Of a stretch of DNA of 64,000 bases, positions 1 through 64,000 are shown piece by piece. Each line of letters opens with the position of its first letter. Positions within the stretch are counted from its first letter, which is position 1. The notes beneath the pieces were generated by a model. It searched no databases. It was not told the DNA's origin and saw nothing but the letters and a program-made list of their open reading frames with translations. This stretch comes from Schizochytrium sp. TIO01 (lineage: Eukaryota > Protista > Bigyra: Labyrinthulomycetes): the NCBI GenBank assembly GCA_004764695.1, contig SMSO01000031.1, positions 7,236,761 to 7,300,760 on the forward strand. The letters are read 5' to 3'. The position numbers and the translations under genes were made by a program.

Positions 1-40
1 TGAGTGCGTTTTACAATCGAAGAGCTCTTGGGCAGAACAG

Positions 41-82
41 AAGCGAAGAGAAGCGAAGAGAAGAGAAGAGAAGAGAAGAAGA
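41..82. repeat. (AAGAG/AAGCG)n microsatellite
   Basis: Pentamer tandem run visible directly in the sequence. Confidence 0.85.
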
Positions 83-346
83 GGGACCAACTAATCGATC
101 GTCGCGGAGATACAAATCAGAGCACACTCCACTCCACTCAGCTCTGTCTTAGTCTGTCTTAGTCTCTCTTCGTGCACGCGTTCGAAAGGCCAGCTAGGAG
201 GTCCCTAGGGCCCGCTAGCGAGGCGGGCTGCAGCATTATTCTGATGATGATGGCACACAGAACGATCGCAGTGGATCATTCGTTGCCGCTCGCGTGGGCT
301 GTTATGTTAATCTACACGGCGGCCCTCTGCCCTCGAGCACGCACAG

Positions 347-390
347 GAATAGAATAGAATAGAATAGAATAGAATAGAATAGAATAGAAT
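347..390. repeat. (AATAG)n microsatellite
   Basis: About 8 perfect pentamer copies. Confidence 0.95.
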
Positions 391-2860
391 TGAAGAAGTT
401 GGATTCGAAGAAGATCGATCGTTGATCGCGCTAGACATCGTTGGGCAGATCCGCTTTTCGAAAACGCGCTCCCAAAGGCGTTGCGACATGTCCACTAATG
501 TGCAGGTACAATGATAAATAACTGACTGAGATGGGCGAGGGAAGAAGAATCGTTCTCGATCGATGGAGAGAGAGAGACATACATACCATGAAAGAAAGAA
601 GCTTCCAGCTCGCGCAGGGTTCTTGGGAGAATACCGGGGCGCGGAGGGTGCCGCCTCACGGCCAAAGGGGGTGACCAATCGCGAGTCAGTCAAGCACTCG
701 CTGCTGATCATACTCGAAGACGGGCGTGGACTCTCTTGATGATGTCCGCAATCTTTTCTGCAATCTGGCGCATCGGAACCCGTGCAAAGGTGCGACTATT
801 TTCGCAACTCTAGAGCTAGCTATGGCTGGCTAGTTGGTTGACTAGGAGGCCTCTCCTATGTGTTTTGGGTAGGGGAACGTAGGACCCCGTCGCACACCCT
901 CGTGTCGTTACAAAACTAAATTGCGCAGAATCGATGCACTTTCAAGATGATAGCGATCCCGAACTGCAAAACTGCAAGGAAAGAGTACTCCAAGTCCTGT
1001 TCATGCACATCGGCGTCCTTGATTGTGGGCACAGCCACATGCGTGGTTGCTTGGTTTATGCCCTCTATATTCTAGCGAGATCAGGGACAGCCTGTTTGAG
1101 AGTTGGAGATTCAACGATACCTTCTAGCGTGCCCGTAATCATTCCAAAGGACGCGGAGTCATTTGTCATTTCCCTCCCTAGAACTAACTACTCAGTAGGT
1201 ATCTAGACATTATGACCTCCTTCAAACGATCCTCCGTATGGGGTTCTGATCATGTAAGTTGATTTAGTTCAGGCCGTGATCTAAGTTCGTAAGATTTGCA
1301 CGGGCGAAATCCCGGCCCGCCGCGATCCCGATATCGATATCCCTAATCTTCTTGCAGTGAAGTTCCTGGCGTCGATAGTTTTCCACAAAGGTCATGAAAG
1401 CAAGCAGTTATTTTGACTTGGGCTTGTCGTGAACGAGTCCTAGTTTCGTGCTACAACCAGCCCTTCCATGAATTATACCTGAGCTCTCTTCAAGTAAGGC
1501 TCTGCTATCTTCAACGCTACGCTGGTCTCTTCTCCTTAACTGGGTGCACCTTAAGTTGCGTTCTCTTCAAGTTGCCCGTTCTTGCGCCCCGCTCTCCTCG
1601 CTTAGCGGGGCGGTAGTGCCTCTTAACAGCTGCGTTCTCTCGCCTCCTCCAAGTTCCTTCCCTCGCTGCTCTCCTCGCGCATCTTCACTCTTGTAAGTAG
1701 GAACGGCAAGGTGAATGGAATGGCTGGCTGCCTCCTCCGGGTTGGGGAAACTGGCCACGAGGTCGCCGAGAATTTCGTCAGAGGGTCTGTGAGTTCTGGA
1801 CGTCCTCACTGCTGAAGTTCTCCAGGTTGTTCTTGAGGTCGTTCTCTGCGTAGATGATTGAGTTGCCGCATTTACTACCGTCTCAGGTTTCCACTTCATT
1901 CCTTTTGTAATCGAGCCTCAGTGCTTTTTCCTTTTAGTTTCAACTTTATGATACAACTACATATGTATGTATGGAATACGAATTGCTAACTATGGCTAAT
2001 GAGTTTAATTTATTTTAATTTATTTATAATAATAAAAAGAGAGAGCTCTGCACGTGGTAGGAACTCGATCGAATTGCTCGTTGCACAAAGCCTGAGGTGG
2101 CCGCTCGTTCATTCTGCCCTACGGAGCTGAGTTGGTGGGTGAAGCTCTGAATAATTCCGCTGCTGAGGTTGGCGATGAGTTCCCCCTTGGAGTGGAAAGG
2201 TGGTCAATCGCTGTAGTGCATCAGAATCGCAGGTTTCTACAACTGCTTACTTCTGCTCTTCTACCGTTTCCTCGAGTGGTCCTACCTCCCACTTAGCTGC
2301 TGCTACCTACCTACCGCCTTTTCCTTCCAGCTTTTACTCCGGTGAGAGCTATTCACAAAAACAAGGAGCGCCGCGTAGATACAATTTTGGAGGCGCGAGA
2401 ACTGCAGAGAGTTGACAGTCATTGGGTTCCTCTCCGTCTCCTGAGGGTGGTGGTAGCTGAGGATATCGAGGTCGCAGTCGCAGTCGTTGTACACCGCCTC
2501 CGACCGGTAGACAGAGGTGCCTTGCTTGCTTGTTTGTTTCCTCTGCGGATGAAATAGCAGCACCATCATCAGCAACAGCAACAGCAACAGCAGCAGCAGC
2601 GGCAGACTCGGCGAGGCCCCGGCCTGCACGCAGGTGGTGGCGTTGTTGACGGCGATCGTCGCGAGCGGGCTCCAGACGCGTGAAGCGCCGAATGCATGGA
2701 TGAACGAACGAATTGAAGTGAGAGAGATGGAGGATGGAATCAACACCCTCGCGCTCGATTGACGAGTTCCGAACGCCAAATTCAAGGCCGAGCAACGGCA
2801 CGGCGGGAGCGAGGGAGCACTCGCATCTTGGCCCTCTTTGCCGTAAACTTGTCACAGCCG

Positions 2861-3073
2861 CCGCGTCTCCCTCTCCGCTTGTGTCTTGCTTGCTTGCTTG
2901 CTTGCGTCAAACGTTGGCTTGCTTGCTTGCTTGCGTCAAAGGCTCGTGCACGAGAACCGGGACCCAGCGAGAAGCCTCATGAGATGAGATTGCTCCAATC
3001 CTCCGCTAGCACGCACGCACGCACGCACGCACGCAAGGAAGCAAGCAAGACACAAGCGGAGAGGGAGACGCGG
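2861..3073. repeat. 35-bp perfect inverted repeat (arms 2861-2895 and 3039-3073)
   Basis: ccgcgtctccctctccgcttgtgtcttgcttgctt has its exact reverse complement at 3039-3073. Confidence 0.9.
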
Positions 3074-5926
3074 CCGGTGTACGAATCCGCAGCAGCCTCC
3101 AGCGCGAGTGTAATGTCTTCATTCCTCCTCCGTGCCCTTTCGTGGCGTGTGCAGAGCGAGCGATGTCTTCTTCGCCATTGAGCGACTCGTGGCAGATCCT
3201 CATGTGCCAAAACTTGGCATCGTCGCACACCTCTTCGCTGTAGCACCCGCTACGCGTAACGCTAAGGGCACCTCACTCCCCGCGTTCCCCGAAATATGCA
3301 TGCAATGCAGAGGACACGAGCCTTTGATGACCTTCCTCCAAGAGCGCTGGGACCGTTAGTCAGCGGGTAGATACTGTTACTGGAGCCCAAAGGAACTCGA
3401 TTCCATGTGCGATGATTCCATATGTGCGAGAGAGGATGAATGATCCTTTCTCGATCGCCGTCATCGTTGGAAAGCGACTGACTGCCTGACAGACTGACTC
3501 ACTTGGCTCGACCAGAGTTGGATTTACTTTCGCGATGGAGAGGACGATGTGCAGTTGGGCTTGATTTGAGGTTGAAGCTCGAGGGCCGCCATGGAACTGG
3601 ATGCCTGCTCTTGTTGGTGGTGGTTCTTACCTTCAGGCAGGCCGGAGTTTAAGAGAGAAGCGTCCTTTATGTTGAGAGAGTCTGGAGGCTCAAGGATATC
3701 ATGAAACAGTTCGAATGTTTGAGTGAACATTCGGAGCGATCACAGAATTGCTTTATTTTTATTTTTATTTTTATTTTTTATTTCTAAAAGAAAATATTAT
3801 AATGTTTTAAAAACTAAAATTAAAACCATGTTTCTAGCTCATTTATTTACCATAATAGCACCTTATATATCAAATTAAAATAGAAATTGTTGCTCAGAAC
3901 TCAGGCCAGTTCTGACAGCATAGACCCACCTAATCTGCCAGAACTACTACTCATGCGCGCACGTAAAGCGTTTCGAATTGAACACTACATACAATACTTC
4001 TAAATCGGCAATTAAAAACACCAAAATCAAGAGGAAAAAAACGGAGAGCTAAGAAAGAATCGAATGGACCCGAGAGACCCCAAAGAACAACCGCCAAAGA
4101 ACAACCGCCAAAGACAAAGACTTAGAGAGAGAGAGAGATGGAAAAAGCATTCCCAGCCAAAGAAACCTTCGCAGTAGGTGAGCAGGTACCACGTAAGCGT
4201 ATCCAAAGCGAGATGGCCTCAGGAGTGCGTGTGTGTGTGTGTCTGTGTGCCTGTGCTTTCTTTCTTCACACGCTCGACTCACGCACTCACTGACTCGAGA
4301 GCTGCTCGTGCTCCAGAAAAACAAACTGAGCGGAACGTGGTGCGCATTCTTTTCTTTCTTCGTATCATCTTCATCTGTCTTTCCTCCCTATCTGAGCTAC
4401 GGCCGGACGGTTGGCCGTCCACTCAGTCACTAAGTCAGTCAGTCACTAAGTCAGTCAGTTAGTCAGTCAATAAGCTCTCTTGAACGAGAACATCAACTTC
4501 AACTTGCTTGAAAACTGCAGTCAGTTGTTCTCAATGTGCATCTATGTATGTATGCATTTATGTATGTATTGTATGTATTGTATGTGTCTGTGTGTGTGTG
4601 TGGAAATGCAGCGGAAATTGAGGGAACCGTGAGAACGGGGCATTGAATGAATGAATGAATATATTGAAGCACCTCGGAACGAGCGATTCCGCGGATAATC
4701 TTGCTCACGGACTTTTTCTCTCACAACATTTCGTGTGATTTATTCACACGAAAAGCAAGCATTCAAGCTTTTATCACTTCGAAAGAAAAGGCGCAGGCCG
4801 TACTGGCGGGCTAGCCAGCCCTACGGGCCTAGCTACCATCGTAGTTTCTGCCATGCAAAAGAGGGAGAACAGTTCTGCTGTTCTGTTCTGCTGAGTGCGT
4901 GCGTGCTTACCCGCCTACGGTGACGTCGTAGTAGGTAGTATGCAGCAGTAGTATCTATCTACCTGGAGGGATCTAGTATCTAGGTACGTGTTACGTATGT
5001 GTATATGTACCTTTCGTTGTAAGCGGGTATCCAGCTAGTGTCAGCGTAGCGAGTGCTACCGTGGAGCGATGTGTCTTTAGCTGGCCTCGTAAAACACGGG
5101 CCAGTCTATCTGTCTCGTGAGGAAAGTAAGTAAGTACCTAAGTTAGGAAGTGGGCCGGCAAGTTTGGGCTCAGGCTGAAGCAGAAGAGGCAGCAGCAGCG
5201 GAGCAATCAGTGGCAATCTTCGAGGATCGCTGCGCATTCGTACGCAGAAACCGATCGATCGGTTCGTCTTCAGAGGAGTTCTACGAAATCCTGCGCCGTT
5301 CTTCGCATGCCTACAACACATCGATAGATAGATACATATTCATGGGCGAGAGGTCCTAGGCGTATCCATAGAGGCACCCTACAATAGCGCGGCAGTACCG
5401 AATTGCGTAGAAAGTGGATATTTGGAAGCTCCAAAAGCAATTCACGACTCGACTTAGTCAGCACAAAAGAAGAAAGAGCGACGAACTTGAACTCGACAGA
5501 ATGAGGGAGAAACAGAGAAAGAAACAGAGAAAGAAAGAAAGAAAGAAAGAAAAGAGAAAATGCTCTGCTCTGCTCTGCTCTTCTCCTCTGAGGGAGGAGA
5601 GGGAAAAAGGGAGTCGAGCTGAGGCAGACTCGTACGTACGCTCTTGCGAGGGAGGGAGAGCTCAAGTTCGCTCAGGAGCTTTGTGACAGCTCGAGGAAAC
5701 TTACTTCTTGCTTGCTTACTTACTTAGTTTGAAGACCAATCCAACATGCATCACCAAACCAAAGAAAGAGGAGTGAGTGAGCATAGTGCAAGAAGAGGAA
5801 GAAGAGCAGGAAAAAGCCCCGCCGATCGAGAGATGTCAATCAGTGGCAGCGTGTACGGGACCGCGTGTACCGCCCGCTCAGTTGGGAGGAGAGAGAGAAA
5901 AGAGGCGAATCGTCGGCTCAAAGATG

Positions 5927-6008
5927 AGTTTGTTTGTTTGTTTGTTTGTTTGTTTGTTTGTTTGTTTGTTTGTTTGTTTGTTTGTTTGTTTGTTTGTTTG
6001 TTTGTTTG
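5927..6008. repeat. (TTTG)n microsatellite
   Basis: About 20 perfect tetramer copies. Confidence 0.97.
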
Positions 6009-9000
6009 AATTATTTGTTTATTTTGAAGTAAATAAATAAATAAATGGATAAATAATAGTGAAATGAAGAGACAACGAAAACTGAAGAGGATGACGACGC
6101 TGTTGAAGAAGAAGAAGAAGGAGTGGCACATGATTCTTTGGACTCCTCGACGGAATGGCTGGCTGCCTGGCTGCCTGGCGGGAGCAGCGGAAGAGAGGGG
6201 AAAAGGCTGCAGCAAAATAGCTGAGGTAGGCTTAAAGCTGAGCCGAAGCTGGCTACTGCGATGCAGACGCACCTCGCTCAGTGGTATTTCGCAAGTTCTG
6301 CGGAAAATAATAAAGTACAATACGAATTACATTGCCCTCTCTCCTTCTCGGCTACCTGCGCTTTAGTATATGTTTTGCTTTGTTTGTGTTTTAATTAAGT
6401 TAAGAGGAGATCGATCTTTTTCCTGCTGCTCTCTCTTTCAGTATTGATTAGCTACGAGAGAGTTTGTTTTTCATTCAATTATAATTTTTTAAAAAGAAAA
6501 AGAAAAAGAACGCAGCGCATTGTTTTAGGGAAAAGGAGGGGGAAAACTTAACAGAAAGAGGTTTAAAAGAAATATAGCGAGTTCGCGCTCTCACTAAATA
6601 TAGCGAGTTCATGCGTGCGATTCTTCTCAGCAGGCCATTTATAGCGAGTTCGCGCGCATACTGATCCGCCCATTTCAAAAGAACGAAAGCAGAAAAGAAA
6701 GCAAAGAGGTCGAGAAGGGGCAGGGAGGGGGCAGTCTCCACGCCCACAAACATACCTACAGAGAAACAAAGAAACCAAGAAACAAAGCAAAATCCATCCA
6801 TCCCACCAACAATCCAGACAACAGACACGAGCGGTAGATAGTCCTTATTAGAAAAGAACAACCAAGAAAGAAACAAAGAAAGAAAGAAAGAAAGAAAGAA
6901 AGAAAAAAAGAAAGAAAAGAAAAAAGCGCTCGAAAAGAGGCCGCCTGCCTTCTTCCTGAACCTACTTCAGTGAGGTGGTGAGTAAATGAATAAATAAAAC
7001 AACAAAACAAACAAACAAAACAAACAAACAAAAAATGCATCTCCGCATGGATAAATGTGTTCCTGGAGCCTAGAAGCCAAGGCTTACGCGCTGCTTTCGG
7101 AGGCCCACGACTCTTGGGTGGACCAACCACTGCGCTTAACAATGCCGTCATTCGGCTTCGATGATGCGCAACTAACGACGTCGCAGGCTCCGTGAAGGCG
7201 GCTCAGTCTCCAGGCTTTCTTTCGCAGAGCGCCCGACTTCCTCCGCTTTCTTGCGGAGCCCCCGAACATCGCTTTTCACCCCCGCAGATTCGTCGTCTCG
7301 CTTTCCCTCAAAGCTACGAGCAAAGCTGTAGCTTTCAAGACCCCACAGCGCCTCTCTGCCGTCGCCGTCTGGCGTAGTGCTTCCTGCCTTTGGCTTGCCT
7401 AGCTACTTACTGTTCCTGAGACCACTTATTTCGCTCTTTCTCGCTTTCTAGTTCTTGAGAACAAGTAATTGAATAATTGAATGAATAAAGAGCTAAATAA
7501 AGTTGTTGAAATAAAGTAATCAATAGGCGAAGAATTATCCCCCTGTGACGCACGAAGACCCAAGAAAGCATCGGGAGACGTGCACGTCGCTCCACTGCCT
7601 CCTCTTCAAACCACGCTTAAGCAGCGGTTTCTTCGCCAGCTCCGCCTCAGACCGTGGCTGGCAATCGGTTGAGGGGGCTAGTGAGTTGGCCACATATCCT
7701 GCGTAGAGAAAAAGGCTCGCTGTAAATAATTTCAAGTTTAAGTTTTTCGTTTAAATTCGTTTCAATTGACTAGGACCCAGTAGACAGCACTACCCAACTC
7801 CAGCCAGCTAGCAGGGATTGACTTAGGTATTAAAGGCACGCAGCGTTCTGCGAAGTTCTTGATGAAAGAACGCGACGATGCGCCTCTGGGACATTGACAA
7901 CACGTCTCCTTTCGCGGTTCAGGCCTCAGTGGGACAGGAAGCGGGTTTCCTCTTAGCTGTTGGCTTTGTCTCGGGGTCTCTAATAATGAATAAAAAGAAG
8001 ATGAAAAAGAAGAAGAAGAAGAAGATGGTTTATGTTATGTTATTGCTTTCGTGCAATTTAAGCTGCCGGAGCTCGAATAAAATATTCTTAAAAGAAATAG
8101 CAACGGGAAAATGCTAAGAGAGAGAGAGAAAGTAGTTCACCGTTGGTTTATTTACGTTGCTCTTTTTGTTTTAATATATTTTAGTAATGATATTAATGAA
8201 TTAAGCATGGGCGAAACTAAAAATTCTTTTAAAAAGAAACTAAGACAGGGTACATAATATGTAATCGCAGATGCTACTGAGCAAAAATTATAAAATTCTT
8301 TTGTTTCAAAATGAACTCCGAGGTCTTGAATTGAAATACCTCAAACCAGGTCCGTTATAGCATTCCAAGTGCGAGAGATCTTTACCAACTAGAGCTGTAA
8401 AGGTCGGTCCTGTCCAGAAGGTGTCCTGTACGCGGATGTGCTCGCCTTCTCCCGCATAGGGCCGTTGGCTTGTGCAGTTGTTTGCCTGATAATTCATTCA
8501 TCCAAATATATAACTGTTTCTATTATTTTGGTTTTTTATTTCTTTACTTTTACCATATAAATATATTTATTTGTTTGTTTATTTGTTTGCCAAGTGGCGT
8601 AGGATGCACTTACCGACAATAGAGGGTTTTCTGGGTGGTTGGCTGTTTATTCTATTCATTGCAAAGACTTAGCGCAGCGTAGTGCTAATGTTGGCTCTAC
8701 AGAGGTCCTACCGGGCATCGCCTTCCAGGTTGGTTTCAAAACCTGCGAAGAGGCGAGCGATCGAAGAGAAAGTTAAAAGTTATTTTCTCTTCTGCCAGCG
8801 AAAGAAGCTGGTAAGCACTCTTAAGTCTATTGCTTATGGCTTCAAGAAACTAATCTCCTTTTTCCTTTTCCTTTCTTTTCTTTTTCATTACCTTATTAAG
8901 TTGAATAATGGATGATCAAATCGAAGTAGACTCGTAAAACAGATGTCCAGGCGCCTCCAGCACCCGCGTAGAAATCCCTTTCGGAGAGATCGTCTGCAGA

Positions 9001-11913
9001 TTATGGACAGAAACATCGCTGGAGGACCTATATTCGTCCACGCACGTATTGAATTGATCTGATCATCGAGAGAGATCTCCCTGGAATTCGTCCATACTAA
9101 CGTCCTTTTGAGTCATCATGATTTGCTCGAATTTCTTTCTCCTGTTGGGTGTACATAGACCTCGGCCTAAGGCGCGTCTTCTTGGCGGCGGGGTATAAGC
9201 CCCAACTTATTTAAAACAGTAGGGGCGGTCGCCCAGTGGAGCTGTGAGGGGATGTAGCGGGATGAGTCGGATCACCGCGAGACTAAAGAAACGAAGAAGC
9301 GCACTTCGAGAGCAGAAACTGTGGCTTTTGCTTTGAACTGGAGAGCCTTTCGCTGTTTAAGCCGAGCTTAAGTCGCGGCAGTACGTCAGTTTACGCGCGA
9401 AGAGAGGGATATAAGCGGTAGCCTGACGACGCGATAAGCTCAAGAGGGAACGACGGCCGGCATCCTGCAAACAAACAAATATATATATATATATATAAAT
9501 TAAAATTTTAATTAATTAAATTTTTAATGGAGATGTACCATCAATTTAAACAGGAAATAAGTGAACGAATAGTTGAAGAATTGAAGAAATAAATGGTTGC
9601 GGGCTCTTACTATGCTACGAGTCGAGGGAAAGCGGCTTAGAATGATTGATTAGTTGATGGATAAATTGATTGATGGATCGATCCATTAGACGAAAGCCTC
9701 ATTTATCTTTATATGTGATTAGCAGGCAAAACTTTGTCAGGACGAGAGCTGTGTTGCCTTGTGTAGTACCCCAAAAATATAGAAATCTTGTACACTATTT
9801 ATAATACATACTCTCTCTCATACTAAACAATTTTCGTTCAATGAGAATTAGAGTAACGCTTGCAATTGCCAAATGAGGAGAAAATCCGCCTACTGTTCTG
9901 TATAGCGGGGCCCTAAAGCGGCCCACCTCGCATTACATTCTTGACGGAGATTTGATGAATAATCGCAGAGAATGACAGTCATGACATGAATTAGTCACGC
10001 ATGAAATGAAAAGGAAACGCGTTGCAATGGACTGCGAATCCTAAAAGACGCTGCGGTCCAAATGTCAGAGAATCCAAATGAATGTCAACTGCGACGGAGC
10101 TTTGGCAATAATCCAAAAGTCGCAGATCTAATTGCGCCGCGTCTTGAAATCAAAAAGACCCTTAAGTTTAATAAGAAGGAGGTGCATCGTAATCCGACTG
10201 ACTGGCTCGAGACGAGACAGACTCAAGAATGGATCATGTCGTTGAAATTCTTCACCTCGAGAAAAGGGTCGCCAGGAGCAATCGCTTATTCAGAGGAGAA
10301 GGGAAAGAGCCCGAGATTAGAGATTATGAATTGAAGCTGCCAGCAGCGCTTTGCTTTGGTGAGAAAGGCGACTTAATCTGTCTGCGAAGCACCGATCTTA
10401 GAGCGATTTGAGAGGAATTGCGTATTCCTAAATCTCCCCTCTGACCAAATTTTTGGATCTGCGTACTTTATAGAAAAAGATAACTTTTTTTAATCTTAAA
10501 TTAAATAGTTCTCTCAACCATTTTTTTTTTTTAATTTATAAAAATAATCATAAGAAAAGACAGAAATGTACATTTCAAAACATGCGGACAAATGGCTTTG
10601 AATGTAAACATAGAATTAGCAGCACAATCGAAAGTATTCACTGGTACAGTAGTACGTAGAAGCCAGGAAAAGGGCCAGGAATTGTATCATTCTGAGAGAA
10701 CAGGAGATCGACCTTTTGCTGCGCCTCAGTGATTTCAAGTGAACTGGAGTAGGGCCTCTTCTGCAAAATGCAAACGGAGTGAGAAAACAACCAAAAGGAA
10801 TGAATATGCGGGAATGGATAATTAAGTCAATTGCTTGTAGAAGGGGGGAGCAAACAATACATGAAAACTTTACAAACAAGTTGCCAAAAGGTATTTTGTT
10901 TTGTTTTGTTTTCTTCTCTTCTCGTGAAAACTCTTCGTCTGTTGAACACCATGTTATTAGAGAATTTCCTTGCGTCGAAGAGCTCTTTAATTCATTCATT
11001 CATTCATTCATTCATTGCCGGATTGACCAATTTATTATATTTCTGGGCGGATTTTGTTTCGTCGCCACAGTGTTTGTTAGTGCGTATCTTAAGCGCTGAT
11101 TGCTTTGGGAAGTTACTTAGAGAGTGAAAGAAAGAAACAGAGAAAGAAACAAAGTCATCAGCCAAAAAGATAACAGGAGAACGAAAGCAACAGACGCTGG
11201 AGCTTGCTTGCTTACTTGCATCGTAGTCGCTTTGATAAAACCAGAAGCGAGAGAACGATGGCCTTTTCAATGGCTTTTTCAAATAGCGATTCATCTAGAA
11301 AGACTAGGGTACCAGTTTGTTTTCAATGTTAAAACAATGAGGGACCTGCAGATTATTTTATACAATAAAAACTTATTGGTACTTTTTAAAATTAAAAACA
11401 TTTTTAAAATATATATTTAAATAGTAGGGATAAAATAAAAATAAACAGCACGAGAGAAGAAGTTAAAAACGGGAGAGGGAGAGGAAGAAAGTGAGGAGAT
11501 GGAAAAGCGAAGAAGTAACAAGATGCCACTGCTAACGCTTCCTATTGAAAATTGGTACCAATAGGGGCTTGTGGAAGGGTCTTACGGGACACGGGGTGCC
11601 TCGTTCAAAGTGGGAGGGAGGGCCTCTAGGGAGACTGGTAGCGTATGTCGTAGGAGATGCATGGTTCGAGGAGGAAAAGAAGAGCGACGATGACGAGGGC
11701 GTCGAAGCGGAGGTGACCAAAAACCTGTCAGCAAACCCCAAACTCGAGATCAAAGCAAGATTCTTCGGAGCCACTTCAAAGGCATCGAATATTGCGCTTT
11801 GACCTTCGAAACACTCAAACAAACAAACAAACGAATAAGAACAACAACAGGCAAAGCTTGTTGTCAACAACAGAACCAAGTCACACAAGCAAAAGTCATC
11901 AATCAACGTCAAG

Positions 11914-12801
11914 ATGGCAGACTGGGGATACGCAGGTGAGGTTGGCCCTGAGCAGTGGGGCAAGCTCTGCCCGGAGTACGCCATTGCCGTCGATGGCAAG
12001 GCTCAGTCACCCATTGACCTCCCCAGACCTTGCTTGAAGGCCTGCGCCTCTGAGGACTCCATGGATATGGACGACGAGGCCAAGGATGACAACAAGGATG
12101 AGGCCAAGGAGTCCTCCGAGACGCAGCCGGTGACCCTCAAGTTGAAGTCTGCTCCTGGCACCATCATTAACAACGGCCTGACTATCATGGTCAACGCCGA
12201 AGGCGCCAGCAGCTTCAAGGTCAACGGCCGTGAGTACGAGCTCGCTCAGTTCCACTTCCACTCGCCAGCCGAGCACACATTCGGAGGCGTGCGTCACGAC
12301 CTCGAGCTTCACCTCGTGCACATGGCCAAGCCCGGTCAGGGCCCTGGCCCTGTTGCTGCCGTTGTCGGCATTCACTTCAAGCTCGGCGACACCCCGGACC
12401 CTTTCCTCGCTCGTGTCTTCGAGCACGTACCTGGCCTAACCAAGGGCGAGGTTACTGCACTCCCAGAACTTGTGGCCTTCAACGATTTGGTCATCGACAA
12501 CCTCTTTTTTGACTACGAAGGCTCTCTCACCACTCCCCCGTGCTCTGAGGGCATTCACTGGTGCGTGATGCAAAAGGTGCTCACCATGACTGAGGAGCAA
12601 CTTGAGATCTTCCGCACTGCCATTCCTTTTGATAACTACCGCCCCGTGCAGCCGCTCAATGGCCGCGCCATTGAGGTGGTTTCCTGCACCTGCTCCAAGC
12701 CGCACACCGTCAAGGAGCAGGCCAAGAAGGTCACGCGCATTGCACCGGAGGCACCCAAGACTTCCGTCAAGGCCTCGAGCGCCACCGCTTCGACTGCCTA
12801 A
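11914..12801 (+). CDS. alpha-carbonic anhydrase, copy 1 (295 aa)
   Basis: Motifs WGYxGExGPxxWG, QSPIDL, QFHFH (two Zn His), EH, ELHLVH (third Zn His), YEGSLTTPPCSEG and NYRPVQPLNGR. Strong GC3 codon bias, no introns. Confidence 0.97.
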   Translation: MADWGYAGEVGPEQWGKLCPEYAIAVDGKAQSPIDLPRPCLKACASEDSMDMDDEAKDDNKDEAKESSETQPVTLKLKSAPGTIINNGLTIMVNAEGASSFKVNGREYELAQFHFHSPAEHTFGGVRHDLELHLVHMAKPGQGPGPVAAVVGIHFKLGDTPDPFLARVFEHVPGLTKGEVTALPELVAFNDLVIDNLFFDYEGSLTTPPCSEGIHWCVMQKVLTMTEEQLEIFRTAIPFDNYRPVQPLNGRAIEVVSCTCSKPHTVKEQAKKVTRIAPEAPKTSVKASSATASTA

Positions 12802-14644
12802 ATCTTTGCCCGTACTCGTTCTGCATACGTACATATTCTTTCACAACCACGCACAATTTTTCAGAGGCTTGCGGCCAGCCAGCTGCACATGCCCACTGTG
12901 CCTCCTTTTGTTTGCCATCTTTTCTCTACCACTTACAGTTTACTTTACACCCCTTCTTCCGAACATTCTTTTTCTCGCGCGTACGATATATATAACCTTT
13001 CTCGCGCGGCGAACAACTATCCTTTACCAACAAATTTTTGATCACACTCCTGATTTATTTCTCTCGTATCATTCTTCTCCCAAACTTCCTCGCTCTGGGG
13101 GACTAGTATATTTCTTTCGTCTCTGTATATGCTATTCTTTCTCTCGACGTCACCCTTGATTATTATATTTTAAAGGGAGGGGCACACAAACTCATCTGTT
13201 CGGCATGTGCCTTGCAAGATGATAGCGTTAGTTTGTACTCGCCTCTAGGTGTGAATTATTGATTATTTGTTGGACATACATGACTCTTAAAAATATGATC
13301 CTGCTCTTGCTCAGGAACTTGATGGCATCAAGTAGCTTCTATCTTTCAAATCATTATATTTGGTTTTTCTACTCATATGATTGCTTCTATTTTCTTTTTC
13401 TCATTATGAGGTATTCTGCAAGATTGTCTTCAACTCATCGGACAAGAAACTCGGTAGAAGGAGTTGGGAAAAATTTCAGTTTAACATTCAAGGAGGAATT
13501 ATGCAAGCTCGAGCCTCCAGGCACACACACAACTATGTGATAAATAATATACTTGCTAGGCGTTGATCTATATAAGGCGACGCCCGTCTCACTCCTGACG
13601 AAGAGTCTATGTGTAGTTATCAATTTGGAGACTTCTACGTCGTGAACATGTCTTCTCTTCAAGATCTATCAGCTTACTTTTGCCGAACCCTAAGATCTAC
13701 TGTTCTGCAATATTGCACCCAATGATCACAAGTTTACAACATCGTGTACAGTTCAGCTCCTCACTCTTCCTGCTATGAAATGTTGATGTCAATTAAGCTA
13801 GGTGTTTTCGTCTTTTAGCTGATCTGATTGGTCATTAGGCAGACTTGTCCATAAAAGGACTTCGAAAGCCTCACCGCACAGAACGAATGCCCTTGAGCAT
13901 CTCGCTTCGGGAACATGCATACAAAGTACTACATGTCCCCCCCCACAGTGCCACCATCGCATACCTAAAAAGAATACTGTAACTCCCACAGTGAAACTTT
14001 TGATCTCGTTCTTCAAAGCAGAAAAGAGGAAAAAATAATTAGAAAGAAAAGAAGACTTCGAAGGAGAAAGCAAAGTCAGAAAGCAAAGTTGCTGTATTCT
14101 TCAGTAATGCGTGGAGAATGCGTGAACAGCTCAAAGAAGGTATGTGTCCTGGGGGACTAATCCCTCCTTATCTTTCTATGCGATCTATCGGATGTTCATT
14201 TCGGATTTTAGTCTCCATTGCAATCAAGCCTTTGATGAAATCGTACATGCTTCGATTTTACGGTTACAGCAGAATGTCCACTTAAATTTCTCCGCGTTGA
14301 TTGAAAAATGGACTCGGCTTATGCGCTCAGCGACATCGCTTACAGCACAGGCTTCGCCTCCATGCCTCCATCTCCGCCTCCATGCCTCTGCCGCGCCCTG
14401 CCTTCGGTGCTGCGTGCTAACTCGAACAGAACCCTCTGCGACTGTCTAACATTTATAAGCATGCATTTTGTGCAGTCGCAGTCCCATGGTCACCGGAGAG
14501 CATCTTATGCTCTAGATTAGTTGATTCAGCTGAAATGCATCATTTCTCTGCAATGCCCCACAACTCAATATGGTATCTCCATTGTGAACCATTGTGCAAA
14601 CGATTAGGCCGTGACAAATGATAGGTAGTACAAAGCATGGACGC

Positions 14645-14646
<2 letters not shown>

Positions 14647-14716
<70 letters not shown>

Positions 14717-14717
14717 A
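14647..14717. repeat. (CAA)n microsatellite
   Basis: About 23 triplets with one CGA interruption. Confidence 0.97.
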
Positions 14718-15149
14718 TACAACGCTGGACAGCTGAGGTGAGAAACGAATCCATATGCCCTGCGCTTTGGAGGCAATACCATTTCCATGGCTGGACAAGT
14801 TTCGGAATATTCAGCTCGGAAAGATACTGTAAGTTGGACTGACCTTTCATTCCTTAGACCTCTGTAGGCATCCCAAACCAGTCGATAATATGCAGCCATA
14901 TAATGGTAGAATAGCTTCTGTACTAAAAGAGAAACGTGCTCTTCTTGAATTTATATGTACATTCGAACTCAAATGTTTGTTTAGGCCTCGTGCTTCCCCT
15001 AGGCTTCCCTTTTCTACAAGGTATCATTTCCGATAGAATACAAGCTTCTGGGTAAGGGCAATTGTCCATCTTTTGTAAACATTAGCAAACCCGAAATAAG
15101 AATTCTAAACTTTAGTGCTATATCAAACCTTGAATCGGGTGCTACTAGG

Positions 15150-15986
15150 ATGGAGTTTGGCTACCAAGGGGAGCTTGGTCCTGACCATTGGGGAACGTTG
15201 TGCCCTGAGTGCTACGTTGCAGATAAAGGCATTGCACAGTCGCCCATTGATTTGCCTCTACTTGACGAAAAACAACTTAGTAGGTACGCTATTTTCAATC
15301 AAGAGGGAGATCTACCCTACGAAGAAGAAAAAAATGAGAGCAACGATGGTTCTACTTCGACTGCTCCTATCAAGCAAATATCACTTCAACTAAAGTCTGC
15401 CCCAGGCTCAATTGTCAATGATGGGAAAACAATCAAGGTTTCAGCCAAAGGCGCCAGTGTTCTCACTGTCAATAGTAGAGTTTATGAACTGGCTCAATTC
15501 CACTTTCATTCTCCTGCAGAGCATACAATCAATGGTGTACGTCACGACCTAGAGATGCATTTTGTTCATCTCCCCCAAAAGCGTCAGCATGGAGGCATAA
15601 TTGCTGCTGTGCTGGGAATCCTCTTTAAAGTTGGAACCAGTCCTGACCCTTTCATATCTTGCTTGTTTCAACACATTCCTGACTTAACTGAAAATATCCC
15701 CAAACCGCTTCCAGGAAACGTAGTCTTTACACAACTTCAATTCGACCACCACTTTTTTGATTACGAGGGGTCGTTGACCACACCTCCATGCTCGGAAGGA
15801 ATCCACTGGTGCATTATGCAAAAGGTTCTGACAATCACCCAAGAACAACTTGACATTTTCCGAGAGGCGGTTCCATTCGACAATTATCGGCCAACCCAAC
15901 CTCGCAATAGTCGCCCTGTAGATCTTATCCATACTCAGTACTCAGTACACGAGTCTGCAAAAGGTCATCAGTGTTGTAACAACTGA
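15150..15986 (+). CDS. alpha-carbonic anhydrase, copy 2 (278 aa), tandem paralogue
   Basis: Same motifs as copy 1 (QSPIDL, QFHFHSPAEH, EMHFVH, FFDYEGSLTTPPCSEGIHWC, DNYRP) and long identical peptide stretches shared with it. Confidence 0.96.
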   Translation: MEFGYQGELGPDHWGTLCPECYVADKGIAQSPIDLPLLDEKQLSRYAIFNQEGDLPYEEEKNESNDGSTSTAPIKQISLQLKSAPGSIVNDGKTIKVSAKGASVLTVNSRVYELAQFHFHSPAEHTINGVRHDLEMHFVHLPQKRQHGGIIAAVLGILFKVGTSPDPFISCLFQHIPDLTENIPKPLPGNVVFTQLQFDHHFFDYEGSLTTPPCSEGIHWCIMQKVLTITQEQLDIFREAVPFDNYRPTQPRNSRPVDLIHTQYSVHESAKGHQCCNN

Positions 15987-16145
15987 TGTTTTGGGGCCAA
16001 ATCGTCCATTGCGATTAGAACGATTAAATCATCCATTTTCATGTACAACTTAATTGTATGATTTAAGCAGATCTATAATTATATAGTCACCCTTCTTGTT
16101 ATAGTAACAAACTTTTTGTAAGCATGTGCTGGAAGATGAACCTGT

Positions 16146-16572
16146 TCAGCTAGAGGTTGACTAAGAGTATAAAGGCTAGATACTTGATGAAGATCTTTAA
16201 GAAGACATAATGAAGGTTAATTTTACGAGTTTCTGATCTGCTGTCTTTGAGAATGGATTTTCAAAACAATCCAATACATGCTGCAATTATGAGACTAACA
16301 CATACTTTATCTGTGCTCGACACAATGACGAGGTTATGTCAACCCCCAATTCAAGTTCCACCATATTTGGTTCTAGTGAGTCTGTACGTACCCCTTTAGT
16401 TTATGGCTTCTCAACAACAAAAATCTGTTTGTCTAGTTCTCTTGTAAGTAAGCCCTAAATCTGTGAAGTCTTTCAAAGGGATGTCTAGAAGTCTTGCAAT
16501 GTACTAACCACTGCCAACCAACTTTTATAAAGCATTATTTTGCCTGCACCTTCATAGTCAACCTCTAGCTGA
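16146..16572. repeat. 18-bp perfect inverted repeat pair bounding 427 bp (MITE-like)
   Basis: tcagctagaggttgacta at 16146-16163 and tagtcaacctctagctga at 16555-16572. No long ORF inside and no clear target-site duplication. Confidence 0.55.
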
Positions 16573-17245
16573 CCAGAGATGTTTCTCAGCACACATTACG
16601 AAGCTTATGATCATAATCGTTCTTAACATGTGGGGAAATGGCTCTTGGGCATGCAGCGGTGGTATACATTACTTTTGACAGTAACAACAATATAATGAGG
16701 ACACAAGCCGAAGCAATACTCTTGCATATGTTATGTGTAGATTCTGCAAAAGATGTTTCACGAAGGTTGCAGATCTTACTACAAAAAAAAAAAAAAAAAA
16801 AGAAGAGAGAAATTTTAGAACTTACTTGCATTAGAGAGGACTATAACAGTGCTACCAATTATAGTCGTGCCTTCTCAAGGTTCGAGACTGGAGGTAAACA
16901 GCAAAACATATTATGAATATCTAATTATAGGACACTTATAGTTTACGAGGTAGTCATGCAGAATAAATCTAACGAAAGAACTGAAAAACAGGCATTGAAC
17001 GAAACGGTCGGCTTGAAACTGGGAAGAGAGGAAAATATGATATGTAGAAACCCCGGTGAAGTGTAGTATTTGGTTTACTACAGAATTGTAGCAACTACTT
17101 GGGCTCACATCAGGATCAAAGACGGAAATATGAACAAAGCAATCCAATCTCATCAGTAAGATGCCGTGAAGAGTGCATACATAACCAAAAGATTCACTTC
17201 TTAAAACGACATGAATTTCCACTGGCAAGAAGCTTAGTTGACTTG

Positions 17246-18134
17246 CTAGTTGAGGTCGAGATCTATTTCATTAGGAATCTCAAGCAGAAAGGCATCAAAA
17301 TTATTCTCGACATAGTCACAGAAGTAACGGAAGTCCTTGCATGAATCAATTAAGATTTTTAGGACCTGAACTGACTTTTGAAGAGGACTTGCCAGACTTT
17401 CGCCACGTAAAAAGCCTGATTTAACCTCTTCGATTTGGATTTTTCCTTTATGGTACCACCAACCTGAGGCTTGTCCTGAAGACTTGCTCACCATCGTTCT
17501 GAGCAATAATTTCAGAAACTAGGTTTCTTTGCTCAACAGGGTCTTTGATATATTTGAAAGTTTTGTACACTTCTGATGTGGTGTCGAGAACGCCAGCTTC
17601 TTCTATAATGCTTAATAATTGATTATCCTCAGGATACTCTCCAACAAAATCTTTCCATTCCATCAAGTAGGCAAGGGTTGGAGTAGAATCAGGGGCAACT
17701 CGAATGTCAATTCTCCAATTTTCACCAATGTAAGAAAACCACATCGCCAATTGAATAAGACCAATCACATTCTCATTTGATTCAATAAGGTGACCTACTG
17801 AACGTGAGAAGATATTGGAATCCGTCAGATCGAGTGCATCTTCCGAACCAATAGACTGAAGATGATTCAAGTAGTTGGCAACAGTTTGCGAATTGGCAGG
17901 AACACCACCATTATAGTCTATATTCGAGTCGAGCGCTTTTTCAATCTTGAGAAAAACATCCTGCTGCTCATTCCGCTGAGTCATGATCTTCGCGCCAAGA
18001 GTTTCTGTAAATGAGCGCTGGGATGTGTCAGTTTCCGTGCCAGAGATGCATGTCGCTGCCAGGAAAACCTGAGCCACAACCGCCACCACTGTGAGCTTGC
18101 GAGGCAGCTTCATCTTTTCTTGTCGAGTCGCCAC
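17246..18134 (-). CDS. Uncharacterised secreted/membrane family protein, paralogue 1, split by a +1 frameshift near 17461
   Basis: Hydrophobic N-terminus (LTVVAVVAQVFLAATC). The block LIQLAMWFSYIGENWRIDI matches the paralogues at 29772-30890 and 51800-53269. Removing one base at 17461-17462 joins ORF 17448..18134 to 17246..17506 (RTSLR-WWYHKGK...LKILIDSCKDF...FLL...IDLD) and restores the family C-terminus. Confidence 0.8.
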
Positions 18135-18789
18135 TGCTGCTGACTGTCTTCGTTGGTGTATGTATCGCCTGCCACAGCCAACTGCGCAGTGACAAGGAAC
18201 TGCTTCGAGCTACCTGGCTAGCTAGTCGCTCTCCCGGTTCTTTGCTATTGCTGTCGTTCGAAGTTGTCGTTTGGGGTCTGCCTGCGTCCACAGCCAGCTG
18301 GGATCGCCTCTTCGTCCCTGCCTCGCGCGTTTGCCGCACGATGCGGCTCTGGCTTCCGCGCCAGGATCAATTATAGTTTTGCCTGCTCTGCTTTTTGTTT
18401 GGACCCTTGCGCGCGGAGGTACGCGTGTGTTACTTTTTCTTTTTCTATTTCTTTTTCTTTTTCTTTTCTTTCAATTACTTTTTTTAAATTACACCCAGCT
18501 CTCTCCATTCATAAAGTTGGAAAGTAGGTATTACACCCTCTGCTAGTACTCGCCTACCTCTTCGCTGAGGACCCCGTCTGCAAAGCGCATCAGCTTTTCT
18601 TCTTTTTCTCTTCACTTTTCCGAAGAAAAACACTTTTTCTCTCTCTCTTCCTTTCTTTCCCCCTAAACAAACAAGCACACAATCATCCTCGCAGCCCTCC
18701 TTTCCAACCCCGCCCATTCGCTCTTCATTCTTCGCGAGGCCATCGCAAGCGCCAAACTCGCAGAGCTGCCGAAACAAGCAGTGTCCAAG

Positions 18790-19088
18790 CACAAGAACAA
18801 TAACAATAACAACAATAACAGGAACAAATAACAACAACGAATAACAATAACAATAACAACAAGAACAGGAACAAATAACAACAACGGATAACAATAACAA
18901 TAACAATAACAATGGCAACAATCGAATAATAATAATAAGAACAAATAACAAGAACAAGAATAAGAACAAGAACAAGAACAAGAACAAGAACAAGAACAAG
19001 AACAAGAACAAGAACAAGAACAAGAACAAGAACAAGAACAAGAACAAGAACAAGAACAAGAACAAGAACAAGAACAAGAACAAGAACA
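18790..19088. repeat. Compound (AACAAT)n/(AACAAG)n microsatellite
   Basis: Degenerate AACAAT run followed by more than 20 AACAAG hexamers. Confidence 0.97.
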
Positions 19089-19375
19089 AAACCCGCGCAA
19101 TGCCACGGTCTGCCTACAAGTACGTGGGCCTCTGCGCCGCTCCGTGAACACGAGGACCCGAAGCGCTGCCACAGACTGCCGCCGCAGTGCCTATTGGGCG
19201 ACCTGCGAAGAGCGCTAAGCGCGGTTCTCGCATCAGATTTGGAGACCTGCACACATTATTCTTGACAGGGAAGTGCATTCGAAGGACCACAGCTGCACGC
19301 TATGGATGTATACGCAAAGGTAACCAACCATAACATGTACACGCGGCGAAATGCACGAAAGGAAACGGGGTTCGA

Positions 19376-19577
19376 TGCAATGCAATTGAATACAATGCAA
19401 TTGAATACAATGCAATTGAATACAATGCAATTGAATACAATGCAATTGAATACAATGCAATTGAATACAATGCAATTGAATACAATGCAATTGAATACAA
19501 TGCAATTGAATACAATGCAATTGAATACAATGCAATTGAATGCAATGCAATTGAATACAATGCAATTGAATGCAATG
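19376..19577. repeat. 15-bp minisatellite (TGCAATTGAATACAA) x13
   Basis: 13 tandem copies, two with an A>G variant. No spacers between units. Confidence 0.97.
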
Positions 19578-20334
19578 GATTGCGCTCCTTAGATAAAAGG
19601 AAAAGAAGAGATTATGAAGGAAAAGTGGAGTTCCTGAGGACCCTCCTTAAAAAGTCAACTCATACTATATAGTATCTGCTAACCAACCTACTACGAAATT
19701 GTATTGCAAAGAAAGATGATTTATATGAATGAAAAACAAAATGAAAGTACTTCGAAAACTCCTTTGATTTTGTTTGATTTTGTTTGATTTTATTTATTTA
19801 TTTGTTTGTCTGTCTATTTGTTTGTTTGTTTCCTTTATTTATAAAATTCTAAAAAGTAAACGATTTTTAAAATAAAGAAAATGTACGTCTTTATCCTTCG
19901 CTACTTGTCTCCGGCTGCGCACCAAACCATGTAGCGCGGGTGAGGAAAGGGACGGACCTTGCACTGTGTCCTTTTAACGTAGCAACGCCGGGTCTTGGAG
20001 GGCTTAAATCAGCTCCTACTGTAGCCAGGTTCCTGTATTTTGTTTCCTCCCTTCAGGTATCCGTACGCGGACTCAGGTCTGAAACCCGCAAAATTGATAG
20101 CCAGCGAGCTAGCTGGCTGCTAGTCGGCTCCTAACGAATCGCTTAGTGCACACCTCTGTGTGATTGATTGAAGTTCAATTTATATTTGCACTCAAAAGCA
20201 GAAGAGCGCCATACATTGTCGGCGTGGAAATGCAAAGGCTTCACGGATGCGCGAGGACCGCAAGAATGCTCATATTGGTCCATGCAGTAATGGTGCATCT
20301 TTAGTTTAATATTAACTCGAGATTTCTTATTCAC

Positions 20335-20803
20335 CAAGTTAAAGATATCCTAACTCAGACAGAAGCATGGAACAGCAAGCCGATTGGCATTGGCTGCATC
20401 AAAATGGCCAAACATGCGGGGTTAGTGGACATAATCAGCAGACAGCTGAGGCTGGTCCTTCGTTCACAGGTTACCTTCTTGTCATGCTTTGCCACGGACT
20501 TTCAGGGAGACCGCACTTAATTGCTTCTTCAAGAATCCATCAGGAGGAGGCACTTTGGCACCTATTGCGGGCAATATGAAGGGGTACCTACTCGAAAACA
20601 AAGTTGAGAACTATGAAGAAGCTGAAGATGACCAATTAGATTGCTGCCAGAGTCTCAGGGCGCCAAGCCTTATCCTTGAAATAACCTCGCGAGGATTAAA
20701 GATGAATCAACGCAGGTACTTGCTTGCTGCTTATTTTTATAACATCCTGGAAAGCTTAGGCACTCGCGAGTCAGATGTTTCCATCTACCTATCTAAAAAC
20801 TGA
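20335..20803 (+). pseudogene. Possible decayed fourth member of the same uncharacterised family (C-terminal part)
   Basis: Across two frames: LLVMLCHGLSGRP matches LLTFTLAVSEARP, and SLILEITSRGLKMNQRRYLLAAYFYNIL matches SLLKLLEESVEQYPRVNDLLRAVFYEFL of the 51800 protein with identical spacing. Identity is low. Confidence 0.35.
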
Positions 20804-23674
20804 AATTGGCATTGATTGTATTGAGCCTTTACTCAAGCGAAAACACTTTTTTTTTTTCTTTTTTTAATTAAATAATAAAGTAATATTCATCAATTAATGG
20901 TGCTTAATACCTCTGGCTAGTGAGAGTGCACGTATTGGAACAATTGAACAGCGTAGGTACTTACAACCTTTGAAGAAGAAGAAGCTTCGTACTGCAGGGT
21001 CACATCAATGGTTAACTACCGCAGGTACCTACGATTTCCAGTCTTATGCCGCAATCTGCCTTGCCTTACTTACTTACTCTTCTAGGCAACCAGCTAATTA
21101 TCGATTCTTACGATGGCAGCTGTTTTTCGTTTTTTTTAATTCTACACGCCAATTTCCCCCTATTATTATTATTATGATTATGATTATTATATAAACTTAC
21201 TACTTCTACAGAACTAGGTATTACAGGTGTAGTTTATTATTATTACTCTTTATTTACAACTTTAAATTAAAAGTTGAAATCAAATGAACAAAAGGCCTCA
21301 GGCAAACAATAGATCGGTTCTAGAGAATTTCGCTCGATTCCGAGAATCTACGGATGCTGCTTTGTCCTGTGCGAAAAACCATTGGACCCTAGATATTGGA
21401 GTCTTAGCTTTGACGAGTGAGTATGAGTACATTGGTTCTCAATCTCAGCAAATGATTGTTTTGGCTTCCTTCCGTTTTACCCACGCTAAAAGAGTTTATT
21501 TAATGTTTAATTAAACAAATGATGAGTACCCTGCACAATTTTACCAAACTCAGGATCAATTCGGATGCAGATTGAGGACAGCAATGGCACCCATTCTGAA
21601 TAAACCTTTGATTCAAGTTTGATGATCCATTTCGTTTACCTATCATCATTGAATTGGTTGTCCCGATGCACGATTGTGCTCCAAGTTTATAGTGTAGGAT
21701 ACCCCCCATCGAAGTAAATGAATGCATTGACATATTCCGGGGTCAACTTCCAAGCCATTCATTCAGTGAGTGAATGTTCTGACTTGACCTTTTTACCTTA
21801 GTTGAACAATGATCACGAGGTGCCTCTCACTAGGAAGTGCAGGCTATTACATGCCACATCGCTATGTACTGCTCTACCATGTGCTGCTCGGTACCCGAGT
21901 ACCCCAGCGCCGGAAGACTTCATCAAGGATGCATCGAAGTGCTTTACGCAATGAGTCGCAATCGTAGTCAATTGGGTACGCAACAGCGAAGATCGTGCGA
22001 GCAAAATGCACTTGAGCTTTAGTTTATAATGCTTGTAGATCTCGTAGGCGAGTGATGCTTGGACTTGATTTTTAGTATATTGAGGTACCTTGTGAGTATG
22101 ACTGGGCGAATGCTGCTTGGGTTTGTTTCCATTTTTAGACACTTGACGCATCGCGTTGAGCAATTCAGGGGTCCCCGTTGAGTAAGGAAGAACCATTGTA
22201 CAATTTGTGGCCCTGAGCAAACTCTTCCTGAAAAACGGGCAGGCAATAAATGGCACATGAAGTGGAGTTGCTGTAAAACTCATAAAGGACCGAGACAGGA
22301 GAGTATCCTCAAGCCCAAACCAACCATTCTTATATTACGAAGGGTTGGCAATCACTGCAACCATGCCCACTTTAAGCTTTTACTTGGAAAGCCAGTATTG
22401 CCTCAGTGGGAGCTCGCTTGTAGCCCTCTTCAAAGGGCATCTTCGTTTCTTGTAAAGGTGGATCAAAGACAAGCAAGTACTTCTGTATTGTTTCCAAACA
22501 ACAATCTCTTGAATTGGCGCGTATCCTCAATATTCAGGGTTATGCACATTTTTATTTCAATTTTTACGTAGGCAAAACTTCAAGCGAAAATAAAACGTTC
22601 TAGCTGTGGACATATTTAAAAGCAAGTGCCGACTAGGGTGTCTCGGAATTTCTTTCTTGCCGCCTCACGTAATTGATGAAGTTCTGCCCTGAGCACCAGC
22701 CGATTCTATTTCGCTGAGTTTAAAATACCTCTCCGCACACGCATGGTGAACAAAACATTCAATTTAACTCGAATTGGAAGTGCAACATTTGAAAATAGCA
22801 TAATGCCATTTAGTTGCGTTTGGCCCCATTTCTATATTGACTCTGAGACTTCATTGAGAACTACAAGGGACTGAAGAAAGTATGGATGCTAGACTTTATA
22901 GTTGTTGAATTTGCATGATCACATTTTTAAAACTGCAAAAAATATTCTCAGCACTGCAATTCTCGGCGCTCCTTTTGATGAGACGGGAGTACAAAGCGCT
23001 TAGCATTACTCCAAGGCTCAGCATGTCTTGCGTATCTGTTTGGAATCTTCATCTCGTATAAACCTAAGCACAAATTTCACCTGTTCCGAGCTAGCCTCTA
23101 AAGTATTCTCAAAGCATAGGCTCCAATCAAAATTACATGTGTCTTGCAACTACTCCCAAAGTAGACAAAGTAACAAGATGGCCTAAATGGTGGCGGGCAT
23201 AAGAGGTTGCCTGGAACCGCATCCTCTTCAAGCATGCATGATAGCCTAGTCTTGAACGAATGATCTTGCCGCAGAACCCTGCACCTGCAAAGGATTTGTC
23301 CTATTTAATTCCTCTTAAGTTTGCATAGCTCCCGTCTAATTGCAGTTTAATAAAAGGAGAAAAGATAGCAATTTCATGCGTATCGCAAAAATACTATTCA
23401 ACTTAGATATAAACCGAGTTATTCAAGAGTGGAGGTAGCTATTGGTCCTAAAAGCCATTTCTTAATCGCCCACTGCAAAGAGGAAGGCAAGACGCCGAGA
23501 AAGCATATCATGACTTACGAAGGCACGCTCTTAGACTTAGCCACCTGATGACCTTAATCTGTATTTTGCCCCTGCGCATTCACTGAGTATTCAGTACGCT
23601 TTCACCTCTTGCTCAGTAGAAGTTTCTTTCCAAATAATAAAGTAAAAAAACAAAATATAGCTGCATCTTGACAA

Positions 23675-26600
23675 TTATTCTAGTCTCGCAGAAGCTTGCT
23701 CAAATATGCGTATTGATGGGAACCTTCTTCTTGCTTCAGAAACAGACTCTCGTGCACCCAACTTGATGAGAATCTCAAGTCCTTTGCGATTCCATGAGAA
23801 ATTATAAATTGCCCGACACGCCCATTCTTGCACGTCTGCATTCGTTCGATGTGAGCGCATGGCGGCAACAATCTCTTCACCCACATTCAAATCTTGTCCC
23901 AGGATCTCTCGGTTGCGATCGTTCAAAGCAAGGTTCGACAATGCTGTACATGCGTATCTTTGCACGTCTGCATTCGTTCGATGTGCTCCCATGGCGGCCA
24001 CAATCTCTTCACCCACATTCAAATCTTGTCCCAGGATCTCTCGGTTGCGATCATTTTTAATTGCAAGATTCGACAGTGCTCTACATGCACTACTTTGCAC
24101 GTCTGCATTCGTTCGATGTGCGCATGCGGCCACAATCTCTTCACCCACATTCAAATCTTGTCCCAGGATCTCTACGTTGCGATCATTTTTCACGACAAGA
24201 TTATACAGTGCTCCATGCGTATCTTTGCACTTCTGCATTCGTTCGATGTGCGCATGGCGGCCACAATCTCTCACCCACATTCAAATCTTGTCCCAGGATC
24301 TCTGCGTTACGATCATTTGAAGCAAGATTACACAGTACTCCACATGCATACCTTTGCACGTCTGCATTCGTTCGATGTGCGCGCATGACGGCCACAATCT
24401 CTTCACCCACATTCAAATCTTGTCCCAGGATCTCTGCGTTGCGATCATTGCTTGAACCAAGATTCATCAATGCCCGACATGCATATTCTTGCACGTCTGC
24501 ATTCGTTCGATGTGTACACATGGCGGCCACAATCTCTGCACCCACATTCAAATCTTGGCCCAAAATCTCTCGGTTACGATCATTTTTCACGACAAGATTA
24601 CACAGTGCTCCACATGCGTCTCTTTGCACTTCTGCATTCGTTCGATGTGCGCGCATGGCGGCCACAATCTCTTCACCCACATTCAAATCTTGTCCCAGGA
24701 TCTCTACGTTGCGATCATTTTTCACGACAAGATTATACAGTGCTCCGCATGCGTATCTTTGCACTTCTGCATTCGTTCGATGTGCGCGCATGGCGGCCAC
24801 AATCTCTGCACCCACATTCAAATCTTGTCCCAGGATCTCTGCGTTGCGATCATTTGACAGCAAGATTCCACAGTGCTCCACATGCACTACGTTTGCACTT
24901 CTGCATTCGTTCGATGTGCGCGCATGGCGGCCACAATCTCTTCACCCACATTCAAATCTTGTCCCAGGATCTCTTCGTTGCGATCATTTTCACGACAAGA
25001 TTCCACAGTGCTCCGCATGCGTATCTTTGCACTTCTGCATTCGTTCGATGTGCGCGCATGGCGGCCACAATCTCTGCACCCACATTCAAATCTTGTCCCA
25101 GGATCTCTGCGTTGCGATCATTTGAAGCAAGATTCCACAGTGCTCCACATGCATATCGTTTGCACTTCTGCATTCGTTCGATGTGCGCGCATGGCGGCCA
25201 CAATCTCTGCGCCCACATTCAAATCTTGTCCCAGGATCTCTTTGTTGCGACCATTTTGAAGCAAGATTCCGCAGTGCTCCACATGCATATCTTTGCACTT
25301 CTGCATTCGTTCGATGTGCGCGCATGGCGGCCACAATCTCTTCACCCACATTCAAATCTTGTCCCAGGATCTCTTTGTTGCGACCATTTGAAGCAAGATT
25401 CCGCAGTGCTCCACATGCATATCTTTGCACTTCTGCATTCGTTCGATGTGCGCGCATGGCGGCCACAATCTCTTCACCCACATTCAAATCTTGTCCCAGG
25501 ATCTCTGTGTTGCGATCATTTACAGCAAGATTCCACAGTGCTCCACATGCATATTTTTGCACGTCTGCATTCGTTCGATATGCGCGCATGGCGGCCACAA
25601 TCTCTTCACCCACATTCAAATCTTGCGCTAGAGTAACTTCATTCTCTTTATTACTGAAGGTAAGAGTCCTGACACAAGCACATGCTGCGGCCTGCACTGC
25701 TGCTTCGCTCGCATACTCTTGCATAATACGAATCAGTACAGGGCCTATACCATAGGTTTTCACTGCCGCCTCAGTATACTCCACAGCAGCCTCACCAGAA
25801 AAAGCAAAACGAAATGTCCAAAGCGCTTCAGAAATCACTTCGGCATCGTGTTGTTCATCCTTCAGGATTTTTATCAAATGAACAAGGATACCCCGCTCAC
25901 GAACCTCTCTTCTCAGCTGATCGTGGCCCTCTTCAGCTTCAGCTGACTCGAATTCGCCCTCCAAAATGTCGTGCAGAATCTGTAGCGTTCGTAAAAAATC
26001 AACTCGCTCGCCTCTCTCAGCCAAATCTCGAACGAGGCCTTGCACCATTTCCACACTCACACTCTGCTTTGCAGATGTGCGATGGTTCCGTTTTGAGAAG
26101 GCAGCAGCAAGTCCACGTATAAGTCTGCTCGATCGACGTTCAACACCGCGAGACTCGAACCTTTTTAAGACCTCCTCAGCAGTAGGCCTCTTCGCGGGCT
26201 CTTCGTCCCAACAAGACTCCATGATGCGGACGACCCAGAGTTTTACCGGGATCTCATCAGATATTACAGGGCGCTCCCCTGCAAGAACTCTGCTTTCAAG
26301 CTCTCCTGGGTGATAAATCAAATGCTCGTATGGCGTCTCCTCATGATAAATCTCCCACACAACCACACCTAGAGAATATGTATCTGCCTTTGTTGTCCAG
26401 CGAGCAGGCGCCTGAAGTACTTCTGGAGCCATATACACGGGGGTTCCAGCCACAGAAATTGTCTCCGCCAAACTTGTATTTGGACTCGTTCTGGCAGCAA
26501 GACCAAAGTCTGCTAGCTTCACTAGACCAAAATCTTGACTGAGAAGTACATTGGCGGGTTTCAGATCACGATGAATCACATTCTGACTATGGAGATAGCA

Positions 26601-27596
26601 GAGTCCTCGTGAAATGCCACGTAAAATGGCCTCTTTATCATCTAAACCAAGTGTAGCGAATGTGCCACTCGGTTTGACCTCATATAGAAGCTCATCTAGG
26701 GACAAGTCACATTTATCCATGACCAAATGGAACCGGTTTTGAATGATGCACGTCCCAAGAAGGCAGACGATATTTTTATGATGCAATCCCTGCCAACTTT
26801 GGGCTTCTTCAAGCAATGCCTTCTGTTCAGCAAGTTGAAGCCGCCCGCGAATCTGGCGTACTCGCTTAATTGCAACTGGCGTATTTGTACTGTCTTCACC
26901 ATGGAGAACACCTGAAACGACTTGTCCAAAGCTGCCTTCACCAAGAATGTGCTCTGGATAATCTATGGTGACTTTTTCACGTGATATTGTCGCCATCTCC
27001 GATTCTTGCGTTTCTCGCAGTGCACGAGTTAAATCTTGAAGCGCTCGTCTTTGTCTGCCCGTTCCAGCACGACCTTCTATAATATCTGTAAGGCTGATAT
27101 CAGGCTGGGCTTTAAGCAATGACAATATGGCTTCAATGTGGTCGTGGCCTTGATCTTGATATTGTTTGATCATATGTTCGAGGCAGATGTGATCTTCTTC
27201 AGCATCGTCGAGGTCCATTTGCTCGACGGATGCAGGCGGTAATGGGATCTCAAAGCGGATTCGGCAGACCTGGATCAATGTTTGCAAGCGTTGCTCCACA
27301 TCTGAGAGCACTTGAGCAGCTCGTTTCGTGTCCATAAGTTGTAGAATCACGGTGGAGTCGCTATGGTTGGGATCAAAGAACTCACGAAGTAGCGCGATGA
27401 TGTTGCGTAGAGTGGCTTCAACCTGGATAAAGTTGATGTCAGCTTGGTGCAAGGGCTCCAGAAAACTGGCGAGCTTGCTAAAGACATTGTTGAGGTGTGC
27501 AGCTCTTCGATGGCATGTATTAGTATGCTCAAGAAGTGTCGCACCCTCGCGAATTAGCTGAAGCGATGATGTGAAGCTTGGCGGGATGCTTGGCAT
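23675..27596 (-). CDS. MLKL-NTD/HeLo-like four-helix domain + TKL-type protein kinase + 14 highly conserved armadillo repeats (frameshifted within the repeat array)
   Basis: Kinase motifs are intact: GEGSFG, VAIK, HRDLKPAN, DFG, GTPVYMAPE, DTYSLG, CW..P..RP. ARM unit LGQDLNVGEEIVAAMRAHRTNAEVQxxACxALxNL continues through ORFs 25086..27701, 24952..25218, 24201..24887 and 23675..24280 to a capping repeat and stop at 23675. ATG at 27596 is preferred; 27689 is possible. Confidence 0.9.
23790..25625 (-). repeat. Coding tandem repeat array, 14 units of about 132/135 bp (ARM)
   Basis: Anchor ccacattcaaatctt occurs at about 23881, 24013, 24145, 24275, 24407, 24542, 24677, 24812, 24946, 25080, 25213, 25346, 25478 and 25610. 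Confidence 0.97.
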
Positions 27597-28231
27597 GTTT
27601 ATGGGCCGTTGCGTTACTGGAGTAGTTGAACTGCAATTGTTGTCCTCAAAGAAGGTATGTGCATACTTTTGCAGCCCATTTATTAACATGCACGTGCTCA
27701 CTAATCCCTTCTCTACCTACCACTAGTAATATCTTTGGAAATTGTTTGTTTCAGTCATGACTGATCAGTCGCAAGTTTTAGCAGTACTACGAGTACTTCC
27801 TAAAGAGTACAGCCTTTTTTTTTAAAAGGAACGACTAAAATAGCTAGGTGTGTACTTGCCCATACTAGTATAGGCAAATTCTAACACTAGTACTGGGTAA
27901 TGTAGCAGGTCCGTACTGGTACATCTTGTTGTATTTCTAGTCTTTGCTTTCTTATAATTGTTGGAAAAATAAGATATGCGTAATTTTTAAAGCGGTCAAT
28001 CAGATTAGTCCTTTCACATAGACAGTAATTCAATGTCGGAACATATTGGTTGAAAAACGGAATTCAATACAAACACTTGTTGTAGATACCTCTACCATAC
28101 CATACTTTTCTGGGGTACCATTTTAAAATTTTGGTTTGTATAATTGTTGCATAGAATGACGCTTGATTGAATATTGGAAGAAGAAGATACCCACCAACTT
28201 ACTTATAGAAGCATTCGAATCATAGGGTGTG

Positions 28232-28975
28232 TACTGCACTCAGTATATATAAATTCTCAAAATTTCTATTTCCTACGATTACAAAGTGGGGCTAAGGCTC
28301 AATCGCGGGTTGACTCAAAGACAGTTCTTCAACCATGTCCTTGGATAGGTAGCACAAAGGGATGCATCTGGCGGCTTGAGCATCACGATTGGCTACGTGT
28401 CTGCATTTTGAAGGGCATGTGAAGGCCTTGGATGTTCCGAGCTTGTCGCGTGCTTGGGATGGTTTTCAAGTGCAATCCTCCTGGCAAATAACAAGTTTGC
28501 ACGACTGGCAGGGGAAAAGCTTAGCTTTGGAAATGAGCGTTAGTCGGAAGCCAACAAGACATCATTCGCGCTATCTTTACTTTGATTAACTTGTTGAGGT
28601 GTCCAAGTTAAGCCAAAGGATAACATCGTAGTTTTCACAGCGCCAAAGCGCAAGAGATCTTGCAGTGAATCTCGATTGTCAATCCAGTAGGGCGTGCAAG
28701 CCCTGGTTTTTGAAGTTGACCCCTCTACTGATGTCATTTTAGACGGATGTGTATGCTGGCGGATGTGTATGCTGGAGATCACCACTTCAAATTTCTTCTT
28801 TGCTTGGCGGAGGACACTGTGGCGTAGATAATGAATGGTACGGTCAGTGCTGCATTACTCTCGACCGCTGGAACATACCGCAGCTGCAGGTGCGCTCAGC
28901 GTCGTTACCTGCGTATATGCGATGAAATGTTCTCAACTTGTTTTAACTTTGTAGCAATTGTAGCCTTGGGACCTT
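28232..28975 (-). mobile_element. Decayed Fanzor2/TnpB (IS607-like) element, copy A
   Basis: Broken-frame peptides: WRCENYDVIL; KIARMMSCW; SKAKLFPCQSCKLVICQEDCT (RuvC-II E); DKLGTSKAFTCPSKCRHVANRDAQAARCIPLCYL (Zn-finger half + RuvC-III RD); stop at 28292-28294. Clear DNA homology to copies B and C. Confidence 0.82.
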
Positions 28976-29771
28976 GAAATGCAGAGATACCGAGTTCGAA
29001 CAAATCCTACTAAATTTATAACTGGGCAGACCTAAGGTTTTTTTCTGCTTCTTTTCTAGCTTCACATGAAATGAACACAACAAACCAAAAAGTGCAGGGG
29101 AGACATCTTCGTGCTCGCCGGATTCTAACAGAGGTATTGAGTGATTGGTTTGGTTTAAGATTTTTAGTCAAGATAAAAGATTTGAACTTAGTACCTCTGA
29201 CTAGTGAGACTGAGGTAACAACAAAACAAAATCCTCGAAATAATAATGGTTGAGTTTTCTCTTTGCTTGGTTTTTTATTTTTGTCAACACTAGGCCTATA
29301 TGTTGTTGTTTAAGTTTCTATTCAAGTCAAACGATTGATTAGAGTAGTTTAGACTGCTTTGCAAACTTAACCTTGGTATTACCTTCTTTACAGTAAGTCT
29401 TTTTTTATTTCCACACTCACATCAGGGTTTTCTAATGACAATTGCTAATGCACTTTGCAGAGGGCAGAGCTCATCTATATTCTAATTGAATTCAAAAAAT
29501 TTAATATTTGTTTCCTGTGGAGTCGGAACTATATATCTAGCTCTAACTCATGAAACGCTTGTTTATTAGTGTGCTCGAATTTATTTCGTATAGAGTACAA
29601 GCACGGGTGCTTTAGTGACCGGCAGAGTCTTCGATCGGTTTTGTTTGCTTTTCTTGGTACGGTACAAATCAACTTATAAAACAAGCAGGCGTCTGCAACA
29701 TTGGAAAATCTGATCAATTTAGATATGATTGATGATTCAAAATTAGTTTCATGTGTGAAAACGTAGCATAT

Positions 29772-30890
29772 TCATCCTTCGACTTCCATGGGCGTTGCGA
29801 CAAGGTAGCCGTAAAATACGGCTCGTAAAACATCATTGAAACGGGGATAGCTGTTGCACGCATCCGAAAGAATCGCGAGCGCTTCACTATAGCTCTTCAA
29901 TGCCAAAATCGTATGTTTATCGTCGTGTCCTCGAAGTCGTGGAGAAACTTGGTTTTTAATAGGTATTGCGTTCCATACTCTTTGGTATGCGTCCATTGAA
30001 TCATGTCCTTGCTCAATAGCAAGAGTTAAGGCTAGTAAATGGTACCATTCGTCTAAAGTCTGCCCTGTGCTAAGGGCTTGTTCGAAACGGTCAACAAAAA
30101 ACTTTCCTTGGATTTCCTGAGTTGTAATTAGGGATTTTATTCTCTTTTCAATTTGTTGGAGTTTTAGCGTCTTTAAAGCTTCGTCAATTCCTGCCTCACT
30201 CGTGGGCCTGACATATGATGCTGGCCTGGTGATGTTAGGAATCTTAACTTTCATATCCTTCATAAGAATAACAGTGCGAGCTTGGTCATCTTTTCTGACC
30301 TCGATATCATCGAGATGCTCCTCGAATTGGAATTGGGTGTGACCATTCCAACTTTCTTCAGAGTCCAGGGCTAGCATCCATTCTAAGGATTGTTTTGCAT
30401 TCTCCGTAAGCTTAACATCCCGTGGCCATGCTCGAGCAATTTCTTCAAACCAATATGACATTTGAATGAGTGAGTTCAGACCTGCATGGCTAGCAAGAAG
30501 GGCTCGTATCGCAAGGGTTACAACGTTGAGTTCTTCAGGGTCTACATTTACAGTATCCATTTCAGAGTCGGTGTTCAAAATCAAAGTCCCGTCGGTATGT
30601 TCATGCAGAGCTAGCCATAGGTTATTTTGACGTTGTTGGGTATCATCGCCTTCAAATCCATGGTTCAAGTCATCCCCGTCAGCAACAGTAAGTACGGCGA
30701 CCTCGAAAGCTTTGCGATTCTCTTTCTGGTTCTTGGCGTCGCTTGAACTCATGTGCATGTTTTCTTCGTATAGGTTGATAATAGATTTCCTTGTCTGAAA
30801 GCCTTGCACAAGAGACTCACACGCAACAAGGTTAAACGTGATAATCATCATTAATGACCACATTCTGCTAAGCGTCTTCGACATTATCAT
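29772..30890 (-). CDS. Uncharacterised secreted/membrane family protein, paralogue 2
   Basis: Open 372-aa ORF from ATG 30890 with a hydrophobic N-terminus. Shares HTDG(T/S)LIL, LNVxTLxI, WFxxIAxAWPxDV and YPRxNDxLRAVFY with the 51800 protein. Confidence 0.85.
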   Translation of the reverse strand: MIMSKTLSRMWSLMMIITFNLVACESLVQGFQTRKSIINLYEENMHMSSSDAKNQKENRKAFEVAVLTVADGDDLNHGFEGDDTQQRQNNLWLALHEHTDGTLILNTDSEMDTVNVDPEELNVVTLAIRALLASHAGLNSLIQMSYWFEEIARAWPRDVKLTENAKQSLEWMLALDSEESWNGHTQFQFEEHLDDIEVRKDDQARTVILMKDMKVKIPNITRPASYVRPTSEAGIDEALKTLKLQQIEKRIKSLITTQEIQGKFFVDRFEQALSTGQTLDEWYHLLALTLAIEQGHDSMDAYQRVWNAIPIKNQVSPRLRGHDDKHTILALKSYSEALAILSDACNSYPRFNDVLRAVFYGYLVATPMEVEG

Positions 30891-33800
30891 TTTAGTTGGG
30901 AGTCTGCCACGGAGATGAGGGATGATCAAACAAAGACAGCGTAGATGCCTTCAGGTATCTACACCGCACTTAAATAACGACTGAGGGCTTTTGAGAGCCT
31001 GGTTTGCCAGCCAGTAGATTTGATGAGACTGTTTCTTTTTTAATCTCTTCCACACCACCTGCGTAGGAAAGACTGAGCCCTTGTTTTCTGTTGGTTTTTT
31101 CACCCCAATCTCTGCAAATGGCACACAAGTGCAAGATATTAATTAAACTCTTCTATAGCGGCGTGGTCTTTTTTACATTTAAGAATCGTGTGGTTTTGGC
31201 CAGTGCTGTATCTGTTGTATCTGTTTGCGCTTTGAATTCCAGGTTTGCTGACCAATATTCGTCTTTGTTGTGTTTGGGTCTCATTGTAGAGGTAGTAGTA
31301 GTCCATAAACCAGGCTATGCCTAATCCTAAGTACACTTTAGTTTAAAAGGTTTAATCGGCATCACGGTAGTAATAAAATAAAAACATTTACTTGGGATTG
31401 CATAACTACTAGTAGTCAGAGTGATTGCTGAGTTCTCTTGTATTTGACTCGTACACGGTGCTCCATAGTAGAGATGACAAGAGAAGAGGTTACTATCGTT
31501 GCAGTACTGCTGGATACTTGGTTTTCATAAGGTAGATTTATTGTATCTAGATTCAAAAGTATTCGAAATTTTCTCATTTCTTTTGAGATTAATGATGATT
31601 TAAAAAAAAAAATGCTTTTTAAATTTTAAAATGCGGGAATATATTTTTCTTCTATATTTTTCAGTAGTGAGCAGCCCTAGTTTGGTTGCCCACCAATATT
31701 TCCCCATTCATAATTATGCAACTTGAACAGCAGACACGAATCTATCCTGACTCCTTATCTGATTTCACACATCGAAGAGGCTATCACTCTACGACTTCAT
31801 GGTATAGACCAAACCAACCCCGAGTTCCGTACCTATTATAGTTTTAAGGAACGTCTATTAACTTTTTAATAAAGAAAGGAAGCATAACCTACAACTTTTT
31901 TATCTTCTATTTTTCATTTTTTTGTGTTTTCTAATGCTTCTATGCTTTCCACTTTCTCGTTGTTCTGAAAATAAAAAATGTGGTGAACTTTCATGTTCCA
32001 AGGAGGTGAGTAAGCAGTTTGGTCGCCAGGGTGAAGCTTTTCTCGCTTGTTCACCAACCAGACAGAAGTCTATATATATATATATATATATTTATCAGTA
32101 TATAAAACAAAGACCAAAAGAACCGAATCAGGCTTTGGTTTTTGCTTATATAATTGACTTTTTATTTTATTTTAAATAAATATATGTTATTTGTATTGTA
32201 AAATGATTTTCTCTCGTTAAAAAGCAACTTCAAGACAGAAGACAGGCTTAAGGCTCATATATCTCGATGATCAGCTCCAATATCTTTCTTATATGTTTCA
32301 TTGGATTTCTCCATTAATATTATATATATGATTCGGCGGGTCTGTTAAGTTAATAAAGTATTATCAGACCATCATCCTTATTCGAACGACTATATCATCA
32401 TTATGGTGCAGGGCAGATACAGTCCACAAATTCAACCCTCATGAAACCTACTTGTGTCGGAACGTTCAAAAGTCTCCTATTCTTCTAAATAATAAATTAT
32501 TTTCTTTTCATTAATTAATTTAAATTAAAACAAGACGCACACAAATGATTTGAAAAATTATGTTCATGGTCCGTCTCAAGCGAGAATCTTACGCCATCGC
32601 TTCAAAGCACCTTCTTGAACATGTGATTTGAAGCTTGAAGATACATCTTGGTCGAGAGCTGTTCACGCTTCAACTGGACTTCTAAATACTGCGTCAAAAT
32701 TATTAACTGAAACCTACATAATTCATCCAATTCGAATTTGATACTACACTTTATCAATATTATTTTCGTCAACCTACATTTTAAAATAGCTACATAGAGA
32801 TTTTTTATTCTCTACAGAGTTGTAGTGAAGCTTTAAGTTGGAGTGATTTTAAGTGATGAGACTAAAATATGCCCCATATTCTAATATCACTACACATTGA
32901 CAGCACTCAAGCGTGAAGCTGTTGTAATGCTTGTGAAACATGAACCGCGTTGTCTTGGATGCTTAAACCGTATGATCTCTGTCCCGAGGCTTTGCAAAAC
33001 TGGCAGACACATACTCTTTACTTTGTTTTCTTTGTAAATGACAAAACTTACATTAAACATTAGAGAAAACGAACCCAACAATATCTTGTAACAATAAATA
33101 AATAAAAATCATTTGTTGAAATCTATTGATGCCACAACCCCTTTTTAAATAAAAGTAAATTTTTTTTTTGTCAAGGCACCTTATCGGTTAGTGACTTAAT
33201 TTAATAATAAATAAAAATGAATGTGTCGCATCTGCTAACTTGGTAAAGAAGGCTCAAGTCAAAGCACATCACTCTTATCTCTTTGTCATCTTTTTACGCT
33301 TGGATTAGGTACGCCCTCTATGTATTTCGAGCAAGAACTTAGTGTGGTCAGCTAAACTAAAGCAGATATCACGAAACCTTGAGACAGATACTATTGTGCT
33401 ATATCTGCAAACGCCAGATGCTGACAATCACATATCATTACACTCCGTTCCTGCGGGTCTACTTTTATTCGCCAATGTGCCATGAGCTCGTGGAGGCCTG
33501 TCATGACAAAGTGCGATCGAGTGGCTGAGATGTCTATTATTACCATGAACTGATATTCATGCATGAATGACTGAAGAACAAAGGTGCAAAGCAGCAACAT
33601 CAAGATGAATGAAGCTCAAAGTTCCTTTTCTCTTCTTTTCTTTTCAAATAAAGAAAAGTAGCGAAGCAAAATAATCAATCCTATGCTTGCAGCTCGGTAA
33701 CTTGAACGAACGGTCTGTTTGCAAGGCGTATGATATATCTTCGCAAGGCGATGACTTGTTCTGTTCTTCCTCCATTGTGGAAGACTTCGACGGAGTAGAA

Positions 33801-36323
33801 TATTGCTCTCTGCCATTATATTGAGGATTAGAAACTTTCTGTTTCTTGATGCGTGACTAACGCATGAATCGAACTACTATTGACTATTCCAACCTGCTCT
33901 CGCGCCGGAATTTTTGCGTCGAAAAGAATTCGAACTGCTACATGGGATTGACAGAATTGAAAAGCGTATGCACTTGCACTATTCGTGGAATAGGTTTAAT
34001 TAATACTGGGAGACTCGAGCGAGTGATTTCTCTTTCGTAACATCACATCTTTGGTGCCAATCATGTTGAAAATAATAATAGTAATAATAATAATAATAAT
34101 AATAGCAAATGAAGCATTTTCTAACCAATTTATTCTAATCAGCCATTCGCCCAGCGGCTCGTCAGAACTTCACATTAGCTACCTTTTCGAGTACGTCTAT
34201 GGCTTCGCCAGAGTCGTACGTACAAGGTCTAAGACATAATTGCGTATCTTTTGCACAGCTTCTTCAAGTCGTCAAACTGAGTCTCGAAGATTGAAAAGGC
34301 GTGAAAGCACATGAGAAGAAAGACGAAAGTTAGAGGAGAAAAAGTTTGAATTATAGGCAAAAGCTATCCACACACAAAGCTGGGGGTAAGAAGGCCCTGG
34401 TGTAGGGAGTTGGTACCCAGGTACTTCAAACCTATTTTATCATCAATTGCCCTGCAAAGTCAACATTCTCAGTGCGACGACCATCAATTATCTATGAACC
34501 ACGCACTAGTCTCGACCTGACAAGATTTACACTAAATTACACGAAATGATTAGAAGCTTATAAATGTTAACATCGGTTCCGACAAAGCTTAGGTGTCGCG
34601 AAGCTGCACATCGTCCTGACTGAAGACAATCTCTTAGGAAGCAAGATCTTTCTTATTGTAGTCTATTATAAATAGGGCTAGCTTCAAACTCACTTCAAAA
34701 GATCTTCCTAGTTTATGTTTTCCTTCATAGATTTGCTAACCCTACTACAGGTTTTCTGCGTAAAGGCGCCATCAATCGCGAGAATTCGGGAGAGGCGACT
34801 ATTGGCTACGAAAATCAGAAGTGGTTCATAATGATAGTTCTGCCTACATCATCCGCTTTGCAACCTTTGGTTTTCCACAATCTCACTTCGTAAATTATGT
34901 AAATTCTGTTGATTCAAGCTATGAGGCCCGATCAAAGTAGAGTGTGGCAAGCCAGTTGTAGAGCCTTGCAAAGAGAAAGATGAGGCTTTCAACATTCTGC
35001 TGGTCCACCTTGTTTTCTCTTTAAGTACGAGCGATGGGATGAATGCAAGGCTACTGGCGAAGATATCGAAGGAGGGTGGTGCTCGATATTCTTCCAGGTG
35101 AAAGTATGTCGGGCAGAAATCTTTGCAGTACCGGAAAATGTGATGCCGGATGGCAAAAAGATGTGCATGGCAAACTTACTAGTAGTTGGTTGAGCTGCAA
35201 TTCTCGACTCGACTAGTTTAAGGTTATTGCGCCATGGATGAAGGGCATTAGTTGCAGATAACTAAATTAGTTGATCACGCACAATTCGGTGATACCTCGC
35301 GACTGTGCTACTATGCTTTGCTAGGTAGAATTCAAAGGCTTAGTAGGTTCGAGTGCTTGTTATTACGTTAGATCCAAGTGATTTCGGCCAAATCACCTAC
35401 TCCAGCCTCTGCAATGTGCTGCGATTTGCGTCTTTTGTGATGCAAAAGGGATTTTTGTTTAAATCTATGAGCCATCTCCACCATGCACTTGAAACATTTT
35501 TATTTTATTTTTTAAGTATTGCAGTGGTATATGTAATTTTGTTTTAATTAAATCGTCATGAACATGAAGAACTTGCAGAATTAAAACTAGTGTAAAAGCC
35601 AATATACTTGGCTGGCCATACCGATAGCGTCCATCATTGCTCCGGCGATCCTTTAACTGGCGCCACACTTTCAGCTATTCAATATGATGAGTCCATCTTT
35701 TTCTCGCTTCTTATTTTCTTCAACGGCATGTTTACTCAATCTATTAGGCCTATGCATAGAAGAGTAAAAGAGATCGTGATGTTTATTATATTGTTACTTA
35801 TCTTTAACACATCTATTTTATTTTAATTTCTTTTTAATTGAATGATTTATTTATAAAGACTTTTTCTTTTCTTTTTTAACTCTGTATCACTTTTTCTTTT
35901 CCTTTCCATTTCTTTGGGAAAAAATCAGCTTCTTTAACATTTTCATCTCTTCATGCGAACTTGCTCTCAAGACGGCTCGAATGTCCAGAGACAGTGGGTT
36001 CGAAGAGCCGCGTGTGCTCCTCCCAAGCCACCTCTGAATCCCACTTGCTTCGGTGGAAATCATGGAGTGCCCCGGACAAATTCTTCGCTCCGCGCTACAT
36101 GCAAGTAAATAAATTAATTAATAAGTAAGTAGCAGGCCCAATCGGCAAACGATTGGCGATGGAATTGCTCAACTCCCTTCGCGGAGCAAACCGCTGAGCA
36201 GCAGACCAAAGGCTGCTGCCGCGCCGCATGACGGACGGACGCCCCGGTCCTCGAAATCCGCAGGTCTGCCTGCCTGCCTGCCTGCCTGCCTGCCCCAAAG
36301 ACGCTTCATGCACGCACGGCTCC

Positions 36324-36354
<31 letters not shown>

Positions 36355-36819
36355 GAGAAGCAATGCCAGCGGTATCTGAGTGAGTGAGTGGTCACGCTGA
36401 GCTCACGGATTCAAGAGCGCTCGCTGCGTTTTATTACGCCAACTTCCGGATCCAGCGATGACGAAGAGAGCAAAGCAAAAGTATGTGCGCATTCGTGATC
36501 CGGTCTGGTCATCCGCATGTCCAATGCCCACGCCAATAACATAATGCAACAATGCGCAAGCAACGACTAAGAGCGAGCTCCAGGGCTGGCTGTCTCAGGC
36601 AGACAGAGGCCGAAGCAGCGGCAGAAGTCTGGACAGCTTCCCCGGGCTCGCCCATTTCTGTCACTCGGTATTCAGCAAAGGTCTGCGTGGACGAGGAGCG
36701 GATTCGGCGTGTCCAAGGTCCTGAAGAGCGCGAGATGAGCGCGATGAGCGCGAGAGGGGAGCTGGCGATGAGCGGGTGGCTGGCCACTCTCAGTTTGGGA
36801 CTCGCTCGCTCGCTCACTC

Positions 36820-36867
36820 GCACACAGACACAGACACAGACACAGACACAGACACACACAGACACAC
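36820..36867. repeat. (ACACAG)n microsatellite
   Basis: Hexamer tandem run. Confidence 0.85.
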
Positions 36868-37822
36868 GAACGAAGATCGATGCGGTGTCAGACAGAAACC
36901 GACTGTTTGGGCCATGCCATGGCAGCGGGCTTGCTTGAGTGTCGCTGATCAGCCTTCCTTCTGCCTGCGAGGCAGGTATCGAAGGATCTGAATCCGCGCC
37001 TTGCAGCTGGTGGAAACAGAAGCACAGACCGGATGAGTTTAAGAAGCCGGCCCTTCGACCAGATTCAACGCTCAGCTGACTTCAGGTGCCAAGGCAACCT
37101 GCCTGTATACCTGCCTGAGTTGGTCGATGGTGTTGATTTATGTGATGCGTGCGTGCATAGGAAATATCTTCGTAATTGTCACATTTATTATTTTTTTTTA
37201 ATTTTTTAATTTTTTTTTTAATAATTTTTTTGCTTGTTTGTTTTTATCCCGATATATCTCATCTCATCGCATCTCTTCTCAGGACTGCTCTGTAAGCTTG
37301 ACACAGAGCGATGGTTACCGGATAACCCAATGCAGGAGAAGCATTCGGTGAGTTTCGTTGTCGGTTGCTGTAGCGAGAAAGTAGATATTCAGGCGCGATA
37401 GGTTTGCCATGGCGGAGCCAGTCCATGCAACTAGTGGCTAATAAAATGAGCGGCAACATTGTTGGATTTGCCGAAGTGTCTTCAAAACTGCGCTTGTCTC
37501 CCCCGCTTAAACGCAAGTGGGTTCTGTCCTCCTTGAAACTAATCAACTTACTAACTTACTAACTAACATGGCGAAGCAGGAAACTGACTGCTGATTAGGT
37601 CATGACTTTTAATTTTGGAGATACACGAGAAGGTGGAAGTATGAGCTCCTTTTTCTATGCGAGGGCTGCAAATGTCGGTGACTTGGGCACAAGCTGTACT
37701 CCATCGGGAGGATATCCGCCGACTCGTGGAGGAGGTTGCTGTTGTCTGGGCCTTACGAGACGCCCTATCTCGTTCCTTATATATTTTAATCTTTACAATG
37801 AAAATCCTAACTTGAGGTTCTA

Positions 37823-38801
37823 TGCCGCTCTCAGTAATTATCAACCTATAAAATTTGCCAAACTTGCATCTCCTATGGCGGTGACAAAGTGGGACTGACT
37901 CAGGCCCAATCGCGGGTTGACTCAAAGACAGCTCTTAAACTATATCCTCGAACAGATAACGCAAAAGGATGCCTCTGGAGACGTGGACATCACAATCGGC
38001 TACGTGTTTGCAATTGGGGGGGGGGGCATTTGAAGGCCTTGGATGTTCCGATATTGTCGTGTGCGTGGCATGGTTTTCAAGTGGAATCCTCTTGGCAAAT
38101 GAGCAGTGCTGCGCTACTGGCAGGCGAAAAGCTCGGCTTTGGGAAAGATCTTTTGTCGGAAGCCAACTAGACACCATTCGAGCTGAGCTGTCTTGACTTT
38201 GATTAACCTGTAGGGGTTTCCAAGTTAGGCAAAAGGATAACATCGTAGTCTTTACTGCGCCAAAGGGTGGGCAAGCTTGCGGTGAATCACAGTTGTGCTC
38301 CATACAGTAGGGCGCGCAAGCCGGGCTTATCGAATCTGACTCCTCTGCTGATGTGTTTGTCTTTGTAGACGGCGGGTGCATCTAAACAGGCACGCTGGAG
38401 ATCGCCGACCTGGCATTTGAAGCTCCCTTCTTGCTGACTCCCGAGTCTGGCGGAGATAAAATGAATGGCGCTGCTAGTGCTGCGTCGCTCACGGCCGCTA
38501 GGACAAGCCCCGGCAGATTGCATATATGCGATTGCCTCCGGGGAGACACCTGAAGGACATTGCTGAGACGCCAAAGCCCTGGTTGAGCTACTTTGCTGTT
38601 TGTTTCACCTGCAGTGTTGAATGCTTCTGGATCCTTGGCCATTCCATTTTCTTACCCAATATTCACCTCTTTTTTCTTCTTCTTTTCTTCTTTGAAAAGC
38701 AAAAATAAAATAAAAATTGTAATAATGTAATATTTCTCTGGAATAAACACTACCATTCGGAGGTTACATAACATAAGTTTCAACGTTTTCATATGTACAG
38801 A
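37823..38801 (-). mobile_element. Decayed Fanzor2/TnpB element, copy B
   Basis: MKTLKL (start-like) ... RKW.G ... AFNTA ... AAVSDA; DYDVILLPNLET; LLICQEDST; GTSKAFKCP; CKHVADCDVHVSRGILLRYL. Homologous to copies A and C, including the 3' tail. Confidence 0.82.
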
Positions 38802-38875
38802 TGACAATTTGGAATGTCATGAAAGGAACTATGCTTCCTTTAAAAGGCTTACCTCCAAGATCTGAATACCAAAAG

Positions 38876-39305
38876 TTATCTCTGCCTCGTGCAGTATAAC
38901 AAAATATAGCCTTGACAGCCAAACTTTAAAGTATTTGTTTTTGAGGAGCAGAGCAAGCCATCTCCCATTTTCCCATAGCGCGTCTGGTCCCCAAGATGAA
39001 TCAGTTCTATAGAAATAGCCTCCACAAAAGTTATGAAACGAGCTAATCGATTACTCTTCTTTCGAAAGGAAGTCATACTAACTCAGCAGAGCGTTAGGGG
39101 TCTTTTATTCCGTACATTTATAGCACGCCTGACAGAACAAACATTTTGAACATAACCCATCCCTCACCATAGAGCCGCATGACATCCGCATGCAACAGCT
39201 GGCTATGACATTAACCTTAGCTTTAACCTGACTATATACATATTTAGCTTGAGATGTAATCAAGCGTCTAGGAGTAGGACACCCGACTCCCAAGGTGAAG
39301 CTTTA
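38876..39305 (-). pseudogene. Relic IS607-type serine recombinase (TnpA) upstream of Fanzor copy B
   Basis: Ordered fragments LGVGCPTPRR (MerR-like LGVSxxTLRRW), CLFCQ (YxR), KRP/LNALL (KRxGLxxLL), NRLARF (DRLARF), IELIHL, MGDGLL (ELxxDLL) and GCQGY (GxRxY). Same strand, directly 5' of the TnpB relic. Confidence 0.6.
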
Positions 39306-40040
39306 TAGCACAACACATGATAGCACATCAATATGATAGCATGCCACATGGGACGTTCGGATTGTGCGATGATGACATCGTTCACTAGTGGTATGGGGTC
39401 AAATTGCTAGTTGTGGAAATAGATTATCTAATCTCTCCTCCCCCACACACACCCCTGTATGCAGTCTCCCCATCTGGAAAGCACTACTATATACGTATGC
39501 TTAGCTGCATTGGGCAGAGCTGAATAAATGTCGAACATTTGATTTGATTGAGTCCTGCAACAACGAATAAAGTCAAAGACAACAGCAAGATGTAGCATAT
39601 GTCCTTAATCCTCTTCAAGAGCTGCAAACCGCCAAGCTCAATCGCATACTCCGCACTGGAAGTGGTTTTTTTCATATTTTGCATGAATCCGAGATGCTAT
39701 GCTATATCTTCAGCCCTCGAAATCCTGCCAAGTTGAACGACTAATCAGACCTTGACCTCTGCCACCACCTCATTGGTTGTATTTTGTTTTGTTTTTCTTT
39801 CTTATATGCATGACTTAACTTTATCTTGAATTTTAAACCCAAGGCACACTTCAGACCAGTGGGCTCCGCCCATCCTACTATATTTTCTTTTCTTTCTGTA
39901 GATACTCATACAATGCCTTTAGCTGAAGTAGTAATGTAAGGTTGAGCATTGATCAAAACAAGTCCAATAAGAAACGAATAATTTGTAGCCTGCTTTTGGC
40001 AGAGAGTTTGTTGACTCTATCGGGTTTGTTGAAGATGTTA

Positions 40041-40600
40041 TTGCTAAAGGATGTGTTTAGTCAGCTCGAAGATGAGTATTAAATTGGAGACAAAGGGCTT
40101 GGTGAAGGCTCTGGGAAGGTTTACAAAAGCAAACTAATGTATGGCTTAAATATTTAGCAATCTATTGTCCTTGAAGTTAGATTCCAAAGGAGATTGATTC
40201 GTGTTGTAATTCGGATAAAGACATATTTGATATGCACTAGGCAAATTTGAAGAGGTTAAGTTAGGTTGTCTCTTCAAACATCAATTCAGATTCCAAAAAA
40301 CTTTGTTTAATTGAATGCGCTTGAACAGTTTTGATTCCTGACTTCGCAGCCATGCAAATTTGTTTGTCTAGTTCTATCCCTGTGGAAGCCCTAAATCCTT
40401 CAGTGGAGGAAATATAACGCCCAGATTATGGCAAGGTTTTTTTCACTAGCTTCTTTGGTCGGGGATCTCAGCAGGTATCTTCTTCATTTGGCACAAATGA
40501 AGAATCTAAGGAGGGGAGGGGGGGGGGGAGGGGAGTGATGCCCAGCTTTGAAACAGTTTTAACGCGCCTACACAATAGTGCAAGACAATCCAAATCTTCT
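40041..40600 (+). pseudogene. Possible protein kinase relic
   Basis: Y*IGDKGLGEGS-GKVYKSKL resembles a glycine-rich loop, and PSFETVLTRL at about 40541 resembles a TKL C-terminal RPxF..L motif. No catalytic-loop motif found between them. Confidence 0.35.
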
Positions 40601-43600
40601 TCAGGTTCTTTAGTATTCTCTTTCAGAAGCTTCGACGCTCCACTTTTGTCGAACATTGCCTCTGTGATTGCACATTACCTTAGAATGAACGAACCAGACC
40701 AATTCAATTACGCATCTTTGGTTCAACAGAGAAATTCGAAAAAATGTTTTTGAGATTGCACGCTTCTCTGTAATGCAAATCTAAATTGCTCTGTGCATCT
40801 TCCAGACAGTAGAGAATCCTTGTACGTACGTGATAATCGATTCTCGGAGTATTTTTATTTTAAAGGAGTATTTTTGTTTCGGGGAAGTCTACGTTATATA
40901 ATTTTTCAAGAATAAGCAACGAATGGTCTTAAAAAATTAGATTTTGCCCTAGGTTCTCGAATTTGTGTTTTATTTTAGAGGTAATCCTATTTTGTGAGGT
41001 CATGATTAGGTTTCAATCTCATAGGTTGTAAATTTCCGGTACTTCCCAACCAAGGATCTGTCTTAGTGTCTGTCTATCTGAAATTTCATTTCCTTCGTCT
41101 GTTTTTATTTTGCTCCTGAGCCCCCCTGAGAGTCAAGGTATTCGCATGGGAGTAGTTACGGCGGGGGGGCATAGGAGCTTCACCATCTCACAGGGAAGTA
41201 CCCAAGAACGATGTCAAATTTTCATGAGGAGTTGCGGTTTTGGGAAACTGACAAAGCTGTTTCGCCCTTTCTGCCTGGAATAAGCTGTTAGGGAGCCTCA
41301 GAATTGAATAAAATGAATGGGGAAAACATTTCTATTTAGATTTTATTTTCAGAAACTCATCAAAATGAGTGTGACGAGTATCAAACTCATTTCTATTGGA
41401 TGGCGTAGTTTGCCATCTTAGATTTGTGGCAAGGTGATCTAGTGGAGCGTGAAGTGGTAAAATGGAAGAACATTTGGAAACGGATTCGACGCAACTATTA
41501 ATCATGCAATAAGCATGGACTGTGAACTTCAAGTTCAATCCTGTTTCATTAACAATTAGCGAATTATCAAGATTTCGAAGTCATAATTTCTCTTTTGTGT
41601 GGACTTTTGTAATTGCTCAAAACATAATCATAGCTTCAATGTGTTGTAGCTCGCTTAAAATGGATTGGATACTAACATTTGTTGGCATTCCTCCGTCGTT
41701 GTCACTATGTTGGAGATCAGATAATGTATAAAAGGTGATATTGAGGATCTCCCCAAATTCTGCGGCTGTTAAATCCTGGAGAATAATTTGTGAAAACTGA
41801 TTTGGAAAGCATTTTTGGGTAAAAGGCTTCTAAACGGATGTAGGTACTATTTTTGTGAGCATCTAATGTGAACGTGCGGTTTTCTTTTAGCGTATCAGTT
41901 CCAGATTTCATGAGAGAAGACAATGTCATTGACAATTAGCATTCAGCTAATTGAATATTCTGCACCTATGGCCACAATGTTATCTTGCACTGTCAATATA
42001 TAGTAAAAGCAATGAGATTGGTTATTATTAGATAGAATGATGCGGTGTTTGCTTTATTTGGTGCATGTTGTAATTGTTGGATTTGTTTATGCGAGTACTT
42101 ACAGCAATCGTGTTTACTACAGACACCACTCGAACGGTCAGAATTGTACCAAATAGCAGCTACTCTTCGTAGGTTCCGAGTGATGACATCATGGCCGAGA
42201 TAGGAAGTGATTTGAGTGCGTTCTATTACTCAAGTTCTGGTGGTAGTTTTGATGTTCACGTATCAGTTAATGAGACTACCTATATGTTGGACTCTTTTAG
42301 TATTGATAAATCAAATAATTGTTACATAGATGGAGCAGAGGTAACTTCGAGTAGCGTGCTTGTTTATGAAGAAGCTTTTGCTCTCGCTGAAGATGGCGCG
42401 AATGCGTCTACATATGACCCTCTTGCTCTGTCCGCCCCTTATTGTAACTTGGGGTTGCTTATGATTATAAAGAAGTGCTTGATGAATCCTTGAATCGTTA
42501 CGAATTTATAGAGGGACTTGATGGAGAAATCATCCCCACAGCTCTACCTCAATTGGACACTGAAGACTCTGTAGCATGCCTAACAGGAGGTGGTGAAGGT
42601 TTCCTAAGGAGTTGGTTCCTTAACTTGCAAGATAGCTAGTGACCTTCAGCAGCGAAAGAGCTATCAACATTATTCAAAGCCCTACGAAACCATAAACTGA
42701 AATGATTGTCTCTTTCCTGGTTGCCCTGAAGGAAGAAGTTATGCCGCAGATATTTTACTGTTGAACATGTTGGAACAGGGCTTCTTTCTAAGAATGACCC
42801 ATTTTTATTGCAGAATGACATAGTTAATTGTATGCAAAAGCCTCGTGCTATAGCCTTTCTAGCATGCTGAAGGGCCCTCCATCTTTTATGAAATACACTG
42901 CAGTAATTCCCTAATGCCCTAAATAGCAATTGCAGCAATAGAACGAAAAGACAGTGAGCTTTAAACGGGTCATTCTTGTTTCTGGTTGCTTTTTTGCTGC
43001 TTGTGTTAGCAGGAGGCCCTTTTCGCTGCAAAATTGACCATATCGATAGAGCTGAAGAGGCTTACTACTAGTGCGAAGCAGTTCTGGCATATAATAGTGA
43101 TGGAGCTCCATTCGTTTATTCTGACCCATTTCATCCATGAAGTCCAGTTCGTAAGCGCTGAGCTTCTTGTACTTTCTCGCTGACCTCCGATCGCTCTGCG
43201 TCACATCCCACCTGCCGAAGCTCCGCCTCTCGAAGTTGAAGTACTCCTTCGATCCTTGAAGATATATCTCTTCTATTCCAACTTAAACAAGCAACATCCG
43301 GCGATTCATGGACTTTGATCATCATTCCGTGTATCAATCAATCAATCAATCAATCAATCAAATCAATTCTCTTGTTCGCAAATAAGTGATGGTGATAATT
43401 TTAGTAGTCAAGAAGGAAACCAGCACCGGTCCTGGAACTACTTCGCGTTACAGCAATAAAAACTCGGGGCGGTCGAGCTTCGAAAATGTGTGCTTGGACT
43501 CGCTAGAACATTTATCGAACCTTCGCCCAGATCCTCCGGAGAGAGCGCTTTGAGGTTGTTCTCTTACGAGTTCTGAGGAACCTCTTTCTTGATTCAATTT

Positions 43601-44612
43601 GTTTTTCTGTCAAACATGACGTCAGCACGAGAGCAAAAGGATCAATTTCCGCTGCTATCGTTTATGCTAGATGTGCATTTACACTAAAAGTTACGATGGG
43701 AGCAGAGAATAGAGAACAACGTCAAGAACAACTTGAACCAACCCTTCACTACAATTCCTTTGGAAAAAAGAGTCCCTTCAGCTGCTGTTTCCCCTGACAA
43801 ATAGCAAGCAAGTGGAAGAATTCGTATGCGAGGACCTGCTTCTTCGACGCAGCTCTTTGCCGCAGAGCGTATCGATCTGCACTGTTCGAGTTTGCATGAG
43901 CTTTGGCTTTCTCCTTCGAACTCCAATGCGTTTTCGTCTCTCCGCTGAGCTACTTCTGAACTTTGCAGCGGCGCGCCTCCTATCCTTTACCATAGGACTT
44001 GTACGGTCGCGGCTGTTTCTCTTTCTTTTTCTAGTTACGCTATATGACATCCAAAGTTTTACTTTGGGGGGAATAACAAGGAATGATTGAGAGACAGAGC
44101 CTATGAGTAACAACATTATCTGCGATGAGGAACTTCTATGTTGAAAGAAGCCAAGAAGGACAGAACCACTGTCATTGTAAAGAGAACTTGAAGGGAGTTT
44201 TTCTCCTCTCTTAAAGGATTAAAAGAAGGAGAGAAGAATCGCCGAGAGGAACTATCGAATGAACAAGTCAGCGAAGCGGAAATCAATATCCACTCACGCA
44301 CTCACTCACGCACTCGAGGTCGGCAGCAAATCGCAAACTCGGACGCTATCGACCGATTGAGGCAGAGAAGCACAAGCAGGAAACCTCACTCCTGTTCTCC
44401 CTCGGCGACTGCAAAAGACTAAGCGCTGCCTGTCGAGCTCGAGCAACGAAGCTCTGACGCTGGACCTGAAGTTGAGGGGGTAGATATTACTCATCCCTGT
44501 TGTTGGTCTTGCCAAGCTTGCCTTAGGTCAGAGAGATAGCGCACCAACTGCGTATTGGCGAGCATATCGCGGTGGACTCAGAGCGTACGAGTTACTTGCA
44601 AGAGAGGATATC

Positions 44613-45644
44613 ATGGGTGTCACAGATCGCGTCAAGCTGAAGAGCACGGTGCCTGGCGCCGCCAAGACTCTGAACGAAATGGCGAACCCGAGGTATGTTT
44701 CGCCTGATAAGGCGATTCCTGCGTTTCTTCTGCAGCGCTGCAAGGGCATTGCCTTCATCAACATCTACAAGATTGGCGCTATGATGATCGGTGGCAATGT
44801 CGGTGGCGGATGCGTAGTTGTCAAGATCAAGGACTCCTCGCAACCACTTGGATACCGCTGGAGCGCTCCTCTTAGTGTACGCGTGGCCGGTCTCGGTGGC
44901 GGATTCATTTTTGGCGCAGAGAAAATTAGCAGCGTTATTATTCTGAATACGACTTCCGCCATCCAAGGATTTGCGGCAGACAAGCAAGTGTCATTTGGAG
45001 GTAACGCAAGTCTTGCCGTTGGCCCCGTTGGTCGCGATGCCGCTGCCAGTGTCGGTCTTACTGACACCCGCAAACTTGTCCCAGCATACAGCTACTCTTT
45101 AGCTAAAGGTGCTTATATTGGTGGCACTTTGGAAGGATCTATCCTCAAGGTTAGCGACTCTGATAACCGCGAGTTTTATGGCCGCGATGTTTCACCGACA
45201 GAAATCCTGAGCGGAATGGTGGAGCCTCCTCCCGTCTGTAATGTTCTCTATGAAGCGCTGCACGAGGTTGTTGGTGGCACCGCTCCGGTCAAGGACCAGA
45301 GCTCTGTTGCGCTGAGCAGCTCATCTCTGCGCAATCTCGGTAACTCTGGAAAGGCACTTCTGCGTTCTGGGTTCTCAGACGATAGAGATCCCGGTGCTGG
45401 TCTTCCTGCAGGGTGGAGCCAAGCTTATGCTCCAGATGGGCGTGTGTATTTCTATGATGATAAAGGCAATACAAGCTGGGACCGCCCAACAGCAGCAAAG
45501 GCATCAGCTCCCCCACCACCACCTATGGCAACACCAGTTGATCCCAATGCACTCCCTTCCGGTTGGGAGGAGTATACTTCGCCCGAGGGCCGCAAATACT
45601 ACTCTAACGGCACAACGACCCAGTGGGAGCGACCCACTGCATAA
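44613..45644 (+). CDS. SYLF/Ysc84 (SH3YL1-like) lipid/actin-binding domain protein with two C-terminal WW domains
   Basis: SYLF motifs: IP..LL.RCKGIA, GGGCVV, WSAP, GLGGGFIFGAE, AVGPVGRDA, YSYS.AKG.Y.G..LEG, N.EFYG. WW motifs: LPAGWSQAYAPDGRVYFYD...TSWDRP and LPSGWEEYTSPEGRKYY...TTQWERP, separated by a PPPPP linker. Confidence 0.93.
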   Translation: MGVTDRVKLKSTVPGAAKTLNEMANPRYVSPDKAIPAFLLQRCKGIAFINIYKIGAMMIGGNVGGGCVVVKIKDSSQPLGYRWSAPLSVRVAGLGGGFIFGAEKISSVIILNTTSAIQGFAADKQVSFGGNASLAVGPVGRDAAASVGLTDTRKLVPAYSYSLAKGAYIGGTLEGSILKVSDSDNREFYGRDVSPTEILSGMVEPPPVCNVLYEALHEVVGGTAPVKDQSSVALSSSSLRNLGNSGKALLRSGFSDDRDPGAGLPAGWSQAYAPDGRVYFYDDKGNTSWDRPTAAKASAPPPPPMATPVDPNALPSGWEEYTSPEGRKYYSNGTTTQWERPTA

Positions 45645-46231
45645 GTATGTAAATCCACATACAAGATGAGCAATTCCATTATATCAGAGGAGGCGTGTTT
45701 TTTGGCCTTCTATATCATTGCTTGAGTGTAATTCACCTCCTACCACAAATAGAAATAATTACCACAACAGAATCTATATTTAGACGTTTCTTCCCCTTTG
45801 AATGAATAGTCAATGGATGTATTCATCATTGCATGCAGCTTCAGAGCATTTTGAAGCCGTTCTTTAATCCACATCGTTGATCACGATATCGCATCTGCAT
45901 CATCATTTCGTTCCTTTATATTACCACACCAATTATTCCCACCTATCAACTACATTTTTTTTTTGCGCCAGTTCCCTTCTCGCACTTTCATTTGTTTTAC
46001 CTCGCTGCTGTGCGACTACAGAGGGCCATGAATGAATAGTTGTGGCTGAAGATCTCCCCAGATTGGCTCTATTTTCAGCAGCCACTTAGTATAGTAACAA
46101 AGTTAAATTGGTAATTTTTCATTTCTTTCTTTAACAGACGCTCAAACCCATTCCTCAAGGTCAATTTGCGTAATACATCAGGCATCGCAGCACTAAGTGG
46201 GACCACTCCGCCTAGTGCAAGGCGTCGAAGT

Positions 46232-48011
46232 ATGGGCAACGAGCTGTCGACGTTTTGCTGCTCTGCACGCAAGAACGAAGAAGATGGTGATGCGCCATGG
46301 GATACAGACCTCAGCTTGCTCCGTTTCGACGTGCCGAGCTTTGCGCGAGAGAACCCTCTTCGATTCCAGCTTAGAGCTCTTGGGGAAGGCTTGCCTCATG
46401 AGTGCTCGCAAATAACTGAAGTCAACTTGGATTGCCTTGCAGGGTTTTCTGCGCGGGCTCGACGAAACGCAAAAAAGTTTACAACTCGAAGTCCCACCGG
46501 TGTGTCGCAAAGGCTATCTTCAGTTCAAAATGCAATGGCTCGTGAACAGAGGTCGCCTCTTTTAGAAGGCTCTCGTCAGGGTGCCAGTAGAGAAACTCAA
46601 AATCCTAGACAAATAATGAGCCCTCCAAATACATCCAGCTTGCCATATCGTCTTGGCCAAGAAGATAATTATTTAGGGTCGCCGTGCACTCGAGTGGTGA
46701 CGATCCACGAGCTTGAATCAGGCAAGTCTGCACTCAGCGTTTGGTCCATGCAACCTTTCAAGATTTTAAAGACCGGCCAAGTTTGCGTTGATAGTCCTCG
46801 GCACGGCTATCTTTCTTTGGAAGCTTGCACCGTTAGCCCATGCGGAATGAGGTTCCACGCATGTCATATCTTTGAGTTTCGCACTGTGCCAATGATCGCA
46901 GTTGCCGTATCTGGCATAGTTGGTTATCGGGCGCCGGCTTTACAAAAGAAAAAGAGTTCTAAACAATCTGAAAAACCTCCAAGGCAAGCCAGTAGTGTTG
47001 GTGTTGCAGAAGGCGTACTTCTATTTTCTCTGCAAGCCTCTCCTGACGAAGATCATGGGCTGTTGTGCAGCATGCGCCCCTTGGGTGGTTTAAAGTGCCC
47101 TGGACTGCGATGCGACCAGATCACGAATGTCTCCGCGTATCAAGATGTTATTGTAGCTGCAGATGCAGAAGGTGCAGTACTTTTGTGGAGACTAGAGTCT
47201 CCTTACCAGGCTGTAACGGATGAAGAGAGTGAGTCTCCAGAATTAGTCGCTGTTGGCACTGGATGTCCTTTAGTTTCTCTTGAAGTTCGAGAATCGCCTC
47301 CCATCGTGCCACTGTCTCCACATATGCTTGACTACGAGGACTCACACTTGTTTCATATAGATGCTTCGTCACGTTCGCTGCCTGCGGCCTGTGACATTAT
47401 AATTGTTCGTGCAGATGGTGAGGTCACTATCGTGCATTCAGAACCATCTTCAAGGCCATATGATATAGATCGGCAGTCGCAACGTAGAGCAAAACGCAAA
47501 GCGCATGTGGTCCTCCAACGTAAATTTGAAGTTGCTCAGCAAAGTATTCACCAACTCGCTCTTGCTCCAAGTCTTCATGGCAGTCCCTGTTAAACCGCGG
47601 GCATTGCAGCAGAATGGCCAAGAAAAAGAGGAAGAGGAAGCAACGAATTCTCGTGGGCACTCATTTTCTCTGTTATTTGCTGCAACGAATTCTTCTGTTG
47701 GTCCAGCACCCTGTATTCAAGTGTGGGACTTGCGTCAAGAGATGGAACACGCATTGCTAGGAAGCTATGACCTTAGTGGAGTAGAGGAAGCTAAACATCG
47801 AGCAATTGTCGAAGTAAAATACGGGCCTTTTCCGAATGGGCCTTTAATTTTACATCTTGATGATGGTTCAATTATCAAGATGGATCTTGGTGGAAGAGTG
47901 CTAGATGTCTTGCATAAGCCTACCACTAGCTCCAAATATCGCGTAATTATTCAGCCTGACCTTGGTGTTTACTGTGTAACACCTCATGGAAACTGTTTCA
48001 AGCTTGTGTGA
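46232..48011 (+). CDS. Uncharacterised protein, probably N-acylated and beta-propeller(WD40)-like, with a probable frameshift near 47586
   Basis: ATG 46232 gives MGNELSTFCC (MGxxxS plus CC). WD-like strands IVAADAEGAVLLWRL, DGEVTIV and IQVWDL. Deleting one C at 47585-47587 fuses ORF 46166..47593 with 47505..48011. Confidence 0.65.
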
Positions 48012-48198
48012 TCGAGTCTAACGTTTTCCTTGCAGGAATTCATAGAAAGCAACTGGGACAATTCTTTTGATAAATAACTTACGCTGCTTTTATTTAGATT
48101 AACACAAATATATGTAATAGTATGCACAAAATCGGTGTCTCTTGTTTTGAAATCAAGAAACTAATCATTCGCCTTTTCAGAAAACTCAATTCTATTTC

Positions 48199-48996
48199 TC
48201 AACTTTTGCTGGAATTCTTGATAATAGCATCTTGATATATGGAAAGCACTTTAGTACGGGCGTGCTCGGCATCCTCATGGGTTCTGAAATCCACAACGAA
48301 AGCAAGGCCTTCTCCATCGTAGTGTACATTGAAAGCTGTACAACGAGTACATAAGGCTTCCACATCTGCTCGCTGGGAGCCCAGCACGTTAGTAAATGTA
48401 AGGCTCGTAATGTGCTCATTGCTTGCTGGTGATAGAGCTAGATGGGTTTGCACTTCCTTGGTCTGCGATTGAACTGATATACTTCTTGATACCGCGGCCT
48501 GGGTGGATTTCATCCAAGCAGGCAATACAAGAGCGCGGCCTCGGCCTCGGCCAGCTGGAGGCCCTTGACTGGCGTTTGAAGATGATGATAGGAGCCCGAC
48601 AGTTTTTATATTTTCTGGATGTGCCAAACTTGCGAGAGCTTGTTCACGGCTTTTACGCTCAAACTGTTCCCTTCGGTGTTGAAATGTTCTTAGATCAGCC
48701 TCAACGCGTCGAAGTTTCTCGAGTTCGACAATGCGTTGTGATCGTGCAGCATATAATGCTTCATAATCATTCGGCTGACCTGGATCATAGTCTTCATCAC
48801 CAAGCCTATCCAAGGCCCAATTTTCCGCTTCAACGTGCACAGCATCTGAGGAGGCATGCATATTATCTCCAAAAATGCTCACTAGCTTCTTCGGCTGCTC
48901 AAAACACTGCCACGAGATCTTTGACGTTTTCTTACGGATAGCCAAAGCACCCGAGCAACAACTGGTTGGTAAAGCCTTGATGACTAACCGATGCAA
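48199..48996 (-). CDS. Splicing factor 45 (SPF45/RBM17)-like protein; start uncertain
   Basis: DYDPGQPNDYE matches the SPF45 motif (EYDPxxPNDYE), followed by a charged helix, GRGRG...LPAWM and a degenerate C-terminal RRM/UHM-like region (LTFTNV...AFVVDF...A). First in-frame ATG is about 48864. Confidence 0.6.
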   Translation of the reverse strand: MHRLVIKALPTSCCSGALAIRKKTSKISWQCFEQPKKLVSIFGDNMHASSDAVHVEAENWALDRLGDEDYDPGQPNDYEALYAARSQRIVELEKLRRVEADLRTFQHRREQFERKSREQALASLAHPENIKTVGLLSSSSNASQGPPAGRGRGRALVLPAWMKSTQAAVSRSISVQSQTKEVQTHLALSPASNEHITSLTFTNVLGSQRADVEALCTRCTAFNVHYDGEGLAFVVDFRTHEDAEHARTKVLSIYQDAIIKNSSKS

Positions 48997-51799
48997 CGAA
49001 TGGACAACAGGTGTAGGCAGGTTGGTGGACCCTCCTGATAGATAAGAATAAAATCACACCAAATATAGTGAGCCCAATCCAAAGGCTGTTGTGGTTCAAT
49101 CTTGTGATGCTGTTGACTTGTGATCGTTCACTCTGTCTTCATTGTTTTGATTTCCTTTTGGTGCGCAATAATTAATATTATTCTTTAAATGTTAAATGTT
49201 AAATTGACTAAAAATAGACCCACACTTGAAATATGATCGCAGGTTGGTGAGTGCTCAGCACGTTGAGGGTCAATATCTCTGGTTTATGCATGAGTAAAGT
49301 CTCATAAATAATCTAGATGTGCATACACACAACATAGATACTTCTCACGCGCTATACTCTAAGCGGGTGCACTTTGCTAAATCATATTATTGAGAAAAAC
49401 CTTCGGGCAATGTAGATTTCAAATACACGGTGCGGTCATGCCAAATTAGTAGCGAGGGAGGTTCTTAGCTCTTTTTAAGATGATGATGATGCAAAGGTTT
49501 TGGAATGAGAAAGAAATCATTGCCGAGGGTTAAATGAATAATAATATGCAGGGTTTTCACAGCACGAGAATAGCAATCCTGTTTAATCAAATCAAGATTG
49601 GCCTGGTTAATCATTCTGCCGAAGAGGTCTTGAAAGTTGTACAAATGATTCAATTCGAACTTCATGTTGCAGTTCTCTATGCAATTATGGATGCAACCTT
49701 ATGGTCTTGGTTGGATTATTGGTTTTATACGAGATTTAAAAAAAAAGAAAAAAAAAAAAGGACAGCAATTACTTTGATTCAAAAGCTTTTGTAAGTTATA
49801 AGCCACAATCTTGAATACACAAGCTTAAGGTTGCCTTGACTTATCTGCCATTTGATACCATAATCTATGATAGACGACCGAGTAGTATCGATTGATATCA
49901 CCAATCTGTTACAACAGACTTGATGATCTGGCTTCTACTTGGGTAATATTAAAGTAGAATTAAAGTAAAATAGCAATTACGATAACTAGGTAGTACCCAT
50001 GCACGATTTCTAGCCAAATGGCACCAACAGCACCAATTTTGACACCCGGACTGCCAGCTCGGCGATATGTAGTACGTAAAACCGCGCCTATTGCGAACTT
50101 TAAGACTAAATTTGTTCTTAGCCGCAACTCTGGAAAGTATTGGTTTTCTGTCTCGTAAATGCAAAGAAATTGGATAGACATGCGCTCATCCCTTCCTTCC
50201 TTACAACAAGATCATAAAACTTCTTTATGTTCACGTTGCAAGTCAGACTGGGTCCCAAGCAACCGCAGAAAGATTCAGAGGGCGATTGCAGACTCACAAA
50301 TTTGCACATCACCTCTTATCTGTATTTAAAAAAATATATATATATGAGAAATCCTAACTCAAATGATGATTACACGTCAAAATTAGGCAAGGAATCACCT
50401 TCATCAACTTAGGTCTCACGAGTTCATCGGCTTTTATTATGTGATGAGTTTGTACCAATCGGTTGGACAGTTTAAACATACGTATTCTATTAGATTCTCA
50501 AACATCGTAATGATATCATCGTGCCAGGGCTAATCTTTTATTTACCTTTTTGAGGAAAACGAAGCAGTTTCTAAAAACCTATATTAGCAGAAATGCTTTA
50601 CTCGTTTCGAAATCAAGCAAACAAAAAGCGCTTAAGCAACGTGGCCACCAAGTGAGATACCTTGTTTGGCGGCAGTCGCACTGCATGGGGCACTCCTTTA
50701 TCAAATTGTGTTGTACGATGAAGAACAAACAGCTTCTTTCTATATATATTTTATTTTCATAGGTAGTAGTATACATTCCTATATTCATTAAAAAATAAAT
50801 AATATATTACTATTTAAAATATAATAACGTAACTTCAAAAACATTATATAACGTCAATAATAATAAGATTGGTAGGTTCCACCTAAGCTTAATCCCAGCA
50901 GTAGCCTCAAAATTAAAAGAGATCATTTGCGACTTTTACTTGCTATTTCTAACCCAACGCCCATCGTCCCAAATGGCCACTCCTCCACGGAGCTCTTTGC
51001 TTTCTTCTGCCGCTGTTGGGTACCTATGCCACAACTCGTGCTCAGAGCCACCCCTCGTTATGCTCTGCAACAGTCTTTCAATCGTCTATATCGAGAAAAG
51101 CTTGAATCAAAATTTTCCGATGGAGAACGAATCGCTATTATCCACTCCTACCTTTACCACTAACCATGTTACTTGTAGTGGTGGCCTAGCCCTAATTGAA
51201 GCCTATTGCTGGTACTAGGAACTAGGAGTTGATGACGATAGTATATGACTAAGGGGACGTTATGTACTATATTGTATTATATTCGTGATAAATCTTTCTA
51301 TGAATAAAACATGTATGTTAGTCCTAACAAGAGAAGGGTTTAACAGTTGTCTTTTATTTGCAATAAAATACCCTCTTATATTTAATGCAGAGCCGATCTC
51401 AATCAAGGCAACGAGGATCGAGCCCACCTCACTACCAGTTGAGCAAACTCGAATTACTAGCTGCGAGTCGAGCATCCCCCCGCCCTTGCGTCTGAGGGCC
51501 TCCACTGTGCAGGAAGCTGAGGGGAAAGCAGAGTTCTGTGTCTACGAGCTCGAGACGCCTTCTCCTCGTTCTTCAGCGCCTTCGTTCTTTCGGTTGAGTC
51601 GTACAGATCTCCTTTTCTCAACCAACGTGTGGATCAACTGTTGCTTCCGTTGAGCTGCACTTGCGGCCTCAGATTTTTGGGTAGAGTAATTTCGCCTGAG
51701 ATCTTCAGCGAAAAGAACCGGCACTTGAGGGAGTACAGAATCTGTGGTGATTGGTTTGTTGAATCGATCGATCACTTTACTATCTAGATTTGAATAAAA

Positions 51800-64000: not shown

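Follow-up and report, generated by a model that had tools for sequence, protein, structure and literature searches.

A thraustochytrid gene family that joins an MLKL-like helical bundle, a RIPK1-like kinase and a tandem armadillo array: a putative cell-death or immune receptor, with one copy broken in its repeats

The window analysed here comprises 64,000 nucleotides of contig SMSO01000031.1 (assembly GCA_004764695.1; positions 7,236,761 to 7,300,760) of the labyrinthulomycete Schizochytrium sp. TIO01, and all coordinates below refer to it. Its minus strand carries a gene in which a four-helix bundle is followed by brace helices, a protein kinase, a linker, a tandem array of armadillo (ARM) repeats and a C-terminal cap. 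The ATG at 27596 and the stop codon at 23675 had been proposed from the letters alone, and both are borne out: comparison of the paralogues revealed the same MPS... start in all of them, and the stop follows a cap that is retained in the intact paralogues. The bundle, which resembles the executioner domain of MLKL, spans residues 6-110 (27267..27581) and was delimited with an AF2 model and with profile and fold searches, and brace-like helices recognized from the AF2 model and an acidic motif link it to the kinase (residues 124-201, 26994..27227). The kinase domain, defined by Pfam and by its motifs, occupies residues 216-478 (26163..26951). A family-specific helical linker with degenerate pre-array repeats comes next (residues 479-657, 25626..26162), and this stretch is conserved at roughly 22 loci in the genome, which make up the family, and in all paralogues. 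The array of 14 ARM units lies at 23828..25625, and the last divergent unit, the conserved cap and the stop codon take up 23675..23827. The cap motif, LGA-E...RFP, is common to loci L013, L014, L015, L018-L021 and L023 and to proteins of Hondaea fermentalgiana. Two plus-strand open reading frames of 354 and 394 aa that overlap the array were rejected as by-products of periodic sequence.

The kinase is complete, as had been proposed. Pfam assigns residues 216-478, counted from the ATG, to Pkinase (2.6e-48) and PK_Tyr_Ser-Thr (6e-48), and the glycine loop, VAIK, HRD, DFG and APE are all present. Among solved single kinase domains human RIPK1 comes closest, with E-values of 5.4e-32 for the single sequence and 9e-45 for the family profile and a score 15 bits above that of the next single kinase domain; the pseudokinase of MLKL itself is absent from the 60 best kinase matches. 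Pfam searches at E <= 1 returned neither a RHIM nor a death or CARD domain, and no RHIM-like motif was found in the linker by eye or with Pfam. Inspection of the motifs upheld a further point of the sequence-only reading: VAIK, HRD and DFG are intact, unlike those of the animal MLKL pseudokinase, so that this copy departs from the catalytically dead state that defines MLKL proper, and its kinase looks active. Among the paralogues the catalytic motifs are mixed. HRD and DFG occur in some, whereas L014-L018 and L020-L023 carry degenerate versions (HGD, HSN or HGN with GFG, NFG or NFS), and about half of the paralogues are thus predicted pseudokinases.

The 14 units of the array measure 130-135 bp each (44-45 aa). 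TRF reports a period of 132 with 13.5 copies and 90% matches over 23828-25625, and Pfam searches, for which the pieces of the array were submitted separately, returned Arm at 1.8e-15 with four stretches and ARM_LRRK2 at up to 3.6e-16. The unit list, TRF and both Pfam profiles therefore agree with the unit count and repeat type first given for the array, and the tandem three-helix repeats match the armadillo profile (PF00514). Units within a gene are 90-92.5% identical, compared with 80-84% for the unique parts of paralogues. Variation is concentrated at 8 of the 45 unit positions (21, 24, 25, 28, 31, 35, 36 and 41), where entropy is at least 1 bit, and most of these fall on one face of ARM helix 3. 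Near-identical units with few variable positions are the pattern of the highly internally conserved repeat sensors of fungal NLRs, and the likeness to those repeats that had been suggested is sustained. The description of the sensor as diversifying is not supported: pN rises from 0.036 in the rest of the unit to 0.44 at these eight positions, but pN/pS there is only 1.07-1.58, and the sites were picked for being variable.

The reading of bundle, kinase and array as parts of a single open reading frame does not hold for this copy. The frame from the ATG is open only to 25086 (836 aa), and eight frame-breaking indels, through which the translation had been read without comment, break the array after about 3.5 units. 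Alignment of the broken with intact units placed them in two blocks. The first (24858..25257) contains +1 insertions at 25257 and 25158, a -1 deletion near 24990, a +1 insertion near 24887 that leaves an in-frame TAG, and a +1 insertion at 24858; the second (24123..24271) contains a -1 deletion near 24271 and -2 deletions near 24253 and 24214, together with an in-frame -3 deletion near 24123-24126. Five of the 14 units are hit and the remaining nine read cleanly; when each unit is read in its own frame, two in-frame stops appear. The eight indels imply that the locus encodes at most a truncated 836-aa bundle-kinase protein, or is a young pseudogene, unless they are errors of assembly.

That last proviso deserves weight, and we rate it a serious contender, though at somewhat less than even chances: the frameshifts would be assembly or polishing errors in a near-identical repeat, and the real gene, like its paralogues, would be a single uninterrupted frame of about 1,270 aa. 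The 2-kb unique part is free of frame-breaking indels and the 1.8-kb array contains all eight, a clustering whose probability we estimate at about 2 in 1,000 if indels fell evenly along the gene. The indels coincide with short homopolymer or dinucleotide runs, the gene retains its C-terminal cap and stop, and short-read contigs without the extra base can be placed at three of the four +1 sites. All of the runs are represented by short-read contigs that break within the array, however, and those without the extra base may derive from other units or from paralogues. The arrays of L013 and L014, which are just as repetitive, came through this assembly intact. Moreover, the bin 24156-24294, which holds the three deletions of the second block, is covered in contigs from runs X1 and X3 at about 1.3 to 1.5x the depth found over the unique part of the gene, and no insertions are reported there, which hints that these deletions are real, and other loci of the family are also broken, some of them inside the unique N-terminus. 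That the locus is instead a pseudogene in decay, without a product that matters, is an explanation we find rather improbable: the eight indels, the two in-frame stops and the fragmentary state of several other family loci argue for it, but the 2.5-kb frame that encodes the bundle, the kinase and the first units is uninterrupted and retains all catalytic motifs, and runs from 14 studies reproduce it almost identically (its unique part being free of indels in their short-read assemblies). The family also includes naturally short proteins of 795 and 907 aa, and two runs provisionally taken for RNA contain the unique part but end about 40 nt upstream of the ATG where DNA runs continue, a hint that the locus is transcribed.

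Whatever the state of this copy, the existence of intact paralogues of 795-3024 aa with the same domain order and cap, among them a 1304-aa protein of L013, indicates that the architecture is real. A genome-wide count of paralogues, one of the checks proposed beforehand, yielded the approximately 22 loci already mentioned, a multi-copy family that includes broken members. The family is restricted to thraustochytrids. Its only named relatives are in Hondaea fermentalgiana, where they are annotated "protein kinase, putative". A HMMER scan of 1.84 billion representatives returned only 12 clusters, among which there was no bridge to MLKL families; one of the 12, P0127, is a spurious match to a repeat protein. 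A fungal match, P0008, is a multi-kinase protein unrelated to the N-terminus and was likewise set aside. The first reading knew of no description of this architecture in such a protist, and our literature search likewise turned up no report that connects MLKL with thraustochytrids; the layout of four-helix bundle plus kinase, by contrast, is itself known (PMC12881547).

The N-terminus is helical over the length of about 115 aa first proposed for it. In the AF2 model (pLDDT 85.8) bundle helices occupy residues 6-23, 29-49, 56-74 and 80-110, and further helices follow at 124-147, 154-163, 169-173 and 180-201, giving an up-down four-helix bundle succeeded by a brace and placed at the N-terminus directly upstream of a kinase fold. 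When the family profile (A1) was searched against the PDB with HMMER, the five best matches, and the only significant ones, were human MLKL N-terminal constructs (E 0.007-0.015; best score 18.9 bits at E 0.007), with profile positions 6-139 covering MLKL 5-151. The acidic D-A-E-E-D at the start of the first brace helix aligns with D-A-D-E-D of the MLKL brace; across 12 paralogues its Asp131 is invariant and Asp135 nearly so. The same search aligned a Cys followed by basic residues, where helix 2 begins, with those of MLKL, and identity to MLKL over the aligned residues is about 13-21%. An alignment to MLKL made by eye in the sequence-only reading was correct in part: its first block (Cys and two basic residues, helix 2) and the start of its third block share the HMMER register, whereas its second block is offset by some 7 residues and HMMER opens a 7-residue gap in its third.

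Fold searches converge on the same family. The suggested AlphaFold and Foldseek check places MLKL first at probability 0.99, with all five top matches being MLKL (0.91-0.99). The seven best VIA matches are also MLKL (Z 9.0-11.2), the best aligning 125 residues at Z 11.2 and rmsd 3.2. In a structure search that does not rely on Foldseek, MLKL ranked first among 48,161 chains at Z 10.3, and mouse MLKL, the potato Rx CC, the NRG1 CC-R and AtMLKL3 are in the same list; de novo designed bundles reach Z 9.0, so that the margin of MLKL over generic four-helix bundles is small. Neighbours of the N-terminus in the ESM Atlas language-model search carry MLKL_N, MCAfunc, RPW8 or HeLo, the last of these at low rank. 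A joint model of bundle and kinase had a pTM of 0.55 and a poor C-lobe and was left out of docking claims and fold searches.

Curated family thresholds set a limit to this similarity. The 18.9 bits scored against human MLKL constructs, significant in the PDB search, fall short of the 27-bit Pfam cut-off for MLKL_N (PF22215). MLKL_N is the most frequent weak Pfam match among family members (3 of 12, best E 0.011); no match at E <= 0.5 was obtained for it in nine full-length relatives, and a Pfam scan of the N-terminus of this locus alone gave no family match, only noise at E 0.16-0.23. A scan of the whole genome with PF22215 returned nothing at E <= 1 and is informative only as "below cut-off", because the controls were silent too. 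The family profile found no stand-alone relatives of the bundle at E <= 10 among 5.8 billion proteins (118-376 aa). Since all matches to MLKL lie below curated thresholds, the relationship is one of remote homology rather than family membership. The proposed MLKL-like character of the N-terminus thus stands with respect to profile, fold search and language-model neighbours, tempered by a sub-threshold score and a small structural margin: bundle and brace resemble the MLKL executioner domain in predicted fold and in remote sequence. Lipid binding and membrane permeabilization by a released or oligomerized bundle would be the corresponding activity, and the single observation that touches on it is the alignment of the basic helix-2 residues with those of MLKL.

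These observations can be assembled into a one-chain switch. The groove of the ARM array would bind a ligand or guard a partner, and binding would alter the state of the kinase, through autophosphorylation or, in the pseudokinase members, through a conformational change. The bundle, freed from brace and kinase, could then oligomerize and attack a membrane, the outcome being a necroptosis-like defence or a self/non-self switch within a single polypeptide. A role as a putative cell-death or immune receptor is plausible for this gene, although the particular outcome, whether cell death, immunity or allorecognition, is purely inferred.

The principal competing explanation is that the family consists of ordinary signalling kinases, in which the bundle serves regulation or dimerization and does not act on membranes, the ARM array holds substrates as a scaffold, and the variable positions are simply unconstrained surface residues of a recently expanded, homogenized repeat. 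We regard this as unlikely, if by no means far-fetched. The sub-threshold similarity to MLKL, the nearly equal scores of generic helical bundles and a pN/pS near 1 all accord with it, and ARM-plus-kinase proteins with roles other than death exist, the array here matching the ARM profile of LRRK2. Against it, four independent methods point to MLKL or its superfamily rather than to another bundle, and the similarity extends through the brace and occupies the same position before the kinase. In addition, catalytic residues have been lost repeatedly among the paralogues, as would be expected of a switch rather than of an enzyme, and the family is like immune-receptor families in its copy number and in the dynamics of its repeats. 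Taken as a whole, the combination of a genuine family architecture, a putative one-chain switch and a damaged copy at this locus is the best explanation, and we hold it with slightly better than even confidence. Its most far-reaching form, a non-NLR class of innate receptor in thraustochytrids that would unite a hypervariable ARM sensor of viral or non-self ligands, a RIPK-like (pseudo)kinase switch and an MLKL-type killer bundle in a single chain, is a speculative proposal that we think quite unlikely. If true, it would mean that sensor, RIPK-like activator and MLKL-like executioner have been fused in one polypeptide and that necroptosis-like machinery exists in stramenopiles.

In animals, plants and some fungi, fusions of an MLKL-type bundle to a kinase fold have roles in immunity or regulated cell death. 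This range would be extended by a stramenopile family whose members appear to combine, in the same chain, a RIPK1-like kinase that is catalytically competent and a repeat sensor that varies rapidly, and the family bears on whether necroptosis-like modules are ancient or were repeatedly assembled. Thraustochytrids can be cultured and transformed. The family, whose members are now annotated only as "protein kinase, putative", could thus serve as a compact and genetically tractable model for how sensing, a kinase switch and a bundle that attacks membranes are coupled.

Vertebrate MLKL (human 2MSV, 6UX8 and 6ZVO; mouse 4BTF) provides the best profile and structural match to the N-terminus. It is, however, a pseudokinase without C-terminal repeats that is activated by a separate kinase, RIPK3, whereas the thraustochytrid kinase keeps VAIK, HRD and DFG, lies nearer to RIPK1 and is followed by the 14-unit ARM array. 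Plant MLKLs (AtMLKL1-3, 6KA4; wheat Pm13) likewise comprise a HeLo/4HB bundle, a multi-helix brace, a kinase fold and a C-terminal extension and have a role in immunity (10.1101/681015; PMC10951266), and AtMLKL3 is among the listed structural matches at Z 6.7; as described in the AtMLKL paper, the Arabidopsis proteins are pseudokinases whose serine-rich C-terminal region contains no known domain and no repeat array. The layout of four-helix bundle plus kinase has been recorded in some fungi as well as in animals and plants, and the fungal HeLo-like (HELL) proteins show that a bundle of the same superfamily can be fused to a kinase or pseudokinase outside animals and plants (PMC12881547). They belong to a different eukaryotic supergroup, and we found no description of a C-terminal ARM array in fungal HELL-kinase proteins. 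RIPK1 supplies the closest solved kinase domain, and the comparison extends to TKL-group kinases such as TAK1 and LRRK2. LRRK2 also joins ARM repeats to a TKL kinase, and its ARM profile is among those matched here, but in LRRK2 the repeats precede the kinase and a ROC-COR module occurs. Finally, the family differs from fungal NLRs (HET-E and HET-D type; WD40, ANK, TPR) in having a kinase at the switch position and ARM repeats, and Pfam scans of the gene and its relatives contained no NACHT or NB-ARC NTPase, which places it outside the NLR/STAND class. It nevertheless shares with them a layout of effector, switch and repeats, and the parallel extends to the repeats themselves: the units are near-identical in DNA and vary at only a few surface positions, and the genes occur in multiple copies with broken members among them.

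The gene lies on the minus strand, where the frame from the ATG at 27596 is open down to 25086 (836 aa). A mechanically called ORF begins at a GTG 35 codons further upstream; because all paralogues share an MPS... start, the ATG at 27596 is the likely start codon. Pfam places a Pkinase domain (2.6e-48) at residues 216-478 from this ATG and, C-terminal of it, Arm and LRRK2-type ARM repeats. The repeats form a minus-strand tandem array at 23828-25625 (Tandem Repeats Finder; period 132, 13.5 copies, 90% matches), comprising 14 units of 130-135 bp when cut at the conserved D-L-N-V-G anchor, and the last ARM unit leads into a C-terminal cap, the same as in intact relatives, and the stop at 23675. 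Plus-strand ORFs of 354 and 394 aa (24061-25125 and 24452-25636) antisense to the array were rejected as genes, since their translations are also periodic and mark them as by-products of the repeats. Elsewhere in the window, a 278-aa plus-strand ORF at 15150-15986 matches eukaryotic-type carbonic anhydrase (Pfam 1.1e-35), and no Pfam family matches the neighboring ORFs at 17448-18134, 18484-19089 and 29772-30929.

The sequence-only reading had described the N-terminus as MLKL-like. In a search of all PDB sequences with a profile built from 12 paralogous N-termini, the five best matches were all human MLKL N-terminal domain constructs (E 0.007-0.015), the sixth being unrelated (E 0.061). The alignment pairs profile positions 6-139 with MLKL residues 5-151, covering the bundle and first brace helix; within it, where helix 2 begins, an invariant cysteine of the family and the basic residues after it pair with the C-K-K-Q-C-R-R stretch of MLKL, and the family's acidic D-A-E-E-D pairs with D-A-D-E-D of the MLKL brace. 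Among Pfam families, MLKL_N likewise matches the largest number of members, 3 of 12, with a best E of 0.011. From the same alignment, AlphaFold2 gives a confident model (pLDDT 85.8, pTM 0.79) that has four bundle helices followed by more helices, and the Foldseek comparison proposed along with the original claim came out in its favor, the top five PDB matches being MLKL executioner-domain entries (probability 0.91-0.99, E 0.07-0.5). The top seven VIA-align matches are all MLKL (Z 9.0-11.2; best rmsd 3.2 over 125 residues). A structure search without Foldseek ranked MLKL first of 48,161 representative chains (Z 10.3, 127 aligned), as against Z of up to 9.0 for designed helical bundles, and its matches also include mouse MLKL, the potato Rx CC domain, the NRG1 CC-R domain and AtMLKL3. 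Among named ESM Atlas clusters, the closest ones bear MLKL_N (top score 0.89; mainly oomycete), followed by MCAfunc, RPW8 and HeLo. Profile, Pfam, fold and ESM neighbors therefore agree on the likeness, but every sequence score to MLKL_N is below the Pfam 27-bit cut-off, short of demonstrated membership in that family; a PF22215 (MLKL_N) scan of the genome found nothing, and Pfam scans found no MLKL_N in nine full-length relatives. It is probable that the N-terminus is a remote homologue of MLKL or, at a minimum, shares its fold and its place in the architecture.

The kinase domain of the window copy retains the glycine loop, VAIK lysine, HRD, DFG and APE motifs, so that the intact VAIK, HRD and DFG reported from sequence alone are all present. 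Its closest solved single kinase domain is human RIPK1 (5.4e-32 when this one sequence is the query; 9e-45 and 156 bits for the family profile), followed with the profile by FGFR3 (141 bits) and TAK1 (136 bits); a 678-aa EGFR entry scores equal to or above RIPK1, with none of its stretches alone meeting the E-value limit. The MLKL pseudokinase is absent from the top 60 kinase matches. HRD and DFG are both kept in only three of 12 aligned paralogues, namely the window copy and loci L013 and L019; the other nine carry HGD, HCD, HSD, HSN or HGN, and/or GFG, NFG or NFS, and relatives in Hondaea show similar changes. The family is therefore predicted to mix active kinases, non-RD kinases and pseudokinases, a mix compatible with a switch role. 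The non-RD type (HGD, HCD, HSD), to which several paralogues belong, is linked with pattern-recognition signaling in plants and animals. A joint model of bundle and kinase was weak (pTM 0.55), insufficient for docking. Within the kinase domain, all four sequencing runs compared with the locus differ from the window at 26610 (T>C) and 26612 (A>T), reflecting either strain variation or assembly consensus error.

The locus had also been read as one gene, which does not hold for a single open frame in this assembly: aligning every array unit to an intact unit revealed eight frame-breaking minus-strand indels, and the protein first described was therefore read through frameshifts. These are +1 at 25257, 25158, near 24887 (leaving an in-frame TAG) and 24858, -1 near 24990 and 24271, and -2 near 24253 and 24214; one codon is lost with the frame kept near 24123-24126. 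Nine of the 14 ARM units read cleanly. The breaks may be genuine, as two paralogues with arrays just as repetitive have them intact in the same assembly and, in two independent short-read assemblies, the bin containing three of these deletions is covered at ~1.3-1.5x the unique-part depth with no inserted letters reported. Alternatively, they may be sequence errors in the assembly: all eight fall in the array, the 2-kb unique part being free of them, they lie in short homopolymer or dinucleotide runs, and the C-terminal cap and stop are still kept. Contigs lacking the extra base exist at three +1 sites, but these may derive from other units. The window locus is a damaged family member, not its best representative. 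There is a hint that it is transcribed. Four runs were compared as assembled contigs, two guessed to be RNA and two DNA-type; the unique part is present in both guessed-RNA runs, in one as a single 1,834-nt contig, and upstream of the gene their coverage runs out, at about 27635 in X13, which is 40 nt above the ATG, and by about 27630 in X16, a point beyond which the two DNA-type runs extend.

Across the 64-Mb genome, the 215-aa N-terminus has 27 matches and a family-specific linker has 22 matching loci, which form clusters on contig C30 and also occur on C31, C33, C34, C24 and C13. Intact members range from 795 to 3024 aa (about 3 to 53 ARM units) and have the domain order and cap in common; the remaining loci are fragments or frameshifted. 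The 3024-aa member, L022 (G000 C24:4429500-4439490, minus-strand ORF 817-9891), combines a kinase with HSD and NFG motifs and ~53 ARM units, and lacks the usual C-terminal cap at its end. At L016 (G000 C34:4355500-4361500), a 1305-aa ORF stops within the array without a cap and a 500-aa ARM ORF follows in a different frame, which places a frame break inside the array. Five copies cluster at G000 C30:178-243 kb (L002-L004, L010, L011, L013-L015); those near 179 kb and 184 kb have equal scores and a common frame change within the N-terminal domain, which points to a copy that was already broken when it recently underwent segmental duplication. Assemblies from 14 studies contain the unique part of the window gene in near-identical form. 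When the N-terminal profile was run in a full HMMER scan over 1.84 billion representative proteins, only 12 clusters matched, one of which (P0127) was rejected as an unrelated repeat protein; all named relatives come from the thraustochytrid Hondaea fermentalgiana and are labeled 'Protein kinase, putative'. One Hondaea family member (P0003, 1042 aa) is annotated as a mitochondrial dicarboxylate/tricarboxylate carrier; its two ARM units are followed by three Mito_carr repeats, and it is probably a merged gene model.

Variation within the ARM repeats was analyzed in 34 clean units from the window gene and its two closest paralogues. Twenty-one of 45 unit positions are invariant, and eight (21, 24, 25, 28, 31, 35, 36 and 41) have an entropy of at least 1 bit. 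Pfam pairs positions 25-40 of the Arm profile with 19-34 of the unit, by which 24, 28, 31 and 35 would share one face of helix 3 and position 28 would coincide with the ligand-contacting tryptophan of importin-alpha-type repeats. Non-synonymous divergence is 0.44 at variable codons versus 0.036 elsewhere, and pN/pS is 1.07-1.58 versus 0.30-0.84, for codons picked for their variability. These values are consistent with diversifying selection, as the description of a diversifying sensor had implied, but fall short of demonstrating it because the sites were preselected.

The analysis established domain order, fold, motifs and pattern of variation; taking MLKL, plant MLKLs and repeat-bearing NLRs as analogues, we infer a mechanism in which a ligand would be bound by the ARM groove, the kinase or pseudokinase would shift state, the bundle would be let go from the brace and kinase, and the freed bundle would oligomerize and then harm a membrane. 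The main alternative is that the protein may be a plain signaling kinase whose bundle is regulatory and whose array serves as a scaffold.

Proteins joining a four-helix bundle to a kinase are known in plants (10.1101/681015) and have also been described in animals and some fungi. Our literature search found no paper tying MLKL to a thraustochytrid genus, or reporting such a protein with a C-terminal ARM array. The ARM units are 90-92.5% identical inside a gene and 85-90% between genes, above the 80-84% of the unique parts, a pattern expected from repeat turnover or homogenization. The highly conserved repeats of fungal NLRs show this pattern as well.

Follow-up and report, generated by a model that had tools for sequence, protein, structure and literature searches.

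The window analysed here, 64,000 nucleotides of Schizochytrium sp. TIO01 (contig SMSO01000031.1, positions 7,236,761 to 7,300,760), carries a gene that joins a helical N-terminal domain, a protein kinase and a long array of armadillo (ARM) repeats. The whole conceptual gene, delimited from the list of open reading frames and a three-frame translation, occupies positions 23675-27596 of the minus strand, on which all the features described below lie; its ATG is at 27596 and the stop codon of its last frame at 23675-23677. The N-terminal domain of about 205 residues (26982-27596) is modelled by AF2 (pLDDT 87) as a bundle with brace helices that resembles the executioner domain of MLKL. The best PDB matches returned by Foldseek were MLKL executioner domains, with E values of 0.05-0.7, and for these MLKL matches VIA gave Z scores of 10.7-9.1 over 126-134 residues; with helical bundles, a Z under about 13 can be generic. 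This is a weak fold match, in which sense the domain is called MLKL-like here.

The Ser/Thr protein kinase domain that follows (26163-26951; Pfam Pkinase, 2.6e-48) has intact VAIK, HRDLKPAN, DFG and APE motifs, by which it looks active, and is RIPK1-like, with RIPK1 as its best solved relative (3.4e-32). The kinase part differs between strains by 19 synonymous versus 7 nonsynonymous changes and is under purifying selection among them. At least 14 public studies contain the locus, and the kinase part is present in two runs that are guessed to be RNA. A linker with degenerate capping ARM-like helices (25638-26162), in which the Pfam Arm and ARM_LRRK2 matches begin, leads from the kinase into the array of 14 ARM units (23777-25637), and a C-terminal capping helix and tail (23678-23776) complete the conceptual protein in a frame other than that of the kinase. 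In the window open reading frame Arm reaches 56.8 bits against a cut-off of 20.6, and ARM_LRRK2 47.2 bits against one of 26.2. Between the N-terminus and the repeats Pfam sees solely Pkinase, with no NACHT or NB-ARC domain, and it finds no Roc-COR match in the window frame or in two full-length paralogues.

The gene is a member of a multigene family of thraustochytrids, of which the window array forms the C-terminal ARM solenoid of one protein. A search of the genome for further loci with the 132-bp unit, which the preliminary description had envisaged as a pool for repeat exchange, gave 133 DNA matches at at least 14 places on 5 contigs, and the family comprises some 20 related receptor-like genes or loci in this genome. 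Its members combine an N-terminus of MLKL-like helices (here too the fold match is weak) with a RIPK1-like kinase and then an array of ARM units. Paralogue arrays contain 5-48 near-identical units of 44 residues each, and most of them, with 14-48 units, are open throughout in one frame. One intact paralogue (L024:1865-5773:-, 1303 amino acids) shares 86% identity with the window gene in the N-terminus and 89% in the kinase. The closest named homologues are proteins of Hondaea fermentalgiana, which have the same architecture and a tail similar to that of the window gene; in the databases searched, close relatives came solely from the thraustochytrid Hondaea and from unnamed assemblies. We found no paper describing this thraustochytrid family in the literature that we searched.

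The ARM array and its frame breaks

Tandem Repeats Finder (TRF) reports the repeat at 23828-25625, with a period of 132, 13.5 copies, 90% matches and 2% indels. Combining TRF, anchors, unit alignment and the Pfam Arm and ARM_LRRK2 matches, we set the limits of the array from u01 at 25506-25637 to u14 at 23777-23908, with 43-45 codons per unit. Unit lengths are 132, 132, 133, 133, 134, 134, 135, 135, 135, 132, 130, 132 and 132 bp. The tandem ARM units of the preliminary description are therefore real by both TRF and alignment, but eight frameshifting indels within them had been overlooked, and the residues that it listed can be read only when three reading frames are stitched together.

Once stitched, those residues are reproduced: KY, RY, SS (or RS), RD, EY or EW for the pair after VQ; G, R or T after the AC; W, R, R, W, W, W, Y, C, M, C, Y, S, S, Y for the residue preceding the Asn across the units; and AV, AS, VVK, GSS, AIK or AL for the loop. 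The scaffold is near-invariant even at synonymous sites, as had been noted, with 15 codons (5-9, 12, 13, 15, 17, 21-24, 26 and 27) represented by a single codon in all readable units. Variation among the 14 units is concentrated at positions 25, 28, 29, 32, 35, 38, 39 and 44. Its clustering on helix 3, as opposed to a random spread, is borne out by units 2-13, in which 7 codons of the helix-3 face hold 51% of the pairwise amino-acid differences versus 16% expected, and 74% when positions 38 and 44 are added. Units 7 and 11, described before as one DNA variant, are indeed identical at 130 of 130 aligned bases, and units 2 and 3 are likewise identical in DNA, save for one extra A in u03.

In the assembly, translation from the ATG runs into a stop at 25086-25088, after unit 3, giving a product of 836 amino acids. 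The eight frameshifting indels, located by unit alignment, are distributed as one each in u03, u04 and u05, two in u06 and three in u11. The ATG frame is lost at 25257, where the extra A falls within the A run of u03. One additional base follows at 25158 in u04 (GCAAA-C-GATAT), the A run of u05 is short by one A at 24990-24991, and u06 has one additional base at 24891, at the same unit position as that of u04, and a second at 24856. The shifts of u03-u06 total +3, so that the kinase frame is regained, as the translation confirms. It then stays open over the longest uninterrupted in-frame stretch of the array (24273-24854), which covers the end of u06, all of u07-u10 and the start of u11. It is broken again in u11, which lacks 1 base at 24271/24272, 2 at 24253/24254 and 2 at 24215/24216, and an in-frame deletion of 3 bases in u12 (24125-24126) replaces Met-Arg by Cys. 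It is an oddity for pseudogene decay that u11, with its three deletions, and u03, with its one insertion, carry no substitution at all relative to their twin units.

Recent pseudogene or local misassembly

For the window copy the choice is between a recent pseudogene and a local misassembly. We consider the copy most likely to be a recently disabled member of the family, possibly disabled in this strain only, that still shows the family pattern. The breaks look real and not like a general artefact of assembly. Among paralogue arrays, L022 and L024, which are equally homogeneous, and L028 with its 48 units are all open and free of frameshifts (mean nucleotide distances within these three arrays are 0.09-0.13), two tandem gene copies of 5.3 kb elsewhere show zero mismatches and zero gaps between them, and open frames of 5651 and 4151 amino acids are found in the same assembly. 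Several further family members are also broken, including in their non-repeat parts.

The competing account, which we hold to be less likely but by no means remote, is that the indels are local consensus errors, produced by merged haplotypes or repeat-number variants or by an unpolished repeat, and that the locus encodes an intact receptor with 14 units. Several features are consistent with it. The twin units u02/u03 and u07/u11 differ by indels with zero substitutions, the indels fall in the units most similar to one another, and mono- or dinucleotide runs account for half of their sites. The frame is restored across u03-u06, and synonymous strain differences outnumber nonsynonymous ones in the kinase part. 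Homopolymer misassembly of exactly this kind has been documented in fungal repeat arrays (PMC12222747). Furthermore, contigs of the public run X1, from another strain, are one base shorter at 24892 (u06) and at 25157 (u04), and the in-frame variants inferred for these two units occur nowhere else in this genome. The public runs, however, consist of short contigs that end inside the array and are not assignable to this locus with certainty.

Three further differences seen in these runs were set aside. The additional TT that X1 and X12 show at 24251 corresponds to a unit of another family member, the paralogue at C30:5214827, and is for this reason uninformative for the window locus. A joint from 25532 to 25169 with 33 inserted bases (translated VQEQACAAL) was considered as a structural variant; its motif occurs in paralogue arrays and its assignment to the locus failed. 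A skip from 25227 to 25671 was not assignable to the window locus either and was left uncounted.

Exchange and diversification of the repeats

The concerted evolution by unequal crossover or conversion that had been proposed for the array agrees with how its units are related. Internal units lie 0-15% from one another in the window array, and at least 8% from every unit of the closest paralogue; pairing of units between paralogues is confined to terminal units with terminal units. Synonymous divergence of the scaffold is 0.08 within the window array. Between the window and L024 arrays scaffold pS is 0.159, compared with 0.453 for the non-repeat parts of the same two genes. The synonymous divergence of the scaffold is thus threefold lower than that of the flanking kinase part, which argues that repeats have been exchanged both within and between loci. 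Mosaicism is also apparent from violations of the four-gamete test at 7 of the 21 informative site pairs.

Given its broken frame in the assembly, the window copy may no longer be under selection, and the case for diversifying selection is one for the family. Across 286 family units entropy peaks at positions 28, 29, 32, 35 and 39, where omega is 3.0 (95% CI 2.2-3.8) versus 0.6 elsewhere, both estimated by counting methods against the array-wide synonymous rate. Omega exceeds 1 at the five codons in 12 of 13 arrays and is 2.5 when only transversions are counted, with CpG changes making up a minor share; other moderately varying positions have an omega of about 0.8-1.4. The diversifying selection claimed in the preliminary description is therefore upheld at the level of the family, but with each site's own pS the Nei-Gojobori ratio is only 1.0-1.3 and not significant. 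We judge that path averaging has inflated this own-site pS in codons that differ more than once.

An unlikely alternative is that there is no diversifying selection and that the variable positions are merely unconstrained surface residues in a frequently homogenised repeat. The own-site ratio near 1 is in line with this, many surface positions also vary in the Hondaea homologues, which are less homogenised, and selection tests can be misled by recombination. Linked synonymous and variable sites, however, are equally affected by homogenisation, and a ratio of 1 would be expected under neutrality; the interval of 2.2-3.8, its replication in nearly all arrays, the transversion-only value and the lower omega of the other moderately varying positions all depart from that expectation. 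Nor are synonymous sites intrinsically constrained, since pS reaches 0.7 in old arrays. For the family, the combination of concerted evolution and diversifying selection is supported.

A putative recognition surface and its parallels

An AF2 model of u07-u10, built from the in-frame stretch, has a pLDDT of 93.8 and shows helices H1, H2 and H3 of 10, 11 and 15-16 residues in each unit. Foldseek aligns it with the engineered ArmRP 4rv1 (TM 0.76-0.81, rmsd 1.7-2.0) and with the ARM domain of LRRK2 (TM 0.8). By profile the array matches 4rv1 at 4e-39, and LRRK2 is again among the best matches. The variable positions on H3 are spaced i, i+3, i+4, i+7, i+10, i+11 and i+14, and the helical periodicity of variability is significant by permutation, with P=0.02 for the window array and 0.0002 for the family. 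In the alignment with designed ArmRPs the variable positions are offset by one residue from positions 29, 30, 33, 36, 37 and 40, of which 29, 30 and 33 are named pocket residues (PMC11228518). Mapped in this way, by periodicity and by alignment to solved ArmRPs, the variable sites are predicted to occupy one exposed face of helix 3. The helix-3 Asn singled out before is conserved at unit position 36 in 14 of 14 window units and 180 of 286 family units, and aligns with the Asn of the ALANIAS motif in 4rv1. The Trp of the WxxxN motif is not found in the window, where position 32, four residues ahead of the Asn, is Gly in ten units, Arg in three and Thr in one; in the family this position is Gly in 131 units, Ala in 42, Arg in 34 and Trp in 17 of 286.

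That the array is a regulatory or scaffolding domain with a single conserved partner, in the way that the ARM domain of LRRK2 binds Rab GTPases, seems about as improbable as neutrality at the variable codons: ARM_LRRK2 is the best Pfam repeat family (172.8 bits, 1e-50, in the paralogue L022), LRRK2 is among the top profile and fold matches and the pairing of kinase and ARM repeats recalls it, but unit number varies among paralogues, groove-face residues differ between units as well as between genes, at an omega above 1, and Pfam detects no Roc-COR.

The reading of the evidence as a whole that we hold to be probable is that of a homogenised ARM family with a diversified helix-3 face, of which the window copy has most likely been recently disabled. 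Unequal crossing-over and gene conversion would homogenise arrays, within themselves and between loci, and keep the scaffold identical, synonymous sites included. Diversifying selection would keep the exposed helix-3 face varied, at positions 28, 29, 32, 35 and 39 and less so at 25, 36, 38, 41 and 44, so that each array would present its own binding groove. The groove may bind ligands that vary, of which extended protein segments are the likeliest kind, and such binding could control the kinase and the N-terminal domain in the manner of a putative non-self sensor. A more elaborate proposal, which we regard as speculative and rather unlikely, is that of a single-chain innate immune or allorecognition receptor family of thraustochytrids without NLRs. 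Here the ARM groove would read a stretch of foreign (for example viral) protein at about two residues per repeat, the RIPK-like kinase would be switched on and an MLKL-like membrane-damaging bundle released; new specificities would come from shuffling units within and between the roughly 20 loci, with disabled copies such as that of the window as a reservoir.

The fungal NLR receptors of allorecognition and immunity are characterised by homogenised repeats in which a few contact residues are positively selected. For internally conserved NLR repeats the comparison set was HET-E, HET-D and the NWD family of Podospora (PMC1805685, PMC2873952, PMC4986451, PMC12222747). The WD40, ANK and TPR repeats of these fungal NLR (STAND) proteins are near-identical and in tandem (at least about 85% identical, compared with the 90% matches of TRF here), evolve in concert inside genes and between paralogues, and have few positively selected positions per repeat, mapping to the binding surface, as is predicted here. 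The fungal families also include pseudogene members, one of them intact in some strains, and N-terminal domains of cell-death type, to which the MLKL-like bundle, by its weak fold match, may correspond. The thraustochytrid family differs in having ARM repeats, a protein kinase in mid-chain and no NACHT or NB-ARC, and in its organism, a stramenopile protist and not a fungus. If the parallel is true, this regime of recognition diversity arose independently of NLRs in a stramenopile protist, with ARM repeats joined to an MLKL-like bundle and a RIPK-like kinase in place of a NOD domain, and would offer a concrete way into the immunity of marine protists.

The other parallels are partial. With MLKL and the RIPK module the family shares the order of bundle then kinase, an executioner-domain match with Z about 10 and RIPK1 as nearest solved kinase; it differs in a sequence identity of 12-22%, with the fold match weak, and in the attached ARM array, and MLKL is a pseudokinase whereas the thraustochytrid kinase looks active from its motifs. 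The LRRK2 ARM domain (Pfam PF23744) is the best Pfam repeat family and a top structural match, with a TKL-type kinase in the same chain, but the thraustochytrid proteins are without Roc-COR, ankyrin, LRR and WD40 domains, and their ARM array is C-terminal, with repeats that are homogenised and hypervariable. TAL effectors, PUF and PPR proteins likewise have near-identical repeats with few specificity positions per unit. They differ in binding nucleic acid at one base per repeat, of which there is no sign for the ARM arrays, and at least five positions vary per ARM unit. Designed ArmRPs and importin-alpha share the three-helix unit of about 42-44 residues, the H3 Asn and pocket positions one residue off; the thraustochytrid repeats differ in that the WxxxN Trp is mostly Gly, Ala or Arg and that natural arrays reach 48 units. 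Natural ARM arrays that vary where engineers randomise designed binders could supply ready-made binding pockets.

Variation concentrated on a predicted face of helix 3

Tandem Repeats Finder reports a single array in the window, at 23828-25625 (period 132, 13.5 copies, 90% matches, 2% indels). With the LGQDLNVG motif as anchor it divides into 14 units read on the minus strand, from 25637 to 23777, with spacings of 132, 132, 133, 133, 134, 134, 135, 135, 135, 132, 130, 132 and 132 bp. Fifteen codons are the same single codon in all units with readable sequence, and variation is centred on unit positions 11, 18, 25, 28, 29, 32, 35, 38 and 39, an optional extra codon, and 44. The residue strings quoted in the preliminary description were all recovered once breaks were masked, with one difference in the first pair of unit u06, where the choice of the extra base decides between SS and RS. 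Its account of the repeats and their variation pattern thus stands, but it overlooked eight frameshifting indels. The array is also open at length on the opposite strand and in other frames (23794-25755, plus strand), as in stretches of 354 aa (24061-25125) and 394 aa (24452-25636); such frames are a side effect of the periodicity and could be mis-annotated as genes.

Across 286 full-length units from the family, amino-acid entropy is highest at position 39 (3.5 bits), followed by 35 (3.3), 29 (3.1), 32 (2.7) and 28 (2.7), with 25, 36 and 41 next and most scaffold positions below 1 bit. The nonsynonymous/synonymous rate ratio, omega, was counted over independent nearest-neighbour unit pairs with kappa-weighted mutational opportunities and, conservatively, one change per multiply-hit codon. 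It is 2.97 at the five top positions 28, 29, 32, 35 and 39 (bootstrap 95% CI 2.25-3.83), 1.71 at a second tier (25, 36, 38, 41 and 44) and 0.62 at the other 34 codons. At the top positions omega exceeds 1 in 12 of the 13 arrays (pooled, 2.8) and is 2.5 for single transversions only; of 60 single changes, 5 are CpG transitions. Within the window array alone, pN is 0.37-0.40 at variable codons against a scaffold pS of 0.09-0.12. The diversifying selection proposed earlier is therefore supported at the family level by the suggested per-codon entropy and dN/dS comparison, but not by the Nei-Gojobori method with each site's own pS, which gives a non-significant ratio of 1.0-1.3. Path averaging in codons with two or three differing bases is, in our view, what makes the own-site pS high. 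For the family, the combination of concerted evolution and diversifying selection at the groove face has good support.

The longest in-frame stretch (24273-24854, minus strand) was modelled with AF2 using 46 paralogous four-unit segments, which gave a pLDDT of 93.8 and, per unit, helices H1 (10 residues), H2 (11) and H3 (15-16, unit positions 24-39). The model superposes with TM 0.76-0.81 on engineered armadillo proteins and the LRRK2 ARM domain. Variable positions 25, 28, 29, 32, 35, 36 and 39 are spaced as i, i+3, i+4, i+7, i+10, i+11, i+14 and are predicted to form one face of H3, as the preliminary description had anticipated; the opposite face carries the invariant V26, A30, C31, A33, L34 and L37. 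The 100-degree variability moment is 0.50 for the family (permutation P=0.0002) and 0.53 for the window (P=0.02). In a profile alignment, N36 falls on the Asn of ALANIAS in the engineered structure 4rv1. This Asn of H3 is shared with designed armadillo repeat proteins (dArmRPs), whereas the canonical Trp four residues before it is replaced by G, R or T in the window units. Unit positions 28, 29, 32, 35 and 39 presumably correspond to dArmRP positions 29, 30, 33, 36 and 40, of which we take 36 and 40 to be part of the pocket as well. Positions 29, 30 and 33 have been named as pocket residues (PMC11228518).

Exchange of units within and between arrays

Units u07 and u11, noted earlier as sharing a variant, are identical at 130 of 130 aligned bases, and u02 and u03 differ by no substitution. 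Internal window units are 0-15% apart and at least 8% from every unit of the paralogous arrays L024 and L022. Only the two terminal units (u01, 25506-25637; u14, 23777-23908) have their closest partners in the corresponding end units of paralogues and not among their own neighbours. Edge repeats escape homogenisation by unequal crossing-over, and the pairing observed here is that classic signature. In the four-gamete test, 7 of the 21 informative-site pairs of the window array fail, pointing to mosaic units or recurrent change.

Scaffold-codon synonymous divergence is 0.082 within the window array and 0.159 between the window and L024 arrays, whereas the non-repeat parts of the two genes have a pS of 0.453 (dS 0.70, dN/dS 0.12). 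Units have therefore moved between loci at a distance of 7 Mb well after the genes duplicated, and this amounts to the repeat-exchange pool that the preliminary description had in mind. In the old arrays L034 and L036 within-array pS reaches 0.7, so synonymous sites are not intrinsically constrained. The concerted evolution postulated from the window is thus borne out, and the suggested genome search for the unit returned 133 matches, grouped at 14 or more loci on five contigs of the 64-Mb assembly.

Gene architecture and family

A kinase-containing open frame lies upstream of the array on the same strand, and its start is likely the ATG at 27596, because paralogues begin MPS(I/V)PPSF. Pfam domains are Pkinase (2.6e-48), Arm and ARM_LRRK2. 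The kinase retains its VAIK, HRDLKPAN, DFG and APE motifs, and its best solved relative is RIPK1 (3.4e-32), with the next kinase family 4-5 orders of magnitude behind. The N-terminal 215 residues are modelled as a helical domain (pLDDT 87), for which MLKL executioner domains head the PDB matches (Foldseek E 0.05-0.7; by VIA, Z 10.7-9.1 over 126-134 residues). Since helical bundles in general can reach Z values up to about 13, we take the possible MLKL-like fold as a lead.

Sixteen of the matching stretches were examined. Most arrays are one open frame, among them L022 (14 units, 1350 aa), L024 (14 units, 1311 aa), L030 (27 units) and L028 (48 units). The closest paralogue, L024:1865-5773 (minus strand), is 86% identical to the window gene in the N-terminus and 89% in the kinase, and has 14 units. 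Several further members are split across frames, non-repeat parts included, which makes broken copies a common feature of the family. In L025 and L026 (G000:C30:736001-755000) the N-terminal and kinase parts lie over two or three frames at differing positions, and these members seem to have been broken independently within a tandem cluster. Elsewhere on that contig (L021 and L022, G000:C30:177500-191500) a member occurs in three tandem copies with a period of 5.3 kb; every mismatch and gap in the self-alignment falls between copies 1 and 2, so two copies look identical over about 5.3 kb.

The nearest named homologues, 'protein kinase, putative' of the thraustochytrid Hondaea fermentalgiana, share the three-part architecture at 40-54% identity, which places the source organism as a relative of the labyrinthulomycetes. 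Their units are 40-58% identical with widely spread variation, so a sharp scaffold-groove contrast characterises those arrays of this genome that were recently homogenised. No description of the family turned up in the paper library searched. Its evolutionary regime is that of the WD40, ANK and TPR repeats of high internal conservation in fungal NLRs (PMC4986451), but the window gene is not an NLR, because it lacks a NOD domain, nor a ROCO protein, because it lacks Roc-COR domains. The peptide-recognition code proposed earlier, like an immune role, is a plausible inference.

State of the window copy

The eight frameshifting indels, identified by unit DNA alignment and three-frame translation on the minus strand, are an extra A in u03 (25257), one extra base in u04 (25158), a missing A in u05 (24990/24991), two extra bases in u06 (24891 and 24856) and deletions of 1, 2 and 2 bases in u11 (between 24272 and 24215); a 3-base deletion in u12 is in-frame. 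The frame from the ATG covers u01, u02 and most of u03, then 56 out-of-frame residues to a stop at 25086-25088. Because the shifts in u03-u06 total +3, u07 to the start of u11 are again in the kinase frame, and everything after u11 is in a different frame, down to the natural C-terminal tail and its stop at 23675.

These indels could be local assembly errors, or a lesion private to this strain. The three deletions in u11 and the insertion in u03 come with zero substitutions relative to the twin units, and half of the indels lie within short mono- or dinucleotide runs. Contigs of the public run X1, which break inside the array, lack one base at 24892 and one at 25157, and the in-frame variants deduced from these contigs are found at no other place in this genome. 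Between the window and four other runs, the N-terminal and kinase part shows 19 synonymous and 7 nonsynonymous differences, and the gene has therefore been under purifying selection within the species. On the side of a real lesion, the assembly leaves the L028 array open despite its 48 units, and those of L022 and L024 open despite equal homogeneity; it also gives two tandem 5.3-kb copies with zero mismatches and zero gaps, and it contains open frames of 5651 and 4151 aa. For a fungal analogue, both read-supported stop codons and a misassembled homopolymer deletion are documented (PMC12222747). We consider a real lesion, possibly strain-specific, the more likely reading, with the window copy probably disabled in the sequenced strain.

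At 26610 and 26612 the window disagrees with all four public runs, with TCA as codon 364 in the window and ACG in the runs, so the assembled strain either is not among these four or has a private double change. The 5651-aa frame (G000:C3:856934-867601), used only as a check of assembly quality, contains four ketoacyl-synthase domains and is a giant PKS or PUFA-synthase-like gene.
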